From NCBI GenBank assembly GCA_963717145.1, contig OY970325.1:3680001-3744000 (forward strand): 64,000 nucleotides of DNA. The letters run 5' to 3'. A program made the position numbers and the translations under genes. The notes under the pieces are model-generated. The model made no database searches and had not been told where the DNA came from. It was given only the letters and a program-made list of their open reading frames with translations. Positions 1 to 64,000 of this stretch are shown here, piece after piece (the first letter of the stretch is position 1; the number at the start of each line of letters is the position of its first letter). The stretch comes from an uncultured Armatimonadetes bacterium. GTDB lineage: Bacteria; Armatimonadota; UBA5829; DTJY01.

Positions 1-890
1 ATCGCACCTACGAGACCTGGACACGCGTGTTCGGACCGCCGTACTACTCGTATGACTACGGTCCGGTGCATTTCATCATCCTGAACAACCAGTACTATGG
101 GCAGAAAGGCCCGCTCGTCGCCAAGCTCGACTTCACGCAGAGATCATGGCTCCGTCGCGACCTCGCCCTGGTACCCAAAGATCAGCTCATTGTGCTCATG
201 ATGCACATACCGATACATTGGATGGCCGACCGAGCGGATATCCTGGGCCTGCTCAGCGATCGCCCGAACACGTTTTCGCTCTCGGGACACACGCACACCC
301 TGTACCACGTCTTCTGCGGCGAGACTTACGGCTGGAAGGGGCCGCAGCCTCACCATCACCTGGTGAACGGGGCCGCGTGTGGGGCATGGTGGGCCGGCGC
401 GCCGGACGAGGTCGGACTCCCTCACGCCACCGGGGCCGATGGCACGCCCAACGGGTACTCGATCATCACCTTCGATGGGACGAAGTACTCCGTCCGCTAC
501 AAAGCCGCTCGAAAGCCGGCCGACTATCAGATGAACGTCTACGCGCCGAACGAGGTCCCGTCGGCAGACGCGGGAAAGACCAAGGTGCTTGCGAATATCT
601 TCCTGGGATCGGATCGCTCGAAGGTAGAGATGAGGCTCGGTGAGGGCCCGTGGGGCCCGATGACGAGAGTGTCCCAGCCCGATCCATTCGGTCTCCAGAC
701 CAAGCAGTTGGAGGCCAAGATCACCAAGCCGATCCCCTGGAGAGGGGCGGCGACGCCCGGAAACAGCTACCACATCTGGGAGGCGCTTCTGCCGGAGAAC
801 GCCCCGGTCGGCGCGCATCTGATCCAGATCCGCTCCACCGATATGTTCGGCCAGACCGACACCGGCCGGCGCATCATATACATCCGATAG
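1..890 (+). CDS. Calcineurin-like metallophosphoesterase, C-terminal part (5' end outside window)
   Basis: HIP and SGHTH metal motifs, GAWW..DGTPNGY C-terminal motif; frame appears open from the window start. Confidence 0.85.
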   Translation, partial: RTYETWTRVFGPPYYSYDYGPVHFIILNNQYYGQKGPLVAKLDFTQRSWLRRDLALVPKDQLIVLMMHIPIHWMADRADILGLLSDRPNTFSLSGHTHTLYHVFCGETYGWKGPQPHHHLVNGAACGAWWAGAPDEVGLPHATGADGTPNGYSIITFDGTKYSVRYKAARKPADYQMNVYAPNEVPSADAGKTKVLANIFLGSDRSKVEMRLGEGPWGPMTRVSQPDPFGLQTKQLEAKITKPIPWRGAATPGNSYHIWEALLPENAPVGAHLIQIRSTDMFGQTDTGRRIIYIR

Positions 891-903
891 GTACATGCCG
901 AAA

Positions 904-940
904 GCTGTTCGGGCCGGAGTTCAACTCCGGCCCGAACAGC
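904..940. repeat. Palindrome gctgttcgggccggagt-tca-actccggcccgaacagc; related copy at 16091-16118
   Basis: Perfect 17 bp arms between convergent genes; core cgggccggagt..actccggcccg recurs. Confidence 0.8.
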
Positions 941-967
941 ATTCTGCGGCGAGTTAAGCGTTACGGA

Positions 968-1321
968 TCAGTCTTCTCCACCGATCATCCCGAATATCTC
1001 GCCGAGCATCGATTTCTTCCGGGGCTTGCCCGTCCTGGAATCATACTCCTCTTTGCCGCGATGACCGTGATCGTCATGCTTGCGCTCGTCGCGATCCCTG
1101 TCGCGATCCCTGTCGTGCTCGTGACGATCTTCCTCACGGTGACCGCGCGGCTCCCGGCTCTCCTCGACGCGCGGTTCGGTAGCGTCTCCGGACGCGATCT
1201 CGATGATCTTGTCGAGTTCCCCCCGGTCGAGCCACACGCCCTTGCAGTCCGGGCAGATCTCGACCTCAATGTTGTGCTTGTTGACGGTTCTCAGTTGCGC
1301 ATCACAGACAGGGCAGTTCAT
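968..1321 (-). CDS. zf-TFIIB-type zinc-ribbon protein with His/Asp/Arg-rich linker
   Basis: MNCPVC...CPDCKGVWLDRGELDKII motif; GGAGG RBS. Confidence 0.85.
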   Translation of the reverse strand: MNCPVCDAQLRTVNKHNIEVEICPDCKGVWLDRGELDKIIEIASGDATEPRVEESREPRGHREEDRHEHDRDRDRDRDERKHDDHGHRGKEEYDSRTGKPRKKSMLGEIFGMIGGED

Positions 1322-1570
1322 GGTTCATGGTCCTCCTGATTCGGCTGATTTCGGAGAGTAACTCCGAGCCATTCCACATACTATACGTTCAGGCAACCCC
1401 TTTTCGTTCCACCGATATCGAATTACGGTGTTCCTAATCCGCTCACGGCACTGCTCATGGTCGGGGCAGTCCACAGACTCCTCTTCCGCACGCGGTAGTC
1501 CGTCCGGCGAATGGAACTGCACACAGCAGATCCGCTACCCTGGGTGACCGGAAGACCGGCTGACGGTCAT

Positions 1571-4141
1571 CTAGCGCACCGAAAGCAAAGCTTTGCCGCG
1601 ACGTGCTAAGACGAGTTTCGGCAGCTCAAACCAAGCCACACTCGCCAAGCCGACGCCCACGCAGACGATACCTTCGAGCGCGCTGAGTCTACTGAAGCGG
1701 AACACCTGACTCAGAGGTGGCACATAGAGCACCAGCGCGAGGAACACGAACGCGCCGCTGAGGACCCACAACAGGGCCTGATTCTTCGACCGCAGAGTGG
1801 CGATGATACTTCGAGACCACGAGGCATTGGTCAGTATGAGGGTAAGATTGGCCACTATCAGGGTGGCGAACGCCATGGCGCGAGATTCCTGTGTGCCTCA
1901 GTCCCGCATTCCGTCCCACGATGAATACTCCAAGGGACACGAGCAGGACGCTCAGTCCCTGAAGCAGACTCCAGACAACAGTCCGCCTGTCGAATATCGA
2001 TTCCTTTGGGTCTCGCGGGGGACGCTGCATGACGTTGGCCTCTCCCTCCTCCGCCTCGAACACGGTCGAGCAGGCCGGATCGATGATCAGCTCCATGAAC
2101 ACGATGTGTATCGGCATCAGGATCAGCGGCCAGCCCATCGCCACCGGGATCAGGGACAACCCGGCGATGGGAACATGCACGGCGAAGATATATGCCATCG
2201 CCTTTCTCAGATTGTCGAATATCCTGCGCCCCAGCCGGATCGCGGCGACTATGGATGAGAAGTCGTCATCGAGCAGGACCAGTCCGGAAGCCTCGCGGGC
2301 CACGTCGGTACCGCGTCCTCCCATCGCCACGCCGATATCCGAGGCCTTCAGCGCGGGCGCGTCGTTGACACCGTCACCGGTCATCGCGACGACCTCACCG
2401 TTCGCCTTGAGCGCCTGGACAAGCCGCAGCTTCTGTTCGGGACCACTCTGGCGAACACGTTGACGTCTGCGATGCGGCGGCGCAAGTCGGAATCGGTCAT
2501 CGCATTGAGCTCTTCACCGGTGATGATGCGCTCCGGAGACTTCAGACCGATCTGCGAGCGATGTTGCGCGCGGTGGCCGGATAGTCACCGGTGATCATGA
2601 CTACTCTGATGCCTGCCTCGTAGCACTCGGCGACCGCGCTCGGAACGGAGGGCACGGACCGGATCGACAAGCCCGACAAGCCCGAGGAACTCAAAGTCGA
2701 ACTCGTGCTGTTCGCCAGGCAGAGTATCGCCATTCGTGAAACTGTGCGCCTGCAACAGCGAGCACGCGCAGCCCGTTCTCCGCCATCGCTGTGATCTGCT
2801 CGGACAGAGCGGATTTCTGATCACTCGTCAAAGTGACAGAGATCGGCGATGGCCTCGGGCGCACCCTTCGCGGCTATGACGTAGTCACTTCCCGCGGTGG
2901 ATTTCCAGACGTGGGACATGGCCAGCAGTTCCTTCGACAGCGGATACTGCTGAACAAGTGCCCAGTCTCGGTGGATGTGTTCAGTCGCCGCCAGGTGTTC
3001 CTGTCCCAGCTTGTGAAATGCCTTCTCCATCGGGTCGAACGGGTCTCGCTGACTTGCCAGGATGCTGAACTCAAGGAGGGCGTGAAAGTCTTCAGGCAAC
3101 GGCTTACCATCGCCGTCGTTCAGGACAAGGTGTCTGTCGTGAGCATAGAGCTGTCCGACGCGACATTTGGTTCAGGGTCAGGGTTCCGGTCTTGTCGACG
3201 CACAGGACGGTTGCCGACCCCAGTATCTCGATGGCCGGCATGCGTCTGGCCAGCACCTGCTTCCGGGAGATTCTCCAAGCGCCCAGTGCCAGGAAGATGG
3301 TGAGTACGACCGGAAACTCCTCGGGCAGCATCGCCATAGCCAGAGCAACGCCGGCCAGAAAGCCGTGCAGCCAGTCACCTCTGGTGAGGCCGTATGCGAT
3401 GACGACTAAGGCGCTTAGCGAGCCACCAACAATCGCGAGGTTGCGCACCAGCTTGCTGGTCTGCTTCTGCAGCGCGGTCTTTTCTACCTCAATCGTCTGC
3501 AGAGACCGCCCGATCTTTCCGATCTCCGTGTTGATACCGGTCCTTCGGACCTCTATGAGCGCCTGTCCCTGCACAACCAGTGTGCCGGAGAATACGAACG
3601 GCTCGTCGTCCCCGCCAGGACGCTGGCTGTCAGCGCTGCCGTCCCATTCGCACTTTCGCACCGGCACGGACTCTCCGGTGAGCAGCGACTCATCGACAGA
3701 AAGGTTGGTTGACGAGAGCACGACTCCATCGGCCGGAACTCGATCTCCTTCAGCGATGATCACGGCATCGCCGCGCACGACCTCTCGGCCCGGAATGCGT
3801 TTCTCCTCGCCGCCGCGTATCACGCGTGCCCGTGGACTGGACAGGTTCCGCAGCGCCTGGAGAGCATTCTCCGTCTTGCGTTCCTGGTGAAGCGTGATGC
3901 CTATCACCACGAACACAAAGCCCAGCAGCAGGAGGGCTTCCTGCAGATCACCCAGAAGAAGATAGATCACGCCGCCAGCTACCAGCAGGAGGAACATCGG
4001 CTCGCGTATCACTTCGGCCGCAATCGCGAAGATGCTGCGCGGCTTGGCCGACGGCAGTTCATTCGGGCCGTCGGTCTTCAGTATCCGATCTGCTTCGTCC
4101 TGAGATAAGCCGGTAACGCCTCTTATGTCAAAACCACTCAT
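1571..4141 (-). CDS. Cation-transporting P-type ATPase (P2-like), broken by multiple frameshifts
   Basis: TGES, PEEFP, DKTGT, KGAPE, MITGD and GDGVND motifs in order across ORFs 3104-4141, 2821-3099, 2585-2824, 2542-2733, 1689-2384 and 1571-1876. Confidence 0.9.
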
Positions 4142-4373
4142 TCTCTACAATACCCTCCGCCAACTACGGTCTTGCGAACCAGGCACTGCGGTCACACGCG
4201 CTCGGTGACGCTCAAGCGCAAATCGGGCGATGTGCACCTCTGAGAAGGGTGCACATTGTCCCGTCAGCCTTTCGTTCGCCTTGAGCAACACCAGGATGGT
4301 GTTGGAGACCGCTGACGGCAGCGCCACGCCTGTTTTCCGCCTCTGTTGATCCACGTGCTACCCCCTATAACGT

Positions 4374-4410
4374 GAAAAGCCCCACGGGACTTTAGCAGTC
4401 CCGCAGGGCT
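4374..4410 (-). terminator. Intrinsic terminator forming the riboswitch expression platform
   Basis: Minus strand agccctgcgggac-tgctaaa-gtcccgtggggct followed by tttc; left arm overlaps the aptamer P1 3' strand. Confidence 0.7.
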
Positions 4411-4486
4411 CAGATAATCCTGCTGCCCGAACCTAAGCATTCGGGCCCAGCCGCGCTCCACGATTCCCGGAGCCGCCTGTTCTAAG
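4409..4486 (-). ncRNA. NiCo (czcD) metal-sensing riboswitch candidate
   Basis: Minus strand cttaga-aCAGGCg-[gctcc/ggagc]-GCGGCTGGGC-[ccgaa/ttcgg]-GCAGCAG-..tctgag resembles the NiCo four-way-junction consensus; sits upstream of a metal ATPase. Confidence 0.75.
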
Positions 4487-4489
4487 CGG

Positions 4490-4518
4490 AGTATACCCGA
4501 CACAGATCGGCTTGTCAA
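4490..4518 (-). promoter_or_regulatory. Sigma70 promoter for the riboswitch-ATPase transcript
   Basis: TTGACA-17 bp-TATACT immediately before the aptamer. Confidence 0.8.
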
Positions 4519-4533
4519 GAGCGCGACGGGAGA

Positions 4534-4710
4534 TCACTCCGATTGGCTCTCATCGTCGCTGTCCGGAGTCCGGTGCTTCATGCGCTTGGCCACAGCGTCT
4601 CTGAGCAGGTACTCCATCTCGGCATTGACGCTCCTCAGATCCGCCGAAGCCAGGCGCTGGATGTCTTCCCAGAGATCGATGCTGATCCGCAGGGGGAAAG
4701 CTTTCTTCAC
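4534..4710 (-). CDS. Arc-like ribbon-helix-helix DNA-binding protein, 58 aa (not in ORF track)
   Basis: VKKAFPLRISIDLWEDIQRLASADLRSVNAEMEYLLRDAV...; GAGG RBS; typical position after an SPFH gene. Confidence 0.85.
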   Translation of the reverse strand: MKKAFPLRISIDLWEDIQRLASADLRSVNAEMEYLLRDAVAKRMKHRTPDSDDESQSE

Positions 4711-4737
4711 TATGCTACCTCAACAACCGCCCACCCC

Positions 4738-4802
4738 GTAGTGGCCGTGCCTCCGTGCCGGCCAAAGCATGTTGGAGGCCGGCACGGAGGCACGGCCACT
4801 AC
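4738..4802. repeat. GTAG-type REP doublet (REPIN-like), family A copy 1
   Basis: 26 bp arm gtagtggccgtgcctccgtgccggcc, 13 bp spacer, inverted arm. Confidence 0.9.
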
Positions 4803-4812
4803 AGGGATGCCC

Positions 4813-5658
4813 CTACTGGTAAAGCGTTCCGGCGTTGACGACGGGTTGAGCCGCATGCTCGCTGCACAGGACGACGAGCAGATTCGAGACCATCGCGGCC
4901 TTGCGCTCATCATCGAGAGGGAGCTTCTTGTACTCCTCCAGCCGGTCGAGCGCCATCTCCACCATGCCGACCGCGCCTTCGACGATCTTCTGACGCGCGG
5001 CGATGATCGCGGATGCCTGCTGCCTGCGGAGCATCGCGCCGGCGATCTCGGGCGCATAGGCCAGATGTGAGAGCCGCGCCTCCATGACCTCGACGCCCGC
5101 TCGTGCGAGCCGGTCCTGGAGTTCCGCCTGGAGGGCAGCGCTGACATCATCCGTGTTCTTTCGCAGAGACGCGTGCTCGTCCTCGGCGTCATAGGGATAG
5201 AGAGATGCCAGGTGCCGGACCGCCGTCTCGCTCTGCAGGTTGACGTACTGAATGTAGTTGTCAACCTCGAAGGACGCCTCGAAGGTATCCCGCACCCTCC
5301 ACACGACGATCGCCGCGATCTCGACCGGATTGCCGGCAAGATCGTTGACCTTCAGCTTCTCGCCGTTCAGCGACCTGATGCGCAGGGACACTTTGCGCTT
5401 GGAATAGAGCGGGTTGGTCCACTTGAACCCACTTTCCTTGATCGTGCCCCGATAGCTTCCGGCCAGGAGCATCACACTGCTTCCGTTCGGCTCGACAACC
5501 ACCCATCCGCTTGGGATGAGACTGACCGCGATTATCAGGATCACGCCGAGCACGATGCTCTCAACAGAAAGCGCCCAGATTGCCGCTCCCAGCAGAGCGA
5601 TGAACAGCACCAGCATCGGCCACCCGGACATCGGCTTGACTTCGACTTCATGCGACAT
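4813..5658 (-). CDS. SPFH/band 7 domain membrane protein
   Basis: Two N-terminal TM helices, LKVND..GNPVEIAA, LAYAPEIAGAMLRRQQA, VNAGTLY end. Confidence 0.92.
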   Translation of the reverse strand: MSHEVEVKPMSGWPMLVLFIALLGAAIWALSVESIVLGVILIIAVSLIPSGWVVVEPNGSSVMLLAGSYRGTIKESGFKWTNPLYSKRKVSLRIRSLNGEKLKVNDLAGNPVEIAAIVVWRVRDTFEASFEVDNYIQYVNLQSETAVRHLASLYPYDAEDEHASLRKNTDDVSAALQAELQDRLARAGVEVMEARLSHLAYAPEIAGAMLRRQQASAIIAARQKIVEGAVGMVEMALDRLEEYKKLPLDDERKAAMVSNLLVVLCSEHAAQPVVNAGTLYQ

Positions 5659-5673
5659 GGCGCACAACCTCCT

Positions 5674-5723
5674 TGATATTAGGATGATATCGGCATGATA
5701 TCACTTTTCGTCGCACCTGTCAA
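5674..5723 (-). promoter_or_regulatory. Sigma70 promoter overlapped by three TGATAT repeats (probable Arc operator)
   Basis: TTGACA-17-TATCAT; tgatat at 5674, 5685 and 5696 (11 bp period). Confidence 0.7.
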
Positions 5724-5871
5724 CAACTTCTTGTGAAAGAATGCGGAATGAACCGCCAAGTCGCCAGGATCGCCAAGGGGAACAGCAAAAGGGAGGGCAC
5801 ACAGGCCCTCCCCCACATATCCGTTTCTGCTTGGCGTCCTCTGCGTCTTGGCGGTTCATTCCGCATTCGGG

Positions 5872-7785
5872 CTAGTGAATGATGGTCACTTCCCGGGCCC
5901 GGACCTGCCGGTAGAGCGAAGTGTCGGGGACGGCGCCCTTGAAGCAGGATGCGATCCCCGTGACCTTGACATACTTGCCCACAGGATTCTCTCCCTGCTG
6001 AACCGGAACAGCTCCCAGTACCTTGATCCCAACGTAGGCCGAGTTGTCCCTGCACCCAGAGCCATCATCGATGTAGAAGTATGTGCCGGCGCTGTAGGTC
6101 ACCTTGCCGAACGTGGTGATCAGCAAGCCAACGTTATTCATGCCAGGGCACTCCAACAACTGCAAGGAGCCGCCGGCTGTCACCCGGCGGTATTCCGCTA
6201 TGCCTTTCTGTCCGGCCCCCGAGCCTGAGTCATAGAACCAGTCTCCTCCACCGATCGCCTTGTTGGAGAGGGCTATCGGCTCGATGGTCCCGCCGCCGCT
6301 TGGGGTCACGACGGTCGCAAGGATGTACTTCTCGCCGGTCGCTGAGGTGCGCGCGGTTCCGGTGGCGGTCATACGCTGCCCCAAGCTCATCCCGTGGGCA
6401 GTCTTGCTGACAAGCATACCGGATGACCGGTCATCCGATTCAACATAGAACTGGCCGGTGGAGACCACGTACGTAACAATGCAGTCTATGACCGTGCTCG
6501 CGAGGTTGGCCCCCCGCTTGGCAGAGGAAGTGTTCCCCAAAACCGTGTATCCGTTCGCCAGCATGCCACACAAACCGGTCGCATCCATGATGGCCACATT
6601 CCAGAGGCCGCCCCCTGCATTGGTCAGGTCCAATGTGCAGTCGATCTCCGCTGGGTTTATGTAAGTAGAGTTGGACATAATGTCGCTCTGCCCTTGCTTG
6701 GTCAATCTGACCGTTAGTCCGGGGAAGAAGTTCTGTCCCAGGATTTGGAGGCTGCTTGTGGTATTGACTTTGCCGGAATTCGGCGTCACGCTGGTGATCT
6801 TCGGCCCGATATCTGCGCTGGCGACACGGAATCCCAAGGGTCCGTTAGTACCGGCGGGGTACGAATAGTTCCGATGGGACGCACGCTGTGTGAGGCCAAC
6901 GTCGGTGTCGCAGGGCATGGTCCAATTACCGCCGCTATAGCCGCGCTTAGCGGAAATGGAATCCTGATAAGGGATGGCTTCGTTCCATTCCCCAACGTTG
7001 CCGCCCTGATCGAATGTGCCATAGGGGCTTGGCGAGTTCCGGAACTGGCCGACAACAGTGCTGAACTTGCCGTTGTCTATGGGATATGTCCCTGTTGCGC
7101 TGTAGTCGTAGTGGTTGGCGTTATTGCCGTTGGGATCGTTCAAATCACGGCCTGGTATCACGTCGCTGCTGGTGGGATAGTCATAGTACCCGGCGTTCGT
7201 TCCATGGCCCTTGTAGTAAGCCGCCTTGTACCATTCGTTCTCGCTGGGGATGAACCATTTTGCCCCAGGCTTCCGCACGATGGATTGGCCAAAGGTGCCA
7301 TTATAGCCATTGATTGCGTAAGCCCCGTCTTCAGTCGTGGAGGCACCTTGGGGCCCTGTAGGCTGGCCGTTATGAAGCCAGTTGGCGAATCGGCATGCAT
7401 TCCAGAAGCTCACGCAATTGACAGGCCTGTTTGCATAATCCGCCGCCACGCTGTAGCTGTAACTGCCGGAGCTCCCGGAACGCTGAATCTTGGGGCTCCA
7501 TTCGTAGTCCCACATGCTCGTATTGTACAGCCCGTAGGTGTCGTCGGCAGCGACCGCGTTCAGGAAGGCGGTGTACTGGGCAGCGGTGACTTCGTACTTG
7601 CCGATGTTGTAGGTATAGCCCACCGAGCCGTAGCCGGTCGTGCCGTCCTGCATGACTTCGGTGTCCGCCTGATTGCCCGCATCGCCAACTCGAACGGTCT
7701 CGATGCTGATAGTCGCCTGAGCCAGCCCGCCGAGGCAGAGCAGTACGAGCGCCAGGAGCAGTCCAAGGTTCTTTCTCAATACCAT
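5872..7785 (-). CDS. Secreted FGE-sulfatase (SUMF1)-like domain protein with IPT/TIG and C-terminal beta-rich modules
   Basis: Signal peptide; IGKYEVT..QY, PSENEWYKAAY, GTFDQGGNVGEW, GFRVA. Confidence 0.85.
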   Translation of the reverse strand: MVLRKNLGLLLALVLLCLGGLAQATISIETVRVGDAGNQADTEVMQDGTTGYGSVGYTYNIGKYEVTAAQYTAFLNAVAADDTYGLYNTSMWDYEWSPKIQRSGSSGSYSYSVAADYANRPVNCVSFWNACRFANWLHNGQPTGPQGASTTEDGAYAINGYNGTFGQSIVRKPGAKWFIPSENEWYKAAYYKGHGTNAGYYDYPTSSDVIPGRDLNDPNGNNANHYDYSATGTYPIDNGKFSTVVGQFRNSPSPYGTFDQGGNVGEWNEAIPYQDSISAKRGYSGGNWTMPCDTDVGLTQRASHRNYSYPAGTNGPLGFRVASADIGPKITSVTPNSGKVNTTSSLQILGQNFFPGLTVRLTKQGQSDIMSNSTYINPAEIDCTLDLTNAGGGLWNVAIMDATGLCGMLANGYTVLGNTSSAKRGANLASTVIDCIVTYVVSTGQFYVESDDRSSGMLVSKTAHGMSLGQRMTATGTARTSATGEKYILATVVTPSGGGTIEPIALSNKAIGGGDWFYDSGSGAGQKGIAEYRRVTAGGSLQLLECPGMNNVGLLITTFGKVTYSAGTYFYIDDGSGCRDNSAYVGIKVLGAVPVQQGENPVGKYVKVTGIASCFKGAVPDTSLYRQVRAREVTIIH

Positions 7786-7786
7786 G

Positions 7787-9019
7787 TTAATCCCCTCTCA
7801 GTCGGTATGTGATATCGCACCCAAATCTCTGGCCGGCAGCCAGAAGCTGCCGCCAGACCAGGGTGGTTGTCGGGGGGTTTTTCCTGATGTCATCGGCCTG
7901 GGGCTCTGCTGATCGCAGTTCGGCGTTCAGCGGCAGGCGGATGGCAAGTGCAAAAGCGGAATCGTCGTCGTAGCTGGTCAGTTGTTGCCAATGGAATTTC
8001 CAACTTCCATCATCCTGCCTGATTGCCGCGCGCTCTTCTGCCGGGCGGGTGACGAGCACTTTCTCCAGTCTCTCCCCCGGAGGCACCGGCGGCGAGAGCA
8101 CGGCAGAATAGCTGTACGTGTTCTGGTATCTCAGATCATCGTTATTGTCTTCCTGGGTGAACGCAAGCTCTTCGCCTCTTACACCCAGATACTCGAGAGT
8201 GTTGCCCTTGCTGCCACAGAAGAGGATCTGGCTAAGCGGCTCGTCGGATGTATTCACCTGACTGGAAAACGTATAGAGCAGCGGCCTTCCGTCGGTCTCC
8301 AGTTCGACTATCTGCATCAGGCTGATCTCTTCCTCCAGCGCGTCGAGGGCAGAGAGAGTCCTTCTCGTGCCATCAAGCCGGCTGCGGCATCTCGGGCACT
8401 TCCGCAGGTGACGCTCCATTGCCTCAGCCTCGTCGGGAGGCAGGCATTCATACAGGTAGTCAAGCATGCGGGTTGCATTGAGGTCTGCGCACGTCATCTC
8501 CATCACCTCCTCGGCGACGCCGATCGCCTTCTTCAGCCTGCCGATTGCCATGCTCACACGCCATTTGGCAGTGCCCTCGGCGCAGCCGGATTGGTCGGCG
8601 ATCTCGTTGTAGGTAAATCCGCAGTAGTGCTTCATCAAGAGGGCGGTCCTCAGATCGGGAGGAAGCTCGGCGATTGCCCTACGGATTTCCATCAGCTCCA
8701 CATGATCGGTCGTGCCGACCGACGAGTCCTGAACTCGATTCAGGTCCCCGGCCTGCTCCTCATCGCCGCCGATCTCGGAGTGCACGTAACGCAGACGCAT
8801 GTGGGAGAAAAGGAGGTTTCTCGCGATGGTGCAGAGCCAGGCCCGATCGTTCTCCCCCCGGCAGCCGGATATGTTGTTGAGCGCCTTGAGATACGTCTCC
8901 TGGAGCAGGTCGTCCGCCAGGTCAATATCTCGGGCAAGGCCGATCAGCATCCGCCTCACGTGCTGCCTGTTTGACGCCCAGATCCGCTCCAGGCGCTCTC
9001 GATCGTCTGTTGTCTGCAT
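7787..9019 (-). CDS. ECF sigma factor fused to a zinc-binding anti-sigma (ZAS) domain and a C-terminal domain
   Basis: ADDLLQETYLKA, AWLCTIARN, sigma4 YNEIA..GTAKWR, then HLRKCPRC. Confidence 0.85.
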   Translation of the reverse strand: MQTTDDRERLERIWASNRQHVRRMLIGLARDIDLADDLLQETYLKALNNISGCRGENDRAWLCTIARNLLFSHMRLRYVHSEIGGDEEQAGDLNRVQDSSVGTTDHVELMEIRRAIAELPPDLRTALLMKHYCGFTYNEIADQSGCAEGTAKWRVSMAIGRLKKAIGVAEEVMEMTCADLNATRMLDYLYECLPPDEAEAMERHLRKCPRCRSRLDGTRRTLSALDALEEEISLMQIVELETDGRPLLYTFSSQVNTSDEPLSQILFCGSKGNTLEYLGVRGEELAFTQEDNNDDLRYQNTYSYSAVLSPPVPPGERLEKVLVTRPAEERAAIRQDDGSWKFHWQQLTSYDDDSAFALAIRLPLNAELRSAEPQADDIRKNPPTTTLVWRQLLAAGQRFGCDITYRLRGD

Positions 9020-9235
9020 ATTCACCTGAGCCTGCTCCTCATAAGTATAGACGCTTTCATTGTTGGGAATGGTTGGTATGCCCAGACGCGCAATGGGGGA
9101 ACAGGATGAGTCCCGTTCCCCCATTGCGTCCCAGTATCCCGGCGGTTTCCAATCCGGCGGATTAGCAGTCATCCTGAACTTGATTCAGGATCGCCCCCCG
9201 ATTCCGCATTCCGCACTCGCAATTCCGCATTCGGA

Positions 9236-10312
9236 CTATCCGTTCGCCGCCTTGAACTGCTTCATGAACGCCACGAGCGCATCGACCGCCTCCTGCGGCA
9301 CCGCGTTGTAGATGCTCGCCCTCAGTCCGCCGACCGAGCGGTGTCCCTTCAGGCCGATCAGCCCCGCCTTCTTCGATTCGTCGACGAACTTGGCCTCGAG
9401 TTCCTCGCTCGGGAGACGCCACACGACGTTCATGATCGAGCGGCTTTGGGTGTCGATCGGGCACTTCCAGAAGTCGCTGGAGTCGATCTCGCCGTAGAGC
9501 GTCGCGGCCTTCTTCTCGTTGATCTTCTGCACGCCCGCGATTCCGCCGAGGCCCTGGACCCACTCCGTCACGAGCTTCAGGATGTAGATGCCCCATGTGT
9601 TCGGCGTGTTGTAGAGGCTCGTGTTCTCGACGTGAGTGCCGTACTTGAAGAAGAGCGGCAAGCTCTCTGACTCCCGCTCGAGCAGGTCCTTGCGAAGGAT
9701 CACGAGCGCCAGGCCGGACGGGCCGAGGTTCTTCTGAGCGCCCGCATAGATCATCGCAAACTGGTTCACGTCGATCACGCGTGACATCATCTCGCTCGAC
9801 ATGTCGGCGATCAGCGTATCGACCTTCGGGAACTCGGTGAACCGGATGCCGCCGATCGTCTCGTTTGAGCAGATGTGGAGATACTCCGAGCCCGCGCTGA
9901 TGTCGAGTTCGCTCGGCTTCGGCGTCCGGGGATAGCCCGCTTCCTTGCCGGACCACGCGATGTGGGTCGAGCCGCCGATCTTCGCCTCCTTGATCGCCTT
10001 CGACGCCCAGCTTCCGGTGTCGACGTAATCCGCCGTCTTGCCCGCTCGCCGGAAGCTCATCGGGATCGTGGCGAACTGGAGGCTCGCGCCGCCCTGCAGG
10101 AAGAGGACCGCGTAGTCGTCCGAAACGCCCATCAAACTGCGGACGTTCGCCTCAGCCGCGTCGATAATCGCCTGGAACTCCTTCGAGCGGTGCGACAGCT
10201 CCATCACCGACATGCCGCTGCCGGCATAATCGGTCATCTCGGCCTGCGCCTTCTCGAGGACAGGTAGTGGTAAGGCAGCGGGCCCTGCGTTGAAATTGTG
10301 AACTCGTGCCAT
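9236..10312 (-). CDS. serC: Phosphoserine aminotransferase
   Basis: NFNAGPAALP, SVMELSHRS, GGASLQF, AGAQKNLGPSG, GHRSVGGLRASIYNA. Confidence 0.97.
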   Translation of the reverse strand: MARVHNFNAGPAALPLPVLEKAQAEMTDYAGSGMSVMELSHRSKEFQAIIDAAEANVRSLMGVSDDYAVLFLQGGASLQFATIPMSFRRAGKTADYVDTGSWASKAIKEAKIGGSTHIAWSGKEAGYPRTPKPSELDISAGSEYLHICSNETIGGIRFTEFPKVDTLIADMSSEMMSRVIDVNQFAMIYAGAQKNLGPSGLALVILRKDLLERESESLPLFFKYGTHVENTSLYNTPNTWGIYILKLVTEWVQGLGGIAGVQKINEKKAATLYGEIDSSDFWKCPIDTQSRSIMNVVWRLPSEELEAKFVDESKKAGLIGLKGHRSVGGLRASIYNAVPQEAVDALVAFMKQFKAANG

Positions 10313-10449
10313 TCTCTGCTCCTTCTCGTCGTCATAGTCTGCGAGCATCACTGCGCTCGCCTGCCGATATTCTCCACTCTGATTATTCGACTGCGCGCCG
10401 TGAATTCCCTTGTAACAGATTTCACAGATGTCAGTACGCCACTGCTGCG

Positions 10450-13400
10450 TCAGTCCTCGATCCGAAGCTCTGCCTTGCCGCCGGAGCTGGCGAGCGGGAT
10501 CAACGCATTCACGACGCCGCTTCTCGATCGGCCGATCTCCGTCCACTCAGTGCCGCCCTCCCTGCGCATCATGAGCCGCGAGCCGGCCGTACAAGGAAGG
10601 CTCAAGGTGACATCGTCGGTCGCCTCCAGGGTGTACGAGCCGTCATCGGTCGCATACAACGTCGCGAGCCCGGGCACGATCACCTTGTCGCCGATCCCGT
10701 ACTCGTAGAGATGGAAGGTCGCCCGGCCGTCGCCATCGGAGTCGGTGAAGATCGGCTTGAGTCCCTCGGCGGTGCGCTTGCTCTCATCGTCCAGCACCAC
10801 ATCGTACCGGACTTCTTCAGGCGCTCGGCTCCCGAATGCGCCTCGGACTCGGAGGGGCGTGTCGCCGGCCTCGTTCTCAATCACCGCGCCCCGATAGAGC
10901 GAGTAAGTTGAGTGCCATACGCCATCGAGTTGTGCCAATGCGGCGAAGTCGAGCATCGTCTTGTTCTTCACCACGCCGTCCTCGAAGCCCACCGCGACTC
11001 CCTCCGCAAGCAGGCTCGTTGTCCCGAGAGTCAATCGAAGCTTCCCATGCCCGGAGGCCCTCGCACCTACGACCTCGTATGCGTCACATCTCTCCGCACT
11101 CTCGATCCGTACCCGCCTGCCGATCAGCGCCTTCGGGTCGCCGATAGTCATGTCTACGGTGATCTCATTCGCGTCGCGGTCAAGGGCAATGATCTTCCCG
11201 ACATTCTCCGCCCGAGCAAGCCCGATCGAGGCATCCCTCGCGATGAGAAGTTTCCCACTCGACAGGAAGAGCCGCTCGATCCGCTCTCCATTCCGACGGA
11301 CCAAGCCCAAATCCCCAATCAGCGCCATGTCACCCAACTTGGCCGATCCGTCCGGTATCCCCGTCGAGAGAATCGTGTCCTGGGCGGCTTCCGTGGTTAC
11401 TCGGATTCCCGACGGACGGTATCCATCGATCGCCTTCCCCCGAGGCGCAAGACGCTCGATGCCACTGATTACGCGCTTGTCCGAGTACGGCTCGATCACC
11501 GTCAGGTACTCGCTCGTGAGCGGCGCATCATCCGTGCGGCACGCGAACGAATAGGTGATCGTGTAGTCATCGGGCTGCGAGGGAGCGCGTCCGTCCGCCA
11601 AAACGAGTTCCGTTCCCGGCTCGGGGAGGCCGGTGACGCGAACGTGAACCTTCCGCGCGCCGGCCAAGTCGTAGTCCAGCGACCACGGGGCGGTCACCGT
11701 GCCTCTGCGGATGTTCGTGAACATCGCCTGGTAGTCGAGGAGCGGTTTGCCGTCGGGACCGGGGCGGGATGCCTTGTACTCCACATCCTCACCCGCCAGA
11801 GTGCCCTTCGCCTGCTGAACGAGCGCCGGTCCATCGTAGACCGGCTCGACCCCCGGGCCGTGCCAACTCTGCCAATGCTCGCCTCCCCCGCGGACCCGAA
11901 AGATGTCCGCCATATAGCAATCCTGAGGCGAGAGGTCGATCATAAGGCTCGTCCGCCGGTAGAGCCGCTCTCCCTCGCCCCCCGGGAGAGGGCTGGGGTG
12001 AGGGGGCTCTCCGAAGGCGAGGTCAGCGGTACGATATGGGTCCTCCTGCGAGTCGATCATCTCGACCCCATTCGCCAACTGCAGCGATATCAGTCGCCCG
12101 AAGTCGTGTATCGTCGGGTTCTTCTGGTCGATCATCACCGTGTTGTGGGTGGCGATGTGCGTCTCCCAGGTGGCGGCGAAATCCCAGGACTTCGGGTATC
12201 CGAGGTCGGGGAGAAGCGCCTTGCCGAGCGCCTCGAACCCGAGGTTCAAGGGGTCGCGGTGGATGTGCGCCGGGTGAGCGCCGTAGAACACCCAGAGCGC
12301 CTTCTGGTCCTCCTCACTCCCTGACCGGGCGATAGCGAGCCGGTAGCCGTCGAAAAGCTGCGTCTTCCTGGGCAGGAACGTTCCGAGTTTCTTCACGGCT
12401 TTGCGAACCTTGTCATCGATCGGCTTGTCGAATACCGACGGGTGGCTGATCTTGCCGGTCGAGTCCATCAGTGTCGTGGCGACGCGGTCATCGCCGTATT
12501 GCCGGTAGACGGTCTCGCCATAGCCGCTCAGAAGCGATCGGAGTCCTCTATCGCGGTCGGTCGGATGCAGAGGCTCCGGTCCGCCGCAGTCTCCGACGCC
12601 GGGGAAATACCTATCGAGCAGGATCAGGTCCATGAAGTAGCTCTGTGCCATCGCCTTCAGCTTGGGCTCATCCCACATCACGGGGAAACGCGCAGTGTCG
12701 ATCTGCTCCGGGTGAAGTTTGCGGAGTTGCTCGACCTTCTCCATCGTCGGGAACATCGCCAGCTTGCTGGTGTTGTAGCCGATGCTCTCCGCTCCCCCAC
12801 CATCCTTGAATAGCGAGTTGCTCGCGAACGTGCGGAGTGGGCCGGTCGATTTATAGTAGAGCCAGTCGATCATCTCGAGCGAGTCCGGCTTGTTCACGCC
12901 CTTGACGTCGTCCATCACCAGGGCCAGGGTCGCTGCGGAGTTCTGATGCATGCCGAAGTTGCCGACGATGACGGTATCCTGGAGCGCCTTCGCACCTACT
13001 CGGACGATGTTCTCCTCCACATAGAGCCGCAGTTCCGCACCAGTCTTGACAGTCGGGAGTTTGCTCGACAGAAACTCGACCGTATCGGGATCATCGAGGG
13101 CGTCGTAGATTCGATCGTAGGCCGCTGCGATCCCCGCTACGTCGCTGCACGACCAGATGTAGTCGGTGATGAACCCGGATCGAACGGCATACGGATACTT
13201 GTAGCAGCGATCCGCCTTGTCGGTGGAATTGGGGAACTGCTCGGCGAGTCGGAGCAGGATCACCGCCGCTTTGTGGGCATATCGCTTGTCGCCGGTCAGC
13301 AGGTAGAGCTGCGAGAGCCGATCGAGCGCGGGCCGAACGCCATTGAGGTAGACGGCATGGATGTACTCGCCGAGGAAGAAGTAGGTATCGCCGTCCTTCT

Positions 13401-13890
13401 TGAAGCCGGTCCCGTCGTCCGGGAAGTCGCCGGATGTCAGGTCGCCGGCCGCGAAGTCATTCGAGGGATACCACTCGCCGCCGATCGGGCACTGGATCTT
13501 GAAGGGCTTGTTGAACGGGTCGATCTTCCAGGGATGGAAGACGCTGAACTTCTTGATCTCGAGGCCGTGGACCGGGCAGCCCTTGTGCTGGTTGACGTAG
13601 TATTCGCGGTGGATGCGCGTGTCCGGCATCAGTTCCCAAAGCTGCTCATCGGGCACATCGAGGAGTTGATCCGCCGACTTCCCGACCTCGCACCACGCGG
13701 ACTTGATGACATCGTCCTTGAGCCCTTTGACCGTGTCCTTCGCCCACTGGTACTTCGCGATGTTCTCGCGGGCGGTGGCGATCTCGTCATCCGTGATCGC
13801 CGTCCGCCGAGTCTTCGCCGATCCGGCCCCGAATGAACTCGTGAGAAGCGCCGCCGAACACAACAGCGCTAAGATGAACAGCTTGGGCAT
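10450..13890 (-). CDS. Secreted heparinase II/III-like polysaccharide lyase family protein
   Basis: Signal peptide; H.H.D.L...LLPDLGY and HNTV.ID motifs; 1146 aa. Confidence 0.75.
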   Translation of the reverse strand: MPKLFILALLCSAALLTSSFGAGSAKTRRTAITDDEIATARENIAKYQWAKDTVKGLKDDVIKSAWCEVGKSADQLLDVPDEQLWELMPDTRIHREYYVNQHKGCPVHGLEIKKFSVFHPWKIDPFNKPFKIQCPIGGEWYPSNDFAAGDLTSGDFPDDGTGFKKDGDTYFFLGEYIHAVYLNGVRPALDRLSQLYLLTGDKRYAHKAAVILLRLAEQFPNSTDKADRCYKYPYAVRSGFITDYIWSCSDVAGIAAAYDRIYDALDDPDTVEFLSSKLPTVKTGAELRLYVEENIVRVGAKALQDTVIVGNFGMHQNSAATLALVMDDVKGVNKPDSLEMIDWLYYKSTGPLRTFASNSLFKDGGGAESIGYNTSKLAMFPTMEKVEQLRKLHPEQIDTARFPVMWDEPKLKAMAQSYFMDLILLDRYFPGVGDCGGPEPLHPTDRDRGLRSLLSGYGETVYRQYGDDRVATTLMDSTGKISHPSVFDKPIDDKVRKAVKKLGTFLPRKTQLFDGYRLAIARSGSEEDQKALWVFYGAHPAHIHRDPLNLGFEALGKALLPDLGYPKSWDFAATWETHIATHNTVMIDQKNPTIHDFGRLISLQLANGVEMIDSQEDPYRTADLAFGEPPHPSPLPGGEGERLYRRTSLMIDLSPQDCYMADIFRVRGGGEHWQSWHGPGVEPVYDGPALVQQAKGTLAGEDVEYKASRPGPDGKPLLDYQAMFTNIRRGTVTAPWSLDYDLAGARKVHVRVTGLPEPGTELVLADGRAPSQPDDYTITYSFACRTDDAPLTSEYLTVIEPYSDKRVISGIERLAPRGKAIDGYRPSGIRVTTEAAQDTILSTGIPDGSAKLGDMALIGDLGLVRRNGERIERLFLSSGKLLIARDASIGLARAENVGKIIALDRDANEITVDMTIGDPKALIGRRVRIESAERCDAYEVVGARASGHGKLRLTLGTTSLLAEGVAVGFEDGVVKNKTMLDFAALAQLDGVWHSTYSLYRGAVIENEAGDTPLRVRGAFGSRAPEEVRYDVVLDDESKRTAEGLKPIFTDSDGDGRATFHLYEYGIGDKVIVPGLATLYATDDGSYTLEATDDVTLSLPCTAGSRLMMRREGGTEWTEIGRSRSGVVNALIPLASSGGKAELRIED

Positions 13891-13905
13891 CGTCTACTCC
13901 TTACA

Positions 13906-13940
13906 GAAAAGCCCCGACTCTCAAAGAGAACCGGGGCCTG
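13906..13940 (-). terminator. Terminator-like hairpin after hicB
   Basis: Minus strand ggccccggttctc-ttt-gagagtcggggc followed by tttt. Confidence 0.55.
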
Positions 13941-13959
13941 TTGCGATTTCCAGTCCGGT

Positions 13960-14175
13960 CTACGCCGCTACACGAATCTTCCCGACATCCGTTACCGGCT
14001 CCGGTACGGGCTTTCCTTCGCCTTTCAGCGTTTCCACATAAAGCTCTATAGCTTCCTTGATGAGTTTTTGAACTTCCTCCAAGGTGTCGCCAGCTGCGAC
14101 ACAGATAGGAAGATCGGGAACATGTGCTCCCCAACTCGTGGGGCCTTTTTCGTAGATGACTGCATATTCTTTCAT
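13960..14175 (-). CDS. hicB: HicB-family antitoxin
   Basis: YAVIYEKG..SWGAHVPDLP.C.A.GDTLEE...IKEAI. Confidence 0.9.
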   Translation of the reverse strand: MKEYAVIYEKGPTSWGAHVPDLPICVAAGDTLEEVQKLIKEAIELYVETLKGEGKPVPEPVTDVGKIRVAA

Positions 14176-14366
14176 GGTCTGTCCTCCCAACCTGCCTGCT
14201 CGTAGATATGCTTCACCGTGCCCATGGGCAGGTCCTTACCCGGATGACCTGCCACCACCACGACTCCCTTGCCCGTTGGATGCTTGAGCACTCGGTGGCT
14301 TCCAGCTTGCCGGTCGAGATACCACCCATCCTCATTCAGCCGCTTGATAATGTCACGGACTTTCAT
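14172..14366 (-). CDS. hicA: HicA-family mRNA interferase toxin
   Basis: MKVRDIIKRL..DGW...RQAGSH..LKHP..KG.V.V.GH. Confidence 0.92.
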   Translation of the reverse strand: MKVRDIIKRLNEDGWYLDRQAGSHRVLKHPTGKGVVVVAGHPGKDLPMGTVKHIYEQAGWEDRP

Positions 14367-14395
14367 GCGACCCACTCAGACGTGATCTGCTTCAT
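14363..14395 (-). pseudogene. 10-codon remnant resembling a HEPN toxin N-terminus (MKQITSEWVA*)
   Basis: Starts inside the MNT C-terminus as HEPN partners usually do; its TGA overlaps the hicA ATG. Confidence 0.55.
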
Positions 14396-14696
14396 AGAGT
14401 ACCCTACCGGTCGTCAGTATGTCGTGGATGAACGTATCGCCTATCGCCAGCCGCTGCCGGACCTTCTCAGGAGTCCTCACGAGGATGTCAAGAGGGAACT
14501 TCGGGCGGAATCTCAGCCGCATTTCGACCGACTTCTCGACCGCCTTACCCTCAAATGGCATCACAATCAGAAGATCGACGTCCGAGTCCTGGGTCGGAGT
14601 GCCATGAGCATAGGAGCCGAAGAGAACAATCCGCTCAGGATGGTATGCCTCCGCAATCTGCCGGCTAAACCTGGTTATCTCACGCATGCTGGCCAT
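14376..14696 (-). CDS. Minimal nucleotidyltransferase (MNT) antitoxin
   Basis: LFGSYAHG...DSDVDLL motif, G.VLYE end. Confidence 0.9.
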   Translation of the reverse strand: MASMREITRFSRQIAEAYHPERIVLFGSYAHGTPTQDSDVDLLIVMPFEGKAVEKSVEMRLRFRPKFPLDILVRTPEKVRQRLAIGDTFIHDILTTGRVLYEADHV

Positions 14697-14702
14697 GACC
14701 GA

Positions 14703-15863
14703 TCATTCCCCCGCGGCCGCCGCGATCAGTCCCTTGGAAATCTCCTCGCGCTGGATCTGGTTCGTGCCCTCATAGATCTGCGTGATCTTCGCGTCGCGCA
14801 TGTACTTCTCGATCGGGTACTCCTTCATGTAACCATACCCGCCGAAGACCTGGAGCGCGTTGGTCGTGACCTCCATCGCCACGTCGGAAGCGAAGCACTT
14901 CGCCATCGCGGAGTAGGTCGTCGCTTTCTTCGGTTTCGCCTGATCGATCCACCGGGCGGTCGCATAGATGAGCGCGCGAGCGGCCTCGACCTTCATCCCC
15001 ATATCGGCGAGCATCCAGCGGAGTCCCTGGAACGACGAGATCGGCTGGCCGAACTGCCGGCGCTCGCGGGAGTACTTCACCGCCAGATCGAGCGCCCCCT
15101 GAGCGATCCCCAGCGCCTGGGACGCCACTCCCGGCCGCGACATGTCGAACGTCTTCATCGCGTTGAAGAAGCCGGATCCGGGCCTGCCGAGGACGTTCTC
15201 CTTCGGCACACGGCAGTCCTGGAAGATCAGCTCGCGCGTCGCGGAGGCGCGGATCCCCATCTTGTTTTCCTTCTTGCCGAACGTGAAGCCGGGAGTGCCC
15301 TTCTCGACGACGATGGTCGATACCCCGCGCGGCCCTCTGGTCGGGTCGGTGACACAGAAGATGGTGTAGATCTCGGCCTCGCCGCCGTTCGTGATCCACT
15401 GCTTCGTGCCGTTGACGACGTACTCATCGCCGTCGAGGATCGCGGTCGTGGCGACTGCCCCTGCATCGGAGCCGGCGTTGGCCTCGGTCAGGCCGAATGC
15501 CGCGAGCGTTCCACCGGCGATTCTGGGTAGCCACTTGGCCTTCTGTTCGTCACTCCCCGCGATGAGGATCGGCATCGTGCCGAGACCGGTCGCCGCGAAC
15601 CCGAGGGATATGCCCCCGCACGCCTTCGACAACTCCTCGGTGACGATGCACATGTTCATGATCGGGCTGCCGAGGTCCATGCCCTCGTACTCCTCCGGTA
15701 TGAAAACGCGGAAGAGGTCGGCCTCAGCGATCGCCTTTGTGATCTCCCAGGGGAACTCGCCCGATTCGTCGAACTCGGCGGATACCGGCCGAATCTTCTT
15801 GTCGGCGATCTCGCGGGCGACATCCCGCATCATTTGCTGCTCTTCCGTGAAGAAATAGTCCAT
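14703..15863 (-). CDS. Acyl-CoA dehydrogenase (butyryl-CoA DH-like)
   Basis: FGLTEANAGSD, NGTKQWITNG, RRQFG.PI..FQ, YMRDAKITQIYEGTNQIQR. Confidence 0.95.
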   Translation of the reverse strand: MDYFFTEEQQMMRDVAREIADKKIRPVSAEFDESGEFPWEITKAIAEADLFRVFIPEEYEGMDLGSPIMNMCIVTEELSKACGGISLGFAATGLGTMPILIAGSDEQKAKWLPRIAGGTLAAFGLTEANAGSDAGAVATTAILDGDEYVVNGTKQWITNGGEAEIYTIFCVTDPTRGPRGVSTIVVEKGTPGFTFGKKENKMGIRASATRELIFQDCRVPKENVLGRPGSGFFNAMKTFDMSRPGVASQALGIAQGALDLAVKYSRERRQFGQPISSFQGLRWMLADMGMKVEAARALIYATARWIDQAKPKKATTYSAMAKCFASDVAMEVTTNALQVFGGYGYMKEYPIEKYMRDAKITQIYEGTNQIQREEISKGLIAAAAGE

Positions 15864-15940
15864 TGTTTCTGCACCCCTCTTAGGTTCAAAGTTCAAGGGT
15901 CAAGGTTCAACGCGGAGGAGGTTACTTCCTCTGTGGGGCT

Positions 15941-16052
15941 ACCGACAACGAATATCAAACGAATAAGCGAACGTGCCGTGATCAGTTGTCCGGAAAAACC
16001 GGACAACTGACATGCGAGCAATTCGCTTATTCGTTTGATATTCGTTGTCGGT
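15941..16052. repeat. AT-rich composite inverted repeat with inner hairpin
   Basis: 31 bp arms accgacaacgaatatcaaacgaataagcgaa enclosing tcagttgtccgg/ccggacaactga. Confidence 0.85.
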
Positions 16053-16134
16053 CGGGGACTCGCGGAGTACAACCCCGCTAGACAGTGATGCGGGCCGGAG
16101 TCCAACTCCGGCCCGAACGGTCACGGGTAGATGA

Positions 16135-17904
16135 CTATTCCCCGTACCGCGCCTCGAGCAGCTTGTTCAGAAACTCGATGTCGTTGCGGATCGTCTGGCG
16201 CTCGGCCTTGCAGCGATCGGGGAAAGCGCGGTCGGTCCTGTCCGCGAGCGACTCCAGGGTGCGGAGATACCCCTCCGCGATCCAGCGGGAATGCGGAGTG
16301 GCGATGATCTTGTTGAACTGGTCGCGGACCGGATTGAGGCCGGTGTTCGGCTTTCCACAGATGATGAAGCCGGGGTACATCTCGACCGCCTCCTTGAGCA
16401 CCTCGCGCTCCTCGGGCGTGTTGCCGAGATGGAGGATCGCCTGGCCGATCGACCGCATCGGGTCGTAGGCCTGAGGGTTATACGCGTAGTCGGCGCAGGT
16501 CAGCATCGGGAGGCGGTTCCACTCGTTCTGCTGGCAGAGCGGATTGCTCATGTACCCATCGACCACCTCGCAGAGGTCCGAGTCGCGGTTGATCACCGGG
16601 CCGAGGTGCATCGTGGGGTTGGCGTCATTGACCGGGTAGTTGTCCCACAGGAATAGGCGGTGCTTCGCGATACCCTTGTACGTTTCGGCGGCCTTGCGGG
16701 TAATGTTGCCGACCACGCTGTCGCCGGTCCAGAAGAGATAGACGTCCTTGTCGAGTTCCTTCGCGATGACCTCGAGGTACGCCTTCGCCGCCGCATCGGT
16801 CCCGTCTCCCCAGTAGAACGTCGGGCAGAAGATCATCTTGGCATCCGGGTCCTTCGCCTTGAGCCGCTCGAAGATGATGTTGACGACCCGCGACTGGCCG
16901 GACGCATCGATCCCCTGGCTGATGTCATCGAGCGAGATGTTGAACCACTTGACGCCGAGCCCCTGCATCCAGGAGTAGTGTTTCCAGAGGTCGTCGATGT
17001 CCTTGTCCGACTTGTAGTCGAGCGGGCGCTTGCTGCACAAGTTCGGGTTCATGCTGAAGCAGAACTCGATGCTGTTCTTCTGGCATTGGCGCACGATGTT
17101 CTCGTAGGCCGCCTTCTTGGTAGCCGGGAGGTCCTCCCACCAGCGATTGACCTCCGGGTTGCCCCACGCGTAGTGCTCGACGTCGGTCATGCTCCCGTAG
17201 CAGTTCTGGAGGAAGTTCATCTTGTACTTGGCGAGCACGGGAATCTCCGAGAGATACTGCTCGGGTGTCCACATCCAGCCCTTGGTGCCGCGCATGCCGA
17301 ACCCCGGCTTCTGCCCCGATGCGAGCGGCTCGGGGAACTGGCGCTTCTCGGCCGGCATCGTGACCCAGAAGTCCTTGCTCAGGTCGCGGACGATCACGAA
17401 CTCCTCCGCCCCGACGATGCACTTCGCCACCTGGAACCATGGAGGCCAGCCGAGTCCTCCTTCCTTCTCGGTGCATCGGACGACCAGCGTGTTCTGACCT
17501 TCCTTGAGCGTCCCGGCTGGGATGGCGAACTTGATGGTCTTCCACTCCTTCTCGGAGAACTTGTTCGGGCCGCTGAGTATCGTCTTGCCGTTCAACTCGA
17601 TCGCGATCGCGCACTGCTCCGGGCCGTCGTCATCACGTCCCCTGAGGTGCACGAACATCGGCTGCTGGGGGACCGACTTCGCCTCGAACGTCGCCTGCAT
17701 CTTCGACCGATCGCCGGTCGGTTCGGCATAGACGTAGTTCACCTGCCACTCGCCGGCCATGGTCGAGCCGTACAGGTCAGCGGCCCCGCCCTTGAAGTCC
17801 GTGCCGGCCAACTCCGCCACCGCCGGCCCCGCCTTGGCGTGTGCCATGCCCGCGATCAGGCAGAGTGCAACTGCTGCAAATGCTGAGGTCTTCAGTAGTC
17901 TCAC
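16135..17904 (-). CDS. Secreted GH84-like beta-N-acetylglucosaminidase domain protein
   Basis: Signal peptide; ISLDDI catalytic DD, FCPT.Y, FWTG, LWDNYPVND, MSNP. Confidence 0.85.
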   Translation of the reverse strand: MRLLKTSAFAAVALCLIAGMAHAKAGPAVAELAGTDFKGGAADLYGSTMAGEWQVNYVYAEPTGDRSKMQATFEAKSVPQQPMFVHLRGRDDDGPEQCAIAIELNGKTILSGPNKFSEKEWKTIKFAIPAGTLKEGQNTLVVRCTEKEGGLGWPPWFQVAKCIVGAEEFVIVRDLSKDFWVTMPAEKRQFPEPLASGQKPGFGMRGTKGWMWTPEQYLSEIPVLAKYKMNFLQNCYGSMTDVEHYAWGNPEVNRWWEDLPATKKAAYENIVRQCQKNSIEFCFSMNPNLCSKRPLDYKSDKDIDDLWKHYSWMQGLGVKWFNISLDDISQGIDASGQSRVVNIIFERLKAKDPDAKMIFCPTFYWGDGTDAAAKAYLEVIAKELDKDVYLFWTGDSVVGNITRKAAETYKGIAKHRLFLWDNYPVNDANPTMHLGPVINRDSDLCEVVDGYMSNPLCQQNEWNRLPMLTCADYAYNPQAYDPMRSIGQAILHLGNTPEEREVLKEAVEMYPGFIICGKPNTGLNPVRDQFNKIIATPHSRWIAEGYLRTLESLADRTDRAFPDRCKAERQTIRNDIEFLNKLLEARYGE

Positions 17905-18839
17905 GGAACCCTCCTCCAGTGCTCAGGTATTGGTACACAGCGTTCCCAATGCTTGAACTCCACAAAGTAATGGCCCTGGTTGTCTGGCTGGCGCAGGTTA
18001 CCTGCGTCGTAGAGCGCAAGATCAGCCCGTTTGGCAGCTTGGCTAAGGATGCCTTGCAGAGCAGACGCGTCCGGGTCTTGACGGACAATGTGCAGGCTTT
18101 GCTCATGAGGATCTGTAAGACGCACATGCACATAGTCTTCTCCCAGGATTGTCTGAGCATCCTGAGGCTGTCTCTGTATCTGCTCAAGTAGCTGCACCAG
18201 GGCTGATTCCGGGTTCGTCCTGGCAACGGCGGCTGCTAGTACGCTGCTCTCGAGCCGACTCTGCGGACCGCGATTGGCGTGCAGAAAGAATGGCTCCCAC
18301 CACACCTGCTCCAGCCAGTCGCATGCCTTAAGCATTCGCCCCGTGCCCCGGCAGAGCGCAAATGAGTTGCCTACTCCGGGTGTCACGTCCCCGGTTTCAG
18401 TTACCTCGAAGCCAGCTTCCCGTATGGTGGCAAGGTAGTCAAGGGCTTCGTCACGTGAAACGAGACGTAACATGGTCACGCGATCATCGGGATCGATCAG
18501 ACTGTTCACTGCTTGCTCAGCGAAGTGGTCACCATGCGGCCGCACCCCCGACATATACATCTCTTGCTGCTCCGGCGTGATGTCCTCACCCTTGTCTGCT
18601 CTAGACATCTCGCCGCCGCTTATCACAAGCAGACTGCCGTGCGCTTCCTCTACATTACAGTATTCCGGCCTGAACAGGCGTAGCAGCCCTCCAGGTCTCC
18701 TGCCGTAAAGGGACCGCTTCCTTTGGAGGTAGGGGTCATACCCCCATATCTCATCAGATGGGTAGCTCGACGTATCCAGCCCATAGACCGCGAAGAAGAA
18801 TCCGTCGATATGACTGGTGTTCAACTGCTTACCGTTCAC
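17901..18839 (-). CDS. Hypothetical protein with atypical codon usage
   Basis: 312 aa ORF overlapping both neighbours by 4 bp; visibly lower GC. Confidence 0.6.
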   Translation of the reverse strand: MNGKQLNTSHIDGFFFAVYGLDTSSYPSDEIWGYDPYLQRKRSLYGRRPGGLLRLFRPEYCNVEEAHGSLLVISGGEMSRADKGEDITPEQQEMYMSGVRPHGDHFAEQAVNSLIDPDDRVTMLRLVSRDEALDYLATIREAGFEVTETGDVTPGVGNSFALCRGTGRMLKACDWLEQVWWEPFFLHANRGPQSRLESSVLAAAVARTNPESALVQLLEQIQRQPQDAQTILGEDYVHVRLTDPHEQSLHIVRQDPDASALQGILSQAAKRADLALYDAGNLRQPDNQGHYFVEFKHWERCVPIPEHWRRVP

Positions 18840-20920
18840 CGTTTACTTCTCGCCGCCCACTTCTTCCAGACCGCCGGGTCGGAGAGCATCTTGATGTACA
18901 CCCCGCCGATCACCGGGCGGGAATGGAGCCATGCCCTGTCCAGGTTGTCTGAGTGATACACATCCGCGAGGGCGACGTGGGCCGTCGTCCGGTTGAAGTA
19001 GTCGTAGACCGGATCGATGAACGCCTCGAAGTCGGAGCGCGACTCGGCCAGGGTGATCGTCATGATGAGCGCCTCGGTCTTCATCAGCGCCGCACGACCA
19101 TCGAGCGGGAGGCCGAACTTGTCCTGCTTCGTCTTGTAGTACGCAATCTCCTTGCGGGCGACCTCCGGCGCGAAGAGGTTCAGACCGACGATCCGATCCC
19201 ATACGAGATTATACTTCTGACTCCACGTCCCGGGCTTGTCGAACGCCAGCCGGTAGTGATCGCCGTCCTGAGCCATCGTGACCCACTTCTGAGCCATTCC
19301 CTCCGCGAGAGTGCGGTACTCGGCGGCGGTATCCTTCTTGCCAAGCATATCCGCGAGCTTGGAGTATGCCCCGAGCGCGACGATCGCCTTGATCGAGAGG
19401 TTCGCATTGTGCGCCAGGTGGCCCATGAAGTCGTCGGTGCAAAGCTGGTTCTCCGGGTCCATGCCCTTCTCGCGCAGGTACTCGGCCCACCTGGTCAGCA
19501 CGCTCCAGTGCTTCTCGGCGTAGTCGGCGTTCCCCTCGATCTTCGCGATCGCGGCGATCATCAGGAGCATGTTGCCCGACTCCTCGACCGGCATCTGGTT
19601 CTCCTCGGTCCGCTCGCCGCCGCCGTAGACCTGACCGTTCGCCAGCGGATACGTGCCGATGTCGTGCGGCGCGAACGGCCACTTCCACCTCTGAGACGAC
19701 GCGTATTCCAGCACCGGCGTCAGGTTCGCCTTGAGCAGATCGGGGTTGAGCAGCAGGAAGAACGGCGAGGTCGGATGGATGACATCGACCGTGCCGATAC
19801 ACCCGTTGCTTGTGTTCTCCTTCGAGAAGGCCAGCAGCGTGCCGTCGAAATCCGCGGCGTACCCATGGGCGGCGATACACTGACGGTATGCCGCGGCACA
19901 GATCGAGGCGTACTTCACTCCTCCCGCCTTCGTCAGATCGGCGGTCAGCTCCTTGTCGAACGCCGTGCACCTCTTCACGAGCGAGGCGTAGTCCTTTTCG
20001 GCGGCCGTGAGCAGTTGGCCGACATCCATGCCGGTCCGACGCCAGTACGGACGCAGCTTTCTTTCCATGAACTCGATCGCGAATACCTCGTCATAGGCGA
20101 TCAGAACATGCCTAGAGACTGACTCGCTGCCGACCTTGCCGATATCGAATGAGCAGACCATCGTCGGCCACGCGTCGTTCTCGGCGCGCGGCATGCGGAG
20201 ATCGTCCGATCCGGGAATCTTGCCCGATTTCGCGAATTCATCCCTCGCGACGTTTCCATCCATGATGACGGTATCGGATTCGCCCGGAACCGCCAGGTAC
20301 ACCTGCCCCCAGTCGATCCGCACGCCGTCGCCCGGCCGCTTGAGGATCGGCTGGTCGTCCGTGCCGATGCCGAGGACATCGAGAGCCTCGAGCTTGAACC
20401 TGTTCCACTTCACCTGCTGATCGGCGGTATGGACCGCCCACTCCCCGGTGACATCGAAGTAGATCGAGACATCATGCGGCGCGCCATCCGCCGACCGCAC
20501 CTCGAACGTGACGTAGCTCACCGGCCTGGTCAGCACGTCGATATCGTCGGTCAACAGCGGCGACATGAAGGTGAGCGTCATCTCGATGCCGGCGGCCTCG
20601 AACCGGTAGATCGAGCGCGTCGGTGTCACCTCGAGCCCGACCTGCTCCATGACCGGGACCGCGGGGGTGATGCCTGCGAATCGGTATGCCTTGCCGTCGA
20701 TCCGTGCGATCCCGCCGATCGCATTCACGCCGCCGGTCCAGTGCTTCGACCAGTCGTCGGTGAGGCGGTCACTCATCTGCCACACGCTGAAGTAGGGGTT
20801 GTGCGTCACCAGGGGTATCGCCGGCGGCCTGAATGGTTTCACATCCTCCGCTGCTGCGATCCCGGACGCAAGGAGGCACGTGATCACCGTTGCGAGGCCA
20901 AGTATCTCTCGTGGGGTCAT
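18836..20920 (-). CDS. Secreted DUF5127/DUF4965 (GtaA glutaminase-like, probable glycosidase) protein
   Basis: RPPAIPLVTHNPYFSVW, SKEN.SNGCIGTVDV, APHDIGTYP, MPVEESGNM, QLCTDDF, WSQKYNLVWD. Confidence 0.88.
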   Translation of the reverse strand: MTPREILGLATVITCLLASGIAAAEDVKPFRPPAIPLVTHNPYFSVWQMSDRLTDDWSKHWTGGVNAIGGIARIDGKAYRFAGITPAVPVMEQVGLEVTPTRSIYRFEAAGIEMTLTFMSPLLTDDIDVLTRPVSYVTFEVRSADGAPHDVSIYFDVTGEWAVHTADQQVKWNRFKLEALDVLGIGTDDQPILKRPGDGVRIDWGQVYLAVPGESDTVIMDGNVARDEFAKSGKIPGSDDLRMPRAENDAWPTMVCSFDIGKVGSESVSRHVLIAYDEVFAIEFMERKLRPYWRRTGMDVGQLLTAAEKDYASLVKRCTAFDKELTADLTKAGGVKYASICAAAYRQCIAAHGYAADFDGTLLAFSKENTSNGCIGTVDVIHPTSPFFLLLNPDLLKANLTPVLEYASSQRWKWPFAPHDIGTYPLANGQVYGGGERTEENQMPVEESGNMLLMIAAIAKIEGNADYAEKHWSVLTRWAEYLREKGMDPENQLCTDDFMGHLAHNANLSIKAIVALGAYSKLADMLGKKDTAAEYRTLAEGMAQKWVTMAQDGDHYRLAFDKPGTWSQKYNLVWDRIVGLNLFAPEVARKEIAYYKTKQDKFGLPLDGRAALMKTEALIMTITLAESRSDFEAFIDPVYDYFNRTTAHVALADVYHSDNLDRAWLHSRPVIGGVYIKMLSDPAVWKKWAARSKR

Positions 20921-20997
20921 TACTTCTCTCCCGGACATGCGTTCGGTACGCTCCCATAATGCCACGCCGGGAGAGCGCGCGTCAAGAGTGGTGATGA

Positions 20998-21107
20998 ACT
21001 GGAGGGCCTGGCTCGTAGGGAACGGTCGCCGTCCCGTTCCGTGGTTGCAGGCATACAACAGAGCGGAACGGGACGGCGACCGTTCCCTACGAGCCAGGCC
21101 CTCCAGT
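20998..21107. repeat. GTAG-type REPIN, family C, with inverted flanks
   Basis: gtagggaacggtcgccgtcccgttccg...inverse (21015-21090); symmetry extends 17 bp further on each side. Confidence 0.85.
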
Positions 21108-21108
21108 G

Positions 21109-23418
21109 CTACCTCACGATATCGAACGCATAGAGGTTCCCGTCATACGCCCCGACGTACAGTCGTCCGGCATACACGAGCGGTGACGAGGCGATCGGGG
21201 AACCGATGTTGTAGCTGTCGAGCCGCTCTCCGGTCGCGAGTGAAAGCGCATATAGGACGCCGTCGCTCGCACCGATGTATACTTTGCCGTCCGCGATCGT
21301 CGGCGTCGAGTTCACATCGCTGAGTCCGCGCTTGTACGGCTGCAACGACGACAGGCTCGGGCCCGTAATGAAGCTCCAGATCAGCGCTCCGTCCTTGGTG
21401 GAGTACGCGCACACCCGGCCATCTGCGGTGCCCACCACCATCTTGTCGCCGGAGACCGCCGGCCCGGAAGCGGTGTCGCCGACCTTGTCCGTTCCGGTCC
21501 ATACCACCGTTCCGGCCGCCGGATCGACCGAAGCCGGGAGGTCGTCCTTGATCGTATAAACGAAGTCGCCGGAAGGGGCGCACCCGTTGAACCTGCCCGG
21601 GATGCCCCAGAGCGGGTTACCCTTCTTCGCATCGAAGGCATGTGCCCCGACTCGGGTCATCATCAGCAGTCGCCCGTCGACCACGGTCGGGATGACATTT
21701 CCGCTCGGCCACCAGTCGCTCTTGGCCAGGGTTGTCGACCACATCGGTAGACCGAGTTCCTCTTCGAAAGCGGCTATATACGATACCCCGCCGACATAGA
21801 CGAATCCGTCAGCAACCGTCGTTGCCGCGGTCTCCCAGCGCTCTCGCTCCGGGTCCAAATCCACCGACCATCGAGGTTTTCCGTTCATGCGGTCGAGCCC
21901 GTAGAGCCGGCCCGCGACCGAGGTGGCGTAGATACCTTTCGGGGAGATCGCCACGTTGTTCTTGATCGCGCTGTCGGTATGGAAGTGCCACTCGTTCGAC
22001 AGGCCCTCGTCGAACACCCGGACGCCGGAGTCCTTCAGGTCGCCGGTATCGTTGACGCCGATCGCCACCATGCCGTCCTGGGCCTGCGGAGACGACAGTG
22101 TGATGAAGCCTCCGGTCGGCGCAACCGCTACGAGACTCAGGACAGGATGCTCGCCGGTCAATGCCTTCCCAAGCTGGAAATCGGCTTCTGCTCCCCACCG
22201 ATCGCCCTTTGTGTCACGGATCTCCGCGATCACGTGCTGGGGAGTCTCGAAATCCTTGGATGCGGCGATTTCGCCGACCCAACTCCACGCGCTCGCCCGC
22301 TTGAGCCGAACACGACGGTTGCCGATGGCACACTCAACCGAGGTCACCTTGGCACACGAATCGTACGCGTTCACGACGACTTGAAGCTTGCCGTTTCGAG
22401 GCGAGGGTGAACCGGACGGACTGACTACGACGGCATGATGCTTGAAGCCGCCGAACCGCAGCTCTGATGTGACTTCATCGCCTGCGACATCCACGATCCG
22501 GAAGCTCCGGGCCGTTCGGTCGATCCCTCCGAATCGCAGTGGAGGCGTGTTCAGATCGAGCACTCCGCCACTCTGGCGCGCGCGGTCTCCATGCCAGTGC
22601 CCGCTGAGTATGGCAGACGCTCCCACGCTGTCCAGGTAGTCCATCTGCGCCTCGGTCGGCAGATAGTGCATCGCAAAGATGCGCCGGCTTCCCTTAGGCG
22701 CAAGTGCCAGGTCCTTCGCGATCCATGCCTTCTGCGCATCGTCGAAGGCCATGGAGTTCACGACGACGAGGTGGCAGTTGCCCACGTTGAAGGAGTAGTA
22801 TTCCGGCCCGAGGATGCGCCGGTAGTTCGCCATGGATTCGGCATTCGAAGCATCGTGGTTGCCGGGGACGTTGAAGACCGGCAGCCTCGAAGTCCTTATG
22901 CCGCGTGCGTAGTTATCGAACTCGGGCACGTTCTTGCCATTGTTGACCAGATCGCCGGTGGCAAGGACGAACTCCGCGCCGGGGTCGAGGGAATTGATCT
23001 CATCGAGGTCCTCGACAAGAGTGCGAACAGTGGCGTGATCGGTCACATGAATGTCGGTGATCTGCGCGAACCGAACCGAATCAGCCCTCGATGCGATCCA
23101 CTGTCTCAGTGGGAAATCAAGGGTGGTATCTGTCTCGATCGCCTTGTAGAACGACTCGGCCGCTCGGTAACCCCTGGGCAGCGAGACAAACACGATCCTG
23201 CCGGGCTCGGTCTCCAGGCGGTATTCCCCCGAGGCCGGGGTGACAACCACCAGCCGCCCGTCCGACACCGCGACACCCGCGATCGCGTTCTCGCCGGGAC
23301 TCATCGCCCCATCGTTGTCCTTATCGAAGAACACCCTGCCCGAGACGGTCACAGCCAGGCAGGGGCTCGCAATCACAAGGGCAACCAGCCCAATCAACCA
23401 AGCCCTTCGGATTCGCAT
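21109..23418 (-). CDS. Secreted metallophosphoesterase with C-terminal PQQ-like beta-propeller
   Basis: ITDIH, TGDLV, PGNHD, SGHWH; repeated W.F.T...SSP blades. Confidence 0.85.
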   Translation of the reverse strand: MRIRRAWLIGLVALVIASPCLAVTVSGRVFFDKDNDGAMSPGENAIAGVAVSDGRLVVVTPASGEYRLETEPGRIVFVSLPRGYRAAESFYKAIETDTTLDFPLRQWIASRADSVRFAQITDIHVTDHATVRTLVEDLDEINSLDPGAEFVLATGDLVNNGKNVPEFDNYARGIRTSRLPVFNVPGNHDASNAESMANYRRILGPEYYSFNVGNCHLVVVNSMAFDDAQKAWIAKDLALAPKGSRRIFAMHYLPTEAQMDYLDSVGASAILSGHWHGDRARQSGGVLDLNTPPLRFGGIDRTARSFRIVDVAGDEVTSELRFGGFKHHAVVVSPSGSPSPRNGKLQVVVNAYDSCAKVTSVECAIGNRRVRLKRASAWSWVGEIAASKDFETPQHVIAEIRDTKGDRWGAEADFQLGKALTGEHPVLSLVAVAPTGGFITLSSPQAQDGMVAIGVNDTGDLKDSGVRVFDEGLSNEWHFHTDSAIKNNVAISPKGIYATSVAGRLYGLDRMNGKPRWSVDLDPERERWETAATTVADGFVYVGGVSYIAAFEEELGLPMWSTTLAKSDWWPSGNVIPTVVDGRLLMMTRVGAHAFDAKKGNPLWGIPGRFNGCAPSGDFVYTIKDDLPASVDPAAGTVVWTGTDKVGDTASGPAVSGDKMVVGTADGRVCAYSTKDGALIWSFITGPSLSSLQPYKRGLSDVNSTPTIADGKVYIGASDGVLYALSLATGERLDSYNIGSPIASSPLVYAGRLYVGAYDGNLYAFDIVR

Positions 23419-23473
23419 CAGCCCTATCTCCTTCATGTCATCAACTCCCATACTCCCACACTCCCATACTCTG

Positions 23474-26400
23474 CTACTGCAACTTATCCGCCAGGCGTGC
23501 GTACTCCGCCTTGATCTCATCGGAGGAGAGCGCGGTCGAGTAGAGACGGACGCCGGTCATCCGGCAGTCGGTCTCGAAATCCGGGCCGGGGTACTCGTAC
23601 CGGCCGATGTAGAGGCTGAACGGCGACCCCGTCATCCGACCGCCGGCGAGCAGCCGTCCGACCCGCTGTCCGTTCAGGTAGACCGCCATCTCGTATCCGT
23701 CGTATGTGCAGCCGATGTGATACCACTTCCCGGCGCTGACCGATCCCGCATCGACCGTCCCGACGCCGTCCAGGAAGAAGCGGACCTGGCCACCGAGTAT
23801 CTGCACGAAATAGCCGTTGACATTCCACAGCCCGTGCGAGAGGAGCACCGGTATCACCCCCGGCTTCTCGAGCTTCACCCACATCTGGATCGTGATCTCC
23901 TCCGCCGGGCTGAACTCCGCCCGGTTCGGGACCATGACGTGATTGCCGTTCGTGAAGTGAGCCGCCGGGACGCCGTTGACCGGCTCGTATGCGGTGACGC
24001 CTCCCCACGAACCTGCCGGGATGCTCCCATCGAAGTCGAACGAAAGTATCAGGCCTAGGTCGCCCTTAGGAAGCGCCGAACACGACACCGGGTCGGATGC
24101 CTTGCCCTCGACGCCCTGCCGATCGAGCGGCGCAACCTTGTAGGAGATCGGCTGCCCCGGTTCGGCGGCGGTGACGTAGAGATGACTCCGCCATCCATCG
24201 GCGGGAACAGGCTCATCGGCGTTGATCAGCTCCCACGGCCCATCCTGCGCCGATGAGCGGTATACATGGAAACCCTTCACGCTCAGGCCGGCCCTCTCCC
24301 ATCGGAGGCGAACCTTGCCCGCACCGGGGGTTGCTGTGACCACGGGAGCAGCCAGCTCGCTCGGCTCAGGAGCCTTGATCGACGCCGAAACGATCGGCTT
24401 GGCATCCTTCCCGACCGGCGTGACCGAGTACCGATACGATGCACCGGCGTCGACGCCTCGGTCCTCGAACCAGGTGTCGCTCGTCGTTCCGAGGAGTGTG
24501 AACTCACCGTCACCGTCCGCGCGCCTGATCTCGAAGCGCCCGACCGATCCCATCCACCGCAGGACGAGCGATCCTCCGTCGCCCGGCTTGACCGCCAGGT
24601 TCGAAGCGATCGGCGTCACGGGCTCAGGCGCATCGACCGCCGGGGTGGAGGTCACGTGGGGGATGATCGCGACCTGATGCCACATGTCCGGTCCCGGCCA
24701 GCGCTCGATGAGCTTCCCGGATGCATCGACCAACTCGATCGCATATTCAATTCCATACTCCTGCGGGGTCATCGTGCCCTCGAAGTATCGGGGAGACAAC
24801 CGTTCCAGCATCGATGATTTCGTACTCTCCTGGCCGACTTCGCGGGAGTTCAACCGCATCTGGCATCCATCCCTGTGGGCAACGACTTTCACCGGCATCG
24901 GCTCACCGGAAGACCATACGGTGTTCGCATTGATGGGGGACAAGGCGGTTGTCGTATTTCGGATCGCACGTTGAGGAACCACCGCCGGCGGCTTGCCGCT
25001 GAGAGCCGATAGTTCGCGCTCCACTGCTCGATATGCCGCCCAAGCCTTGGTGTTGACGGTTGCGAGCACCCCGAGTTCGCCTTTGTTCGTTGTCTTTCGG
25101 GCGAGTGCATCGAGTTCCGGCTCAAAAGTGCATGCCTCCAGCTTCGAGAGTGCCTGGGATGCCAAAATCGACGCCCGATCCCCATCGCCGTCCTGGATTG
25201 CCTGACGCGCGTCGATCAGCAGCCGGTTGACCTCGCCCGCCGGCCCGAGCTGGTCCGATGTCCGGGCGTAACCGAGCGCCCATTGAGCGGTGTTGATGAG
25301 ATACGTCACCCGCTCAGCCTGGCGGGCGCACTCGGGCTTGCGGGCCAGATCGTCGCGCACCGCCCAGAGCCGCCACATCGTCTTCTCCAGCCGCTCGATC
25401 TTCGCCGGGTCGGTCGGAGATCCCCAGCCGAACGTTCCACATTCTGCTTGCCCACCACCGCCGACGAGCCGATATCCGAGCGACTGCCACTCCAGCAGGA
25501 TGTCGGTCATCGGTGCGATATGATCCTCGCCGAAACAGCGCGCCGCATAGTCGGCATAGAACTGATCGAGGGTCAGGTCGGGGTTCCAGGCGAACTGCGA
25601 CATCACCGCGTGCGACTCCTCGACGTCCCGGGAGCGCCAGTGGATACCGAGGATGCCCTGACTCCCCTTTGCGAGCGCATCACGGCACGCGCCGAGCCAG
25701 TTCTCAGCGTTCGGTTGAGGATGCCACTGGTCGCCGTCAAACTCGAACCACGGTATCGGCCAGTACTCGCGTCCCTTCGAGAGCTTCCCGTAAGCCTCGC
25801 TCACGGTGGGCGCTACGACGATGTCGTCGAGCGCCGAGAAGATGATGTCCTTCGGCACGAGCTTGTCCATACCCGTGTACATGTCGGAGAAACGCAGGTG
25901 GTGATCGCCGCCCCAGCCCGAGACGACGAGCCGGATGTTCGGCGCGGTCTCCTCCATGATGCGGTAGGCTTCCTTCGTGTAGATCGTCATGCGCACGGCC
26001 TCGGTGATCCGGCGCGGCTCCCCGAGGTAGGCAAAAGTCGGCTCGTACTTGCGGTAGTATGCGCCGAAATCGGTGTCCAGGGGCAGCGGATCGCGCCCCC
26101 GAAGTCCCTGGGCCTCGGGCTCCCATATCCAGATGTAGTCGAGCATCGGATACTGAGCGACGAGGTGCTTCAGCCGCTTCTCCAGCCGCTCGATCGAACC
26201 CGGATCGGTCGGATCGGCATCCCCCGTCTCGAACCCGACGCATATCTTCAGCCCGCGCGCCTTGCCGTAGTCGAGCGCCTTCGCCAGCAGGTCCTGTGAG
26301 TCCTTGATCGAGCGCTCGCGGTCATCGCGGTAGAGCGACGGCTTCGATCCGAAGTAGTCGTCGCTGAAGTACTTGCTCGTTTCGCCGCCGAACTCGCTGG

Positions 26401-27088
26401 TCTTCATCGGAGCAGTGCCCCAGGTGCTGACCGCCGTGCTCACGACCGGCTCGCCCCAGACATACTTGCCGTCCTCCTGGTATCCGGCGAACGGCTCGGC
26501 GTCGTAGGAGTGGAAGCCGATGAAGTTGTTCTTCGTCTTCACCAGGTTGTCGAAGAACCAGGCGTAGTCCTCGAAATCCCATGCCGTCGGGCTGTCGAAG
26601 AAGTTGTACCAGGGCAGCGTGCCCCTGATTTTGAACGCCGGCTCGCGGGATATGTCGAGATCGAGAAGCTTGAACGGTTGCTTGAGCGGGATGGCATCGC
26701 CGCCGAGGTAGAAGCCGAGTCCGTACTCCTCCAGCAGCGAATATGCGCCGTAGAGGACGCCGCGCGAGGTCTTCCCGGTGACCAGGATCACCTTGCGCTT
26801 CCCATCCTGAACGGTGCGCACCCGATAGCCCTCGTCCCCAAGGCCGGACACATCCGGCCCGAGACGCTTGATCAGCGGGTTCGAATCCGGCGTCCCGACG
26901 GCGATGATGTCCCCTTGCGCGCCGTCCCGGATCGGAAGCAGCTCGCCGGTCGCGGCATAGAGGTACTTCTGCAGCTCCTTTGCCGCGAGCTGATCGAGCG
27001 CCGACGCGTTCTTGCCGATATCTATTCCGCCCGACCACGCCGCCTGCGCCGCCAGCACCATTATCATGAGAAGAAGAACATACCGCAT
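23474..27088 (-). CDS. Large secreted putative glycoside hydrolase (GH20/GH67-like N-domain, TIM barrel, Fn3, LamG)
   Basis: AAKELQKYL..ATG, EGY.V..., G.LYG.Y.LLE, P.F..RG; C-terminal LamG WYHI..TYDG. Confidence 0.7.
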   Translation of the reverse strand: MRYVLLLMIMVLAAQAAWSGGIDIGKNASALDQLAAKELQKYLYAATGELLPIRDGAQGDIIAVGTPDSNPLIKRLGPDVSGLGDEGYRVRTVQDGKRKVILVTGKTSRGVLYGAYSLLEEYGLGFYLGGDAIPLKQPFKLLDLDISREPAFKIRGTLPWYNFFDSPTAWDFEDYAWFFDNLVKTKNNFIGFHSYDAEPFAGYQEDGKYVWGEPVVSTAVSTWGTAPMKTSEFGGETSKYFSDDYFGSKPSLYRDDRERSIKDSQDLLAKALDYGKARGLKICVGFETGDADPTDPGSIERLEKRLKHLVAQYPMLDYIWIWEPEAQGLRGRDPLPLDTDFGAYYRKYEPTFAYLGEPRRITEAVRMTIYTKEAYRIMEETAPNIRLVVSGWGGDHHLRFSDMYTGMDKLVPKDIIFSALDDIVVAPTVSEAYGKLSKGREYWPIPWFEFDGDQWHPQPNAENWLGACRDALAKGSQGILGIHWRSRDVEESHAVMSQFAWNPDLTLDQFYADYAARCFGEDHIAPMTDILLEWQSLGYRLVGGGGQAECGTFGWGSPTDPAKIERLEKTMWRLWAVRDDLARKPECARQAERVTYLINTAQWALGYARTSDQLGPAGEVNRLLIDARQAIQDGDGDRASILASQALSKLEACTFEPELDALARKTTNKGELGVLATVNTKAWAAYRAVERELSALSGKPPAVVPQRAIRNTTTALSPINANTVWSSGEPMPVKVVAHRDGCQMRLNSREVGQESTKSSMLERLSPRYFEGTMTPQEYGIEYAIELVDASGKLIERWPGPDMWHQVAIIPHVTSTPAVDAPEPVTPIASNLAVKPGDGGSLVLRWMGSVGRFEIRRADGDGEFTLLGTTSDTWFEDRGVDAGASYRYSVTPVGKDAKPIVSASIKAPEPSELAAPVVTATPGAGKVRLRWERAGLSVKGFHVYRSSAQDGPWELINADEPVPADGWRSHLYVTAAEPGQPISYKVAPLDRQGVEGKASDPVSCSALPKGDLGLILSFDFDGSIPAGSWGGVTAYEPVNGVPAAHFTNGNHVMVPNRAEFSPAEEITIQMWVKLEKPGVIPVLLSHGLWNVNGYFVQILGGQVRFFLDGVGTVDAGSVSAGKWYHIGCTYDGYEMAVYLNGQRVGRLLAGGRMTGSPFSLYIGRYEYPGPDFETDCRMTGVRLYSTALSSDEIKAEYARLADKLQ

Positions 27089-27216
27089 GTTTTGCCACCC
27101 CACGTGTCTCATAGGTCCCATAAGTCCCATACGTCCTATTGGCCGAGCGTGACCACAATCCCTTTGCAGGAGGTGCCCGCGTGACCCTCGAATCTCTTGG
27201 CGGGAGGGACAACATC

Positions 27217-27714
27217 ATGGATGCAATCGAGTGCTTGAAGACCAGAAGAAGTATCCGGGCCTATGAGAACAAGCCCGTGACGAAGGAAATACTCGAGGAC
27301 CTCGTCGACTGCGGACGGCTAGCCGCGTCGGCAATCAATATCCAGCCGTGGGCCTTCATCGTCATAACTGATGCGGCCATAAAGAAGCAATTGGCCGAGA
27401 TGACCGATCACGGCATGTTCATCGAGCATGCGGGGGCATGCATCGCCGTCTTTTGCCAGGAGGGCAAGTATTACCTGGAGGACGGCAGCGCGGCGACTCA
27501 GAATATCCTCAATGCGGCGCGCGCTCACGGGCTCGGCTCATGCTGGGTCGCCGGCGACAAGAAGGACTACGCGCCGACGATCGGCCGGATGCTCGGCGTG
27601 CCGGCGGACTACAAGCTGGTCTCGCTCATGGCGATCGGCTACCCGGCTCAGACTCCGAGTCCGGCGAAGAAGCCGCTCTCCGAGGTGCTCCACTGGGAAC
27701 GATTCAGCGGATAG
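27217..27714 (+). CDS. Nitroreductase family protein
   Basis: RRSIR.Y, A.SA.N.QPW.F, GLGSCWV, IGYP. Confidence 0.93.
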   Translation: MDAIECLKTRRSIRAYENKPVTKEILEDLVDCGRLAASAINIQPWAFIVITDAAIKKQLAEMTDHGMFIEHAGACIAVFCQEGKYYLEDGSAATQNILNAARAHGLGSCWVAGDKKDYAPTIGRMLGVPADYKLVSLMAIGYPAQTPSPAKKPLSEVLHWERFSG

Positions 27715-27774
27715 ACAGGAGTAGACCGGTCAGGCGCGTCCGGGTCTGCTCCTTAGACTTGCTGTTCGATTCAT

Positions 27775-27857
27775 GACATGTCGGCATGCCGCCCACATGT
27801 CGATAATCGGTTGCGCAATCGACATATTGCATCAACGTGTCGGTGCAACCGACACAT
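27775..27857. repeat. Cluster of atgtcga/tcgacat inverted motifs downstream of the Fic gene
   Basis: gacatgtcg, acatgtcga..tcgacat, gtgtcgg..ccgacac. Confidence 0.6.
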
Positions 27858-28942
27858 CAGCCCGATAGCAGACCATAGAGACCTACGTTGAGAAAGAGGT
27901 TCTCGCGTCCGACTCGAGTGGATTTGAGGACCCCTATACGCTCCAGTTCATGCAAGTATTCGGCCGCAGTCTGGCGCTTTGCGATGCCCGCATCGACCAG
28001 GAACTCCACCTTTGTGTATGGCTGTCTAAACAGCTGCTCTACAAGATCGCTTGTGTAGATTCTTGGCAGTTCGCGCCGCACGATCTCCCTCGTCTTGGAC
28101 ATGAGTTCGCGGATATCGAGAATGCGCTTGCGTGTGAAGCTAGCCGTATCTTCTACTGCCTCAAGCATGTAGAGTATCCACGGCTCCCACTCCTGAGCCT
28201 CGGTCACTCCTCGAAGCAGCCGGTAGTAGTCACTCTTATTCTGGATGATGTACCGGCTGAGGTACAACACCGGCAGGTCAAGAAGCGATTCCTGGATCAG
28301 ATACAGTATGCCGATGATTCGTCCGGTTCTCCCATTGCCATCAGAGAATGGGTGGATCGCCTCGAACTGGTAGTGGGCTACTGCCATCTTTACCAGCGAA
28401 TCCGGCCCATCCGAGGAATGGATGTACTCCTCCAAATTGTGCAGTTTGCGCCTGATGATATCCTCGCCCTCAGGTGGAGTGTATATTGTTTCGCGTGTAG
28501 CGGAACTGGCGATCACGGTACCAGGCAGGGTCCGAATGCCAGCCTGATTCTCTCCGATCATGTTAACGATGTGCACGAAGACGTTTGTGGACAGAACAGG
28601 CCTGTTCCTCAGGTCATGGAAGCCCGTCCATAGTGCCTGGCGGTATCGAATCACTTCCTTGGTCGCCGGGGCGACACCGGCCTGAGATGATGCGGACAGC
28701 GCCCTGAACAGCGCATCATTCGTAGTGACTATGTTCTCGATCTCCGAACTGGCCCGTGCCTCTTGAAGGATGATTGAGTTGACGAGGATGTTCTGGTCCG
28801 GCAGCGTCTCTCCCAGTCCCTTCAGCTCCGCCAGCGCCCGCGCCGCAGTGATCGCCTTCCTGAGTACTGCTACCGTTTCGATGTCCTGCGTGGGTGGCAG
28901 ATCGGGCAAATCGTTGTAGGGAATCAAAGGATTGTATGCCAT
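27857..28942 (-). CDS. Fic-family AMPylase with N-terminal inhibitory motif and C-terminal HTH
   Basis: HPFSDGNGRTGR; ASSEIEN inhibitory motif (class II Fic). Confidence 0.93.
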   Translation of the reverse strand: MAYNPLIPYNDLPDLPPTQDIETVAVLRKAITAARALAELKGLGETLPDQNILVNSIILQEARASSEIENIVTTNDALFRALSASSQAGVAPATKEVIRYRQALWTGFHDLRNRPVLSTNVFVHIVNMIGENQAGIRTLPGTVIASSATRETIYTPPEGEDIIRRKLHNLEEYIHSSDGPDSLVKMAVAHYQFEAIHPFSDGNGRTGRIIGILYLIQESLLDLPVLYLSRYIIQNKSDYYRLLRGVTEAQEWEPWILYMLEAVEDTASFTRKRILDIRELMSKTREIVRRELPRIYTSDLVEQLFRQPYTKVEFLVDAGIAKRQTAAEYLHELERIGVLKSTRVGRENLFLNVGLYGLLSG

Positions 28943-28984
28943 GTGGTTATGTCCTGTCAGATAGCGCCTTGAGCTCGCCTACTA

Positions 28985-29046
28985 CATGTCGATTCATCAT
29001 ACAATAATCGACATGGCATGTCAAACATGTCGATTGCATCGACACC
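28985..29046. repeat. Cluster of catgtcga/tcgacatg motifs upstream of the Fic gene
   Basis: acatgtcgatt..aatcgacatg, gcatgtca, acatgtcgat..atcgacac. Confidence 0.65.
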
Positions 29047-29098
29047 TGGAATGAACCCGCATCCGGAGGAGGTGAACACGTCTCGTGCCGATCTGCCC

Positions 29099-30205
29099 CT
29101 ACTCCCTCGCGGTGATCTTCCCGCCACGGTGGAAGACGCCAGCAGTCAACCCGCGATCTGAGGCCATCCGATCGAGAAGAAGCTCCTGGGGCACGGCGCA
29201 CGCGAGTGAGAAAAGCTCCGAGTCGCCCGGCCTGAGGACGATGCTCACCATGTTCTGATGACCCTCGACCTCGACGGCAGTCATAAGCACGACCTTGCTC
29301 CCCAGTTCCGCCATCTCGCGCGCCATGCCCCTCACAAGGGCGCCGCCGGTTCCCTCAGGCGCAAACATGATGGCATAGTGGCCCGGGCCCGCGACCTCGA
29401 ATGGCCCGTGCCTCATGCTTCCGCCAGGCATCGCGGTCGTGAAGAGATGCGCTCCCTCCTGGAATGTAAGCGCTGCCTGCCTCGCCGCGGCCATCGTCGG
29501 CCCGCGCGAGATGAAGTAGACGGTCTTCGCGTCCCTCAGCAGGTCGGCGGCTTGATCTATTGCTTCCCTGCAGCCGTAGGGGAGGCCTTCAACGGCCTCC
29601 CGGGCCGGGAGGCCGTTGAAGGCCTCCCCTACGGCTGCAGGGAAGCGGTCCATCCCATCGGCGACGCTCTGCAGATCATCGAAGAGCGGCGTCCAATCCT
29701 GGCAGGCCAGCGCCCGGCTGAGGAGGAGCAGCACCGCCATGCTATTCGTGTAAGTCTTGTTCGAGATCGTCGCCTCGTCACCGGCGCGCATCGGAAGATC
29801 GATGCGCGAGCGCCAGGCCATCGTGCTCCCGGAGTCGTTTGTCACCGAGATCAGACCTGTATGCTCCCTCAGGCGCTCGACGACGCTCCGGGTCTCGATG
29901 CTCTCCCCCGACTGCGAGATGGCGACGACCACGTCATCGTCTCTGATGCTGTCCATCCCGCTGTGAAGCAGTTCGCCTGCCTCCCACATGACCACCGGCG
30001 CCGCAAACTTGTCCCCGAGGTAGTCGCGCACGACGAGCGGCACGAACTCCGAGGTCCCCATGCCCGTGAAGATAACGCTCCTCGGCCGCCGCGATGCCAT
30101 TCTGCCCGCGCAGGTCAGCAGTTCACCGCCTCTGCTGCTCCGATAGAACTCGATCAGGTCGCGCAGAACCTTGCCCTGTTCAGCAACTTCATCCAGGAAA
30201 GCCAT
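29099..30205 (-). CDS. SIS-domain sugar-phosphate isomerase (GlmS/FrlB-like) with in-frame palindrome insertion
   Basis: TGMGTS, ISQSGES.ET, KTYT, RHGP.E. Confidence 0.88.
   Translation of the reverse strand: MAFLDEVAEQGKVLRDLIEFYRSSRGGELLTCAGRMASRRPRSVIFTGMGTSEFVPLVVRDYLGDKFAAPVVMWEAGELLHSGMDSIRDDDVVVAISQSGESIETRSVVERLREHTGLISVTNDSGSTMAWRSRIDLPMRAGDEATISNKTYTNSMAVLLLLSRALACQDWTPLFDDLQSVADGMDRFPAAVGEAFNGLPAREAVEGLPYGCREAIDQAADLLRDAKTVYFISRGPTMAAARQAALTFQEGAHLFTTAMPGGSMRHGPFEVAGPGHYAIMFAPEGTGGALVRGMAREMAELGSKVVLMTAVEVEGHQNMVSIVLRPGDSELFSLACAVPQELLLDRMASDRGLTAGVFHRGGKITARE
29562..29646. repeat. GTAG-type REPIN, family B, inside coding sequence
   Basis: gtaggggaggccttcaacggcctccc-gggcc-inverse (29576-29632, 57 bp) plus 14 bp inverted flanks. 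Confidence 0.9.
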
Positions 30206-30288
30206 CGTTCTCCCTCCATTCTGCGCATATTGTAGCTGGAATGCGCCCGCTTGTCACGAAGGAAATTCGACCCGGTGAGCGGAAACCT

Positions 30289-30351
30289 GTAGTGGCCGTG
30301 CCTCTGTGCCGGCCAGCGGGGGTCAGGCCGGCACAGAGGCACGGCCACTAC
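30289..30351. repeat. GTAG-type REPIN, family A copy 2
   Basis: Same arm with a compensated c>t / g>a change; 11 bp spacer. Confidence 0.9.
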
Positions 30352-30378
30352 GGATAGGCACCACACCGGAGGAACACA

Positions 30379-31545
30379 ATGAACCGAATCATCATAATCG
30401 CCCTTGCGGCGATCATCCTGCTCGGCGGGATGGCATCGGCGGCTCAATACCGCGAGCTGTCGGCGGATACCTACATGGACAAGATGAAAGGCGGATGGCT
30501 CGGCCAGGCGATCGGCGTCGTCTACGGCGGACCCACCGAGTTCAAAGCGAAATACCGCATCTTCGAGGAGGAGATCAAGCCCTGGAAGCCCGCGCGCATC
30601 GTCGAGTCCCTGGGCCAGGACGACCTCTATGTCGAGATGAGCTTCCTGGAGGCGATCGAGGAATACGGCCTCGACATCACGAATGAGCAGGCCGGAGCCG
30701 CGTTCGCAGACACCGAATTCCCACTCTGGCATGCGAATAATGAAGGCCGCGAGAACGTTCGCAAGGGAATCATGCCGCCGGATTCCGGGGATGTCAAGAA
30801 TAACCCGCACTGCGACGACATCGACTTCCAGATCGAGGCTGACCTGTTCGGCCTGCTCAACCCCGGGATGCCCCAGTCGTCGAACGCCATCTGCGATCGC
30901 TTTGGCCGAATGGTGAACTACGGTGACGGTCTCTATGGCGGGCTGTTCGTTGCGGCAATGTACTCCCACGCGTTCTTCGAGACGGACATAGAAAAGGTGA
31001 TCCAACTGGGCCTGAAGTCGATCCCGGTCGGGAGCACCTACTCGATGTGCATCCGCGACGTGATCCGGTGGCACAAGAAGAACCCGACCGACTGGCGTGC
31101 GACCTGGCAGCTCATCGAGACAAAGTACGACCTGCGTCCCAGCGGACGATGCTCTCGAGTGCCGGAGATCAACATCGATGCCAAACTCAACGGCGCATAT
31201 ATCATCATGGGCCTGCTGTACGGCGATGGCGACATCGAGAAGACGCTCGAGATCTCGACACGCTGCGGCCAGGATTCGGACTGCAATCCCTCGAACGCGA
31301 TGGGCATCCTGGCGACGATCAAAGGGATGAGCGGCCTCCCGGAGAAGTACACGTCCGGCATGCCCGCCATGGCCGGGAAGCAGTTCAGAAACGTCCACTA
31401 CACCTTCGATGATGTTGTGGAGACGACCGCGAAGTTCGCCCGGGAGCAGGTCACGCGCGCAGGCGGATCAATAGACATGGTGGGCGGCCGGGAAGTGTTC
31501 CGGATCCCAGTCCAGCATCCCAGGGCCGCGAAGCTGGAGCGCTAG
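30379..31545 (+). CDS. Secreted ADP-ribosylglycohydrolase family protein
   Basis: Signal peptide; GGWLGQ.IG, QDDLY, CGQDSDCN. Confidence 0.85.
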   Translation: MNRIIIIALAAIILLGGMASAAQYRELSADTYMDKMKGGWLGQAIGVVYGGPTEFKAKYRIFEEEIKPWKPARIVESLGQDDLYVEMSFLEAIEEYGLDITNEQAGAAFADTEFPLWHANNEGRENVRKGIMPPDSGDVKNNPHCDDIDFQIEADLFGLLNPGMPQSSNAICDRFGRMVNYGDGLYGGLFVAAMYSHAFFETDIEKVIQLGLKSIPVGSTYSMCIRDVIRWHKKNPTDWRATWQLIETKYDLRPSGRCSRVPEINIDAKLNGAYIIMGLLYGDGDIEKTLEISTRCGQDSDCNPSNAMGILATIKGMSGLPEKYTSGMPAMAGKQFRNVHYTFDDVVETTAKFAREQVTRAGGSIDMVGGREVFRIPVQHPRAAKLER

Positions 31546-31584
31546 ACATCTCTATCAGTCGTCTACACAGTGGCTTCGAAATGC

Positions 31585-31610
31585 TGAAACATCTCGGGGC
31601 CACTGTCGTA
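31585..31610 (+). promoter_or_regulatory. ECF-type promoter (SigW/SigM-like)
   Basis: TGAAAC-16 bp-CGTA upstream of a secreted-protein gene. Confidence 0.55.
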
Positions 31611-31668
31611 CTCACATACTGAGATACCAATTCACTGACCTACCGACTGATCGACAGGAGTGATCACC

Positions 31669-32757
31669 ATGCGTGCGGTCTTGCTTGCTGTAGTGCTCAC
31701 AAGTCTGTTTGCCTCAGTTGCCTGCGCCAATGATACCGCCCTCGGCGCGGTCGGAGGCGTCCTCCAGCCGATGAATCAGCACCCATCGGTACAGATGGTC
31801 TCCGAGGAGATCCATATCAAGCTCATGCCGGACGATGTCGCCGTGACATGCAGGTTCGTCTTCAAGAACACCGGCGGGCCGGTGACCGTCAAGATGGGCT
31901 TCCCCGAGGATCACGGCGGCGGAGGCGGAAGCGGGTTCAAGTACTTCAACTCGAGGGTGGACGGCAAGCCCGTGAAGGCCAGGCACGAGCGAGGCAAGTG
32001 GACAGACGACACTGAAGGGCGTGACTGGTACGTCAAAGACGTGCGCTTCGAGCGTGATCAGACCCGCGTTGTCGAGGACTCGTACGGCGGGATGGCGGGC
32101 TCCGACAGCATGGGGGAGATCCGCTACGCGAGGTACGTGTTGACCACCGGCAAGCCCTGGCTAGGCAAAATCGGGAAGGCCGTCATCACGGTGGACACGT
32201 CCGCTATCCGCGATTACCAGACGATTCGCGCCACTCCGAAGGGCTACTCGCGGAAGGGCAACACCATCACGTGGACCTTTACCGACTTCGAGCCGAAGGA
32301 GGACATCGACATCCCATACTGGCCCGGCTTCTCACGTATGGTGATAGATGGCCGAGACTTGTCGACCGATTCCAACTTCTTCATAGGGGAGAGAGGTCCG
32401 CTCGCATTCCGTGCAGTCGAAGGTAAGCGAACGTGGCCGGTCGCTTCGCGCATCGAGAAGGGAGTACTCGTGGCTCCTGCCGGCCTACTGTATGCTCTGC
32501 TTGGTGTGCAGGCGAGTGTCGCGAAGGACGGTCGGACGGCCACGGTCAGCCATGGGAATCGGAGTATCCGAGTGACCGTCGGCAGCCGGACCGCGGTGAT
32601 GGGCGGCGAGCAGATCAGGCTTCCGATGCCGGCCTACCTCTACCACCGGGAGCTGATGGTTCCGGTTGCTGCAGTGGGCAAAGCACTCGGCGCGAAGGTC
32701 CGGTATGACTACTCGACAGGCAAGGTGCACATCAAGCGGCTGAAGCCACTCGACTGA
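31669..32757 (+). CDS. Secreted DUF4424-like protein with C-terminal copper amine oxidase N-terminal (stalk) domain
   Basis: AND..., VQMVSEEI, MGFP, YVLTTG..W.G.IG; LMVPV..V..ALGAKV. Confidence 0.7.
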   Translation: MRAVLLAVVLTSLFASVACANDTALGAVGGVLQPMNQHPSVQMVSEEIHIKLMPDDVAVTCRFVFKNTGGPVTVKMGFPEDHGGGGGSGFKYFNSRVDGKPVKARHERGKWTDDTEGRDWYVKDVRFERDQTRVVEDSYGGMAGSDSMGEIRYARYVLTTGKPWLGKIGKAVITVDTSAIRDYQTIRATPKGYSRKGNTITWTFTDFEPKEDIDIPYWPGFSRMVIDGRDLSTDSNFFIGERGPLAFRAVEGKRTWPVASRIEKGVLVAPAGLLYALLGVQASVAKDGRTATVSHGNRSIRVTVGSRTAVMGGEQIRLPMPAYLYHRELMVPVAAVGKALGAKVRYDYSTGKVHIKRLKPLD

Positions 32758-32794
32758 CCCCGCAGTCGTTCGCAGACTCGAATTGCCGACGAAT

Positions 32795-32824
32795 TTGACT
32801 TTTCGCGATCCTACGCAGTATACT
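32795..32824 (+). promoter_or_regulatory. Sigma70 promoter of rplY
   Basis: TTGACT-18 bp-TATACT. Confidence 0.55.
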
Positions 32825-32885
32825 ACGCTTTGGCGTATCGCCCAAGAAGTATTTACACCCGCATTTGAGCAGGAGGTTTACGTCT

Positions 32886-33539
32886 ATGAGACTCGCACTC
32901 CAGGCGGAGACGAGGAAAGATTTCCGCAAGAGCTACACCAAGAAGCTCCGAAACGACGGCAAGATACCGGCGACGGTCTATGGCAAAGGCCTTGAGTCGA
33001 AGTCGCTGCAACTCGAACTGGAGGCAATGGTCCAGCTTCTCAAGACGCCGGGCGGACGGCTTGCCCTTATCGACCTCAAGGTTGATGGCAAGACCGAGAA
33101 GGCTCACCCGGTGATGATCCAGACGATCCAGCGAGAGCCGATCGGCAAGAAGATCAGGCACGTGGATTTCCATCGGATCTCGATGGATGTAGCGGTCACG
33201 GCACTCGTTCCGGTCACGCTGGTCGGTACGGCTGCAGGTATTATCGAAGGCGGAGTCGTCGAACAGCCCACGAGCGATCTGCACGTCAAGGCGCTTCCGG
33301 ACAGGATCCCGACGCACATCGATGTGGACATCTCGCATCTCGGAGTCGGTGACTCCGTCCATGTGAAGGACATCCAACTCGGAGAGGGCATCGAGATCAT
33401 CGCCGCGGAAGATAACGTCGTAGTCCAGTGCCGCATGCCGCACGTTCGGGCCGAGGAAGCTGCACCTGAGGTCGAGGAAGTGGCAGAGGCTGCTGCTGTT
33501 GAGCCTGGCGCAGAAGAGAAGACCGAAAAGGCTGAGTGA
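32886..33539 (+). CDS. rplY: 50S ribosomal protein L25 / Ctc
   Basis: LR.DGKIPATVYG, IQ..P....RHVDF, IP.HIDVDISHL.VGDSVHV.DI. Confidence 0.95.
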   Translation: MRLALQAETRKDFRKSYTKKLRNDGKIPATVYGKGLESKSLQLELEAMVQLLKTPGGRLALIDLKVDGKTEKAHPVMIQTIQREPIGKKIRHVDFHRISMDVAVTALVPVTLVGTAAGIIEGGVVEQPTSDLHVKALPDRIPTHIDVDISHLGVGDSVHVKDIQLGEGIEIIAAEDNVVVQCRMPHVRAEEAAPEVEEVAEAAAVEPGAEEKTEKAE

Positions 33540-33557
33540 TCTGATCCGGCGTTCAGT

Positions 33558-33588
33558 CCCGCCGCCCTCTTCGGAGAGGGCGGCGGGG
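33558..33588. terminator. GC-rich hairpin between convergent rplY and rex-like gene
   Basis: cccgccgccctc-ttcgga-gagggcggcggg. Confidence 0.65.
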
Positions 33589-33591
33589 CAA

Positions 33592-34536
33592 CTAACCTTC
33601 CCTGCTTCTCCCACCGCAGTAGTATGAGAGCGCCGACAACTCGGCAACCACATCCACATTTCGCACGATGATCCCGGAAGGCGCCACGAGTATCGCCGAC
33701 GTCAGGTTGAGGATCGCCTTCACTCCCGCCATCACCAGCGTATCTGCGACGACCTGAGCCTCCTCCGCCGGAACGTCGACCACCGCGCCCTGTGCCCCAA
33801 GTGACCTGACCTTCTCCGAAAGCGCACTGATCGGATACACCTTCATCCCGGCAACGATCTGACCGGCGGAGGCCTCATCAGTGCTGAAGACTGCGGTGAC
33901 GAAGCAGTTCTGCTGTGCGAACCGCTCGATCAGCGAGGGGTCCTCCGCCAGCCTCTGCGGGCCGACCCAGACGATCGTCTTGGAGTTGTCCAGGTGGAGA
34001 ATCTGCTCCAGGTGGTCTCGAAGGAATACCGTATCATAGCCGATCGAGGGCCTTCCGAACGCGCCGAAATGGCTGAGATCACGCCTGATCAGGCCGGGCT
34101 TCACTCCCACCTTGCGCCCTATGTCCTGAGATGACACTCGGTTGATCTCCTGATCGAGGAAACCGTTCAGCGCCACAAGGTACCACCGCAGACGGGTGAC
34201 CGTCCGGTCGGATACCTTCCTCTCACCGGGCGCGGACGGCTCGACAGTTTGTCTGGACCCGTAGAAGTCCGCGAGCTTCCTGCTGAAGTTCCGCGGCTTT
34301 TCGAACTGCTCGCGGACGGGGCATGCCATTTCGAGATTGTGTGGGAAAGGACAGACGGTTGACGTACATGAAGTGCAGGATGCGAAGCCTTTGGTCTGAG
34401 TACACATGAAGATAGCACACGGCTCCCGGCCGTCAGACTTGACGATGAGGTTTCCCGCCTCGCATCCGGGACAGCGTCCCTTGACAAGATGGTTACAAGT
34501 ATTGCAATCGAAGATCCCACAATGAGCAAATTCCAC
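33592..34536 (-). CDS. rex: Rex-family repressor with N-terminal Cys-rich DUF3795-like domain and degenerate NAD(H)-binding fold
   Basis: wHTH RL..YL..L...SS..I......IRRDLSHFG.FG...GY; C-terminal VPAEEAQ.VAD.LV.AGVKAILN...NVD; 11 Cys in the first 70 aa. Confidence 0.88.
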   Translation of the reverse strand: MEFAHCGIFDCNTCNHLVKGRCPGCEAGNLIVKSDGREPCAIFMCTQTKGFASCTSCTSTVCPFPHNLEMACPVREQFEKPRNFSRKLADFYGSRQTVEPSAPGERKVSDRTVTRLRWYLVALNGFLDQEINRVSSQDIGRKVGVKPGLIRRDLSHFGAFGRPSIGYDTVFLRDHLEQILHLDNSKTIVWVGPQRLAEDPSLIERFAQQNCFVTAVFSTDEASAGQIVAGMKVYPISALSEKVRSLGAQGAVVDVPAEEAQVVADTLVMAGVKAILNLTSAILVAPSGIIVRNVDVVAELSALSYYCGGRSREG

Positions 34537-34564
34537 GGCGCTATCCCCTCTTTCTCATGCCTCT

Positions 34565-34582
34565 TTGTGAAATATTGCACAA
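34565..34582. promoter_or_regulatory. Rex operator 1
   Basis: TTGTGAAATATTGCACAA, close to the TTGTGAA-n4-TTCACAA consensus. Confidence 0.85.
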
Positions 34583-34596
34583 TTAGGCTTCCGCGT

Positions 34597-34614
34597 TTGT
34601 GCAATATTGCACAA
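34597..34614. promoter_or_regulatory. Rex operator 2
   Basis: Perfect palindrome TTGTGCAATATTGCACAA just downstream of the -10 element. Confidence 0.85.
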
Positions 34615-34624
34615 ACTCACCACC

Positions 34625-34653
34625 ATTATATGCCGTCGCCGGAAAAGTGTCAA
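34625..34653 (-). promoter_or_regulatory. Consensus sigma70 promoter of the rex-like gene
   Basis: TTGACA-17 bp-TATAAT exact match. Confidence 0.9.
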
Positions 34654-34730
34654 GCGGTTTTGTGCGAAAAGTAACCACTTGTGAAAAAAACAAGTACCTG
34701 GTAATAATACCAGTTTTTGCCCCGGAGGTA

Positions 34731-34759
34731 TTGACGGTTGACGAATTCGGTTGTAGACT
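34731..34759 (+). promoter_or_regulatory. Sigma70 promoter for the PEP-CTERM gene
   Basis: TTGACG-17 bp-TAGACT. Confidence 0.6.
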
Positions 34760-34900
34760 AGTAGCGTGCAACCCGAACCGACCCAATGCTGCTCCATGCG
34801 TGGGCAGGTCGCTGGGCGGAATCGGGTGGTAGAAGAGGGTCACCTCGATGTGATCCCACGGTACTTGTTGTTCCGCCGCATAGGCGGAAAGGAGAAAAAG

Positions 34901-35555
34901 ATGAGAATACGAGCAACAATTGTTGCAACAGTCATCCTGCTGCTGGCGCTGTCGCTTAGTGCACATGCCGTCATCAACGTGGGTGACTCGTGGTCCTACT
35001 GCCTGAGAGCGCCCGGCCAGTCCGGTGTCACAGCTGCGGTTATGAACCCCGAGTTCACATTCGTTCGGCGCCGTCGGCAACAGCTCTGCTGCATTGGCTA
35101 CAAGCCTGGGAGTGCCGGCGCTCGAGTACGGCCTCTACATCAGCAGCAACGTTCCCGTTGTTGGCGTGAGAACAGGCACGTGGACGGTGGGCCTGCCGGC
35201 CGCCGGCACGTATCAGGTATTCGTGGCCTGGGGTGCGACCACCAGCGGCAAGACGAATGCCAAGCATGTGGTCACCTACGACGGAGGGACGTCTACTTCG
35301 CTCCTCGACCAGCTTGCTGCCGCGAACAAGAACGTCTGGAACTCGCTCGGCACGTTCCACTTCCTGACTGGCGCCGGCAATGAAGCCAAGGTAAAGCTCA
35401 CGAACGACAATCAGAGCACCAGTGGCTCCCTGTACCTGGGCGCAGTCAAGTTCCAGGTCGTGACGCTCGATCCCGTTCCTGAGCCGAGCAGCCTGCTCGC
35501 ACTCGGAACCGGCCTCGTTGGAATGCTCGGCCTGATCAGAAGGCGCAGAGCCTAA
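34901..35555 (+). CDS. PEP-CTERM surface protein with golvesin/CBM-like domain; one frameshift near 35063
   Basis: RBS and signal peptide in one frame; AGTYQVFVAW, DQ....VWNSLGTF.F, VPEPSSLLALGTGL...RRRR in the next; removing 1 base restores TFVGAVGNS. Confidence 0.85.
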
Positions 35556-35582
35556 GAAGATCCCGCACGAAATAGTACGACG

Positions 35583-35619
35583 AAAACCGCCGGGCCCCAA
35601 ACCCGGCGGTTTTCTTTTT
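35583..35619. terminator. Bidirectional intrinsic terminator
   Basis: aaaaccgccggg-cccca-aacccggcggtttt-cttttt between convergent genes. Confidence 0.8.
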
Positions 35620-35650
35620 GCGGGAGTGTTCTCCGGTTAGCGACCTACCG

Positions 35651-36130
35651 TCAAGCATTACGCTCCAGCATGTCGGTGTAGATTCCCGGCTTGCTGTCCG
35701 GGATGATCGTCGCGCCGGAGCACTTCTCGTAGAATCCGGTCGGCCCTGCGCCGCCGATGATCGCGTAGGCGTACCCCATCTCATACATCGCCCTCAGGCA
35801 GGCGAGATAGAGCGCCTTGCCGATCCCCTTCCCCCGGTACGACTCCAGGACGCCCGTCGGGCCGAAGAAGTCGCGTCGGGTGCACTCGTAGCATGCGAAC
35901 CCGATGATCTTTTTCTCGTGCGTGGCGATGAAGCAGCTTCGAGGGTGCTGGTAGCAGCCGATCATCGCCTCATCCGCCCATAGCTCAGAGAAGTTGTCGA
36001 GCACGAACCGCCGAAGTGCCGATCCCTCGTACGACGCGACTCTCCGGATCGTGATCCCTTCGGCCTTCAGCCTCTCCACGTCATCGCTGTCGTCGGGGAT
36101 GGTGTACAGCTTCACAAGCATATCGGGCAT
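35651..36130 (-). CDS. GNAT-family N-acetyltransferase
   Basis: FGPTGV.ESYRGKGIGKAL, GY.YAIIG, FYEK. Confidence 0.9.
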   Translation of the reverse strand: MPDMLVKLYTIPDDSDDVERLKAEGITIRRVASYEGSALRRFVLDNFSELWADEAMIGCYQHPRSCFIATHEKKIIGFACYECTRRDFFGPTGVLESYRGKGIGKALYLACLRAMYEMGYAYAIIGGAGPTGFYEKCSGATIIPDSKPGIYTDMLERNA

Positions 36131-36258
36131 GTCTGACTCCTACTCCTACTCATACTCATACTCGTACTCATATCCGGGCGAAGCATTGGCGTTGGCCACG
36201 AAAGCCCGGTGAAGTCAGAAGGGCCAATGCTGTCGCCCCTACTGCCTGCGGGCGTGTC

Positions 36259-36323
36259 GTAGTGGCCGTGCCTCCGTGCCGGCCGTGTCGCGTTGCAGGC
36301 CGGCACGGAGGCACGGCCACTAC
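36259..36323. repeat. GTAG-type REPIN, family A copy 3
   Basis: Identical 26 bp arms, 13 bp spacer. Confidence 0.9.
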
Positions 36324-36334
36324 ATGGTCAGGCG

Positions 36335-38320
36335 TCAAGATCCGGCATACCACTGAGCGATCCGCTTCTCGCGCTCATCGCCGGTCGAATAGCGCTTCAT
36401 CAGGCCATCGAATCCCTTGTACATGTTGAGCGCGGCATCCTCGTACATCTTCAGGATCGCCGCCCGCTTCTCCGGCGTGAACTGCGGCGTATCCATCGAG
36501 GCCCGAGTCCGATACGCCTCGAACGCCCGGAGCGCTTCCGCCAGGTACGCCTTCTCGTACTCAGCGCCGGAAGTCTCGTCAAGCTTCCTCAGCATTGCCG
36601 TCAGCGCCTCGAACGGCTTACGGAGGCTCACGGGAAGCTCCGCAGGTTTGGTCTCTCCCCGCGTCTCCGCGTCCCCGAGTCTCTGCGTCTCTCCCACTCC
36701 CCCACTCGTCTTGCCGCCTTCCGTCACTATCTCGACCCGCGCGTTCTTCGGCAGGATGGAGTGTGGCAGAGTAATGTGGTCCGGCGAATCGACCTTCAGC
36801 GCGGTCCCGTTCACCTTGACCGACTGTATCTTCGGCCCGCCGTTCTTCACCGAGATCATGATCCCCTTCTCACCGAACCGGATCGGCTCCTTCTGGGAGT
36901 ACTCAGCGATCGTCGGCGGGATGTGCGGGTAGAGCGTGAGGCTGTCGGCCTTGTAGACGTACTCGAAGAGCCCTCGAACCGTCGCCGCCGGGATTCCGAG
37001 CGTATCGTAGCAGAGGTTCGTCAGCCGGTCCTTGAACCAGACGTCGTTCCCGAAGTCGGTCAGCGGCGCATCCATCTGGTAGTCGGCCGTGAACTTCGCG
37101 AGCTGACGGTTCGACTTGCGGATGTCGTCATACCTGCCGAGCCGGTAGTACCCCATGATCGCGCGGGCCTCCATCGTGGCCCAGAAGCCGCCGTTCACCC
37201 ACCGGCCATACTCGAAGAGGCCGTCCGGATCGCGGCTGCCCCACTTGACGTAGGTGTCGTCGAGTGACGGATAGTTCGTGATCAGGAAATCGTGCGGCCG
37301 AAGGCCTGGGATCGAGGCGATCTTCTTGAAGATGGTCTCCGACCGAGCGTCGTCGACGGCCCGGAAGCAGATCGCATCGACGTTCGGCGCGGCCTCGAAA
37401 TAGCCGTACTTCGAGTGACCGTAGACGCCGTGCTTCGTGCCGTCGGTCTCCATCGACTTGATGAAGTACCCGCCGGGCGCCATCAGGAGGGGCAGGGAAT
37501 CCCTCGTCATCTTCCGACGAGACTCATAGAGCGCGACCTTCTCCTTGTCGCCGACGAGCCGGAACAACTCGACCATGCGATCGCACGCCGCGAGGTAGTT
37601 GACCGAGAGTCCCGCGAGGTACCCATTCCGAACGTGCCGTCCGGCTGCTTGATCCCGCCGTAACTCGGAGCAAGGAGGTTCGCCGCCGGGCCTGCGAGGA
37701 AAAGGCCGTTCTTCGGATCGCGCCGCGTCTCGATGAAGTTGCACGCCCGCTCCAGGTTTGAGAGGTACTTACGGGCGGCCTCCTTGTCGTGGCCGATCAG
37801 AAGAAGCTCCGCCTGCATGACTACTCCGGCCGCCGTGAACTCGAACGCCCAGTCGTGCATGTGCCAGTTGTAGTCGCCCTGGCGGTAGATGGCGGCGTTC
37901 GGAACAGCGGCATCACACAGGCATCCATCCGGCCCGATAAGCTCGGCGAACTGCTCGTAGCCGCCCTTCTTCCCGTCGCCCTGGTTGTTGAACCACATGT
38001 CCTGGGAATGCTGAAGGAAGCTCGAGCCACGGCTCCTGGAGGAACGGGAGCGAGCAGTACGTCGGCCCATAGGAGTTCTGGATCCACCACGCCATCCAGC
38101 TCGGGAAGCCCTCGATCAGGCAGTCCCATTCAGGGTAGTAGAGCATCGAGATGTTCGGCGTGTTCGGGTTCGGATGGAAGTAGCCGAACGACTCGTCGAT
38201 CAGCCGCAGGAACTCCGTGTCGCCCTTCCCGCTGCAGTATTCTCCCTTGAACTCTCCGCCGGAAGCGGTGCATGCGAGTGTGCCAATCATTGCCAACAGA
38301 ATCACCATCCTATGGAACAT
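36335..38320 (-). CDS. Secreted putative glycoside hydrolase ((alpha/alpha)6-like); frameshifts near 38020 and 37625
   Basis: Signal peptide MFHRMVILLAMIG; contiguous reading across three ORFs; YG.WVNGG.W. Confidence 0.6.
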
Positions 38321-38390
38321 GAGGTCATCTCCAGATCCGTCATTGGCTTCATGTTCGATGATCTGAGGGGTATTCCTTCGTGGAGGCGGC

Positions 38391-39406
38391 TTATGCAGCG
38401 AGCTTGAACGGCTCCACGGGGAGCAGACGATGAACGACGCTGTTTCCCAGAGATGACAGCAGCCACTCGATGAGCGGGCCCTCCCTGCCGAGTTGGCTCT
38501 CCAACTCCTCATCCGGGTTCGAGGTGAACGACGCCGTGCAGATGAAGAAGAGCGCCGCCCGTGCGATCGCAGTCGGAAGCGCTTCGTGCTCGATCTCATC
38601 GAGCGGTCCGTAACCCTCCAGGAACTCCTCGAGAGCGATCTCGAGGAGTTCCCCGGCAGCAGCGACCAGAGCGCGTATCCCAAATCGTGAAGCCGCTCGG
38701 CGCGCTGGATGAAGTCGAAATCAAGGATGCAGGTCACCCGGCCGTCGGTGAAGATCTGATTCCCCGGATGCCAGTCGCCGTGGATGATCGTCATCGGCAG
38801 GTCGCGGCTCACCGTGCGCCACCGGGTCATCACCAACTCATGCAGGCGTCGGGCCTCCTGGACCTGCTGCGACGGGAGGCGCATCCCGGCCAGGCGACTC
38901 AGGCCCTCATCCATGATCTCCTCCGAGGGGTAGTTCGACCAGCCCGGCCTGGGGCCGTCCTCGACGTCCACGAGTGCGTCGTGCATGCGTCGGAGCATCT
39001 CGCCGCTCGCACGGGCCTGTCGGACGCGGCTCATGAACGGACGGCCCGCGATGAACGGCGTCAACATGATGAGCCGGTCGTTCCAGCCGACGAAGGGGCA
39101 TCCGTCCGGGGTCTTCAGCGGATCGAGCGCCGGGATGCCCTCATCGCGGAGGAAACCGATCACTTGGAGAGTGAACTCGATGTGTTCCTCGATGGCAAAC
39201 CCCGAGAGGACTCTGACGACGTACATGCCGCCGGTCGTCTGCACCTTCAGATTGACGTTCAGGCAGCCGCCGAGCCCGCCGTGGACCGCCACCAGTTCGC
39301 CGATATCATACCGCTTGAGGATGCGTCGAACGTCCTCGACGGGCGGTACCTGCTTGTGGAATGGGCTCGATTCGGCGAAACTGTCCAGGATCTCCATGCA
39401 ATCCAT
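38391..39406 (-). CDS. APH/homoserine kinase type II-like phosphotransferase; frameshift near 38625
   Basis: IIHGDWHPGN, ILDFD, DLG; C-terminus FLEGYGPL..E continues in another frame to TAA at 38391. Confidence 0.8.
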
Positions 39407-39527
39407 TGCGCGGCCTCGTGCATCCGGTGTGTGATGCACTTCTATACCCATGCGGATGAGCCGCAAATCAGAGCGCAGCGGGAGGGCGAAGCTCCGTCTG
39501 AGCCGGCTCTGTCGGGGGATGAATACC

Positions 39528-39639
39528 CCGTCAGTCCTGAGTTCGCCGGTGAATGACGGCGAGTAACGAAGGACGGCCTTGCTGCAGGAGCCGTCCTTCG
39601 TTACTCGCCGTCATTCACCGGCGAACTCAGGACTGACGG
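39528..39639. repeat. 112 bp long-hairpin element, copy 1
   Basis: ccgtcagtcctgagttcgccggtgaatgacggcgagtaacgaaggacggc...perfect inverse. Confidence 0.9.
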
Positions 39640-39655
39640 TTGGTGGAGTCACAGG

Positions 39656-40975
39656 TTAGAACTGCGGCAGCCACGGAGCGAGCGCCTCGAACATCTCGTC
39701 GCACATCGCCCAGACCTTCTCGGGCGTCAGGATCGCCGACGTGAGCGGATCGTGCAGGACCGCGAGCTTCGCGAGGTTCCGGTCGCCCGTGAGCGCCGCA
39801 TCGACCGCCATCCGCTGGACGTTCACGCTCGCCGAACAGGTCGCCGCGCACTGAGTGGGCAGCTCGCCGACATACATCGGCTGGATGCCGTTCCCATCCA
39901 CGATGCACGGCAGCTCGACGGTGCACCCGTCGGGCAGGTTCGTGATCAGTCCGGTGTTCGCCACGTTGAAGCAGCCCCAGTAACGCCGGCCGGTCTCGAG
40001 CGCCTCGATGATGTACGACCCGTGCTCGTTCGAGCGGTCGCCAAGCGGAATCTGGTCGAGTTCGCCGTTGATCCACTTGGGGTAGTTCTCCTTGTACGAA
40101 TTCTGGCTCTCCCGGCAGACGCGCAGGTATCCGCCCGTCTCACCGCCGGCCCACGACTCGGGGTTGTACCAGCGCTCCTTCTCGGACTGCGCGCCCTTGC
40201 GATACCAGGGCAGGTACTCGCTCAGGTGGCCGTTCGACTCGGTCGAGTAGTAGCCGAACCGCTCCAGCACGTCGATCCTCAGCGGCTCGCCTTTCACGAG
40301 TTCCTCGTGCGACTTGAACGCCTCGAGGATCTTGCCGGTGAGATCGACGCCTTTGTGCGAGACCTTGATGAACCACGTCTGATGGTTGATCCCCGCGCAG
40401 ACGTACTGCATCTCCTCCTGAGGAATGCCGAGCGCATGTGCGATCTGCCACGCGCCGCCCTGGACTCCGTGGCAGAGGCCGATGATCCTTACGCCGCCGG
40501 CCTTCCGTACCGCCCAGGTGTTCATCGCCATCGGGTTCGAGTAGTTGAGCCAGAGGGCGTTCGGGCAGACCTCGCGCATGTCGGCGGCGATATCGAGCAG
40601 GACGGGGATCGTCCGCAGCGCGTAGAAGATCCCGCCCGGGCCGAGCGTGTCGCCGACGCACTGATCGACGCCGTACTTCAGCGGGATCTCGATGTCGTGG
40701 GCGAAGGCCTCCAGTCCGCCGACCCGCACCATGCTGACCACGTAGTCGGCGTCCCTGAGGGCCTGCTTGCGGTCGAGGGTGGCGACGATCCTGGCGGGCA
40801 GGTCGTTGTCCTTCACCATCTTGGCGCAGAGGTTCCGGGCCATCTCCAGGTTCTCCTCCGAGATGTCCATCAGCCGGAACTCGGTGTCCCGCAGCTCCGG
40901 CACGGCGAGAATATCCATGAGCAACCTGCGCGTGAAGCCGACGCTCCCCGCACCGATGAATGCGACCTTGATCAC
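39656..40975 (-). CDS. melA: GH4 alpha-galactosidase/alpha-glucosidase
   Basis: IGAGS, DIEIPLKYGV.Q.VGDTLGPGG, LNYSNPM, GLCHG, GINH, STESNGHLSEY. Confidence 0.9.
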   Translation of the reverse strand: MIKVAFIGAGSVGFTRRLLMDILAVPELRDTEFRLMDISEENLEMARNLCAKMVKDNDLPARIVATLDRKQALRDADYVVSMVRVGGLEAFAHDIEIPLKYGVDQCVGDTLGPGGIFYALRTIPVLLDIAADMREVCPNALWLNYSNPMAMNTWAVRKAGGVRIIGLCHGVQGGAWQIAHALGIPQEEMQYVCAGINHQTWFIKVSHKGVDLTGKILEAFKSHEELVKGEPLRIDVLERFGYYSTESNGHLSEYLPWYRKGAQSEKERWYNPESWAGGETGGYLRVCRESQNSYKENYPKWINGELDQIPLGDRSNEHGSYIIEALETGRRYWGCFNVANTGLITNLPDGCTVELPCIVDGNGIQPMYVGELPTQCAATCSASVNVQRMAVDAALTGDRNLAKLAVLHDPLTSAILTPEKVWAMCDEMFEALAPWLPQF

Positions 40976-41315
40976 TGTGACCTCCTTGGATGAGACTGCA
41001 GACGGTAGACTTTGGACTGCAGACCCCGGAGTGGGAACCGCCAAGGCGCCAAGAATGCCAAGCAAACCTCCCCCGGCCTGCTGGCCGGCCCCTCCTTCGT
41101 AAGGAGGGGCGCGGAAGGAAGATGTCCTTCCTTCCGAAGGGGGACGGGCCTCTGGGCCGATGGGGTTCTGTCGCGCCGACTGCAGTCGTGTCCTCACTCC
41201 ACTTTCGACCTCCGTGGCCCTCTCCCCTCCCCCCAATTGCCCTATCCCCGCTCCCGTGCTATACTGCCCCAGACACGCGCGATGCGCGTATCCCAGACAA
41301 AGGAGGTCGGCTGTT

Positions 41316-41564
41316 ATGGTCAGAGCCCTTGTGTTGATGCACGTGGACCGCGGGCAGGTGCCCAAGACCGCGAAGAAACTCGCGGAGATGGATGAGGTCG
41401 TCGACGTCTACTCCGTCGCCGGCGGATACGATCTGGTGGCGATCGTCCAGACGGAGGAGTACGAGCGACTCGCGGAGGTAGTCACGGAGAAACTGCAGTC
41501 GGTGGACACGATCCACGACACTACCACGTTGATGGCATTCAGAAGCTACAAGTTCTCGGCTTAA
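41316..41564 (+). CDS. Stand-alone RAM (Lrp/AsnC ligand-binding) domain protein
   Basis: 82 aa, VYSVAG.YDLVAIV, T.TL.AF; no HTH; AGGAGG RBS. Confidence 0.88.
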   Translation: MVRALVLMHVDRGQVPKTAKKLAEMDEVVDVYSVAGGYDLVAIVQTEEYERLAEVVTEKLQSVDTIHDTTTLMAFRSYKFSA

Positions 41565-41578
41565 GGGAGGTGACGGAA

Positions 41579-42610
41579 ATGATCCAATCGGCTCTGAGAA
41601 AACTCACCGTGGGCGAGCACCTGTCGGAGGAAGAGATATTCGACATAATCGGCCACATCCGGACCGGCGAGATAACCGATGTACAGATCGCCGGGTTCCT
41701 GGTCGCCCTGCTCATGAAAGGCCCGACGATCCGCGAAGTCGCGTCGATCGCTCGGGCGATGCGTGCCAACTGCGAGCAGATATCGCCCAAGGTAGACGGC
41801 GATCTCGTCGATACGTGCGGCACGGGCGGCGGCAAGACCACGTTCAACTGCTCCACGGCGGTCGCAGTGGTCGCCGCATCGGGCGGCCTCAACATCGCAA
41901 AGCACGGCAGCCGGTCGCTCTCATCGCTGTCGGGAAGTGCGGATGCATTCGAGAAGCTCGGTGTCGCGATCGACCTGACGCCCAAGCAGGCGGAGAAGCT
42001 GATCGAAGCAGCAGGCATCAGCTTCCTGTACGCCCCGAATTTCCATCCCGTAATGCACAAAGTCCTTCCGCCGGAGATGGCGCTCGGGATCAAGACGATC
42101 TTCTACACGATCATCGGCCCACTGATCAACCCAGCGGATGCGAAGCGCCACATACTCGGCGTCTACAGGCTCGAGTTGGTCGAGATGGTGGCCGATATCC
42201 TGGTCGAACTCCAGTTCACCCACGCGCTGGTCGTACACGGGCTCGATACGCTCGACGAGATCTCCGTGATCGGCAAGACGTCGGTCGCCGAGGTCAAGGA
42301 CGGCTGGGCGAGGAAGTACGAGCTTCGCCCGGAGGACCTCGGTCTGCCGAGATACACGTATGAGGAGCTTGTCGGCGGCACCCCGGAGCAGAACGCCGAG
42401 ATACTCAAGGCAATCCTCACGGGCAAGGAGAAGGGCGCGCGGAGAGATATGGTCGTCGCGAACGCCGCGGGCGCATTGATGGTCGGCGGCAAGGCGGAGG
42501 ATCTGCGGGCCGGCGTCAAACTTGCCCAGGAGTTGATCGACAGCGGCACAGCGCAGAAGAAGCTCGAACAGCTCATCACCGAGTCGAACCGTATCGCGGC
42601 GTCGGGATAG
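41579..42610 (+). CDS. trpD: Anthranilate phosphoribosyltransferase-like protein with divergent active site
   Basis: DTCGTGG, TFN.ST, AKHG.RS.SS.SGSAD, AP.FHP.M, GPL.NP, LDEIS. Confidence 0.85.
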   Translation: MIQSALRKLTVGEHLSEEEIFDIIGHIRTGEITDVQIAGFLVALLMKGPTIREVASIARAMRANCEQISPKVDGDLVDTCGTGGGKTTFNCSTAVAVVAASGGLNIAKHGSRSLSSLSGSADAFEKLGVAIDLTPKQAEKLIEAAGISFLYAPNFHPVMHKVLPPEMALGIKTIFYTIIGPLINPADAKRHILGVYRLELVEMVADILVELQFTHALVVHGLDTLDEISVIGKTSVAEVKDGWARKYELRPEDLGLPRYTYEELVGGTPEQNAEILKAILTGKEKGARRDMVVANAAGALMVGGKAEDLRAGVKLAQELIDSGTAQKKLEQLITESNRIAASG

Positions 42611-42617
42611 GTAAGAC

Positions 42618-43325
42618 ATGTCGGTTGGCAGATTCTCAAAGGCCCTGGCGGCGGCTCGTGCTTCCGGCAGGGCTCCGATCATCTCTGAGATAAAGAGCAT
42701 AAGCCCCAAGGAAGGCGATCTTCTCGCGGGTCGGGATCCGGCGGCCCTGGCGAACACCATGGGGGCGGCCGGCGCGGCGTGCATCTCGGTCGTAACCGAG
42801 CCGCATGACTTCGGCGGGAGCATCGATCTGCTCCGAGCCGTATCGGCGGCCGTATCGCTCCCGGTCCTGCGCAAGGACTTCGTGACTTGCAGCGAGGACG
42901 TCAGGATCACGCAGGAGGCAGGCGCGTCCTGTCTCCTGCTCACGGTCTCGATGCTCGACTGGCCGCTGCTGATGGAGTTGCACAGGGAGGCCCACGAGAT
43001 CGGCATCGAGACGCTGGTGGAGGTCCACAACGAGTCCGAACTCCGGAAGGCGCTGACTCTCGATCTCGACCTGCTCGGCATCAACAACCGGGACATCCTG
43101 GTTCTGGAGCGGGACGATGGTACGGTGTCGAATACGTTGGATCTGATCCGCATAGTCCCCGTGGGCATCTCGGTTATCAGTGAGAGCGCCATCTCGACGC
43201 CGGAGGAAGTGACAGCGCTGTTGGAGGTGGGCGCATCCGGGCTGCTCGTCGGTACCTCGATCCTGATGGCGACGGATACGGCGGCGGCCGTCCGACGACT
43301 GGTTTCGGCCGCGCTGTCATTCTGA
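42618..43325 (+). CDS. trpC: Indole-3-glycerol phosphate synthase-like protein
   Basis: EIK..SP..G, ISVVTE, LRKDF, LVEVH, GINNRD. Confidence 0.85.
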   Translation: MSVGRFSKALAAARASGRAPIISEIKSISPKEGDLLAGRDPAALANTMGAAGAACISVVTEPHDFGGSIDLLRAVSAAVSLPVLRKDFVTCSEDVRITQEAGASCLLLTVSMLDWPLLMELHREAHEIGIETLVEVHNESELRKALTLDLDLLGINNRDILVLERDDGTVSNTLDLIRIVPVGISVISESAISTPEEVTALLEVGASGLLVGTSILMATDTAAAVRRLVSAALSF

Positions 43326-43404
43326 GACAGGGCTGTCATTCTGAGCGAAGCGAGGAATCCGGCCCGACGCAGAACAGATTCTTCGCTTCGCTCAGAATGA
43401 CAGC
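43314..43404. repeat. GTCATTCTGAG-family palindrome; a partial copy supplies the trpC stop codon
   Basis: ctgtcattctgagcgaagcga.gaatc...gattcttcgcttcgctcagaatgacag; relatives near 9167, 52178 and 52797. Confidence 0.8.
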
Positions 43405-43423
43405 CGTGGTTACGGTTAACTCC

Positions 43424-44104
43424 ATGGTCAGAGTCAAGATCTGCGGCAATACGGACACGGAACAGATCAACATGTGCGTCCGAGCCGGCGCGGATGCCGT
43501 GGGATTCGTCGTCGAGTATCCCGTTCCCGTGCCATGGAACCTGACTCGGGAGGAGGCACGTGACCTCCTGCCCGTCGTCCTACCGTTCGTGAGCCGAGCG
43601 GTGGTGACCGGCGGCCCGGCGGAAGTCGTCCTCGCCATCGCCGAGTTCCTGTCGCCGGACGTCATTCAGCTTCATACGGATAACACGGTGGACGAGACGG
43701 CTCTGATCGCGCGGGAACTCGCTCTGAAGCATATAGGATTGATCCGGGCACTGAGGATCGATGTCGCCGCCGGAGTCGCATCCGGCGAGATCGATGATCC
43801 GGTCGAGGCAGCCCTTGCTCTCCAGGAAACAGGCATCTCAGCCCTGCTTGTCGATGCCCGAACCGACAGCATGCCGGCGGGCACCGGACTGAGCGTGAGT
43901 TGGGACCTCGCGCGCACAATCCGCGATTCGATCCGCATTCCGCTCATACTGGCGGGCGGCTTGAATCCCGGCAACGTCCGCGAGGCGATTGATGCGGTCC
44001 GGCCATACGGCGTGGACGTGATTTCGGGCGTCGAGGCGTCCCGGCGACTCAAGGATCCCGCGCTGGTGGAGGAGTTCATCCGCCGGGCGAAGGGAATGGA
44101 GTGA
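43424..44104 (+). CDS. trpF: Phosphoribosylanthranilate isomerase
   Basis: VKICG, GADAVGF, IQLH, LLVD...GTG, LILAGGLNP.NV, GVDV.SGVE. Confidence 0.9.
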   Translation: MVRVKICGNTDTEQINMCVRAGADAVGFVVEYPVPVPWNLTREEARDLLPVVLPFVSRAVVTGGPAEVVLAIAEFLSPDVIQLHTDNTVDETALIARELALKHIGLIRALRIDVAAGVASGEIDDPVEAALALQETGISALLVDARTDSMPAGTGLSVSWDLARTIRDSIRIPLILAGGLNPGNVREAIDAVRPYGVDVISGVEASRRLKDPALVEEFIRRAKGME

Positions 44105-44117
44105 CGGAGTGACTGCC

Positions 44118-45365
44118 ATGTACGACAAGCTCGACCAACTGACCACAGGCTGCATGAGGTGCGGGAGCTGCAACGCAGTCTGCCCGTCCATTCAGGAACT
44201 CGGGGCGGAGAGCCTCTCCCCGCGGGCACGTGTGCGCGTCGTCCACGGACTCATCACCGGCGAGGTCGAGCTTTCCCCGCGCTATCAGGAGATCATCGGG
44301 ACGTGCATGAACTGCATGGCGTGCGCCGAGGAGTGCCCGAGCGGAATCCGTCCGAACGAGGTCGTGCTCAACGCGCGAGGGCAGATGGCCCTGGAGAAGG
44401 GTCTGCCGCTCGTCAAGCGGATGATCTTCCGCCGTGCGATGCGCATGAGGCGGATGTTCCCGGCCGGCGCAAAACTGATGGGCATGCTCCAGCGCGCCTC
44501 GTTCATCGGCAAGCCCTGGAGTCCAGCCCGGCTCGCTCTCCCACTCATGGGAATGAAGCTCGACAAGCAGATCCCCTACTTCGACCTGAAGCCGTTCCTC
44601 GAACGCACGGCGGAGCTCGTCCCCGCAACGAACCGCAAGTGCCGAGTGGCCTATTACGTCGGATGCTCGGGCAACCTGATCTACCCCGAGATCGGCGAGG
44701 CGGTCGTCGGGCTGCTCAACCATTACGGCGTCGAGGTCGTCATCCCGAAGGGCCAGATGTGCTGTGGAACACCGCTCTACAACTCCGGCGATCTCGTCGG
44801 GGCAGCATATTTCGCCCGACAAAACCTGCGCGCGTTCGAGGGCCTCGAGGTCGATGCGATCATCACGGCCTGCGGGACATGCGGGATGTCGTGGCGACGG
44901 GAATGGAGCGAACTGCTGGGGGTCGATGTGCCGGAAGGCGTGTCATCGAAGATATACGACATTGCCGAGTTCCTGACCGACTGCCTGGGGATCGACTCGA
45001 TCGAGTCAATCGCCGAACGGAACGTGCGGCTGACCTACCACGATGCATGCCACCTGGTCCGCGGCATGAGGGTCGCCAATCAGCCGAGGAAGCTCCTGTC
45101 GTCGCTGCCGGGAGTCGAACTGGTGGAGATGAACGAGGCCGACAAGTGCTGTGGCGGAGCGGGGGCATTCAGCATCTACCATCCCGACCTGTCGAGGGCG
45201 GTCGGAAGTCACAAGGCCGAGAGTATTGCGAAGACCGAAGCGGATATGATCGTAACCGGATGCCCCTCGTGCATGATGCAGCTCGATGAAGTGCTCCACC
45301 TCGCCAGATCGCCCCGCCCGGTCACTCACACCGCGTGCGTGCTGTGGGAGATGGTTAATGGTTGA
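44118..45365 (+). CDS. Fe-S oxidoreductase (GlcF-like, two 4Fe-4S motifs and two CCG domains)
   Basis: CxxCxxCxxxCP twice, MCCG, YHDACH, CCG, GCPSC. Confidence 0.9.
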   Translation: MYDKLDQLTTGCMRCGSCNAVCPSIQELGAESLSPRARVRVVHGLITGEVELSPRYQEIIGTCMNCMACAEECPSGIRPNEVVLNARGQMALEKGLPLVKRMIFRRAMRMRRMFPAGAKLMGMLQRASFIGKPWSPARLALPLMGMKLDKQIPYFDLKPFLERTAELVPATNRKCRVAYYVGCSGNLIYPEIGEAVVGLLNHYGVEVVIPKGQMCCGTPLYNSGDLVGAAYFARQNLRAFEGLEVDAIITACGTCGMSWRREWSELLGVDVPEGVSSKIYDIAEFLTDCLGIDSIESIAERNVRLTYHDACHLVRGMRVANQPRKLLSSLPGVELVEMNEADKCCGGAGAFSIYHPDLSRAVGSHKAESIAKTEADMIVTGCPSCMMQLDEVLHLARSPRPVTHTACVLWEMVNG

Positions 45366-45425
45366 TGGCTGATGGTTAATGGCGGAATGGCTCCCATCAA
45401 CCATGAACCATCAGCCATCAACCAT
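45351..45425. repeat. Inverted 7-bp-period stutter repeat overlapping both convergent gene ends
   Basis: (atggttg/atggctg)n ... (ccatcaa/ccatcag)n. Confidence 0.8.
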
Positions 45426-46043
45426 CTCCCCTCCCCTAGCTTTTCCACGAACTCTCTGCGAGTTCATGATGTACGGCTCTTTTGCCGACATCGGAAGCAC
45501 TCGGCCCATGATCTGCTCGGTCGGAATCGGGCCGAAGTTTCGGCTGTCGAGCGATATGTTCTGCGCGTCACCGACGAGGAAGACCCTGCCTTCAGGCACA
45601 TAGAGATGCTGGAGTCGCCCAAGGCCCGGATTGCGGCTGAGCACCCTCTGAACGCGCGAGACGTCATGAGGCTTCACGACCTCGGTGTAGCGATGACTGT
45701 TGCCATCGGGCGCATACTCGATCAGCCAGAGATCCTCGCCAGGCCCGGCGGCAACCCGCTTTACGCAGGTCTCACCGTCGGCGATGGCCACGACGATCTC
45801 ACCCCTGGTGGGGGAGGTGTGCTCGTAGAAGCCCTTGTCGAGCACGAAGACGTAATTCGGCTTCAGGGTCGGGGTCATCGACTCGCCCACGACTATCCCG
45901 AGCCTGAATGGAGAGAACCTCAGCACCAGCGCGCCCAATACCAGCACGGAGCCGAGCGCGAGGAGATGGACGTACCCGCGCTGCCTCGAACGTCTCGGGC
46001 GACGGCCGGACTGCATCTCGCTCAGGTTTATCGCGTAAGCCAT
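45411..46043 (-). CDS. lepB: Signal peptidase I
   Basis: GESMTPTL, RGEIVV, VKRV..GPG, FLVGD....S.DSR.FG. Confidence 0.88.
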   Translation of the reverse strand: MAYAINLSEMQSGRRPRRSRQRGYVHLLALGSVLVLGALVLRFSPFRLGIVVGESMTPTLKPNYVFVLDKGFYEHTSPTRGEIVVAIADGETCVKRVAAGPGEDLWLIEYAPDGNSHRYTEVVKPHDVSRVQRVLSRNPGLGRLQHLYVPEGRVFLVGDAQNISLDSRNFGPIPTEQIMGRVLPMSAKEPYIMNSQRVRGKARGGEMVDG

Positions 46044-46204
46044 CTCGGACCCCCTTCCCGGTCATTCCTCTCTCACACTCTTAGACGCTGTATGTACCCG
46101 CAAGGTTTTATGGAATTTGCCCTGAGAGCAGGAATTCCGCAAGCCGGTCTTCAATACTCAAAGTTAGACCGCAGACAGCACCGTTCACTTCAATGGAGTT
46201 GAGC

Positions 46205-47437
46205 ATGAAACTTGAAGTCGCCTCCCGCGTCGCCCGCATGGCCGATGAAGCCACCGATCTCCTGTGCAAGCTGATCGCCATTCCGAGCGTAACCGGCCAC
46301 GAAGCCGAAGCTCAGGTGTACCTCGCCGGGCATCTCCGCGCTCTCGGATTCGACCCACAGCTTATTCCCATCCATGAGGGGATCGAATCGGACGAGGATT
46401 ATACCCCTGTCCCGAACCACAAGGGCTATCAGGACCGGGCGAACGTCGTCCTGAGCATCCTCGGTTCCGGCGGCGGACGGAGCATCCTCCTCAACTCCCA
46501 CATGGACGTGGTTCCCGGCGCGGACGAGCTGTTCGCGCCCCGGGTCGAGGACGGAGTGATCTATGGTCGGGGCGCGTGCGATGCGAAGGGTCAATGCGTG
46601 GTCATCATCCTTGCGCTGAATGCCCTCAAGGCCGCCGGTGTGAAGCTCAGAGGCGACGTGACCGCCGAGTTCGTGATCGAGGAGGAGGCCGGTGGGAACG
46701 GCGCGCTCTCGGTCATCATGGACGGCTATCGTGCCGACGGCGCGATCATCCTCGAAGGGACGGACCTCAAGATCGCCCCCGCGAATCGAGGCGCGGTGTG
46801 GTTCAAGCTCGACGTCGAGGGTAAGGCGACGCACATGGGCCGATGGCGCGAGGGAGTGAACGCGATCGACGAGACCACTGCGATACTCGACATCATGCGG
46901 GAATACGAGAAGCAGTTGGTCGCGGGGTCTCACGGCGATCCCCTGTTCCCCGATCCGGCGAGCACGGTGAAGGTGAACCTCGGCACGATCCACGGCGGTG
47001 AGTGGCCCTCGATGGTCGCTCCGAGATGCACGGTCGAGGGCGGGATCGGCTTCCTGCCGAACAAGCGGCTGCGTGAGGTCCGTGACGAGGTCCGGGCAGC
47101 GATAGAGGCTGGTGCGAGCGAGTGGGCGAGGGATCACTATGAGCTGACGTTCAACCGCCTGCACAACGAGGCATATCGCACCGATCCCGAGCACCCGATG
47201 GTCAAGACGCTCCAGGCGTCCGCGGAGTCGGTGCTCGGCTCGGCGGAGATCATCGGGATGACGGCCTCATGCGATGCGCGGCTCTTCTATCACCGTGGCG
47301 GGATGCCGACAGTCGTCTTCGGCCCGAGCGACATCTCGTTCGCCCATGCGGCCCACGAGCAGGTCAAGGTGAAGGATATCGTCTCAGCCGCCCAGATCCT
47401 GGCAACATTCATGGTCGACTGGTGCGGAGCGGAGTAG
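46205..47437 (+). CDS. M20 ArgE/DapE-family deacylase
   Basis: LNSHMDVVP, YGRGACDAKG, EEE.GG.G, AH...E. Confidence 0.9.
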   Translation: MKLEVASRVARMADEATDLLCKLIAIPSVTGHEAEAQVYLAGHLRALGFDPQLIPIHEGIESDEDYTPVPNHKGYQDRANVVLSILGSGGGRSILLNSHMDVVPGADELFAPRVEDGVIYGRGACDAKGQCVVIILALNALKAAGVKLRGDVTAEFVIEEEAGGNGALSVIMDGYRADGAIILEGTDLKIAPANRGAVWFKLDVEGKATHMGRWREGVNAIDETTAILDIMREYEKQLVAGSHGDPLFPDPASTVKVNLGTIHGGEWPSMVAPRCTVEGGIGFLPNKRLREVRDEVRAAIEAGASEWARDHYELTFNRLHNEAYRTDPEHPMVKTLQASAESVLGSAEIIGMTASCDARLFYHRGGMPTVVFGPSDISFAHAAHEQVKVKDIVSAAQILATFMVDWCGAE

Positions 47438-47455
47438 GTGCTGGATCTCGGGTGA

Positions 47456-47869
47456 TCAAAGGCCTGTCTGAGCTAGGAATTCGGCGGGCGAAACGATGGC
47501 GCAGTTCCGAAACTTCTTCAGGCGTAAGAGGTGTTTCCTGTCACCGGAGACTATGTAGTCAGCTTGCGCCTCTATTGCACATTCCAAGACACGGGTATCG
47601 TCTCCGATACTCTCTTCGTCGGCGATCAAGTCTGTCTTTGGATGTAACACGGCACAGAATGCAAGAACCTTGCGGATGAGCAATTCCACCACGAGTTCCT
47701 CACGAGAGAACTTGTCTCGCAGCACGTGGGCAAGCTCCTCTATCAAGTAAGGTGAGGTGAACGCCTCAATCGCTCCAGTCCTGGCTAGCGATACCACCTC
47801 GCTGGGTTTCCCACCAGGAAACATCACCGCTGAAACCAGCACATTCGTGTCCAGCACGACCCGTATCAA
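47456..47869 (-). CDS. PIN-domain toxin (VapC-like)
   Basis: VVLDTNVLVSA, DD..VLECA, ADYIVSGD..HLL. Confidence 0.92.
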   Translation of the reverse strand: MIRVVLDTNVLVSAVMFPGGKPSEVVSLARTGAIEAFTSPYLIEELAHVLRDKFSREELVVELLIRKVLAFCAVLHPKTDLIADEESIGDDTRVLECAIEAQADYIVSGDRKHLLRLKKFRNCAIVSPAEFLAQTGL

Positions 47870-48126
47870 GCTCTGTACTTCTCCCTGAGTGATTCCCGGA
47901 CCTCATCCACCAAGCGCTCTACGTCATCTTCCGAGGAAACGCCCATCTTGCGGGCCTGTTCCGCCATATCAGCTTGGAGATCCTCCCAGGAGATGTGCTT
48001 GTCCATGTACTCCAGAATTGCCTCTCGAAGTACCGAACTACGAGTCCGGCGCTTGCGTTTCGCCAGACGATCGAGTTCCTGCACAATCTGGTCAGAGATG
48101 GATATGTTAATACTCTTCGATGCCAT
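47866..48126 (-). CDS. CopG/RHH antitoxin
   Basis: INISIS.....LD.LA.....RS.VLREAI; overlaps the PIN start. Confidence 0.88.
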   Translation of the reverse strand: MASKSINISISDQIVQELDRLAKRKRRTRSSVLREAILEYMDKHISWEDLQADMAEQARKMGVSSEDDVERLVDEVRESLREKYRA

Positions 48127-48147
48127 AGTCAATCACCTCCTACTTCA

Positions 48148-49647
48148 GAAAGAGTTCACGATCGTTGATAGTGAAGTTTGTCAGGCTGGATCGGTCGCGG
48201 GTGTCTGAGGAACGCCCATGAGCATCCGCCGGCATGACTCCATCGCATCTTCACCACGCAAGTGCCAGGTCCCGAATAGACTCATCAGCGCCATGCGGGT
48301 CTCAGATCCCTTGGCCGACCGTGTGCCGCCGCTGATCTTGCGAGCCGTTACCGCAGGCCGGATCGCTCGCTCGGCCGCGTTGTTCTCGCTTGGTACTTCC
48401 GGACATTCTACGAAGACAAACAGCTCCGGCAGGAACCTCTCGATCCGCTGAGCCAGTATCCGCTGGGGAACATCCCGCTTCAGGTATGGCCTGGCGAGCC
48501 GATACAACTCTTCCTCGAATGCGATCCGCTGCTCGTGCCGAGCCTTCGACTCCTCGTTCGAATATCTCTTCGCGCGTCTGTAAACGGCCTTGACCTTGCC
48601 GACCCAGACTGCTACCCCTCTCTTGTCAGGGTTCGCCTCGACGAGCGTTCGCAAGTCCCGCAGGTAGTGCACCCAGCACCGCTGATGCCGCCCCAAGAGC
48701 ACGTTGTAACCGCAGTAGAAGTCGCTTACGACTACACCGCCGTAGTCCTCTCCCAGCACATCCTTTGCGACCTCTCCGCTCCGACTCTTGTCTCGGATGA
48801 AGTAGCGCACGCGTGGCGTCGAGAAGCTCCAGATGTATCCGTTCCTCCCGTCTTCCCGCCAGCCGGTCTCATCCGCGTTCACCGCAGGGCTTCCCCGCAC
48901 CGCATGAAGAAGCTTCTCTACCTCCGACTTCCCCATGGATGCTACCGTATGTAGTATCTTTGTGATCTCTCCGCGCCCGAGATGCAGACCGTAGAGTGAT
49001 TCCAGAAGCTTCTGCACACGCTCGACCGGCATTCTACCGACCGTGTGGAGATAGCTCACCAGGCTCATCAGCCGGATGCCCACCCGGTGTGTCCCGACCA
49101 CCTCTTCGGAGAGGTCGAGCTTCGGCACGTGTATCTTGTGGCAGACTCCGCAGTACCGTCCGATCACCAGGTGCTCGATGATCCTGACCGGCATCACCGG
49201 TATCTCGATCACCTGCCGGCTGTGATGCATCGTGCCGCCGGAGAGCTTCCTGCCGCAGTCGGGACAGGTGTCGAGCGCGTGCTCCACGATCTCCGTGGGG
49301 GTCTCCCTCAAGCGGGCAAACGACTTCTGCCGCTTCTTGCGATCCTTCTTCTTGCGCTCGGGCCGGTTTGCCTTCACAAAGGCAGGTATCGTCCTGCCGC
49401 CGCCACCGAGCTTGGACCGGAGTTCTTCATTCTCCTTCTCAAGCGCTCGGACGCGTTCGGTCAGGGTGTCTACACCTTCACGCAACTCCAGGACGGCCTG
49501 ATGCTGCTCTCGGATCGCCTGGTGCTGCTCCAAGACGATGCCGATCAGTTCTTCTCTTGATAGGTTGCCGAGATCGTTCACAACCTACCATTCGACAGCC
49601 GATCCTGGGGTACCTTCCTCAGATTATCAATGATCGTGAACTCTTAC
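48148..49647 (-). mobile_element. IS66-family insertion sequence (single-ORF, ISBst12-like), 1500 bp
   Basis: TIRs g(a/t)aagagttcacgatc(g/a)ttgata; 8 bp TSD ctacttca at 48140-48147 and 49648-49655. Confidence 0.93.
48181..49581 (-). CDS. IS66-family transposase
   Basis: Coiled coil, CPDCG zinc finger, ADETGW, VVSDFY, QRCWVH..R, NN.AERAIR. Confidence 0.95.
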   Translation of the reverse strand: MNDLGNLSREELIGIVLEQHQAIREQHQAVLELREGVDTLTERVRALEKENEELRSKLGGGGRTIPAFVKANRPERKKKDRKKRQKSFARLRETPTEIVEHALDTCPDCGRKLSGGTMHHSRQVIEIPVMPVRIIEHLVIGRYCGVCHKIHVPKLDLSEEVVGTHRVGIRLMSLVSYLHTVGRMPVERVQKLLESLYGLHLGRGEITKILHTVASMGKSEVEKLLHAVRGSPAVNADETGWREDGRNGYIWSFSTPRVRYFIRDKSRSGEVAKDVLGEDYGGVVVSDFYCGYNVLLGRHQRCWVHYLRDLRTLVEANPDKRGVAVWVGKVKAVYRRAKRYSNEESKARHEQRIAFEEELYRLARPYLKRDVPQRILAQRIERFLPELFVFVECPEVPSENNAAERAIRPAVTARKISGGTRSAKGSETRMALMSLFGTWHLRGEDAMESCRRMLMGVPQTPATDPA

Positions 49648-50700
49648 CTACTTCAACACATCCTCGCCCTTACGGTACTTGGCGAGGAGCTTCCAGTAAT
49701 CCGGATGCTCGTTGCCGAGCCGCCAGATCGAGATCCCCGCGACCCCGAACTCCTGGGCGAGCGCGATCTTGTGCCTCATGCTGTCAGGGTCCTCGTACCA
49801 CACCTCGTGCTTCGTGCCATCGTCAGCCTTGTATGAAAACCAGTGGTATTTCCGCTCATCATCCCACTTGATCTCCGGCTTCACCTCGGCGATCAACTCT
49901 CCGACTGACTTGCTGGTGTGCGACTTAGACCCGCCGTCTTCCTGCCAATCGCGGCCGTAGAATGGGACGCCGAGCACGACTTTCTCCCTGGGAATGACGC
50001 TGGTCGCATATTCCAGTACCCTGCGCACCCATGTGGCCGAGCCGATCGGACCCGGAGGGCCACTGCTCCAGTGCTCGTCATATGCCATCAACATCACCAG
50101 GTCACAGCTCTTACCAAGCGCCACATAGTCGTAAGCGCCCGACCACTCGGCTTCCGGAGCATCGCGTGTCTTGGCCGGGACATCGATCGTGACCGTCAGC
50201 TTCTTAGCATGGAACCTGTCCGCAAGCTCGCTCACGAAGGCGCTGAGATGAGGGCGGTCCTCTTTCGGGATGTTCTCGATGTCTATGTTGATCCCCGGAG
50301 CCTGCCATTTCCCGGTAATATCCAGAAGTTGGTCGATCACCTTCGCGCGCTTGGCCGGATCGATCAGCACCTGGTGGCCGACATCCTTGCTGAACCCGCC
50401 GTTCGTCACCAGCGGAAGGAGCTTGATGCCCTTTTCCTTGGCAAAGGCGACCAGGTAATTGTCCTTCCCGCTCTTGACGTTGCCCTCGGTGTCCGCGATG
50501 GCGACGCGGGTCGGGCAGAGGTGGGTCAGCACTTTGTAGTTCTCATGGATGCAAGGGTACATCGACCGGTCGCTCTTGCCGGGCACCCAGAAGTAGCCGA
50601 TCACGAGGCGCTCGCTGTCCATAGGCTTAGTGTTCCCTCTCGTGAGTATGAAGACCGCCGCAAACAGCACGGCGAGAATCAGGCAGTGTTTTCGTTTCAT
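49648..50700 (-). CDS. GH18 glycoside hydrolase (YaaH/YdhD-like)
   Basis: GINIDIE, AYDY, LMAYDEH, LGVPFYG.DW, ISIWRLG. Confidence 0.9.
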   Translation of the reverse strand: MKRKHCLILAVLFAAVFILTRGNTKPMDSERLVIGYFWVPGKSDRSMYPCIHENYKVLTHLCPTRVAIADTEGNVKSGKDNYLVAFAKEKGIKLLPLVTNGGFSKDVGHQVLIDPAKRAKVIDQLLDITGKWQAPGINIDIENIPKEDRPHLSAFVSELADRFHAKKLTVTIDVPAKTRDAPEAEWSGAYDYVALGKSCDLVMLMAYDEHWSSGPPGPIGSATWVRRVLEYATSVIPREKVVLGVPFYGRDWQEDGGSKSHTSKSVGELIAEVKPEIKWDDERKYHWFSYKADDGTKHEVWYEDPDSMRHKIALAQEFGVAGISIWRLGNEHPDYWKLLAKYRKGEDVLK

Positions 50701-50711
50701 GTCTTCCTTAT

Positions 50712-50776
50712 GTAGTGGCCGTGCCTCCGTGCCGGCCTGACCATGTCGATGGCCGGCACGGAGGCACGGCCACTAC
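50712..50776. repeat. GTAG-type REPIN, family A copy 4
   Basis: Identical 26 bp arms, 13 bp spacer. Confidence 0.9.
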
Positions 50777-50780
50777 ATTG

Positions 50781-52163
50781 TCAGAGTTCGGCAAACACCT
50801 TCCCCGGATTGAGGATGCCTTTGGGGTCGAGGGCCGACTTGATCGCGCGCATCATGCCCATCGTGACCGACCCCATCTCGATCGGCAGGTAGCGCGACTT
50901 CGAGAAGCCGATGCCGTGCTCGCCGGAGACCGTGCCGCCGAGTTCGAGCGCCGCGCAGAAGATCGCATCCACCGCCTTCTCGACCCGCGCCATCTCGGCC
51001 TCATCGCGTTCGTCGGTCAGGATCGTCGGATGGAGGTTTCCATCGCCCGCATGGCCGAATGTGCCGATCAGGAGATGGTACTCCTCGGCGATACGGTTGA
51101 TCTCCCGCACCATATCCGCCAGCTTGCTCCTGGGAACGGTCGCGTCCTCCAGGATCGTCGTCGGCCGGACACGCGCCAATGCTGCGAGAGACGCCCGCCG
51201 TCCTTCCCATATCCGATCGCGCTGGGCTGCGTTCGAGGCGGTCTGGATGTCGGTCGCCTTGTGCCGCTTCAGGACGAGGATGGCGAGGTCCGCCTCCTCC
51301 TCGACCTGCGCCCTCGCGCCATCGACCTCCAGGAGCAGGAGCGCGCCCGCATCGACCGGCAGGCCGAGCTTCTTGTACTCCTCGACTGTGCGAATGGTCA
51401 CGTTGTCCATGATCTCGAGCGTGGCCGGCATGATCCCCGCGCTGATGATGCCCGAGACCGCGCTCGCGGCATCCTCCATCCTATCGAACGAGATCAGCAT
51501 CGAGCGCCTGCTCTTCGGCAGCGGGATGAGCTTGACGACGATCTTCGTGAAGATGCCGAGCGTACCCTCCGAGCCGCATAGCAGGTGAACGAGGTCGTAG
51601 CCCGAGACCGACTTGAGCGTCTGAGCGCCCGCCTTGAACAGCTCCCCGGTGGGGGTGACTCCCTCGATCCGCTTGACGTAGTCGGTCGTGACGCCGTACT
51701 TGATCGCCCGCAGACCGCCCGCGTTCTCGGCGACGTTGCCGCCGATGGTGGAAACCTTCATACTCCCCGGATCGGGCGGGTACATCAGGCCGACCGCCTC
51801 GACCGCCGAATGCAGGTCGGCGGTGATGACGCCGGCCTCGACGGTCGCGAGCAGATTCTCCTTGTCGATGTCGAGGATGCGGTTCATCCGGCCGAGGTCG
51901 ATAACGACCCCGCCTTCGATGGCGACCGATCCGCCGCTCAGACCGGTTCCCGAGCCTCGCGGGACGATCGGCAAGCCATCCTCGTTGGCGAGCCTGACGA
52001 TCGCGGCGACCTGGTCGATATCCGACGGACGAACGACGGCGTCAGGCCGGTGCTCGACGTGCTGGGCGTCGTATCCGTAGCAGATCAGGTCCTCCGTCGC
52101 CGTGAGGACGTTCTGCCTGCCCGCGATCCCTTCGAGTCTGGTGCGAATGGTCTCGTTCCCCAT
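50781..52163 (-). CDS. glcD: FAD-linked oxidase (glycolate/D-lactate oxidase GlcD-like)
   Basis: PRGSGTGLSGG, YPPDPGS, TIGGNVAENAGG, GHAGDGNLHP, SGEHGIG, LNPGK. Confidence 0.9.
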   Translation of the reverse strand: MGNETIRTRLEGIAGRQNVLTATEDLICYGYDAQHVEHRPDAVVRPSDIDQVAAIVRLANEDGLPIVPRGSGTGLSGGSVAIEGGVVIDLGRMNRILDIDKENLLATVEAGVITADLHSAVEAVGLMYPPDPGSMKVSTIGGNVAENAGGLRAIKYGVTTDYVKRIEGVTPTGELFKAGAQTLKSVSGYDLVHLLCGSEGTLGIFTKIVVKLIPLPKSRRSMLISFDRMEDAASAVSGIISAGIMPATLEIMDNVTIRTVEEYKKLGLPVDAGALLLLEVDGARAQVEEEADLAILVLKRHKATDIQTASNAAQRDRIWEGRRASLAALARVRPTTILEDATVPRSKLADMVREINRIAEEYHLLIGTFGHAGDGNLHPTILTDERDEAEMARVEKAVDAIFCAALELGGTVSGEHGIGFSKSRYLPIEMGSVTMGMMRAIKSALDPKGILNPGKVFAEL

Positions 52164-52423
52164 TCCATCTCCCCTACCGTTATTCTGAGCCGCCTGGATG
52201 CGGAGTCTCGCCTGGATGCTGAACCAAGTTCAGCATCCAGGCGGCTCAGCATGACAGATCATTGTGTGGGCAGGAGACAGGCTCCCGCCCGTAGAAGCTA
52301 TTGGTGCCTCATGGTATCAGGTCTCAGGGCCGGCGTCAACGAAAACTCAGCCTTGGAACTGGTTCCGGCGGGTAGAAACATCCTGCATATCGAAGTGATC
52401 ACGCATCGAGGAGGATGACAGAA

Positions 52424-52780
52424 ATGGAACAGCCCGTACAACCGACTCCGGAAGAGAAAGACGTGCGCGATGCCCGTACCTGGGCGGCGCTCGCGCATAT
52501 CGGCGGCTTGGTCACGTCGTTCATCGGCCCCCTGATCATCTGGGCGGTCTACAAGGACCGGTACGCGTTCGTCAGCGATCAGGCGAAGGAGGCGATGAAC
52601 TTCCAGATCAGCATCATGATCTACTTGATCGCCTCGTCCATACTCGCCATTCTCCTTGTAGGAGTAATCGGCTGGGTGATCATCCCGATCCTGGACTTCA
52701 TCTTCGTGATCATGGCGGCGGTCAATGCCAGCAATGGAACGGCCTATCGCTACCCGATCACAATCCGCCTGATACAGTAA
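52424..52780 (+). CDS. DUF4870 (Tic20-like) membrane protein
   Basis: WA.LAH, GPLIIW, QAKEA.NFQ, YRYP. Confidence 0.88.
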   Translation: MEQPVQPTPEEKDVRDARTWAALAHIGGLVTSFIGPLIIWAVYKDRYAFVSDQAKEAMNFQISIMIYLIASSILAILLVGVIGWVIIPILDFIFVIMAAVNASNGTAYRYPITIRLIQ

Positions 52781-52822
52781 GGCAGACCACCGAGGGCTGT
52801 CATTCTGAGCATATTACTGGAC

Positions 52823-52937
52823 ACCGTCAGTCCTGAGTGCGCCGGTGAATGACGGCGTGTATCGAAGGACGGCCTTGCTGCAGGGAACCGTCCTTCGTTA
52901 CACGCCGTCATTCACCGGCGCACTCAGGACTGACGGT
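52823..52937. repeat. Long-hairpin element, copy 2
   Basis: Same as 39528-39639 with compensated substitutions. Confidence 0.9.
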
Positions 52938-52969
52938 AGTTACGTGGCAGACTCATCCTGGAGGCACGC

Positions 52970-54541
52970 ATGACTTCCATCACTTGCTACGACGGCGTCG
53001 GATGCATCGGCGGCAACAAGATCCTGCTGGAGGACGGCGGGGTCAAGCTCTGGCTCGACTTCGGGCTGAACTTCAGCACGATGGGCCGATTCTATGAGGA
53101 GTTCGTGAAGCCCAGAGCGTGCCTCGGGCTCTACGAGCCGATCCAGATGGGACTGCTCCCTCCGATCCTCGACCTCTACCGCGCGGATCAACTCTGCGGG
53201 TTGGCGAATCCCTGGCACGGCATGCCCGGCCGCAAGCTTGGTGAGGTCGCCGGGATACTGCTGTCCCACGCGCACATGGACCACGTCGGCGCGCTGCACT
53301 ACGTCCGGGAGGACATCCCGATCTACGCCTCCGCCGTGACGCTGGCGATGATGAAAGCCACTCAGGATACCGGCGCGAGCGGGACCGATCATTACTGCTA
53401 CACGACGCCCTACGAAGAGTGCGAGACCGGCGAATTGAAGTCGGCATATTATGGCAAGAACCCGTCCGTGTCGCGCCAGTTCGTCTTTGTGGACGAGACG
53501 CCGAGCGACCCGTTCAACGAGTTCTGGAATGCGACTCCCAGCAGCATGACCGAGAGGGGCCGCAGGCATGAGGCGCTCCCGATCGCCTGTTCATCGTACA
53601 TCGGCGGGCTGAACCTCCGACGCTGGCCGGTCGATCATTCGGTCTACGGCGCGTGTGCCTGGGCGATCGAGACGACCGCGGGATGGGTCGTCTACAGCGG
53701 CGACATCCGATGTCACGGGGGCAATGCAGACCTGACCTGGAAGTTCGCCCAGGAAGCCGCCGAACTGAAGCCGATCGCGCTCATCATCGAAGGGACAAGG
53801 ATCGAATCCGACAGCACATCCACGGAGGAGGAGGTCCGCGACCGCGCGCTCGAGGTCGTCAGGGGCGCGCAAGGTCTCGTGGTCGCCGACTTCGGCCCTC
53901 GGAACGTCGAGCGCCTCGCGTCGTTCCTCGAGATCGCCAGGGAGACCGGACGCAAGCTCGTCCTGCTGCCGAAGGACGTGTATCTCTTGGAGAAGATGGC
54001 GCTCGCGGGCGGTGATGTGCCGTCGCTCGACGATCCCGCGATCCTCGTGTATTCGAAGTACGAGGCGTCGGACAAGAACTGGAAGAAGATGCTCAGGGGC
54101 GCATACGAGTCCCGTATGGTCACCGCGGCTCAGGTGTCGGGCAGCCAGGACAAGCTCATCTGCTGCTTCAGCTTCTTCGACGTGAACGAACTCGCGTACA
54201 TTCGCCCCGTGCCCGGCTCGATCTGGCTGTTCTCCTCATGCGAGGCGTTCAGCGAGGAAATGGCCATAGATTTCGAGCGCCTGGGCCACTGGATCGAGAA
54301 GTACGAGATGGCATTCCCAGGCGATCCGCGCCCGAAGCAGATCGGCGGCAAGCTCGTGGTCGAGAAGAACCCATTCCACGTCTCGGGCCACGCCTGCCGG
54401 GAGGATCTGCTCAAAGTGATCGAGATCATCGGCGCGCAGGTGGTCATCCCCATCCACACGGACAAGCCGGACGAGTACGCCAAAGCGCTCTCAGGCCGCA
54501 AGTTCATCCTCCCTGAGCGCGGCATCCCGATCGAACTGTAG
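52970..54541 (+). CDS. MBL-fold beta-CASP ribonuclease (RNase J-like)
   Basis: IGGNKIL, DFG, SHAHMDH, VDHS, YSGD.R.HG, HVSGHA, IPIHT. Confidence 0.85.
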   Translation: MTSITCYDGVGCIGGNKILLEDGGVKLWLDFGLNFSTMGRFYEEFVKPRACLGLYEPIQMGLLPPILDLYRADQLCGLANPWHGMPGRKLGEVAGILLSHAHMDHVGALHYVREDIPIYASAVTLAMMKATQDTGASGTDHYCYTTPYEECETGELKSAYYGKNPSVSRQFVFVDETPSDPFNEFWNATPSSMTERGRRHEALPIACSSYIGGLNLRRWPVDHSVYGACAWAIETTAGWVVYSGDIRCHGGNADLTWKFAQEAAELKPIALIIEGTRIESDSTSTEEEVRDRALEVVRGAQGLVVADFGPRNVERLASFLEIARETGRKLVLLPKDVYLLEKMALAGGDVPSLDDPAILVYSKYEASDKNWKKMLRGAYESRMVTAAQVSGSQDKLICCFSFFDVNELAYIRPVPGSIWLFSSCEAFSEEMAIDFERLGHWIEKYEMAFPGDPRPKQIGGKLVVEKNPFHVSGHACREDLLKVIEIIGAQVVIPIHTDKPDEYAKALSGRKFILPERGIPIEL

Positions 54542-54653
54542 GGGCGAAGGAAAGGGCGGGAGCAGAGGCTCCCGCCCGGTGGAAGGGAGGATTCAGTATC
54601 CTATGAAGCACACTCTGTATTACGCATCGGCGCCCGGATTTGTTACCGGGAAA

Positions 54654-55316
54654 TCAGTATCGGATCGCGAGAATCTTGTACGCGGCGAGGATGCTGAATG
54701 AGTCGAACTTGAATCCGGCGAACCTGTCCATGATCTCGTACCGGCCCTCGATTGAGAGTCGCTGGTCGTATATCAGTCCCAGGCAGACATTCGCGGTGAA
54801 TCCCCATCCGCTGTCACTGACACCCACACTCGGAGCTTCCACCCTGCCGAAGAATGCGCCGGCGTTGATCGACGCATAGGTCTGCATCTTGGTCTCCTGC
54901 CCGAACCCCTGAAGTACTCCGATGGTCAGCGGTACCAGTACCGCCTGATCGTCGTTCTTCCAGAGCGAATAGAAACTCACATCGTAGTTGAATCTCAGCC
55001 GCCTCGGGGTTTCCCTGAGTATCGGTTGGAGGCCGACCCGGAGCTTGGTGCCGCCGAATACGTCCGTCACGTCTGAGTTGATCGGCGTGTATGAGCCGAC
55101 TCCGAGCCCAAAGAGGTGAGGTTGTCGGCGGGGCTGCTCCTCGGAGAGAGTCAACTCGGCCGTGACCGCAGCGGGATCGGCGACCTGGACGGCATCTGCT
55201 GACGGCGGTGGAACAACGAGAATGGGACCGGTATCAGTTGCTGTTGTCGCGGAGAAGGCGGCTCCCGCTGCCAACACGGCGATCAGCAGTACCAGGACGA
55301 ATTGCGGCTTTATCAT
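54654..55316 (-). CDS. Exported protein, probable outer-membrane beta-barrel
   Basis: Signal peptide, alternating beta-strand pattern, aromatic C-terminus. Confidence 0.65.
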   Translation of the reverse strand: MIKPQFVLVLLIAVLAAGAAFSATTATDTGPILVVPPPSADAVQVADPAAVTAELTLSEEQPRRQPHLFGLGVGSYTPINSDVTDVFGGTKLRVGLQPILRETPRRLRFNYDVSFYSLWKNDDQAVLVPLTIGVLQGFGQETKMQTYASINAGAFFGRVEAPSVGVSDSGWGFTANVCLGLIYDQRLSIEGRYEIMDRFAGFKFDSFSILAAYKILAIRY

Positions 55317-55464
55317 CGAACGACCTCCCAGATATGCGCTAACCATGCACACAGTTTACCTGCTGCACTCCCAAAGATCAAGCACAAGGGATGACAGCGC
55401 TATCTTGCTAATAAAAGAATCGGTTGTACGGACTGCGGACTTTAGCGGGTGTCGGTCTGCAATC

Positions 55465-55920
55465 TCAGTCCGACTTCTTGCCTGTCATGCCGGTGATGCC
55501 CACCCGGATGACGGTGGTCTTGCTCAGCATCTCCTCCGAGTAGCCGCCGGACTCTCCGCCATAGTGGAGCACGAGGGCGTCGAGTCCTCGGAGCACTTCA
55601 TCTCGGTTCTCGACGATGCTCGCCATCCCGAAGGCTATCACACTGCGGTACTTAGTGCCGAAGTTGCAGCCCTTATCGCCCGGAACGGTCTCCATGTCGA
55701 TGTCGAACTCGGCGCAGACATTGGGGTTCCTCCGGATGATGTCGAGCTTCCTGCCCTCGGTCGCACAGTGGAAGTAGAGCCGGTCGCCGTCAAGGCCGAA
55801 CGACATCGGCACGATGTACGGCATATCGCCGTCGCACATGCCAAGCCGGCACACGTCCGACCGCCGGATGATCTCCAGTATCTCATTCCGATCGGTGATC
55901 TCTTTGTCTTTGCGTCTCAT
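55465..55920 (-). CDS. Pyridoxamine 5'-phosphate oxidase-like flavin-binding protein (NimA-like)
   Basis: MRRKDKEI, PYIVP, LYFH.A.EG.K, YRSVI.FG, TGK. Confidence 0.9.
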   Translation of the reverse strand: MRRKDKEITDRNEILEIIRRSDVCRLGMCDGDMPYIVPMSFGLDGDRLYFHCATEGRKLDIIRRNPNVCAEFDIDMETVPGDKGCNFGTKYRSVIAFGMASIVENRDEVLRGLDALVLHYGGESGGYSEEMLSKTTVIRVGITGMTGKKSD

Positions 55921-55929
55921 ATTCGCCCG

Positions 55930-57021
55930 TCACACCGTCGTCTGAAGCCGGCTCTCCCGCTCATGGCGTTCGAGCGCCAGATCGATCAACCGCTCGACCA
56001 GTTCGCCGTATGGTATCCCGCTGGCCTCCCAGAGCTTCGGGTACATGCTGATCTTCGTGAAGCCGGGGATCGTGTTGATCTCGTTGACGAGAGCCTCGCC
56101 GTTCGGTCTGAGGAAGAAATCAACCCGCGCCATGCCCTCGCAGCACAATACCTTGAAGGTCTCGACCGCCAGCGCCTTGATCCGGTCCGCCGTCGCCTGA
56201 TCGAGTTCCGCCGGGATCATCAGCCGCGCGCCCTCCGCGTCGATGTACTTCGCGTTGTAATCGTAGAACTCGTGGGTCGGTATGATCTCGCCCGGCACTG
56301 AGGCGATCGGAGCTTCGTTCCCGAGTACCGCGCACTCGATCTCGCGGCCCTGAATGAACTCTTCGATCAGCACCTTGGTGTCATATCGGAACGCATCGGC
56401 AAGCTTCGGCCCGAACTGCGACTCATCGGCAACCTTGTGGACTCCGACCGACGACCCCGCGTTTGCAGGCTTGATGAAGAGCGGCGCGCCGACTCCCGCC
56501 ACTGCCTCCGAGTAGGCGATCCTGTCACCGGCGCGGACGGTGATCGCCTTCGCGACCGGGAGTCCGGCTTCGCGCAGGAGTCGCTTGGTGACGTCCTTGT
56601 CCATGCCGACCGACGAGCCGAGGACACCCGCGCCGACGAAGGGGATGTTCGCCATCTTGAGCAGCCCTTGGATCGTGCCGTCCTCGCCGTAGGTGCCGTG
56701 GAGAACCGGGAACACGACATCGACCGGCGCGTCGTGGCCGCAGTCGGGGAGGTTCACCAGGGTGCTCTTCTCCTCGCCGGGAACGAGGGCGAGGGAAGTC
56801 TCGGACGCGGAGAGGCTGATCTGCGCGGGGTCGTCGGCATGCTGAAGGTAGCGGTCGGGCTGAAACTGATGCCACCTGCCCGCCTTGTCGATGCCGATCA
56901 GCACGACCTCGAAGCGCTCAGGATTCAGTGCGGACACCACATTTCTCGCCGACTGAAGCGACACCTCGTGCTCCGCCGACCTCCCTCCGAATATCACCCC
57001 GACGCGTGTCTTCCCGCTCAT
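55930..57021 (-). CDS. ddl: D-alanine--D-alanine ligase
   Basis: FGGRSAEHEVSL.SA, LHG.YGEDG, KPA..GSSVG, FYDY.AKY, NEINTIPGFT..SMYP. Confidence 0.96.
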   Translation of the reverse strand: MSGKTRVGVIFGGRSAEHEVSLQSARNVVSALNPERFEVVLIGIDKAGRWHQFQPDRYLQHADDPAQISLSASETSLALVPGEEKSTLVNLPDCGHDAPVDVVFPVLHGTYGEDGTIQGLLKMANIPFVGAGVLGSSVGMDKDVTKRLLREAGLPVAKAITVRAGDRIAYSEAVAGVGAPLFIKPANAGSSVGVHKVADESQFGPKLADAFRYDTKVLIEEFIQGREIECAVLGNEAPIASVPGEIIPTHEFYDYNAKYIDAEGARLMIPAELDQATADRIKALAVETFKVLCCEGMARVDFFLRPNGEALVNEINTIPGFTKISMYPKLWEASGIPYGELVERLIDLALERHERESRLQTTV

Positions 57022-57764
57022 GTCCCGCCCTCCATATGTGTTGCGGCCACCTGCCGCAGGATTTTCTGCTTTGTCTTGGTAGATGCAATGTCCAGCGCCG
57101 TCTTGCCCTCGCTGTTCCTGATGCCGGTGTCCGCTCCTCGCGAAAGCAGGAGCTTCAGCATGTGGCCGTACGGGTCCTCAGGGTTCCCTGCCGCGAGGTG
57201 GAGGGCTGTACAGCCCTCGTTGTCCTGCGCGTCGACATCAGCACCGTGATCGAGCAATACCTCCGCTGCCCGGATCGTGTCGATTGTGATCTCACGATCG
57301 CTGGAGTACCAGGACGCGGCTCTGTGAAGCGGTGTCTCGCCACGGTTGTCCTTGCCGCGGACATCACCACTCCGTGCGATCAAGAGTTCGACGAGTCCCG
57401 CGCGACCAGTCTGAGCGGCCTCATGCAAGGGCGTCATGCCTGCGCTATCCGTGATACTCAGGTCCGCGCCTTGATCGAGCAGGAGCCGGGCCATGTTCGT
57501 GTGGCCGAAGAACGCCGCGTGGTGCAGAGCGGTGTTCAGACACTCGCTTCGGCTGTTGACGTCGGCCCCGTGCTCAAGCAGGTACTTGGCAACCTTTATG
57601 CGGTTTCCGCTCGCAGCCGCATCCAGAGGCGAAAAGCCGTTGCTCTCTCTGGCATTGATGAGTTCCGGATCATCGTCGAGAAGCCGTATGACCTCAGCAA
57701 GCCTGCCTCTCACCGCCGCTTTGTGTAGCGCTGTTCCCCACAGTCCCATCGTGCTACGAGCCAT
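57018..57764 (-). CDS. Ankyrin repeat protein
   Basis: Repeated G.TPLH.AA..G.....LL..GAD. Confidence 0.92.
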   Translation of the reverse strand: MARSTMGLWGTALHKAAVRGRLAEVIRLLDDDPELINARESNGFSPLDAAASGNRIKVAKYLLEHGADVNSRSECLNTALHHAAFFGHTNMARLLLDQGADLSITDSAGMTPLHEAAQTGRAGLVELLIARSGDVRGKDNRGETPLHRAASWYSSDREITIDTIRAAEVLLDHGADVDAQDNEGCTALHLAAGNPEDPYGHMLKLLLSRGADTGIRNSEGKTALDIASTKTKQKILRQVAATHMEGGT

Positions 57765-58119
57765 CCCTTATGTCATCTAGGTCGGAGACTGAATCAGGCA
57801 AGGGCTTTCCTCCATGAGTCTCCAGGACCTTCCGGTGAAATTCCTTGAGGTTGTCTAGTGTGTCCCTCAGCACTCTCCTGCGCGCATCCGCGGACGTGGT
57901 CCAGCAAACGGCGACTCCCTCGCGAACAAGTTCGGCGGCGTACTCAAGAGCTTGCTTGATATCCTCGGGCTCAAGCTCCGGGTAGTCTTCGATGATCTCG
58001 GCAGGCGACTTCCCGACCGCAACCAGATCAACTATCAGATGAACCGGTATGCGCAGGCCGCGGATACAGGCCTTCCCAAAGCAGATGTTCGGATCAGCAG
58101 TGATTCGCTCCAGTTCCAT
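57754..58119 (-). CDS. DUF433 antitoxin-like protein with extra C-terminal segment
   Basis: RIT.DP.IC.GK.CIRG.RI.V, YPEL..EDI..AL.YAA. Confidence 0.85.
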   Translation of the reverse strand: MELERITADPNICFGKACIRGLRIPVHLIVDLVAVGKSPAEIIEDYPELEPEDIKQALEYAAELVREGVAVCWTTSADARRRVLRDTLDNLKEFHRKVLETHGGKPLPDSVSDLDDIRDGS

Positions 58120-58307
58120 GGCTTTCACCTCGCGCATTATACCACGTGGTTCAAAGATCTGGTTAGTTCAGGCACAAGTGGTTGCCGATGGAACTGGAAT
58201 GCACAGATCGTGCGTCGAACAATACAGGGCATCACTTTTCCGAACCGAATCCGCCGGAACGCACTACACACCTAATGAGAGCGCGAAATCCGGACTCGAG
58301 GATCCAG

Positions 58308-58892
58308 ATGACGGACATCGACAAGCGCACGATAGCGGGTCTCCTTCGAGGCGATGATGCCGCCTACGTGGCGGTCATCAACGCCATGAAGCATCCCGTC
58401 CACAGGTTCGCCCTGCGGCTTTGCCGGGACTCAGCCACGGCCGAGGACATCACGCAGCAAACCTTCCTCGCGGTGTGGCAGAGCATCGGATCGTTTCGAT
58501 GGCGGTCGAAGTTCTCGACCTGGGTCTTCGGCATCGCATATCGCCAATACCTGCTGCTGAGGCGACAGGGCGAGCATGCGGTCGAGACCGTCCCGCTGGA
58601 GGAATGGCACGAGACGGATGACTCACCCGACATCGGCTCGGTGCTGGTTGCCGAAGACGAGCGGGCGAGAATCCGGAGAGCGGTGTATGCCCTGCCGGAC
58701 CCGTACCGAGAGGTCGTATGCCTCGTCTATCTGGAGGGTTTCACATGCCGTGAAGCCGCCGAGGTGCTCGATGTCCCCATCGGGACCGTCAAGTCACGGA
58801 TCAACGGCGCGCTGAAAATCCTGCGCGAAAGGCTCGGGGAAAGTGAGGATCTGGCTGATGAAAAGCGACAGCCCGAGAGTTCACAGGCATAA
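58308..58892 (+). CDS. ECF RNA polymerase sigma factor
   Basis: AEDITQ.TFL, FSTWV..IA, EAAEVL.VP.GTVKSR. Confidence 0.93.
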   Translation: MTDIDKRTIAGLLRGDDAAYVAVINAMKHPVHRFALRLCRDSATAEDITQQTFLAVWQSIGSFRWRSKFSTWVFGIAYRQYLLLRRQGEHAVETVPLEEWHETDDSPDIGSVLVAEDERARIRRAVYALPDPYREVVCLVYLEGFTCREAAEVLDVPIGTVKSRINGALKILRERLGESEDLADEKRQPESSQA

Positions 58893-59739
58893 CCGCCTGA
58901 CAGCATTCATCCACAGGATTCTGTGTGTCACTTGCAGGCGCAGCACGAAGGAATGGACTCGTCTTAGCCGTGGAATCGAGCGGCTTGAAGACGAGCAGTT
59001 CCCGCCGTCGCTCGATGAGAAGCTGCTCGCCGATGCGATGACGGCATCAGCGAGAGCCCGCCAGACCTCGCCGATCCGATCCCGCGCATCGGAGGTATTC
59101 ACTATGAGAAGAGTGACATACGCGGCGGGATTCGTCGTGATCCTGCTGCTCGTCGGAGCGTTCCTGTTTCCGCGGATGAGGGGGAATGCCGCTATCGCAG
59201 ACGCCATGCAGGCGATGGCAAGCGTCAAGACCTGCCACTTCACCGGCTCGATGCTGAGCGAGAATGGCAACAGAATGGAGATCGAGGGATGGTTCAGAGC
59301 CCCTGACCGGTTGCATGTACATAACGGGGATTCGCACGAGTCCTATCTCCTTGACGGCAAAGAGATCATCATCGAGCGGGACAAGGTGACGATCAGCAGG
59401 AACGACACGGACGTCCAGTCGATATTCGTCGGCGGACTCTTCAGAAGGGCGATGTCGCTGTATCAGTACTTCGACAAGGTGGACGTGAAGCAGGATGTGC
59501 TGCCCAACGGCCACGAAGCCCTGGTGATAGCAGCGCATGAGAAGCAGCGTTACTACGAGGGAACGGCCGTCTTCACCATCGACAGGGCCACCGATCTGAT
59601 GGTCAGCATGCGGGAATACAACAAGCAGGGCCAGCTCACCAATGAGATCGACAACTTCGAATACGACGTGCCGATCCCCGACTCGGCCTTCAAGGTCGAG
59701 ATCCCCGATTCCCTGCCCGTGACCGACAACACGAAATAG
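58858..59739 (+). CDS. Anti-sigma factor (ZAS motif, one TM helix, LolA-like periplasmic domain)
   Basis: HRILCVTC, TM segment, C-terminal ..YDVPIPDSAF. Confidence 0.8.
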   Translation: MKSDSPRVHRHNRLTAFIHRILCVTCRRSTKEWTRLSRGIERLEDEQFPPSLDEKLLADAMTASARARQTSPIRSRASEVFTMRRVTYAAGFVVILLLVGAFLFPRMRGNAAIADAMQAMASVKTCHFTGSMLSENGNRMEIEGWFRAPDRLHVHNGDSHESYLLDGKEIIIERDKVTISRNDTDVQSIFVGGLFRRAMSLYQYFDKVDVKQDVLPNGHEALVIAAHEKQRYYEGTAVFTIDRATDLMVSMREYNKQGQLTNEIDNFEYDVPIPDSAFKVEIPDSLPVTDNTK

Positions 59740-59898
59740 CCACCAACGGGGGCCTTCCCGGCCCCCATCACCCCAACACTCCAGTACTCCAATACTCCAT
59801 TACCCCACCTCTCCAGCACTCCGTGCTATAATCCCATCGAACCGTTTGCCCCTGAAACCTGACATACATAGTGAAAGCGCAATTCGCGGAGTGACTGA

Positions 59899-60054
59899 GT
59901 GGCAGAAATCGGTCCGTCGACAATCGAGGCTCTTCGCAGAGGCGACGAGCAGGCATACGCTGCAGTCATCGAGGAGCTGATCGCTCCCGTGTACAGATTC
60001 CTTCTGCGCCTGTCCGGCGACTCCGGAACGGCGGAGGACCTGGCAGAGAGATGA
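59899..60054 (+). pseudogene. Truncated paralogous ECF sigma factor (51 aa)
   Basis: MAEIGPSTIEALRRGDEQAYAAVIEELIAPVYRFLLRLSGDSGTAEDLAER* aligns with the N-terminus of 58308-58892. Confidence 0.8.
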
Positions 60055-60087
60055 AGCCGGAGGCTACCCGGCCTCCGGCTCTTTCTC
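60046..60087 (-). terminator. Hairpin ending the convergent gene block
   Basis: agccggaggc-tacccg-gcctccggct. Confidence 0.55.
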
Positions 60088-60089
60088 GG

Positions 60090-61214
60090 CTATTGCAGCC
60101 ATGCAATTCTGGCCACCGGGTCCCACTTCACTGTTGCTCCAAAGTACTCGGCCACAGCTCGGACCGGTATCACGAGGTCGTCGCCCTGCTTCTTGGGGAC
60201 TGTGGGGAGACCGAGTGTCTTGCCATTGGCAACGGCATTGCGCGCGCCCGGCAGCAGAACTACCGACTTGGCGCCGGCTCCGCGAGCGGAAAGCGTGACT
60301 GAGCCGCGGGCATTGTCCTTGTGCACATTGAGCTTGAGCAGCCGTCCGATCTCACTCGCCGGTGCGGTCAGCACGTCACCATCGAGACTGCTTCCATCGG
60401 GCAGAGATGGACCGTCATCCGATACGATCATCGGCGGCCAGTCTCGTTGGCCCGAATGAGCAATCTCTTTCAGGCATACGTCGATCATCTGGTGTGGAGT
60501 CTCGGTTACTTCAGGGTGCTTCCTTCGGAGGAAGTCCACCCCCAGCGTAAGTCCCTGCAATGCCTGCCCATAGCTGTCTGTACGCCAGTACAACATACCA
60601 AGCTCATTTGCGGCACCCAGAACGATCCGTTCCTCGGGGAAACTGGCCTCCAGGCCCATATCAAAGGCAGCCACCCTCTCTGCTATGTGTATGGCCAAGA
60701 CATGGCTATCCGAGGTACCGAGTCTGTCAGCGTAGTAGGCCTGGCGCAACAGAATCTTCGCTTCATCGACCGTCTGGATCTGGCTGTCGCCAGGACTACG
60801 CTGACTCTCGTTTGCCAGCTTTCTGCGGCACTCTGCGATGGCGCTCGTGAGGTCAGACTTGGCCTCATTCGGGTGCTTCTTTCTGAACAGGCTTTCCCCC
60901 AAAGTGAACGCCTCCAATGCCTTCGCGTAGTCCCTTGCGTCCCAGTAGGCCCAACCGAGGCGCGACATGGCGAACATATGCACGCTAGTGTCTCGATAGT
61001 GTGCCTCGAAGCTGGGATCGAACTCCACCACTTTCTTCATAAGCGCGATAGCTTGATCGAGGTGAGGCGTGACCGTGTATTGCAGATGATATGCCTCAAG
61101 CAGGCAGGCTTTGGCCTCATCGGGATTCGCTATCTTGTCTGGAACGGCAGCCTGTGCAAACAGGCCCGAACCCGCGAGCAGAAGAATGGCTATGGCAATA
61201 ATGATCCTGGTCAT
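60090..61214 (-). CDS. Secreted TPR-like protein with C-terminal copper amine oxidase N (stalk) domain
   Basis: Signal peptide; duplicated helical unit; IPVRAVAEYFGA.V.WD. Confidence 0.75.
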   Translation of the reverse strand: MTRIIIAIAILLLAGSGLFAQAAVPDKIANPDEAKACLLEAYHLQYTVTPHLDQAIALMKKVVEFDPSFEAHYRDTSVHMFAMSRLGWAYWDARDYAKALEAFTLGESLFRKKHPNEAKSDLTSAIAECRRKLANESQRSPGDSQIQTVDEAKILLRQAYYADRLGTSDSHVLAIHIAERVAAFDMGLEASFPEERIVLGAANELGMLYWRTDSYGQALQGLTLGVDFLRRKHPEVTETPHQMIDVCLKEIAHSGQRDWPPMIVSDDGPSLPDGSSLDGDVLTAPASEIGRLLKLNVHKDNARGSVTLSARGAGAKSVVLLPGARNAVANGKTLGLPTVPKKQGDDLVIPVRAVAEYFGATVKWDPVARIAWLQ

Positions 61215-61234
61215 CTCAGTTCTCCGTTCATGGC

Positions 61235-62746
61235 TCAGTGCAGTTTTGTCTTGGATGCACAGCCTGGATTCGTTGTGCAGTAGAAATTGGCGATGGGCTC
61301 GTTGTTACGACCGGGACACGGATACCTCATGTTACACAGACTGGTTCCCGGGTAGTGGTGCGCTATACTGACGGCGTGCGCTAACTCATGGGCGATCACC
61401 TGTGAGATGATCGCCCCGTCATCCGGATCGACAGTTGTGGGGTCATGAGTTGGATCAGTCCACCCGCGGATCCATTCAGGATATATTCTAACCTCTGTAA
61501 CACCGCAGGGTATGTTTGGTCCTCCAAAGCAGTAGCCCGCCTCGTAGTTAGGGTCATATCCAGCATCAAGCAGCAGTATGCCGCACTGATTGTTGTCCTG
61601 ATTGTAGTTCACTTTGCGGGTGGAGCTGTCCCACTCATTGGCGTTGATGGTGTGCGCCTCCAGTCCCAGGGCGCCGAACGAGCCAAGTCCCAGGCTGTCC
61701 TTGTCGCGGATGTACACGTCCTTCTTGCTATCGGGGTCTGTTCGTGTATGATCCCCAGCAATCATGAAGCCTCGGTACTCATCGAAGCGTGAGAAGCCGT
61801 CACCCTTATTCAGTCCGACCGGCGTGTCCTCGTCATCATCCCAGCGCGTTCCTGGCGTCCCGTCCGGCTTCTTGTCGTGGGCCCAGGCATCTGCGATCAG
61901 GTTGTGGTTCGCGTCGTTAGGTATAGTTCCAAGCCATTCCTTCGGGTCCGTCCCCTCTACGTAAGCATCCTGATCGACGTACACGTGAGCACTCGCATAA
62001 AACCAGGCAAATGCACCGTAATCATGACAACTAATACCGATCGTCGCCTGATTGACCTGAGAGGCAGTAACTGCCCAGTCCGGAGAGGTGTTCCACCCGG
62101 CCTGATTGGGGGTGAATTCCAAGTCCGGATCAGTCCCCGTACCGGCATTACAGCATGTCCCCGTCCAGTTGAAATATGACTGGAACGTGAAGTACACCCA
62201 GATCATACCTTGTACACCTTCTGGCCTTATTGTGACCGTCATGCTCGTTGTGCTGTCAACTGCAGGAATCCAGCCGGAACTGCACTTGCTGATCGTGACG
62301 TCCCATACTTTGACGGTTACCGAGTTATCCGCGTCTGTCGTCACCGGTCCTTCATCATAATGCTTCTTGGGGTCCGCGGGACCGTCATCGATCGTCAGCG
62401 TCACCACGTATATGCCGACTTCCTCGAATGTGTGCGTCACATTCTGACTGTGCGCATTCGGCGTGGTATCCCCGAAGTCCCATTCCCAAGAATTGATGTC
62501 ATCGTTAACGAGCACGGGATCGCAGAAATCGTCCTTGTCGGATGAGTTGTTATCATAGAAGCTTGCTTCCCCCCCGACCGGCACATAGATGACATGACCT
62601 GTATTGCCGGTTCCAGGGCCGGTGCCCGTTGCCCTGGCGACAGGCGGGGTACCCTGTTCGTACCAGAAGCACAATCCCGGGAGACTGCTCATGACCATCA
62701 GAAAGAGCGCCAGCACCATCGCATATGGGAGTATTCTTGTGGACAT
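61235..62746 (-). CDS. Secreted PKD-domain protein with C-terminal zincin-like motif
   Basis: WEWDFGD...HTF...G.Y.VTLT; GDGFS.FDEYRGF; AHELAHAVSIAHH then CNM. Confidence 0.7.
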   Translation of the reverse strand: MSTRILPYAMVLALFLMVMSSLPGLCFWYEQGTPPVARATGTGPGTGNTGHVIYVPVGGEASFYDNNSSDKDDFCDPVLVNDDINSWEWDFGDTTPNAHSQNVTHTFEEVGIYVVTLTIDDGPADPKKHYDEGPVTTDADNSVTVKVWDVTISKCSSGWIPAVDSTTSMTVTIRPEGVQGMIWVYFTFQSYFNWTGTCCNAGTGTDPDLEFTPNQAGWNTSPDWAVTASQVNQATIGISCHDYGAFAWFYASAHVYVDQDAYVEGTDPKEWLGTIPNDANHNLIADAWAHDKKPDGTPGTRWDDDEDTPVGLNKGDGFSRFDEYRGFMIAGDHTRTDPDSKKDVYIRDKDSLGLGSFGALGLEAHTINANEWDSSTRKVNYNQDNNQCGILLLDAGYDPNYEAGYCFGGPNIPCGVTEVRIYPEWIRGWTDPTHDPTTVDPDDGAIISQVIAHELAHAVSIAHHYPGTSLCNMRYPCPGRNNEPIANFYCTTNPGCASKTKLH

Positions 62747-63825
62747 TACTGTGCCACCCCCAGATCTTCCACCATTTCACCTGCCCGCACTTTCGCCTCT
62801 TTCCCCCAGTCATTCTTTGGGTATTTCTGGGCGAGCAGATTGTACGTGGACAATGCCTCGACCTTCTTCCCTATCCTGGCCTGGCTGTCACCCATCACAT
62901 AGAGAATGTAGACTTCCCAAGAGGCCGGAGGGTTCTTCGCTAGTATGGATTGGCATTCCGTCACCACCTCTGCAAAGCGCTTCTCCGAGATATAGCTGGC
63001 AGTCACCTCGGCCATCATCCACCAGGTGAAGTAGTTCTCGGGAAGAGTGCGCAAGGCATCTTGGAGAATCTGGCGACCCTTTGCCGGATCGTTGTGGAAC
63101 CGATCATCGGCGAGGTCCTTACCCTGGTAGATATACCATTGGGCCAGCCTGATACGCGACCATGCGACCTGCTTTATCTCGGTCGGATACTCTTTCTGCA
63201 CGCTTTCCAAAAGTGCAAACGCCTTTTCCAGTTCAGCAATATCCGCACTCTTGTACCATTTCTGGAACTGGGCGGTGCCTGCGAGGACAACAGACTCAGC
63301 CTTTACCGCCAACGCCGTCTTCATATTGTCCTTTACGGCTGCAAAGTTGCCGAGCGCCTGGTCGAGGTCAAGCTCACCGACCTGAAGCCTGGCGAGACGA
63401 AACTTCGCGAGTTGGGCTTCGGAGGTATCAGGATACCGACGCGTTACCTCAAGGAATGCATTGTAGGTATCCGGTCGCTTGGCTTTGCTGGCCAAATAAG
63501 CCAACCTCAGAAGCGCATCCGGGGCTTTGGGGCTGGAGGGGTGCAAGTCAGCAACCTGATGGAAATGTGTTTCCGCAAGCGTGAGATCTTTCTGCTTGAT
63601 GGCTATGTAGCCCAGTTTCCATGTGGCCTCTACTGCTTGGGCAGTTTCGGGGTATTGAGTGGCAATCTGGGTGAACAGGCCCTTCGCAGTGTCCACATTC
63701 CCGGTATCGAGTGCATTGTAAGCTGCCGTGAGGCTTTCCTGGACAGTTGCGGCCTGGGCCGACATTGCCAAGAGAAGCAGAATGAAAGGGAGCGCCCAGT
63801 ACTTCGGCCTACCTAGGATAGACAT
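62746..63825 (-). CDS. Secreted TPR (BamD/YbgF-like) protein
   Basis: Signal peptide; repeated ..YP.T..A..A..LG/LA units. Confidence 0.8.
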   Translation of the reverse strand: MSILGRPKYWALPFILLLLAMSAQAATVQESLTAAYNALDTGNVDTAKGLFTQIATQYPETAQAVEATWKLGYIAIKQKDLTLAETHFHQVADLHPSSPKAPDALLRLAYLASKAKRPDTYNAFLEVTRRYPDTSEAQLAKFRLARLQVGELDLDQALGNFAAVKDNMKTALAVKAESVVLAGTAQFQKWYKSADIAELEKAFALLESVQKEYPTEIKQVAWSRIRLAQWYIYQGKDLADDRFHNDPAKGRQILQDALRTLPENYFTWWMMAEVTASYISEKRFAEVVTECQSILAKNPPASWEVYILYVMGDSQARIGKKVEALSTYNLLAQKYPKNDWGKEAKVRAGEMVEDLGVAQ

Positions 63826-64000
63826 ACATACCTCCTCTGATTAGTGTTCAGTGCAGAAGTCGTAGTGTCGGTAGCCAAAGAACACGGCATCACCCGCCTT
63901 TTGCGTGTACTGGTTACATCAGCAATCAGTACCATACCTGTGAGCTTGCTGATCATTGATTCCCAGTTGGTATGATATACCATAGACCGGGTGAAGTCAA

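Follow-up and report, generated by a model that had tools for sequence, protein, structure and literature searches.

Background

In Gram-positive and thermophilic bacteria, Rex is regarded as the textbook sensor of NADH/NAD+, and its scaffold has been used for NADH biosensors. Canonical members, including T-Rex of T. aquaticus/T. thermophilus and the proteins of T. maritima, B. subtilis and S. coelicolor, combine a PF06971 domain with a PF02629 domain. Their operator consensus is given as TTGTGAA-N4-TTCACAA (PMC2883068). According to the account of T. maritima Rex used here (PMC8836258), Arg12, Ser33, Arg48, Lys49, Ser52, Gly58 and Tyr64 contact the DNA, Tyr100 stacks on the nicotinamide ring and Asp115 binds the adenine ribose.

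Two other groups of proteins are relevant to this work. The proteins of DUF3795 (PF12675) are small, rich in cysteine and free-standing; most come from anaerobes, and their function is unknown. In the Fe-S sensors FNR, Wbl/WhiB and NsrR/IscR/RsrR, a Cys-ligated cofactor domain on or within a DNA-binding dimer responds to O2, NO or redox state, and respiratory genes are among those controlled. Armatimonadota, the phylum of the organism studied here, has few cultured members.

The window analysed, a stretch of 64,000 nt from an uncultured Armatimonadetes bacterium (contig OY970325.1), encodes a 314-residue protein, hereafter Cys-Rex, in which a DUF3795-like domain with 11 cysteines precedes the winged helix of Rex and a Rossmann-like domain (Table 1). 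Cys-Rex shares with canonical Rex the fold, the DNA-contact residues known from the T. maritima account, the C-terminal helix, the type of operator and the presence of operators at its own promoter. However, it carries an extra N-terminal region of 100 residues with the 11 cysteines, TTGTGCA and not TTGTGAA predominates among its half-sites, and it occurs as a second copy alongside canonical Rex. In addition, across the clade only GAxRLx is left of GxGxxG, and other residues take the place of the stacking Tyr, the small Ala, the Pro and the NFAP Phe, judged against the same account. The likeness to Fe-S sensors would be one of working mode only, with a putative cofactor; we found no relation to them in sequence or fold, and the Cys pattern is unlike that of any of them.

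Gene and protein architecture

Cys-Rex scored above the cut-off of the NCBIfam subfamily model NF003995 (175.4 bits, cut-off 126) and of the equivalog NF003994 (139.1 bits, cut-off 130), and below that of the other seven Rex equivalog models (e.g. NF003992, 151.5 against 226). With its AF2 model (pLDDT 85.5), Foldseek returned Rex chains at all of ranks 1-39 (E 1.6e-18; TM 0.86-0.89 on the target). The gene is monocistronic, flanked by a convergent L25 gene on one side and a divergent PEP-CTERM gene on the other, and an Rfam scan of 34300-35100 gave no match at E<=1 to any known riboswitch or leader RNA. An earlier note, made from the letters of the window, had described an intact winged helix, a fused 11-Cys domain, a degenerate NAD(H) site and an exact promoter with two Rex boxes before the start; all the sequence features that it listed for 33592-34653 are present.

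Table 1. Features of the Cys-Rex locus (window coordinates)
Feature	Position	Strand	Basis
Cys-Rex CDS, 314 aa, GTG start	33592..34536	-	ORF list
C-terminal helix, residues 294-313 (Rex alpha9 equivalent)	33598..33657	-	alignment, AF2
Rossmann-like domain with remodelled pocket, residues 186-293	33658..33981	-	PF02629, alignment to 5zz5
Loop GPQRLA, residues 192-197	33946-33963	-	alignment to 5zz5
Rex winged helix-turn-helix, residues 107-168 (IRRDLSHFGAFGRPSIGY)	34033..34218	-	PF06971
Basic helix (FEKxR...RKL) and flexible linker, residues 81-106	34219..34296	-	AF2, conservation
DUF3795-like domain, residues 1-80	34297..34536	-	Cys conservation, DUF3795 matches, atlas neighbours
Ribosome-binding site GAGGGGA, 8 nt 5' of GTG	34544..34550	-	read from sequence
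Operator 2, TTGTGAAATATTGCACAA, in the 5' leader	34565..34582	.	exact TTGTG-N8-CACAA
Operator 1, perfect 22-nt palindrome GTTTGTGCAAT/ATTGCACAAAC	34595..34616	.	10 nt past -10
Operator 1 core, TTGTGCAATATTGCACAA	34597-34614	.	exact TTGTG-N8-CACAA
Sigma-70-type promoter TTGACA-17-TATAAT (-35, 34648-34653; -10, 34625-34630)	34625..34653	-	12/12 positions

The database gene call for the source genome (P0003, 245 aa) starts at an internal ATG and lacks the entire Cys domain. Two relatives (P0056 and P0057) are recorded from an MxCPVR motif onward and a third (P0063) from slightly downstream of it, all three without the Cys domain. Considering that recorded starts lie past this domain in the source genome and in several relatives, the fusion architecture is easily overlooked. 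Among the papers listed in our literature searches, none mentions in its title or abstract a degenerate Rex paralogue or a Cys-rich or N-terminally extended Rex.

Winged helix and operators

The winged helix was retrieved with PF06971 at residues 107-155 (E 9.5e-14; 51.7 bits, cut-off 27). Residues R115, S136, R151, S155, G161 and Y167, equivalent to DNA contacts in the T. maritima account, are conserved in 65-69 of the 69 fusion proteins, and the equivalent of Lys49 is R152 in Cys-Rex and R, K or H across the set. The recognition helix reads G148/L149/R152, whereas the canonical Rex of the same genome has A/Q/K. A C-terminal helix is predicted by AF2 at 296-313, preceded by Asp295, which aligns with T. 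maritima Asp191 and is Asp in 60 of the 69 proteins.

Perfect promoters with 17-nt spacing number 21 in the whole 5.37-Mb genome, against 0.09 expected from composition. The two operators begin 32 nt apart, approximately three helical turns, and the palindromes lie where a bound protein would be expected to block transcription. Exact TTGTG-N8-CACAA occurs six times in the genome (2.6 expected), and two of the six sites are those of the Cys-rex promoter; when one mismatch is allowed, there are 66 boxes per 5.37 Mb.

The promoters of the nearest orthologues also carry Rex-type boxes. Five of 27 orthologous loci (L026, L027, L028, L040 and L050) have a box with at most one mismatch within 330 nt upstream, where the genome-wide density of 66 boxes per 5.37 Mb predicts approximately 0.1. 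One of them, L026, repeats the TTGACA-17-TATAAT promoter and the 10-nt offset with a near-identical box. Most of the distant orthologues lack an upstream Rex box, and 22 of the 27 loci have none at this threshold, which counts against the mechanism proposed below; nine of the 22 sit within an operon behind a histidine-kinase gene.

Exact TGTGCA-N4-TGCACA was found three times in the genome: at the Cys-rex promoter, in a ResB/multihaem-cytochrome intergenic region and before an ACT-domain gene beside an amino-acid ABC transporter. Apart from the Cys-rex promoter, the ResB/multihaem-cytochrome region is the one place where GCA-type boxes stand as a tandem pair next to redox genes. GCA-type boxes were considered as markers of cytochrome genes, and the link is not exclusive, given the site before the ACT-domain gene. 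In a hand count of few and related loci, the base after GTG is C or G in 10 of 12 half-sites at Cys-rex promoters and A in 14 of 18 at canonical rex promoters. Residue 152 (R/K/H) was considered as the determinant of this base; no residue-to-base rule emerged, hybrids occur, and the idea is kept as a lead only.

The N-terminal cysteine domain

The 11 cysteines, all between residues 6 and 72, occupy positions 6, 11, 14, 22, 25, 40, 45, 54, 57, 62 and 72. In 28 aligned N-terminal domains, all of them and Asn29 are invariant; in 46 full-length proteins, eight cysteines are invariant and the other three are conserved in at least 90%, as are R75 and R82. The spacing CxxC-x7-CxxC-x14/15-C-x4-C-x8-CxxC-x4-C is invariant in the N-domain alignment.

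All 28 family N-domains matched the DUF3795 model at E<=0.1 (best 3.4e-6), and the neighbours of the Cys domain in a protein atlas are DUF3795 clusters (scores 0.90-0.91). PF12675 aligned with residues 12-63 of the whole protein at 17.1 bits and with the 92-residue domain alone at 22.2 bits, both below the cut-off of 22.6. The C11-C62 spacing, covering nine cysteines, is also found in a free-standing protein of 94 residues (P0100; 28.6 bits, above the Pfam cut-off). However, the Cys-Rex domain differs from DUF3795 proteins in being fused to a transcription factor, in having two extra invariant cysteines (C6 and C72) and in scoring at or slightly under the Pfam cut-off.

A phmmer search with 85 residues of the domain against 1.84 billion representatives returned 28 proteins, most of 310-335 aa and the remainder mainly cut pieces. 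The two longer matches and five of the shorter ones were read and are fusion forms, and one, P0100, is the free DUF3795 protein. No candidate emerged when short free-standing proteins related to residues 1-92 were sought by a word-indexed search.

The isolated N-domain was modelled by AF2 at a pLDDT of only 60.3. With this weak model, no chain reached Z>=2 in a VIA-align comparison with 48,161 chains, and Foldseek found nothing below E 5.7 in the PDB, negatives that carry little weight for a model of this quality; a PDB sequence-profile search with the N-domain alignment gave nothing below E 1.2. We likewise found neither a function nor a structure for DUF3795 in the literature or the PDB. In the AF2 model of Cys-Rex, a helix spans residues 81-95 and pLDDT falls below 50 at 98-104. 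A complex prediction of the N-domain (1-95) with a dimeric Rex core (105-314), made without controls, scored 0.00 against a mark of 0.32, a non-answer that weighs neither for nor against docking.

A remodelled NAD(H) pocket

PF02629 was detected at residues 188-280 (E 1.5e-10). Pocket positions were mapped by alignment to T. maritima Rex (5zz5) and counted by column in 69 Cys-Rex proteins and 34 canonical comparators. In this alignment, GPQRLA falls on GAGNIG, I203 on Tyr100, S218 on Asp115 and NLTS on NFAP, as the earlier note had largely read. The motif GxGxxG is absent from all 31 related loci (search profile of nine closer homologue rows). In T. maritima numbering, G91 and G94 are each Gly in at most three of the 69 Cys-Rex proteins, against 33 of 34 canonical proteins. 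Position 96 is D, N, E or H in 55/69 (Ala in 33/34 canonical), position 100 is aliphatic or Arg (I/L/V/M/A/R) in 63/69 (Tyr or Phe in 21/34), and P154 is Pro in 29/69 (34/34). The NFAP Phe is replaced by Leu or Met in every one of the 69, against Phe in 32/34. According to PMC8836258, these six positions contact NAD(H) or make space for it in T. maritima Rex.

The residues found there instead are also conserved (R195 in 45/69, L196 in 60/69 and L278 in 64/69), and a new function is thus a better fit than decay. The Cys domain and the degenerate loop are kept together throughout the clade. The earlier statement that the ribose-binding FD reads FS holds for Cys-Rex itself and fails for the clade: Ser occurs here and in two relatives only, and Asp115, the adenine-ribose ligand of the T. 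maritima account, is kept in 63 of 69 proteins, so the Ser of the 314-residue protein is atypical.

Since Asp115 is kept so widely, the pocket may still house an adenine nucleotide or another ligand. In the likeliest of the alternatives, the non-canonical pocket would still sense a pyridine or adenine nucleotide and the Cys domain would be a structural zinc module that, for instance, joins two dimers for cooperative operator binding. Retention of the first Gly and of the hydrophobic strand residues across the clade is consistent with it, as are the three-turn distance between the operators and the Cys domain itself, which is predicted by AF2 to be mostly helical and contains three CxxC pairs but lacks His. 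However, six positions tied to NAD(H) in the T. maritima account are replaced across the clade, the second Gly carries a side chain in at least 66 of 69 proteins, the stacking Tyr is lost, and the protein of this window lacks the Asp115 equivalent as well. We regard this alternative as unlikely.

Two-component genes in related clades

In related clades, the gene is linked to two-component signalling genes. In nine of 28 loci, all of one subclade, 20-53 nt separate the end of a histidine-kinase gene from the first Cys codon downstream. One genome (G144) has the order OmpR-type regulator, soluble PAS kinase, Cys-Rex (4-nt overlap) and RodZ-like gene; two others (G133 and G228) have a single-domain receiver gene 3' of Cys-Rex; and one protein (P0083) is a DUF3795-Rex-receiver triple fusion. 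These arrangements would suit an input from two-component partners by phosphotransfer or protein contact, with the Cys domain as a docking or stabilizing module instead of a sensor. However, the gene at 33592-34536 has no such partner nearby, the Cys domain is invariant in clades with and without such neighbours, and gene neighbourhood alone is no proof of contact. This reading seems to us rather improbable, somewhat more so than a nucleotide-sensing pocket.

Distribution and relation to canonical Rex

We found 75 homologues of Cys-Rex, approximately 50 of them full length. The Cys domain was detected in 32 of 401 sampled Armatimonadota genomes (phylum according to record titles) and is almost always fused to Rex. 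The 69 fusion proteins formed one group in a tree of the Rex core only (SH-aLRT 99). The clade appears to have a single origin and is so far known only from Armatimonadota.

The source genome also encodes a canonical Rex (GAGNLG) elsewhere, which answers the earlier question of whether a second rex is present, and GAGNLG was read in 15 of 16 loci from carrier genomes. At least one PF06971 match beyond the Cys-Rex copies was found in 28 of the 32 Cys-domain genomes. The canonical rex promoter of the source genome has a hybrid GAA/GCA box (TCGTGAATAACTGCACAA). Both this box and the DNA-contact residues that canonical Rex shares count against Cys-Rex as the protein at these operators, since canonical Rex could be the one that binds them.

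Genome G007 (completeness 98%, contamination 1%) carries Cys-Rex twice, and a PF06971 scan found no Rex in it other than these two fusion forms. This points to a stand-alone capacity of Cys-Rex and weakens the proposal that it is mainly a partner of canonical Rex, with which it would pair by way of the swapped C-terminal helix, the mixed dimers bringing a second signal to the Rex regulon: the co-occurrence of both types in most carriers, the conserved C-terminal helix with its Asp191 equivalent and the similar operators at both rex genes would fit, but the fusion-only genome, the three differing recognition-helix positions, and DNA-reading residues and symmetric palindromic operators that argue for a self-sufficient homodimer leave it little chance of being correct. 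The heterodimer alternative of the earlier note is thus weakened and keeps a small probability.

Proposed mechanism

The reading that we prefer, and that we hold to be about evenly balanced between right and wrong, is that Cys-Rex is a dimeric Rex-box repressor whose signal input has shifted from the NAD(H) pocket to the N-terminal 11-Cys DUF3795-type domain. The signal is probably sensed through a bound metal or Fe-S cluster instead of NADH. The Cys domain would hold a metal, most likely in the form of one Fe-S cluster or two, with Zn as the next candidate. A change in the metal site, through its oxidation, its nitrosylation, its loss or its degree of occupancy, may shift the relative placement of the two winged helices, resembling the effect of NADH in canonical Rex, and the shift would make the protein leave TTGTG(C/A)A-N4-T(G/T)CACAA sites or bind them more tightly. 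Cys-Rex would repress its own gene and probably also act on some of the Rex-box genes in the source genome, with the ResB/multihaem-cytochrome intergenic region as a candidate target. In other lineages, the same protein may be wired to two-component systems.

Some observations run against this scheme. The Cys spacing differs from the textbook ferredoxin, radical-SAM and Wbl motifs, and the three CxxC pairs would suit zinc equally. The N-domain by itself was modelled only at low confidence and had no counterpart in the PDB.

Implications

A bolder version of the scheme is offered tentatively, and we consider it somewhat doubtful. With Cys-Rex, the Rex scaffold would have given rise to a new sensor class that detects redox state or gas through an Fe-S or metal-thiolate site; a free DUF3795 cofactor domain would have been fused to it once in the ancestry of an Armatimonadota clade, with the NAD(H) pocket turned into a receiver for that domain. 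These bacteria would thereby gain a second, NADH-independent redox input at Rex-box promoters, among them the promoters of genes for multihaem cytochromes and haem synthesis, and in several lineages this input would be coupled to two-component phosphorelays.

A clade that has kept the DNA-binding and dimer machinery, replaced the dinucleotide site and added an 11-Cys domain would show how a regulator can take on a new input and keep its output. If the scheme is true, it would provide the first function for DUF3795. It would also point to redox control in Armatimonadota at a level not studied so far.

A conserved Rex variant with an N-terminal cysteine domain

Cys-Rex, the product of the window gene, carries its 11 Cys within residues 6-72, in the fused DUF3795-like domain that an earlier note had described. 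It scored 175.4 bits against a cut-off of 126 in the NCBIfam Rex subfamily model and fell under the cut-off in seven of the eight equivalog Rex models; its nearest solved structures are Rex proteins (5zz5, T. maritima, E 3.6e-25). The full-length AF2 model (mean pLDDT 85.5, N-domain blocks mostly 80-90, pTM 0.55) matches Rex structures, and the N-domain alone, poorly modelled (pLDDT 60.3), gave no structural match in the PDB.

Features of the window gene and its product
Feature	Position	Strand	Basis
Cys-Rex ORF	33592..34536	minus	314 codons, GTG start
GAGGGG ribosome-binding site	8 nt upstream of GTG	minus	read from sequence
TTGACA-17-TATAAT promoter	34653..34625	minus	scan, 12/12 matches
First TTGTG-N8-CACAA palindrome (candidate operator), downstream of promoter	34597-34614		exact
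Second TTGTG-N8-CACAA palindrome (candidate operator), downstream of promoter	34565-34582		exact
DUF3795	residues 12-63		Pfam, weak match
PF06971 Rex winged helix	residues 107-155		Pfam
PF02629 Rossmann-type domain	residues 188-280		Pfam

The protein on record for the window genome (P0003, 245 aa) begins at MACPVRE, an internal ATG at 34329 rather than the GTG at 34536, and therefore lacks the whole Cys domain. Records P0056 and P0057 likewise begin at an MxCPVR motif and P0063 a few residues downstream; the closest orthologue, L026, has an apparent CTG start at the position homologous to the window GTG (read from the sequence).

Among 5.8 billion proteins searched, 75 relatives came up; about 50 have a length of 300-340 aa and include the Cys region. 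Databases name members simply 'Rex'. Eight Cys were invariant and three present in at least 90% of 46 aligned full-length members, and all 11 Cys and Asn29 were invariant in 28 N-domains from genome loci. Pfam DUF3795 matched all 28 (E<=0.1, best 3.4e-6), and DUF3795 clusters were the closest to the N-domain in the protein atlas. With phmmer, the 85-residue domain retrieved only 28 proteins from 1.84 billion cluster representatives, most of 310-335 aa and the remainder mostly cut pieces; of nine inspected, eight were fusion forms or fragments thereof and one, P0100 (94 aa), was a free-standing DUF3795 sharing nine Cys with the Cys-Rex N-domain. The Cys domain occurred in 32 of 401 sampled genomes of the same phylum (Armatimonadota by record titles) and in 24 of 207 genera. 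Of 30 distinct loci, 26 gave a single tblastn segment that spans the Cys domain and runs through the whole Rex core, and the other four are split or cut; GxGxxG was present in none of 31 Cys-Rex loci. As the earlier note had expected of homologues, the Cys domain and the degenerate loop are kept clade-wide.

A maximum-likelihood tree from 103 rows and 202 columns of the Rex core (quick search, LG+G4, without bootstrap) placed all 69 non-redundant Cys-Rex on the same side of one branch (SH-aLRT 99); the fusion, with the pocket changes, accordingly traces to one event. Judged by these sequences, Cys-Rex is a conserved family rather than a decayed copy. Our literature searches on DUF3795 (PF12675) and on Rex variants or paralogues brought up no account of this architecture; on computational evidence alone, it is a variant of the known Rex kind.

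DNA contacts and the NAD(H) site

We aligned the 69 Cys-Rex (one cut locus left out) with 34 canonical comparators (16 from Armatimonadota, 10 Halanaerobiaceae or Bacillota loci and eight database matches) and mapped onto them the T. maritima residue roles set out in PMC8836258. Six of those DNA contacts were kept in 65-69 of 69, which agrees with the intact winged HTH described earlier. In the window protein, GPQRLA aligns with GAGNIG of 5zz5, Ile203 with the sensing Tyr100 and NLTS with NFAP, all as first read.

Residues in T. maritima numbering (roles as in PMC8836258)
Residue	Role	Cys-Rex	Canonical Rex
Arg12	DNA contact	69/69 kept	
Ser33	DNA contact	68/69 kept	
Arg48	DNA contact	69/69 kept	
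Lys49	DNA contact	Arg 36, Lys 25, His 8 of 69	
Ser52	DNA contact	65/69 kept	
Gly58	DNA contact	69/69 kept	
Tyr64	DNA contact	69/69 kept	
G91 (second Gly)	NAD(H) site	Gly <=3/69	Gly 33/34
Asn92	NAD(H) site	Arg 45/69	Asn 19/34
G94 (third Gly)	NAD(H) site	Gly <=3/69	Gly 33/34
Ala96	NAD(H) site	Asp/Asn/Glu/His 55/69	Ala 33/34
Tyr100	NAD(H) site	aliphatic or Arg 63/69	Tyr 19, Phe 2, Asn 9 of 34
Pro154	NAD(H) site	Pro 29/69	Pro 34/34
NFAP Phe	NAD(H) site	Leu or Met 69/69	Phe 32/34

Across the clade, the predicted DNA contacts are retained and the predicted NAD(H) site is remodelled; since the replacing residues are themselves conserved, this suggests a changed pocket function rather than drift. The claim that the ribose-binding FD reads FS held for the window protein, where Ser218 aligns with Asp115, but not for the clade, which keeps Asp115 in 63 of 69, the window Ser being one of three exceptions. 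The retained Asp counts against regarding the site as plainly lost. Beside it stand the replaced glycine, Tyr100 and NFAP positions, and we consider residual nucleotide sensing, with the Cys domain as a structural zinc module, unlikely.

Gene neighbourhoods

At 9 of 28 loci, all within one subclade, the first Cys codon lies 20-53 nt downstream of the end of a histidine-kinase gene. In genome G144, an OmpR-type regulator gene comes first, then those for a soluble PAS-HisKA-HATPase kinase and Cys-Rex (4-nt overlap), and last a RodZ-like gene. Genomes G133 and G228 have genes for a single-domain receiver and a nucleotidyltransferase downstream of Cys-Rex, and a metagenomic protein of 476 aa (P0083) joins DUF3795 and Rex to a response-regulator receiver domain in a triple fusion. 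The window gene itself is monocistronic, with a convergent L25/Ctc gene on one side and a divergent PEP-CTERM gene on the other, and we consider input via two-component partners unlikely, slightly more so than residual nucleotide sensing. In G187, there is a 4-nt overlap between the Cys-Rex stop and hemA (glutamyl-tRNA reductase), with a gene for a 1032-aa multihaem cytochrome next in line; rex of Streptomyces coelicolor is likewise co-transcribed with hem genes.

Between the window Cys-Rex stop and the L25/Ctc stop, a GC-rich hairpin (CCCGCCGCCCTCT / AGAGGGCGGCGGG, about 33557-33588) is probably a terminator common to both genes; the terminator scan made no call there because no T-run follows.

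Promoters and Rex-type boxes

The exact promoter and two Rex boxes claimed ahead of the start were recovered. Perfect TTGACA-17-TATAAT promoters number 21 in the window genome against 0.09 expected from base composition, and exact TTGTG-N8-CACAA palindromes six in 5.37 Mb, two of them here. A perfect 22-nt palindrome starting 10 nt past the -10 hexamer has the first box as its core; from the start of this box to that of the second is 32 nt. No Rfam family matched the leader. Upstream of the -35, window 34660-34692 holds two more CACAA half-sites in direct orientation (TTCACAAGTGG...TTTTCGCACAAAA) and a 2-mismatch box, TGGTTACTTTTCGCACAA.

Of 27 orthologous loci, five had a box with at most one mismatch somewhere in the 330 nt that precede the first Cys codon; for all 27 together, the genome-wide density (66 per 5.37 Mb) would give about 0.1. 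L026 (68% identity) has the same TTGACA-17-TATAAT, 10 nt and then TTGTGCAATAATGCACAA; at orthologues L027, L028 and L040, a box adjoins or lies past promoter-like hexamers (all read from the sequence). Canonical rex loci had GTGAA...TTCAC-type palindromes past the -10 in 9 of 16 (some read by eye). At the canonical rex of the window genome (L001), 28 nt separate the start from a box, TCGTGAATAACTGCACAA (about 1438-1455, G000:C1:3921402-3921419), which is a hybrid of one GAA-type and one GCA-type half.

Elsewhere in this genome, good boxes lie upstream of a phosphoglycerate-dehydrogenase-like gene, nuoH and a multihaem cytochrome gene. Others occupy the region separating a [FeFe]-hydrogenase-like gene from a fur/feoB pair and the beginning of a molybdopterin oxidoreductase gene, and the boxes at 5041148 and 5041170 form a tandem pair that has resB on one side and multihaem cytochrome genes on the other. 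The box-bearing genes are a typical predicted Rex-type regulon of one or both paralogues. A stretch at about G000:C1 5,038,000-5,057,700 (L007, L076, L008) combines five or more genes for multihaem cytochromes c with resB, a gene for a molybdopterin oxidoreductase and at least five boxes (5041148, 5041170, 5047117, 5054786, 5054897); it looks like an electron-transfer gene cluster under Rex control. Two tandem genes for ACT-domain pairs stand ahead of an amino-acid ABC transporter at L075 3489-4505 (G000:C1 about 5,235,700-5,236,700). TTGTGCAAAAGTGCACAT lies in front of the second of them; the first matches just half of the ACT_8 model within a single frame and may be frameshifted.

Canonical Rex beside Cys-Rex

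PF06971 has two matches in the window genome, the second being the canonical rex that the earlier note had suggested looking for, a 208-aa Rex with GAGNLG, FD and NFAP. The profile matched 279 of the 401 genomes. On cross-tabulation, 28 of the 32 Cys-domain genomes had at least one match beyond their Cys-Rex copies, and 15 of 16 loci from carrier genomes encoded a GAGNLG Rex. No such further match was found in G169 (80% complete) or G220 (74%); the other exceptions are G398 (74%), whose Cys match is weak and contains a stop, and G007 (98%), where both matches are Cys-Rex genes without GxGxxG. By this co-occurrence Cys-Rex is as a rule an additional paralogue, and G007 indicates that it can do without a canonical partner. 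That its chief function is to form mixed dimers with canonical Rex is quite improbable. A third kind of paralogue, encoded at L070 (G303:C1:5368900-5370900), lacks the Cys domain and has the degenerate sequence VGANGVAE as its loop instead of GxGxxG; in family f3, three PF06971 matches per genome are frequent.

For the predicted metal centre of the Cys domain, Fe-S is preferred to Zn on weak grounds: because there are 11 invariant Cys and no conserved His, because a Pro directly follows the last Cys, and because DUF3795 atlas clusters come mostly from anaerobe-rich phyla. The reading that we rank as most likely, at about even confidence, is that Cys-Rex would be a Rex-box repressor in which sensing has been relocated to this putative Cys-ligated centre.
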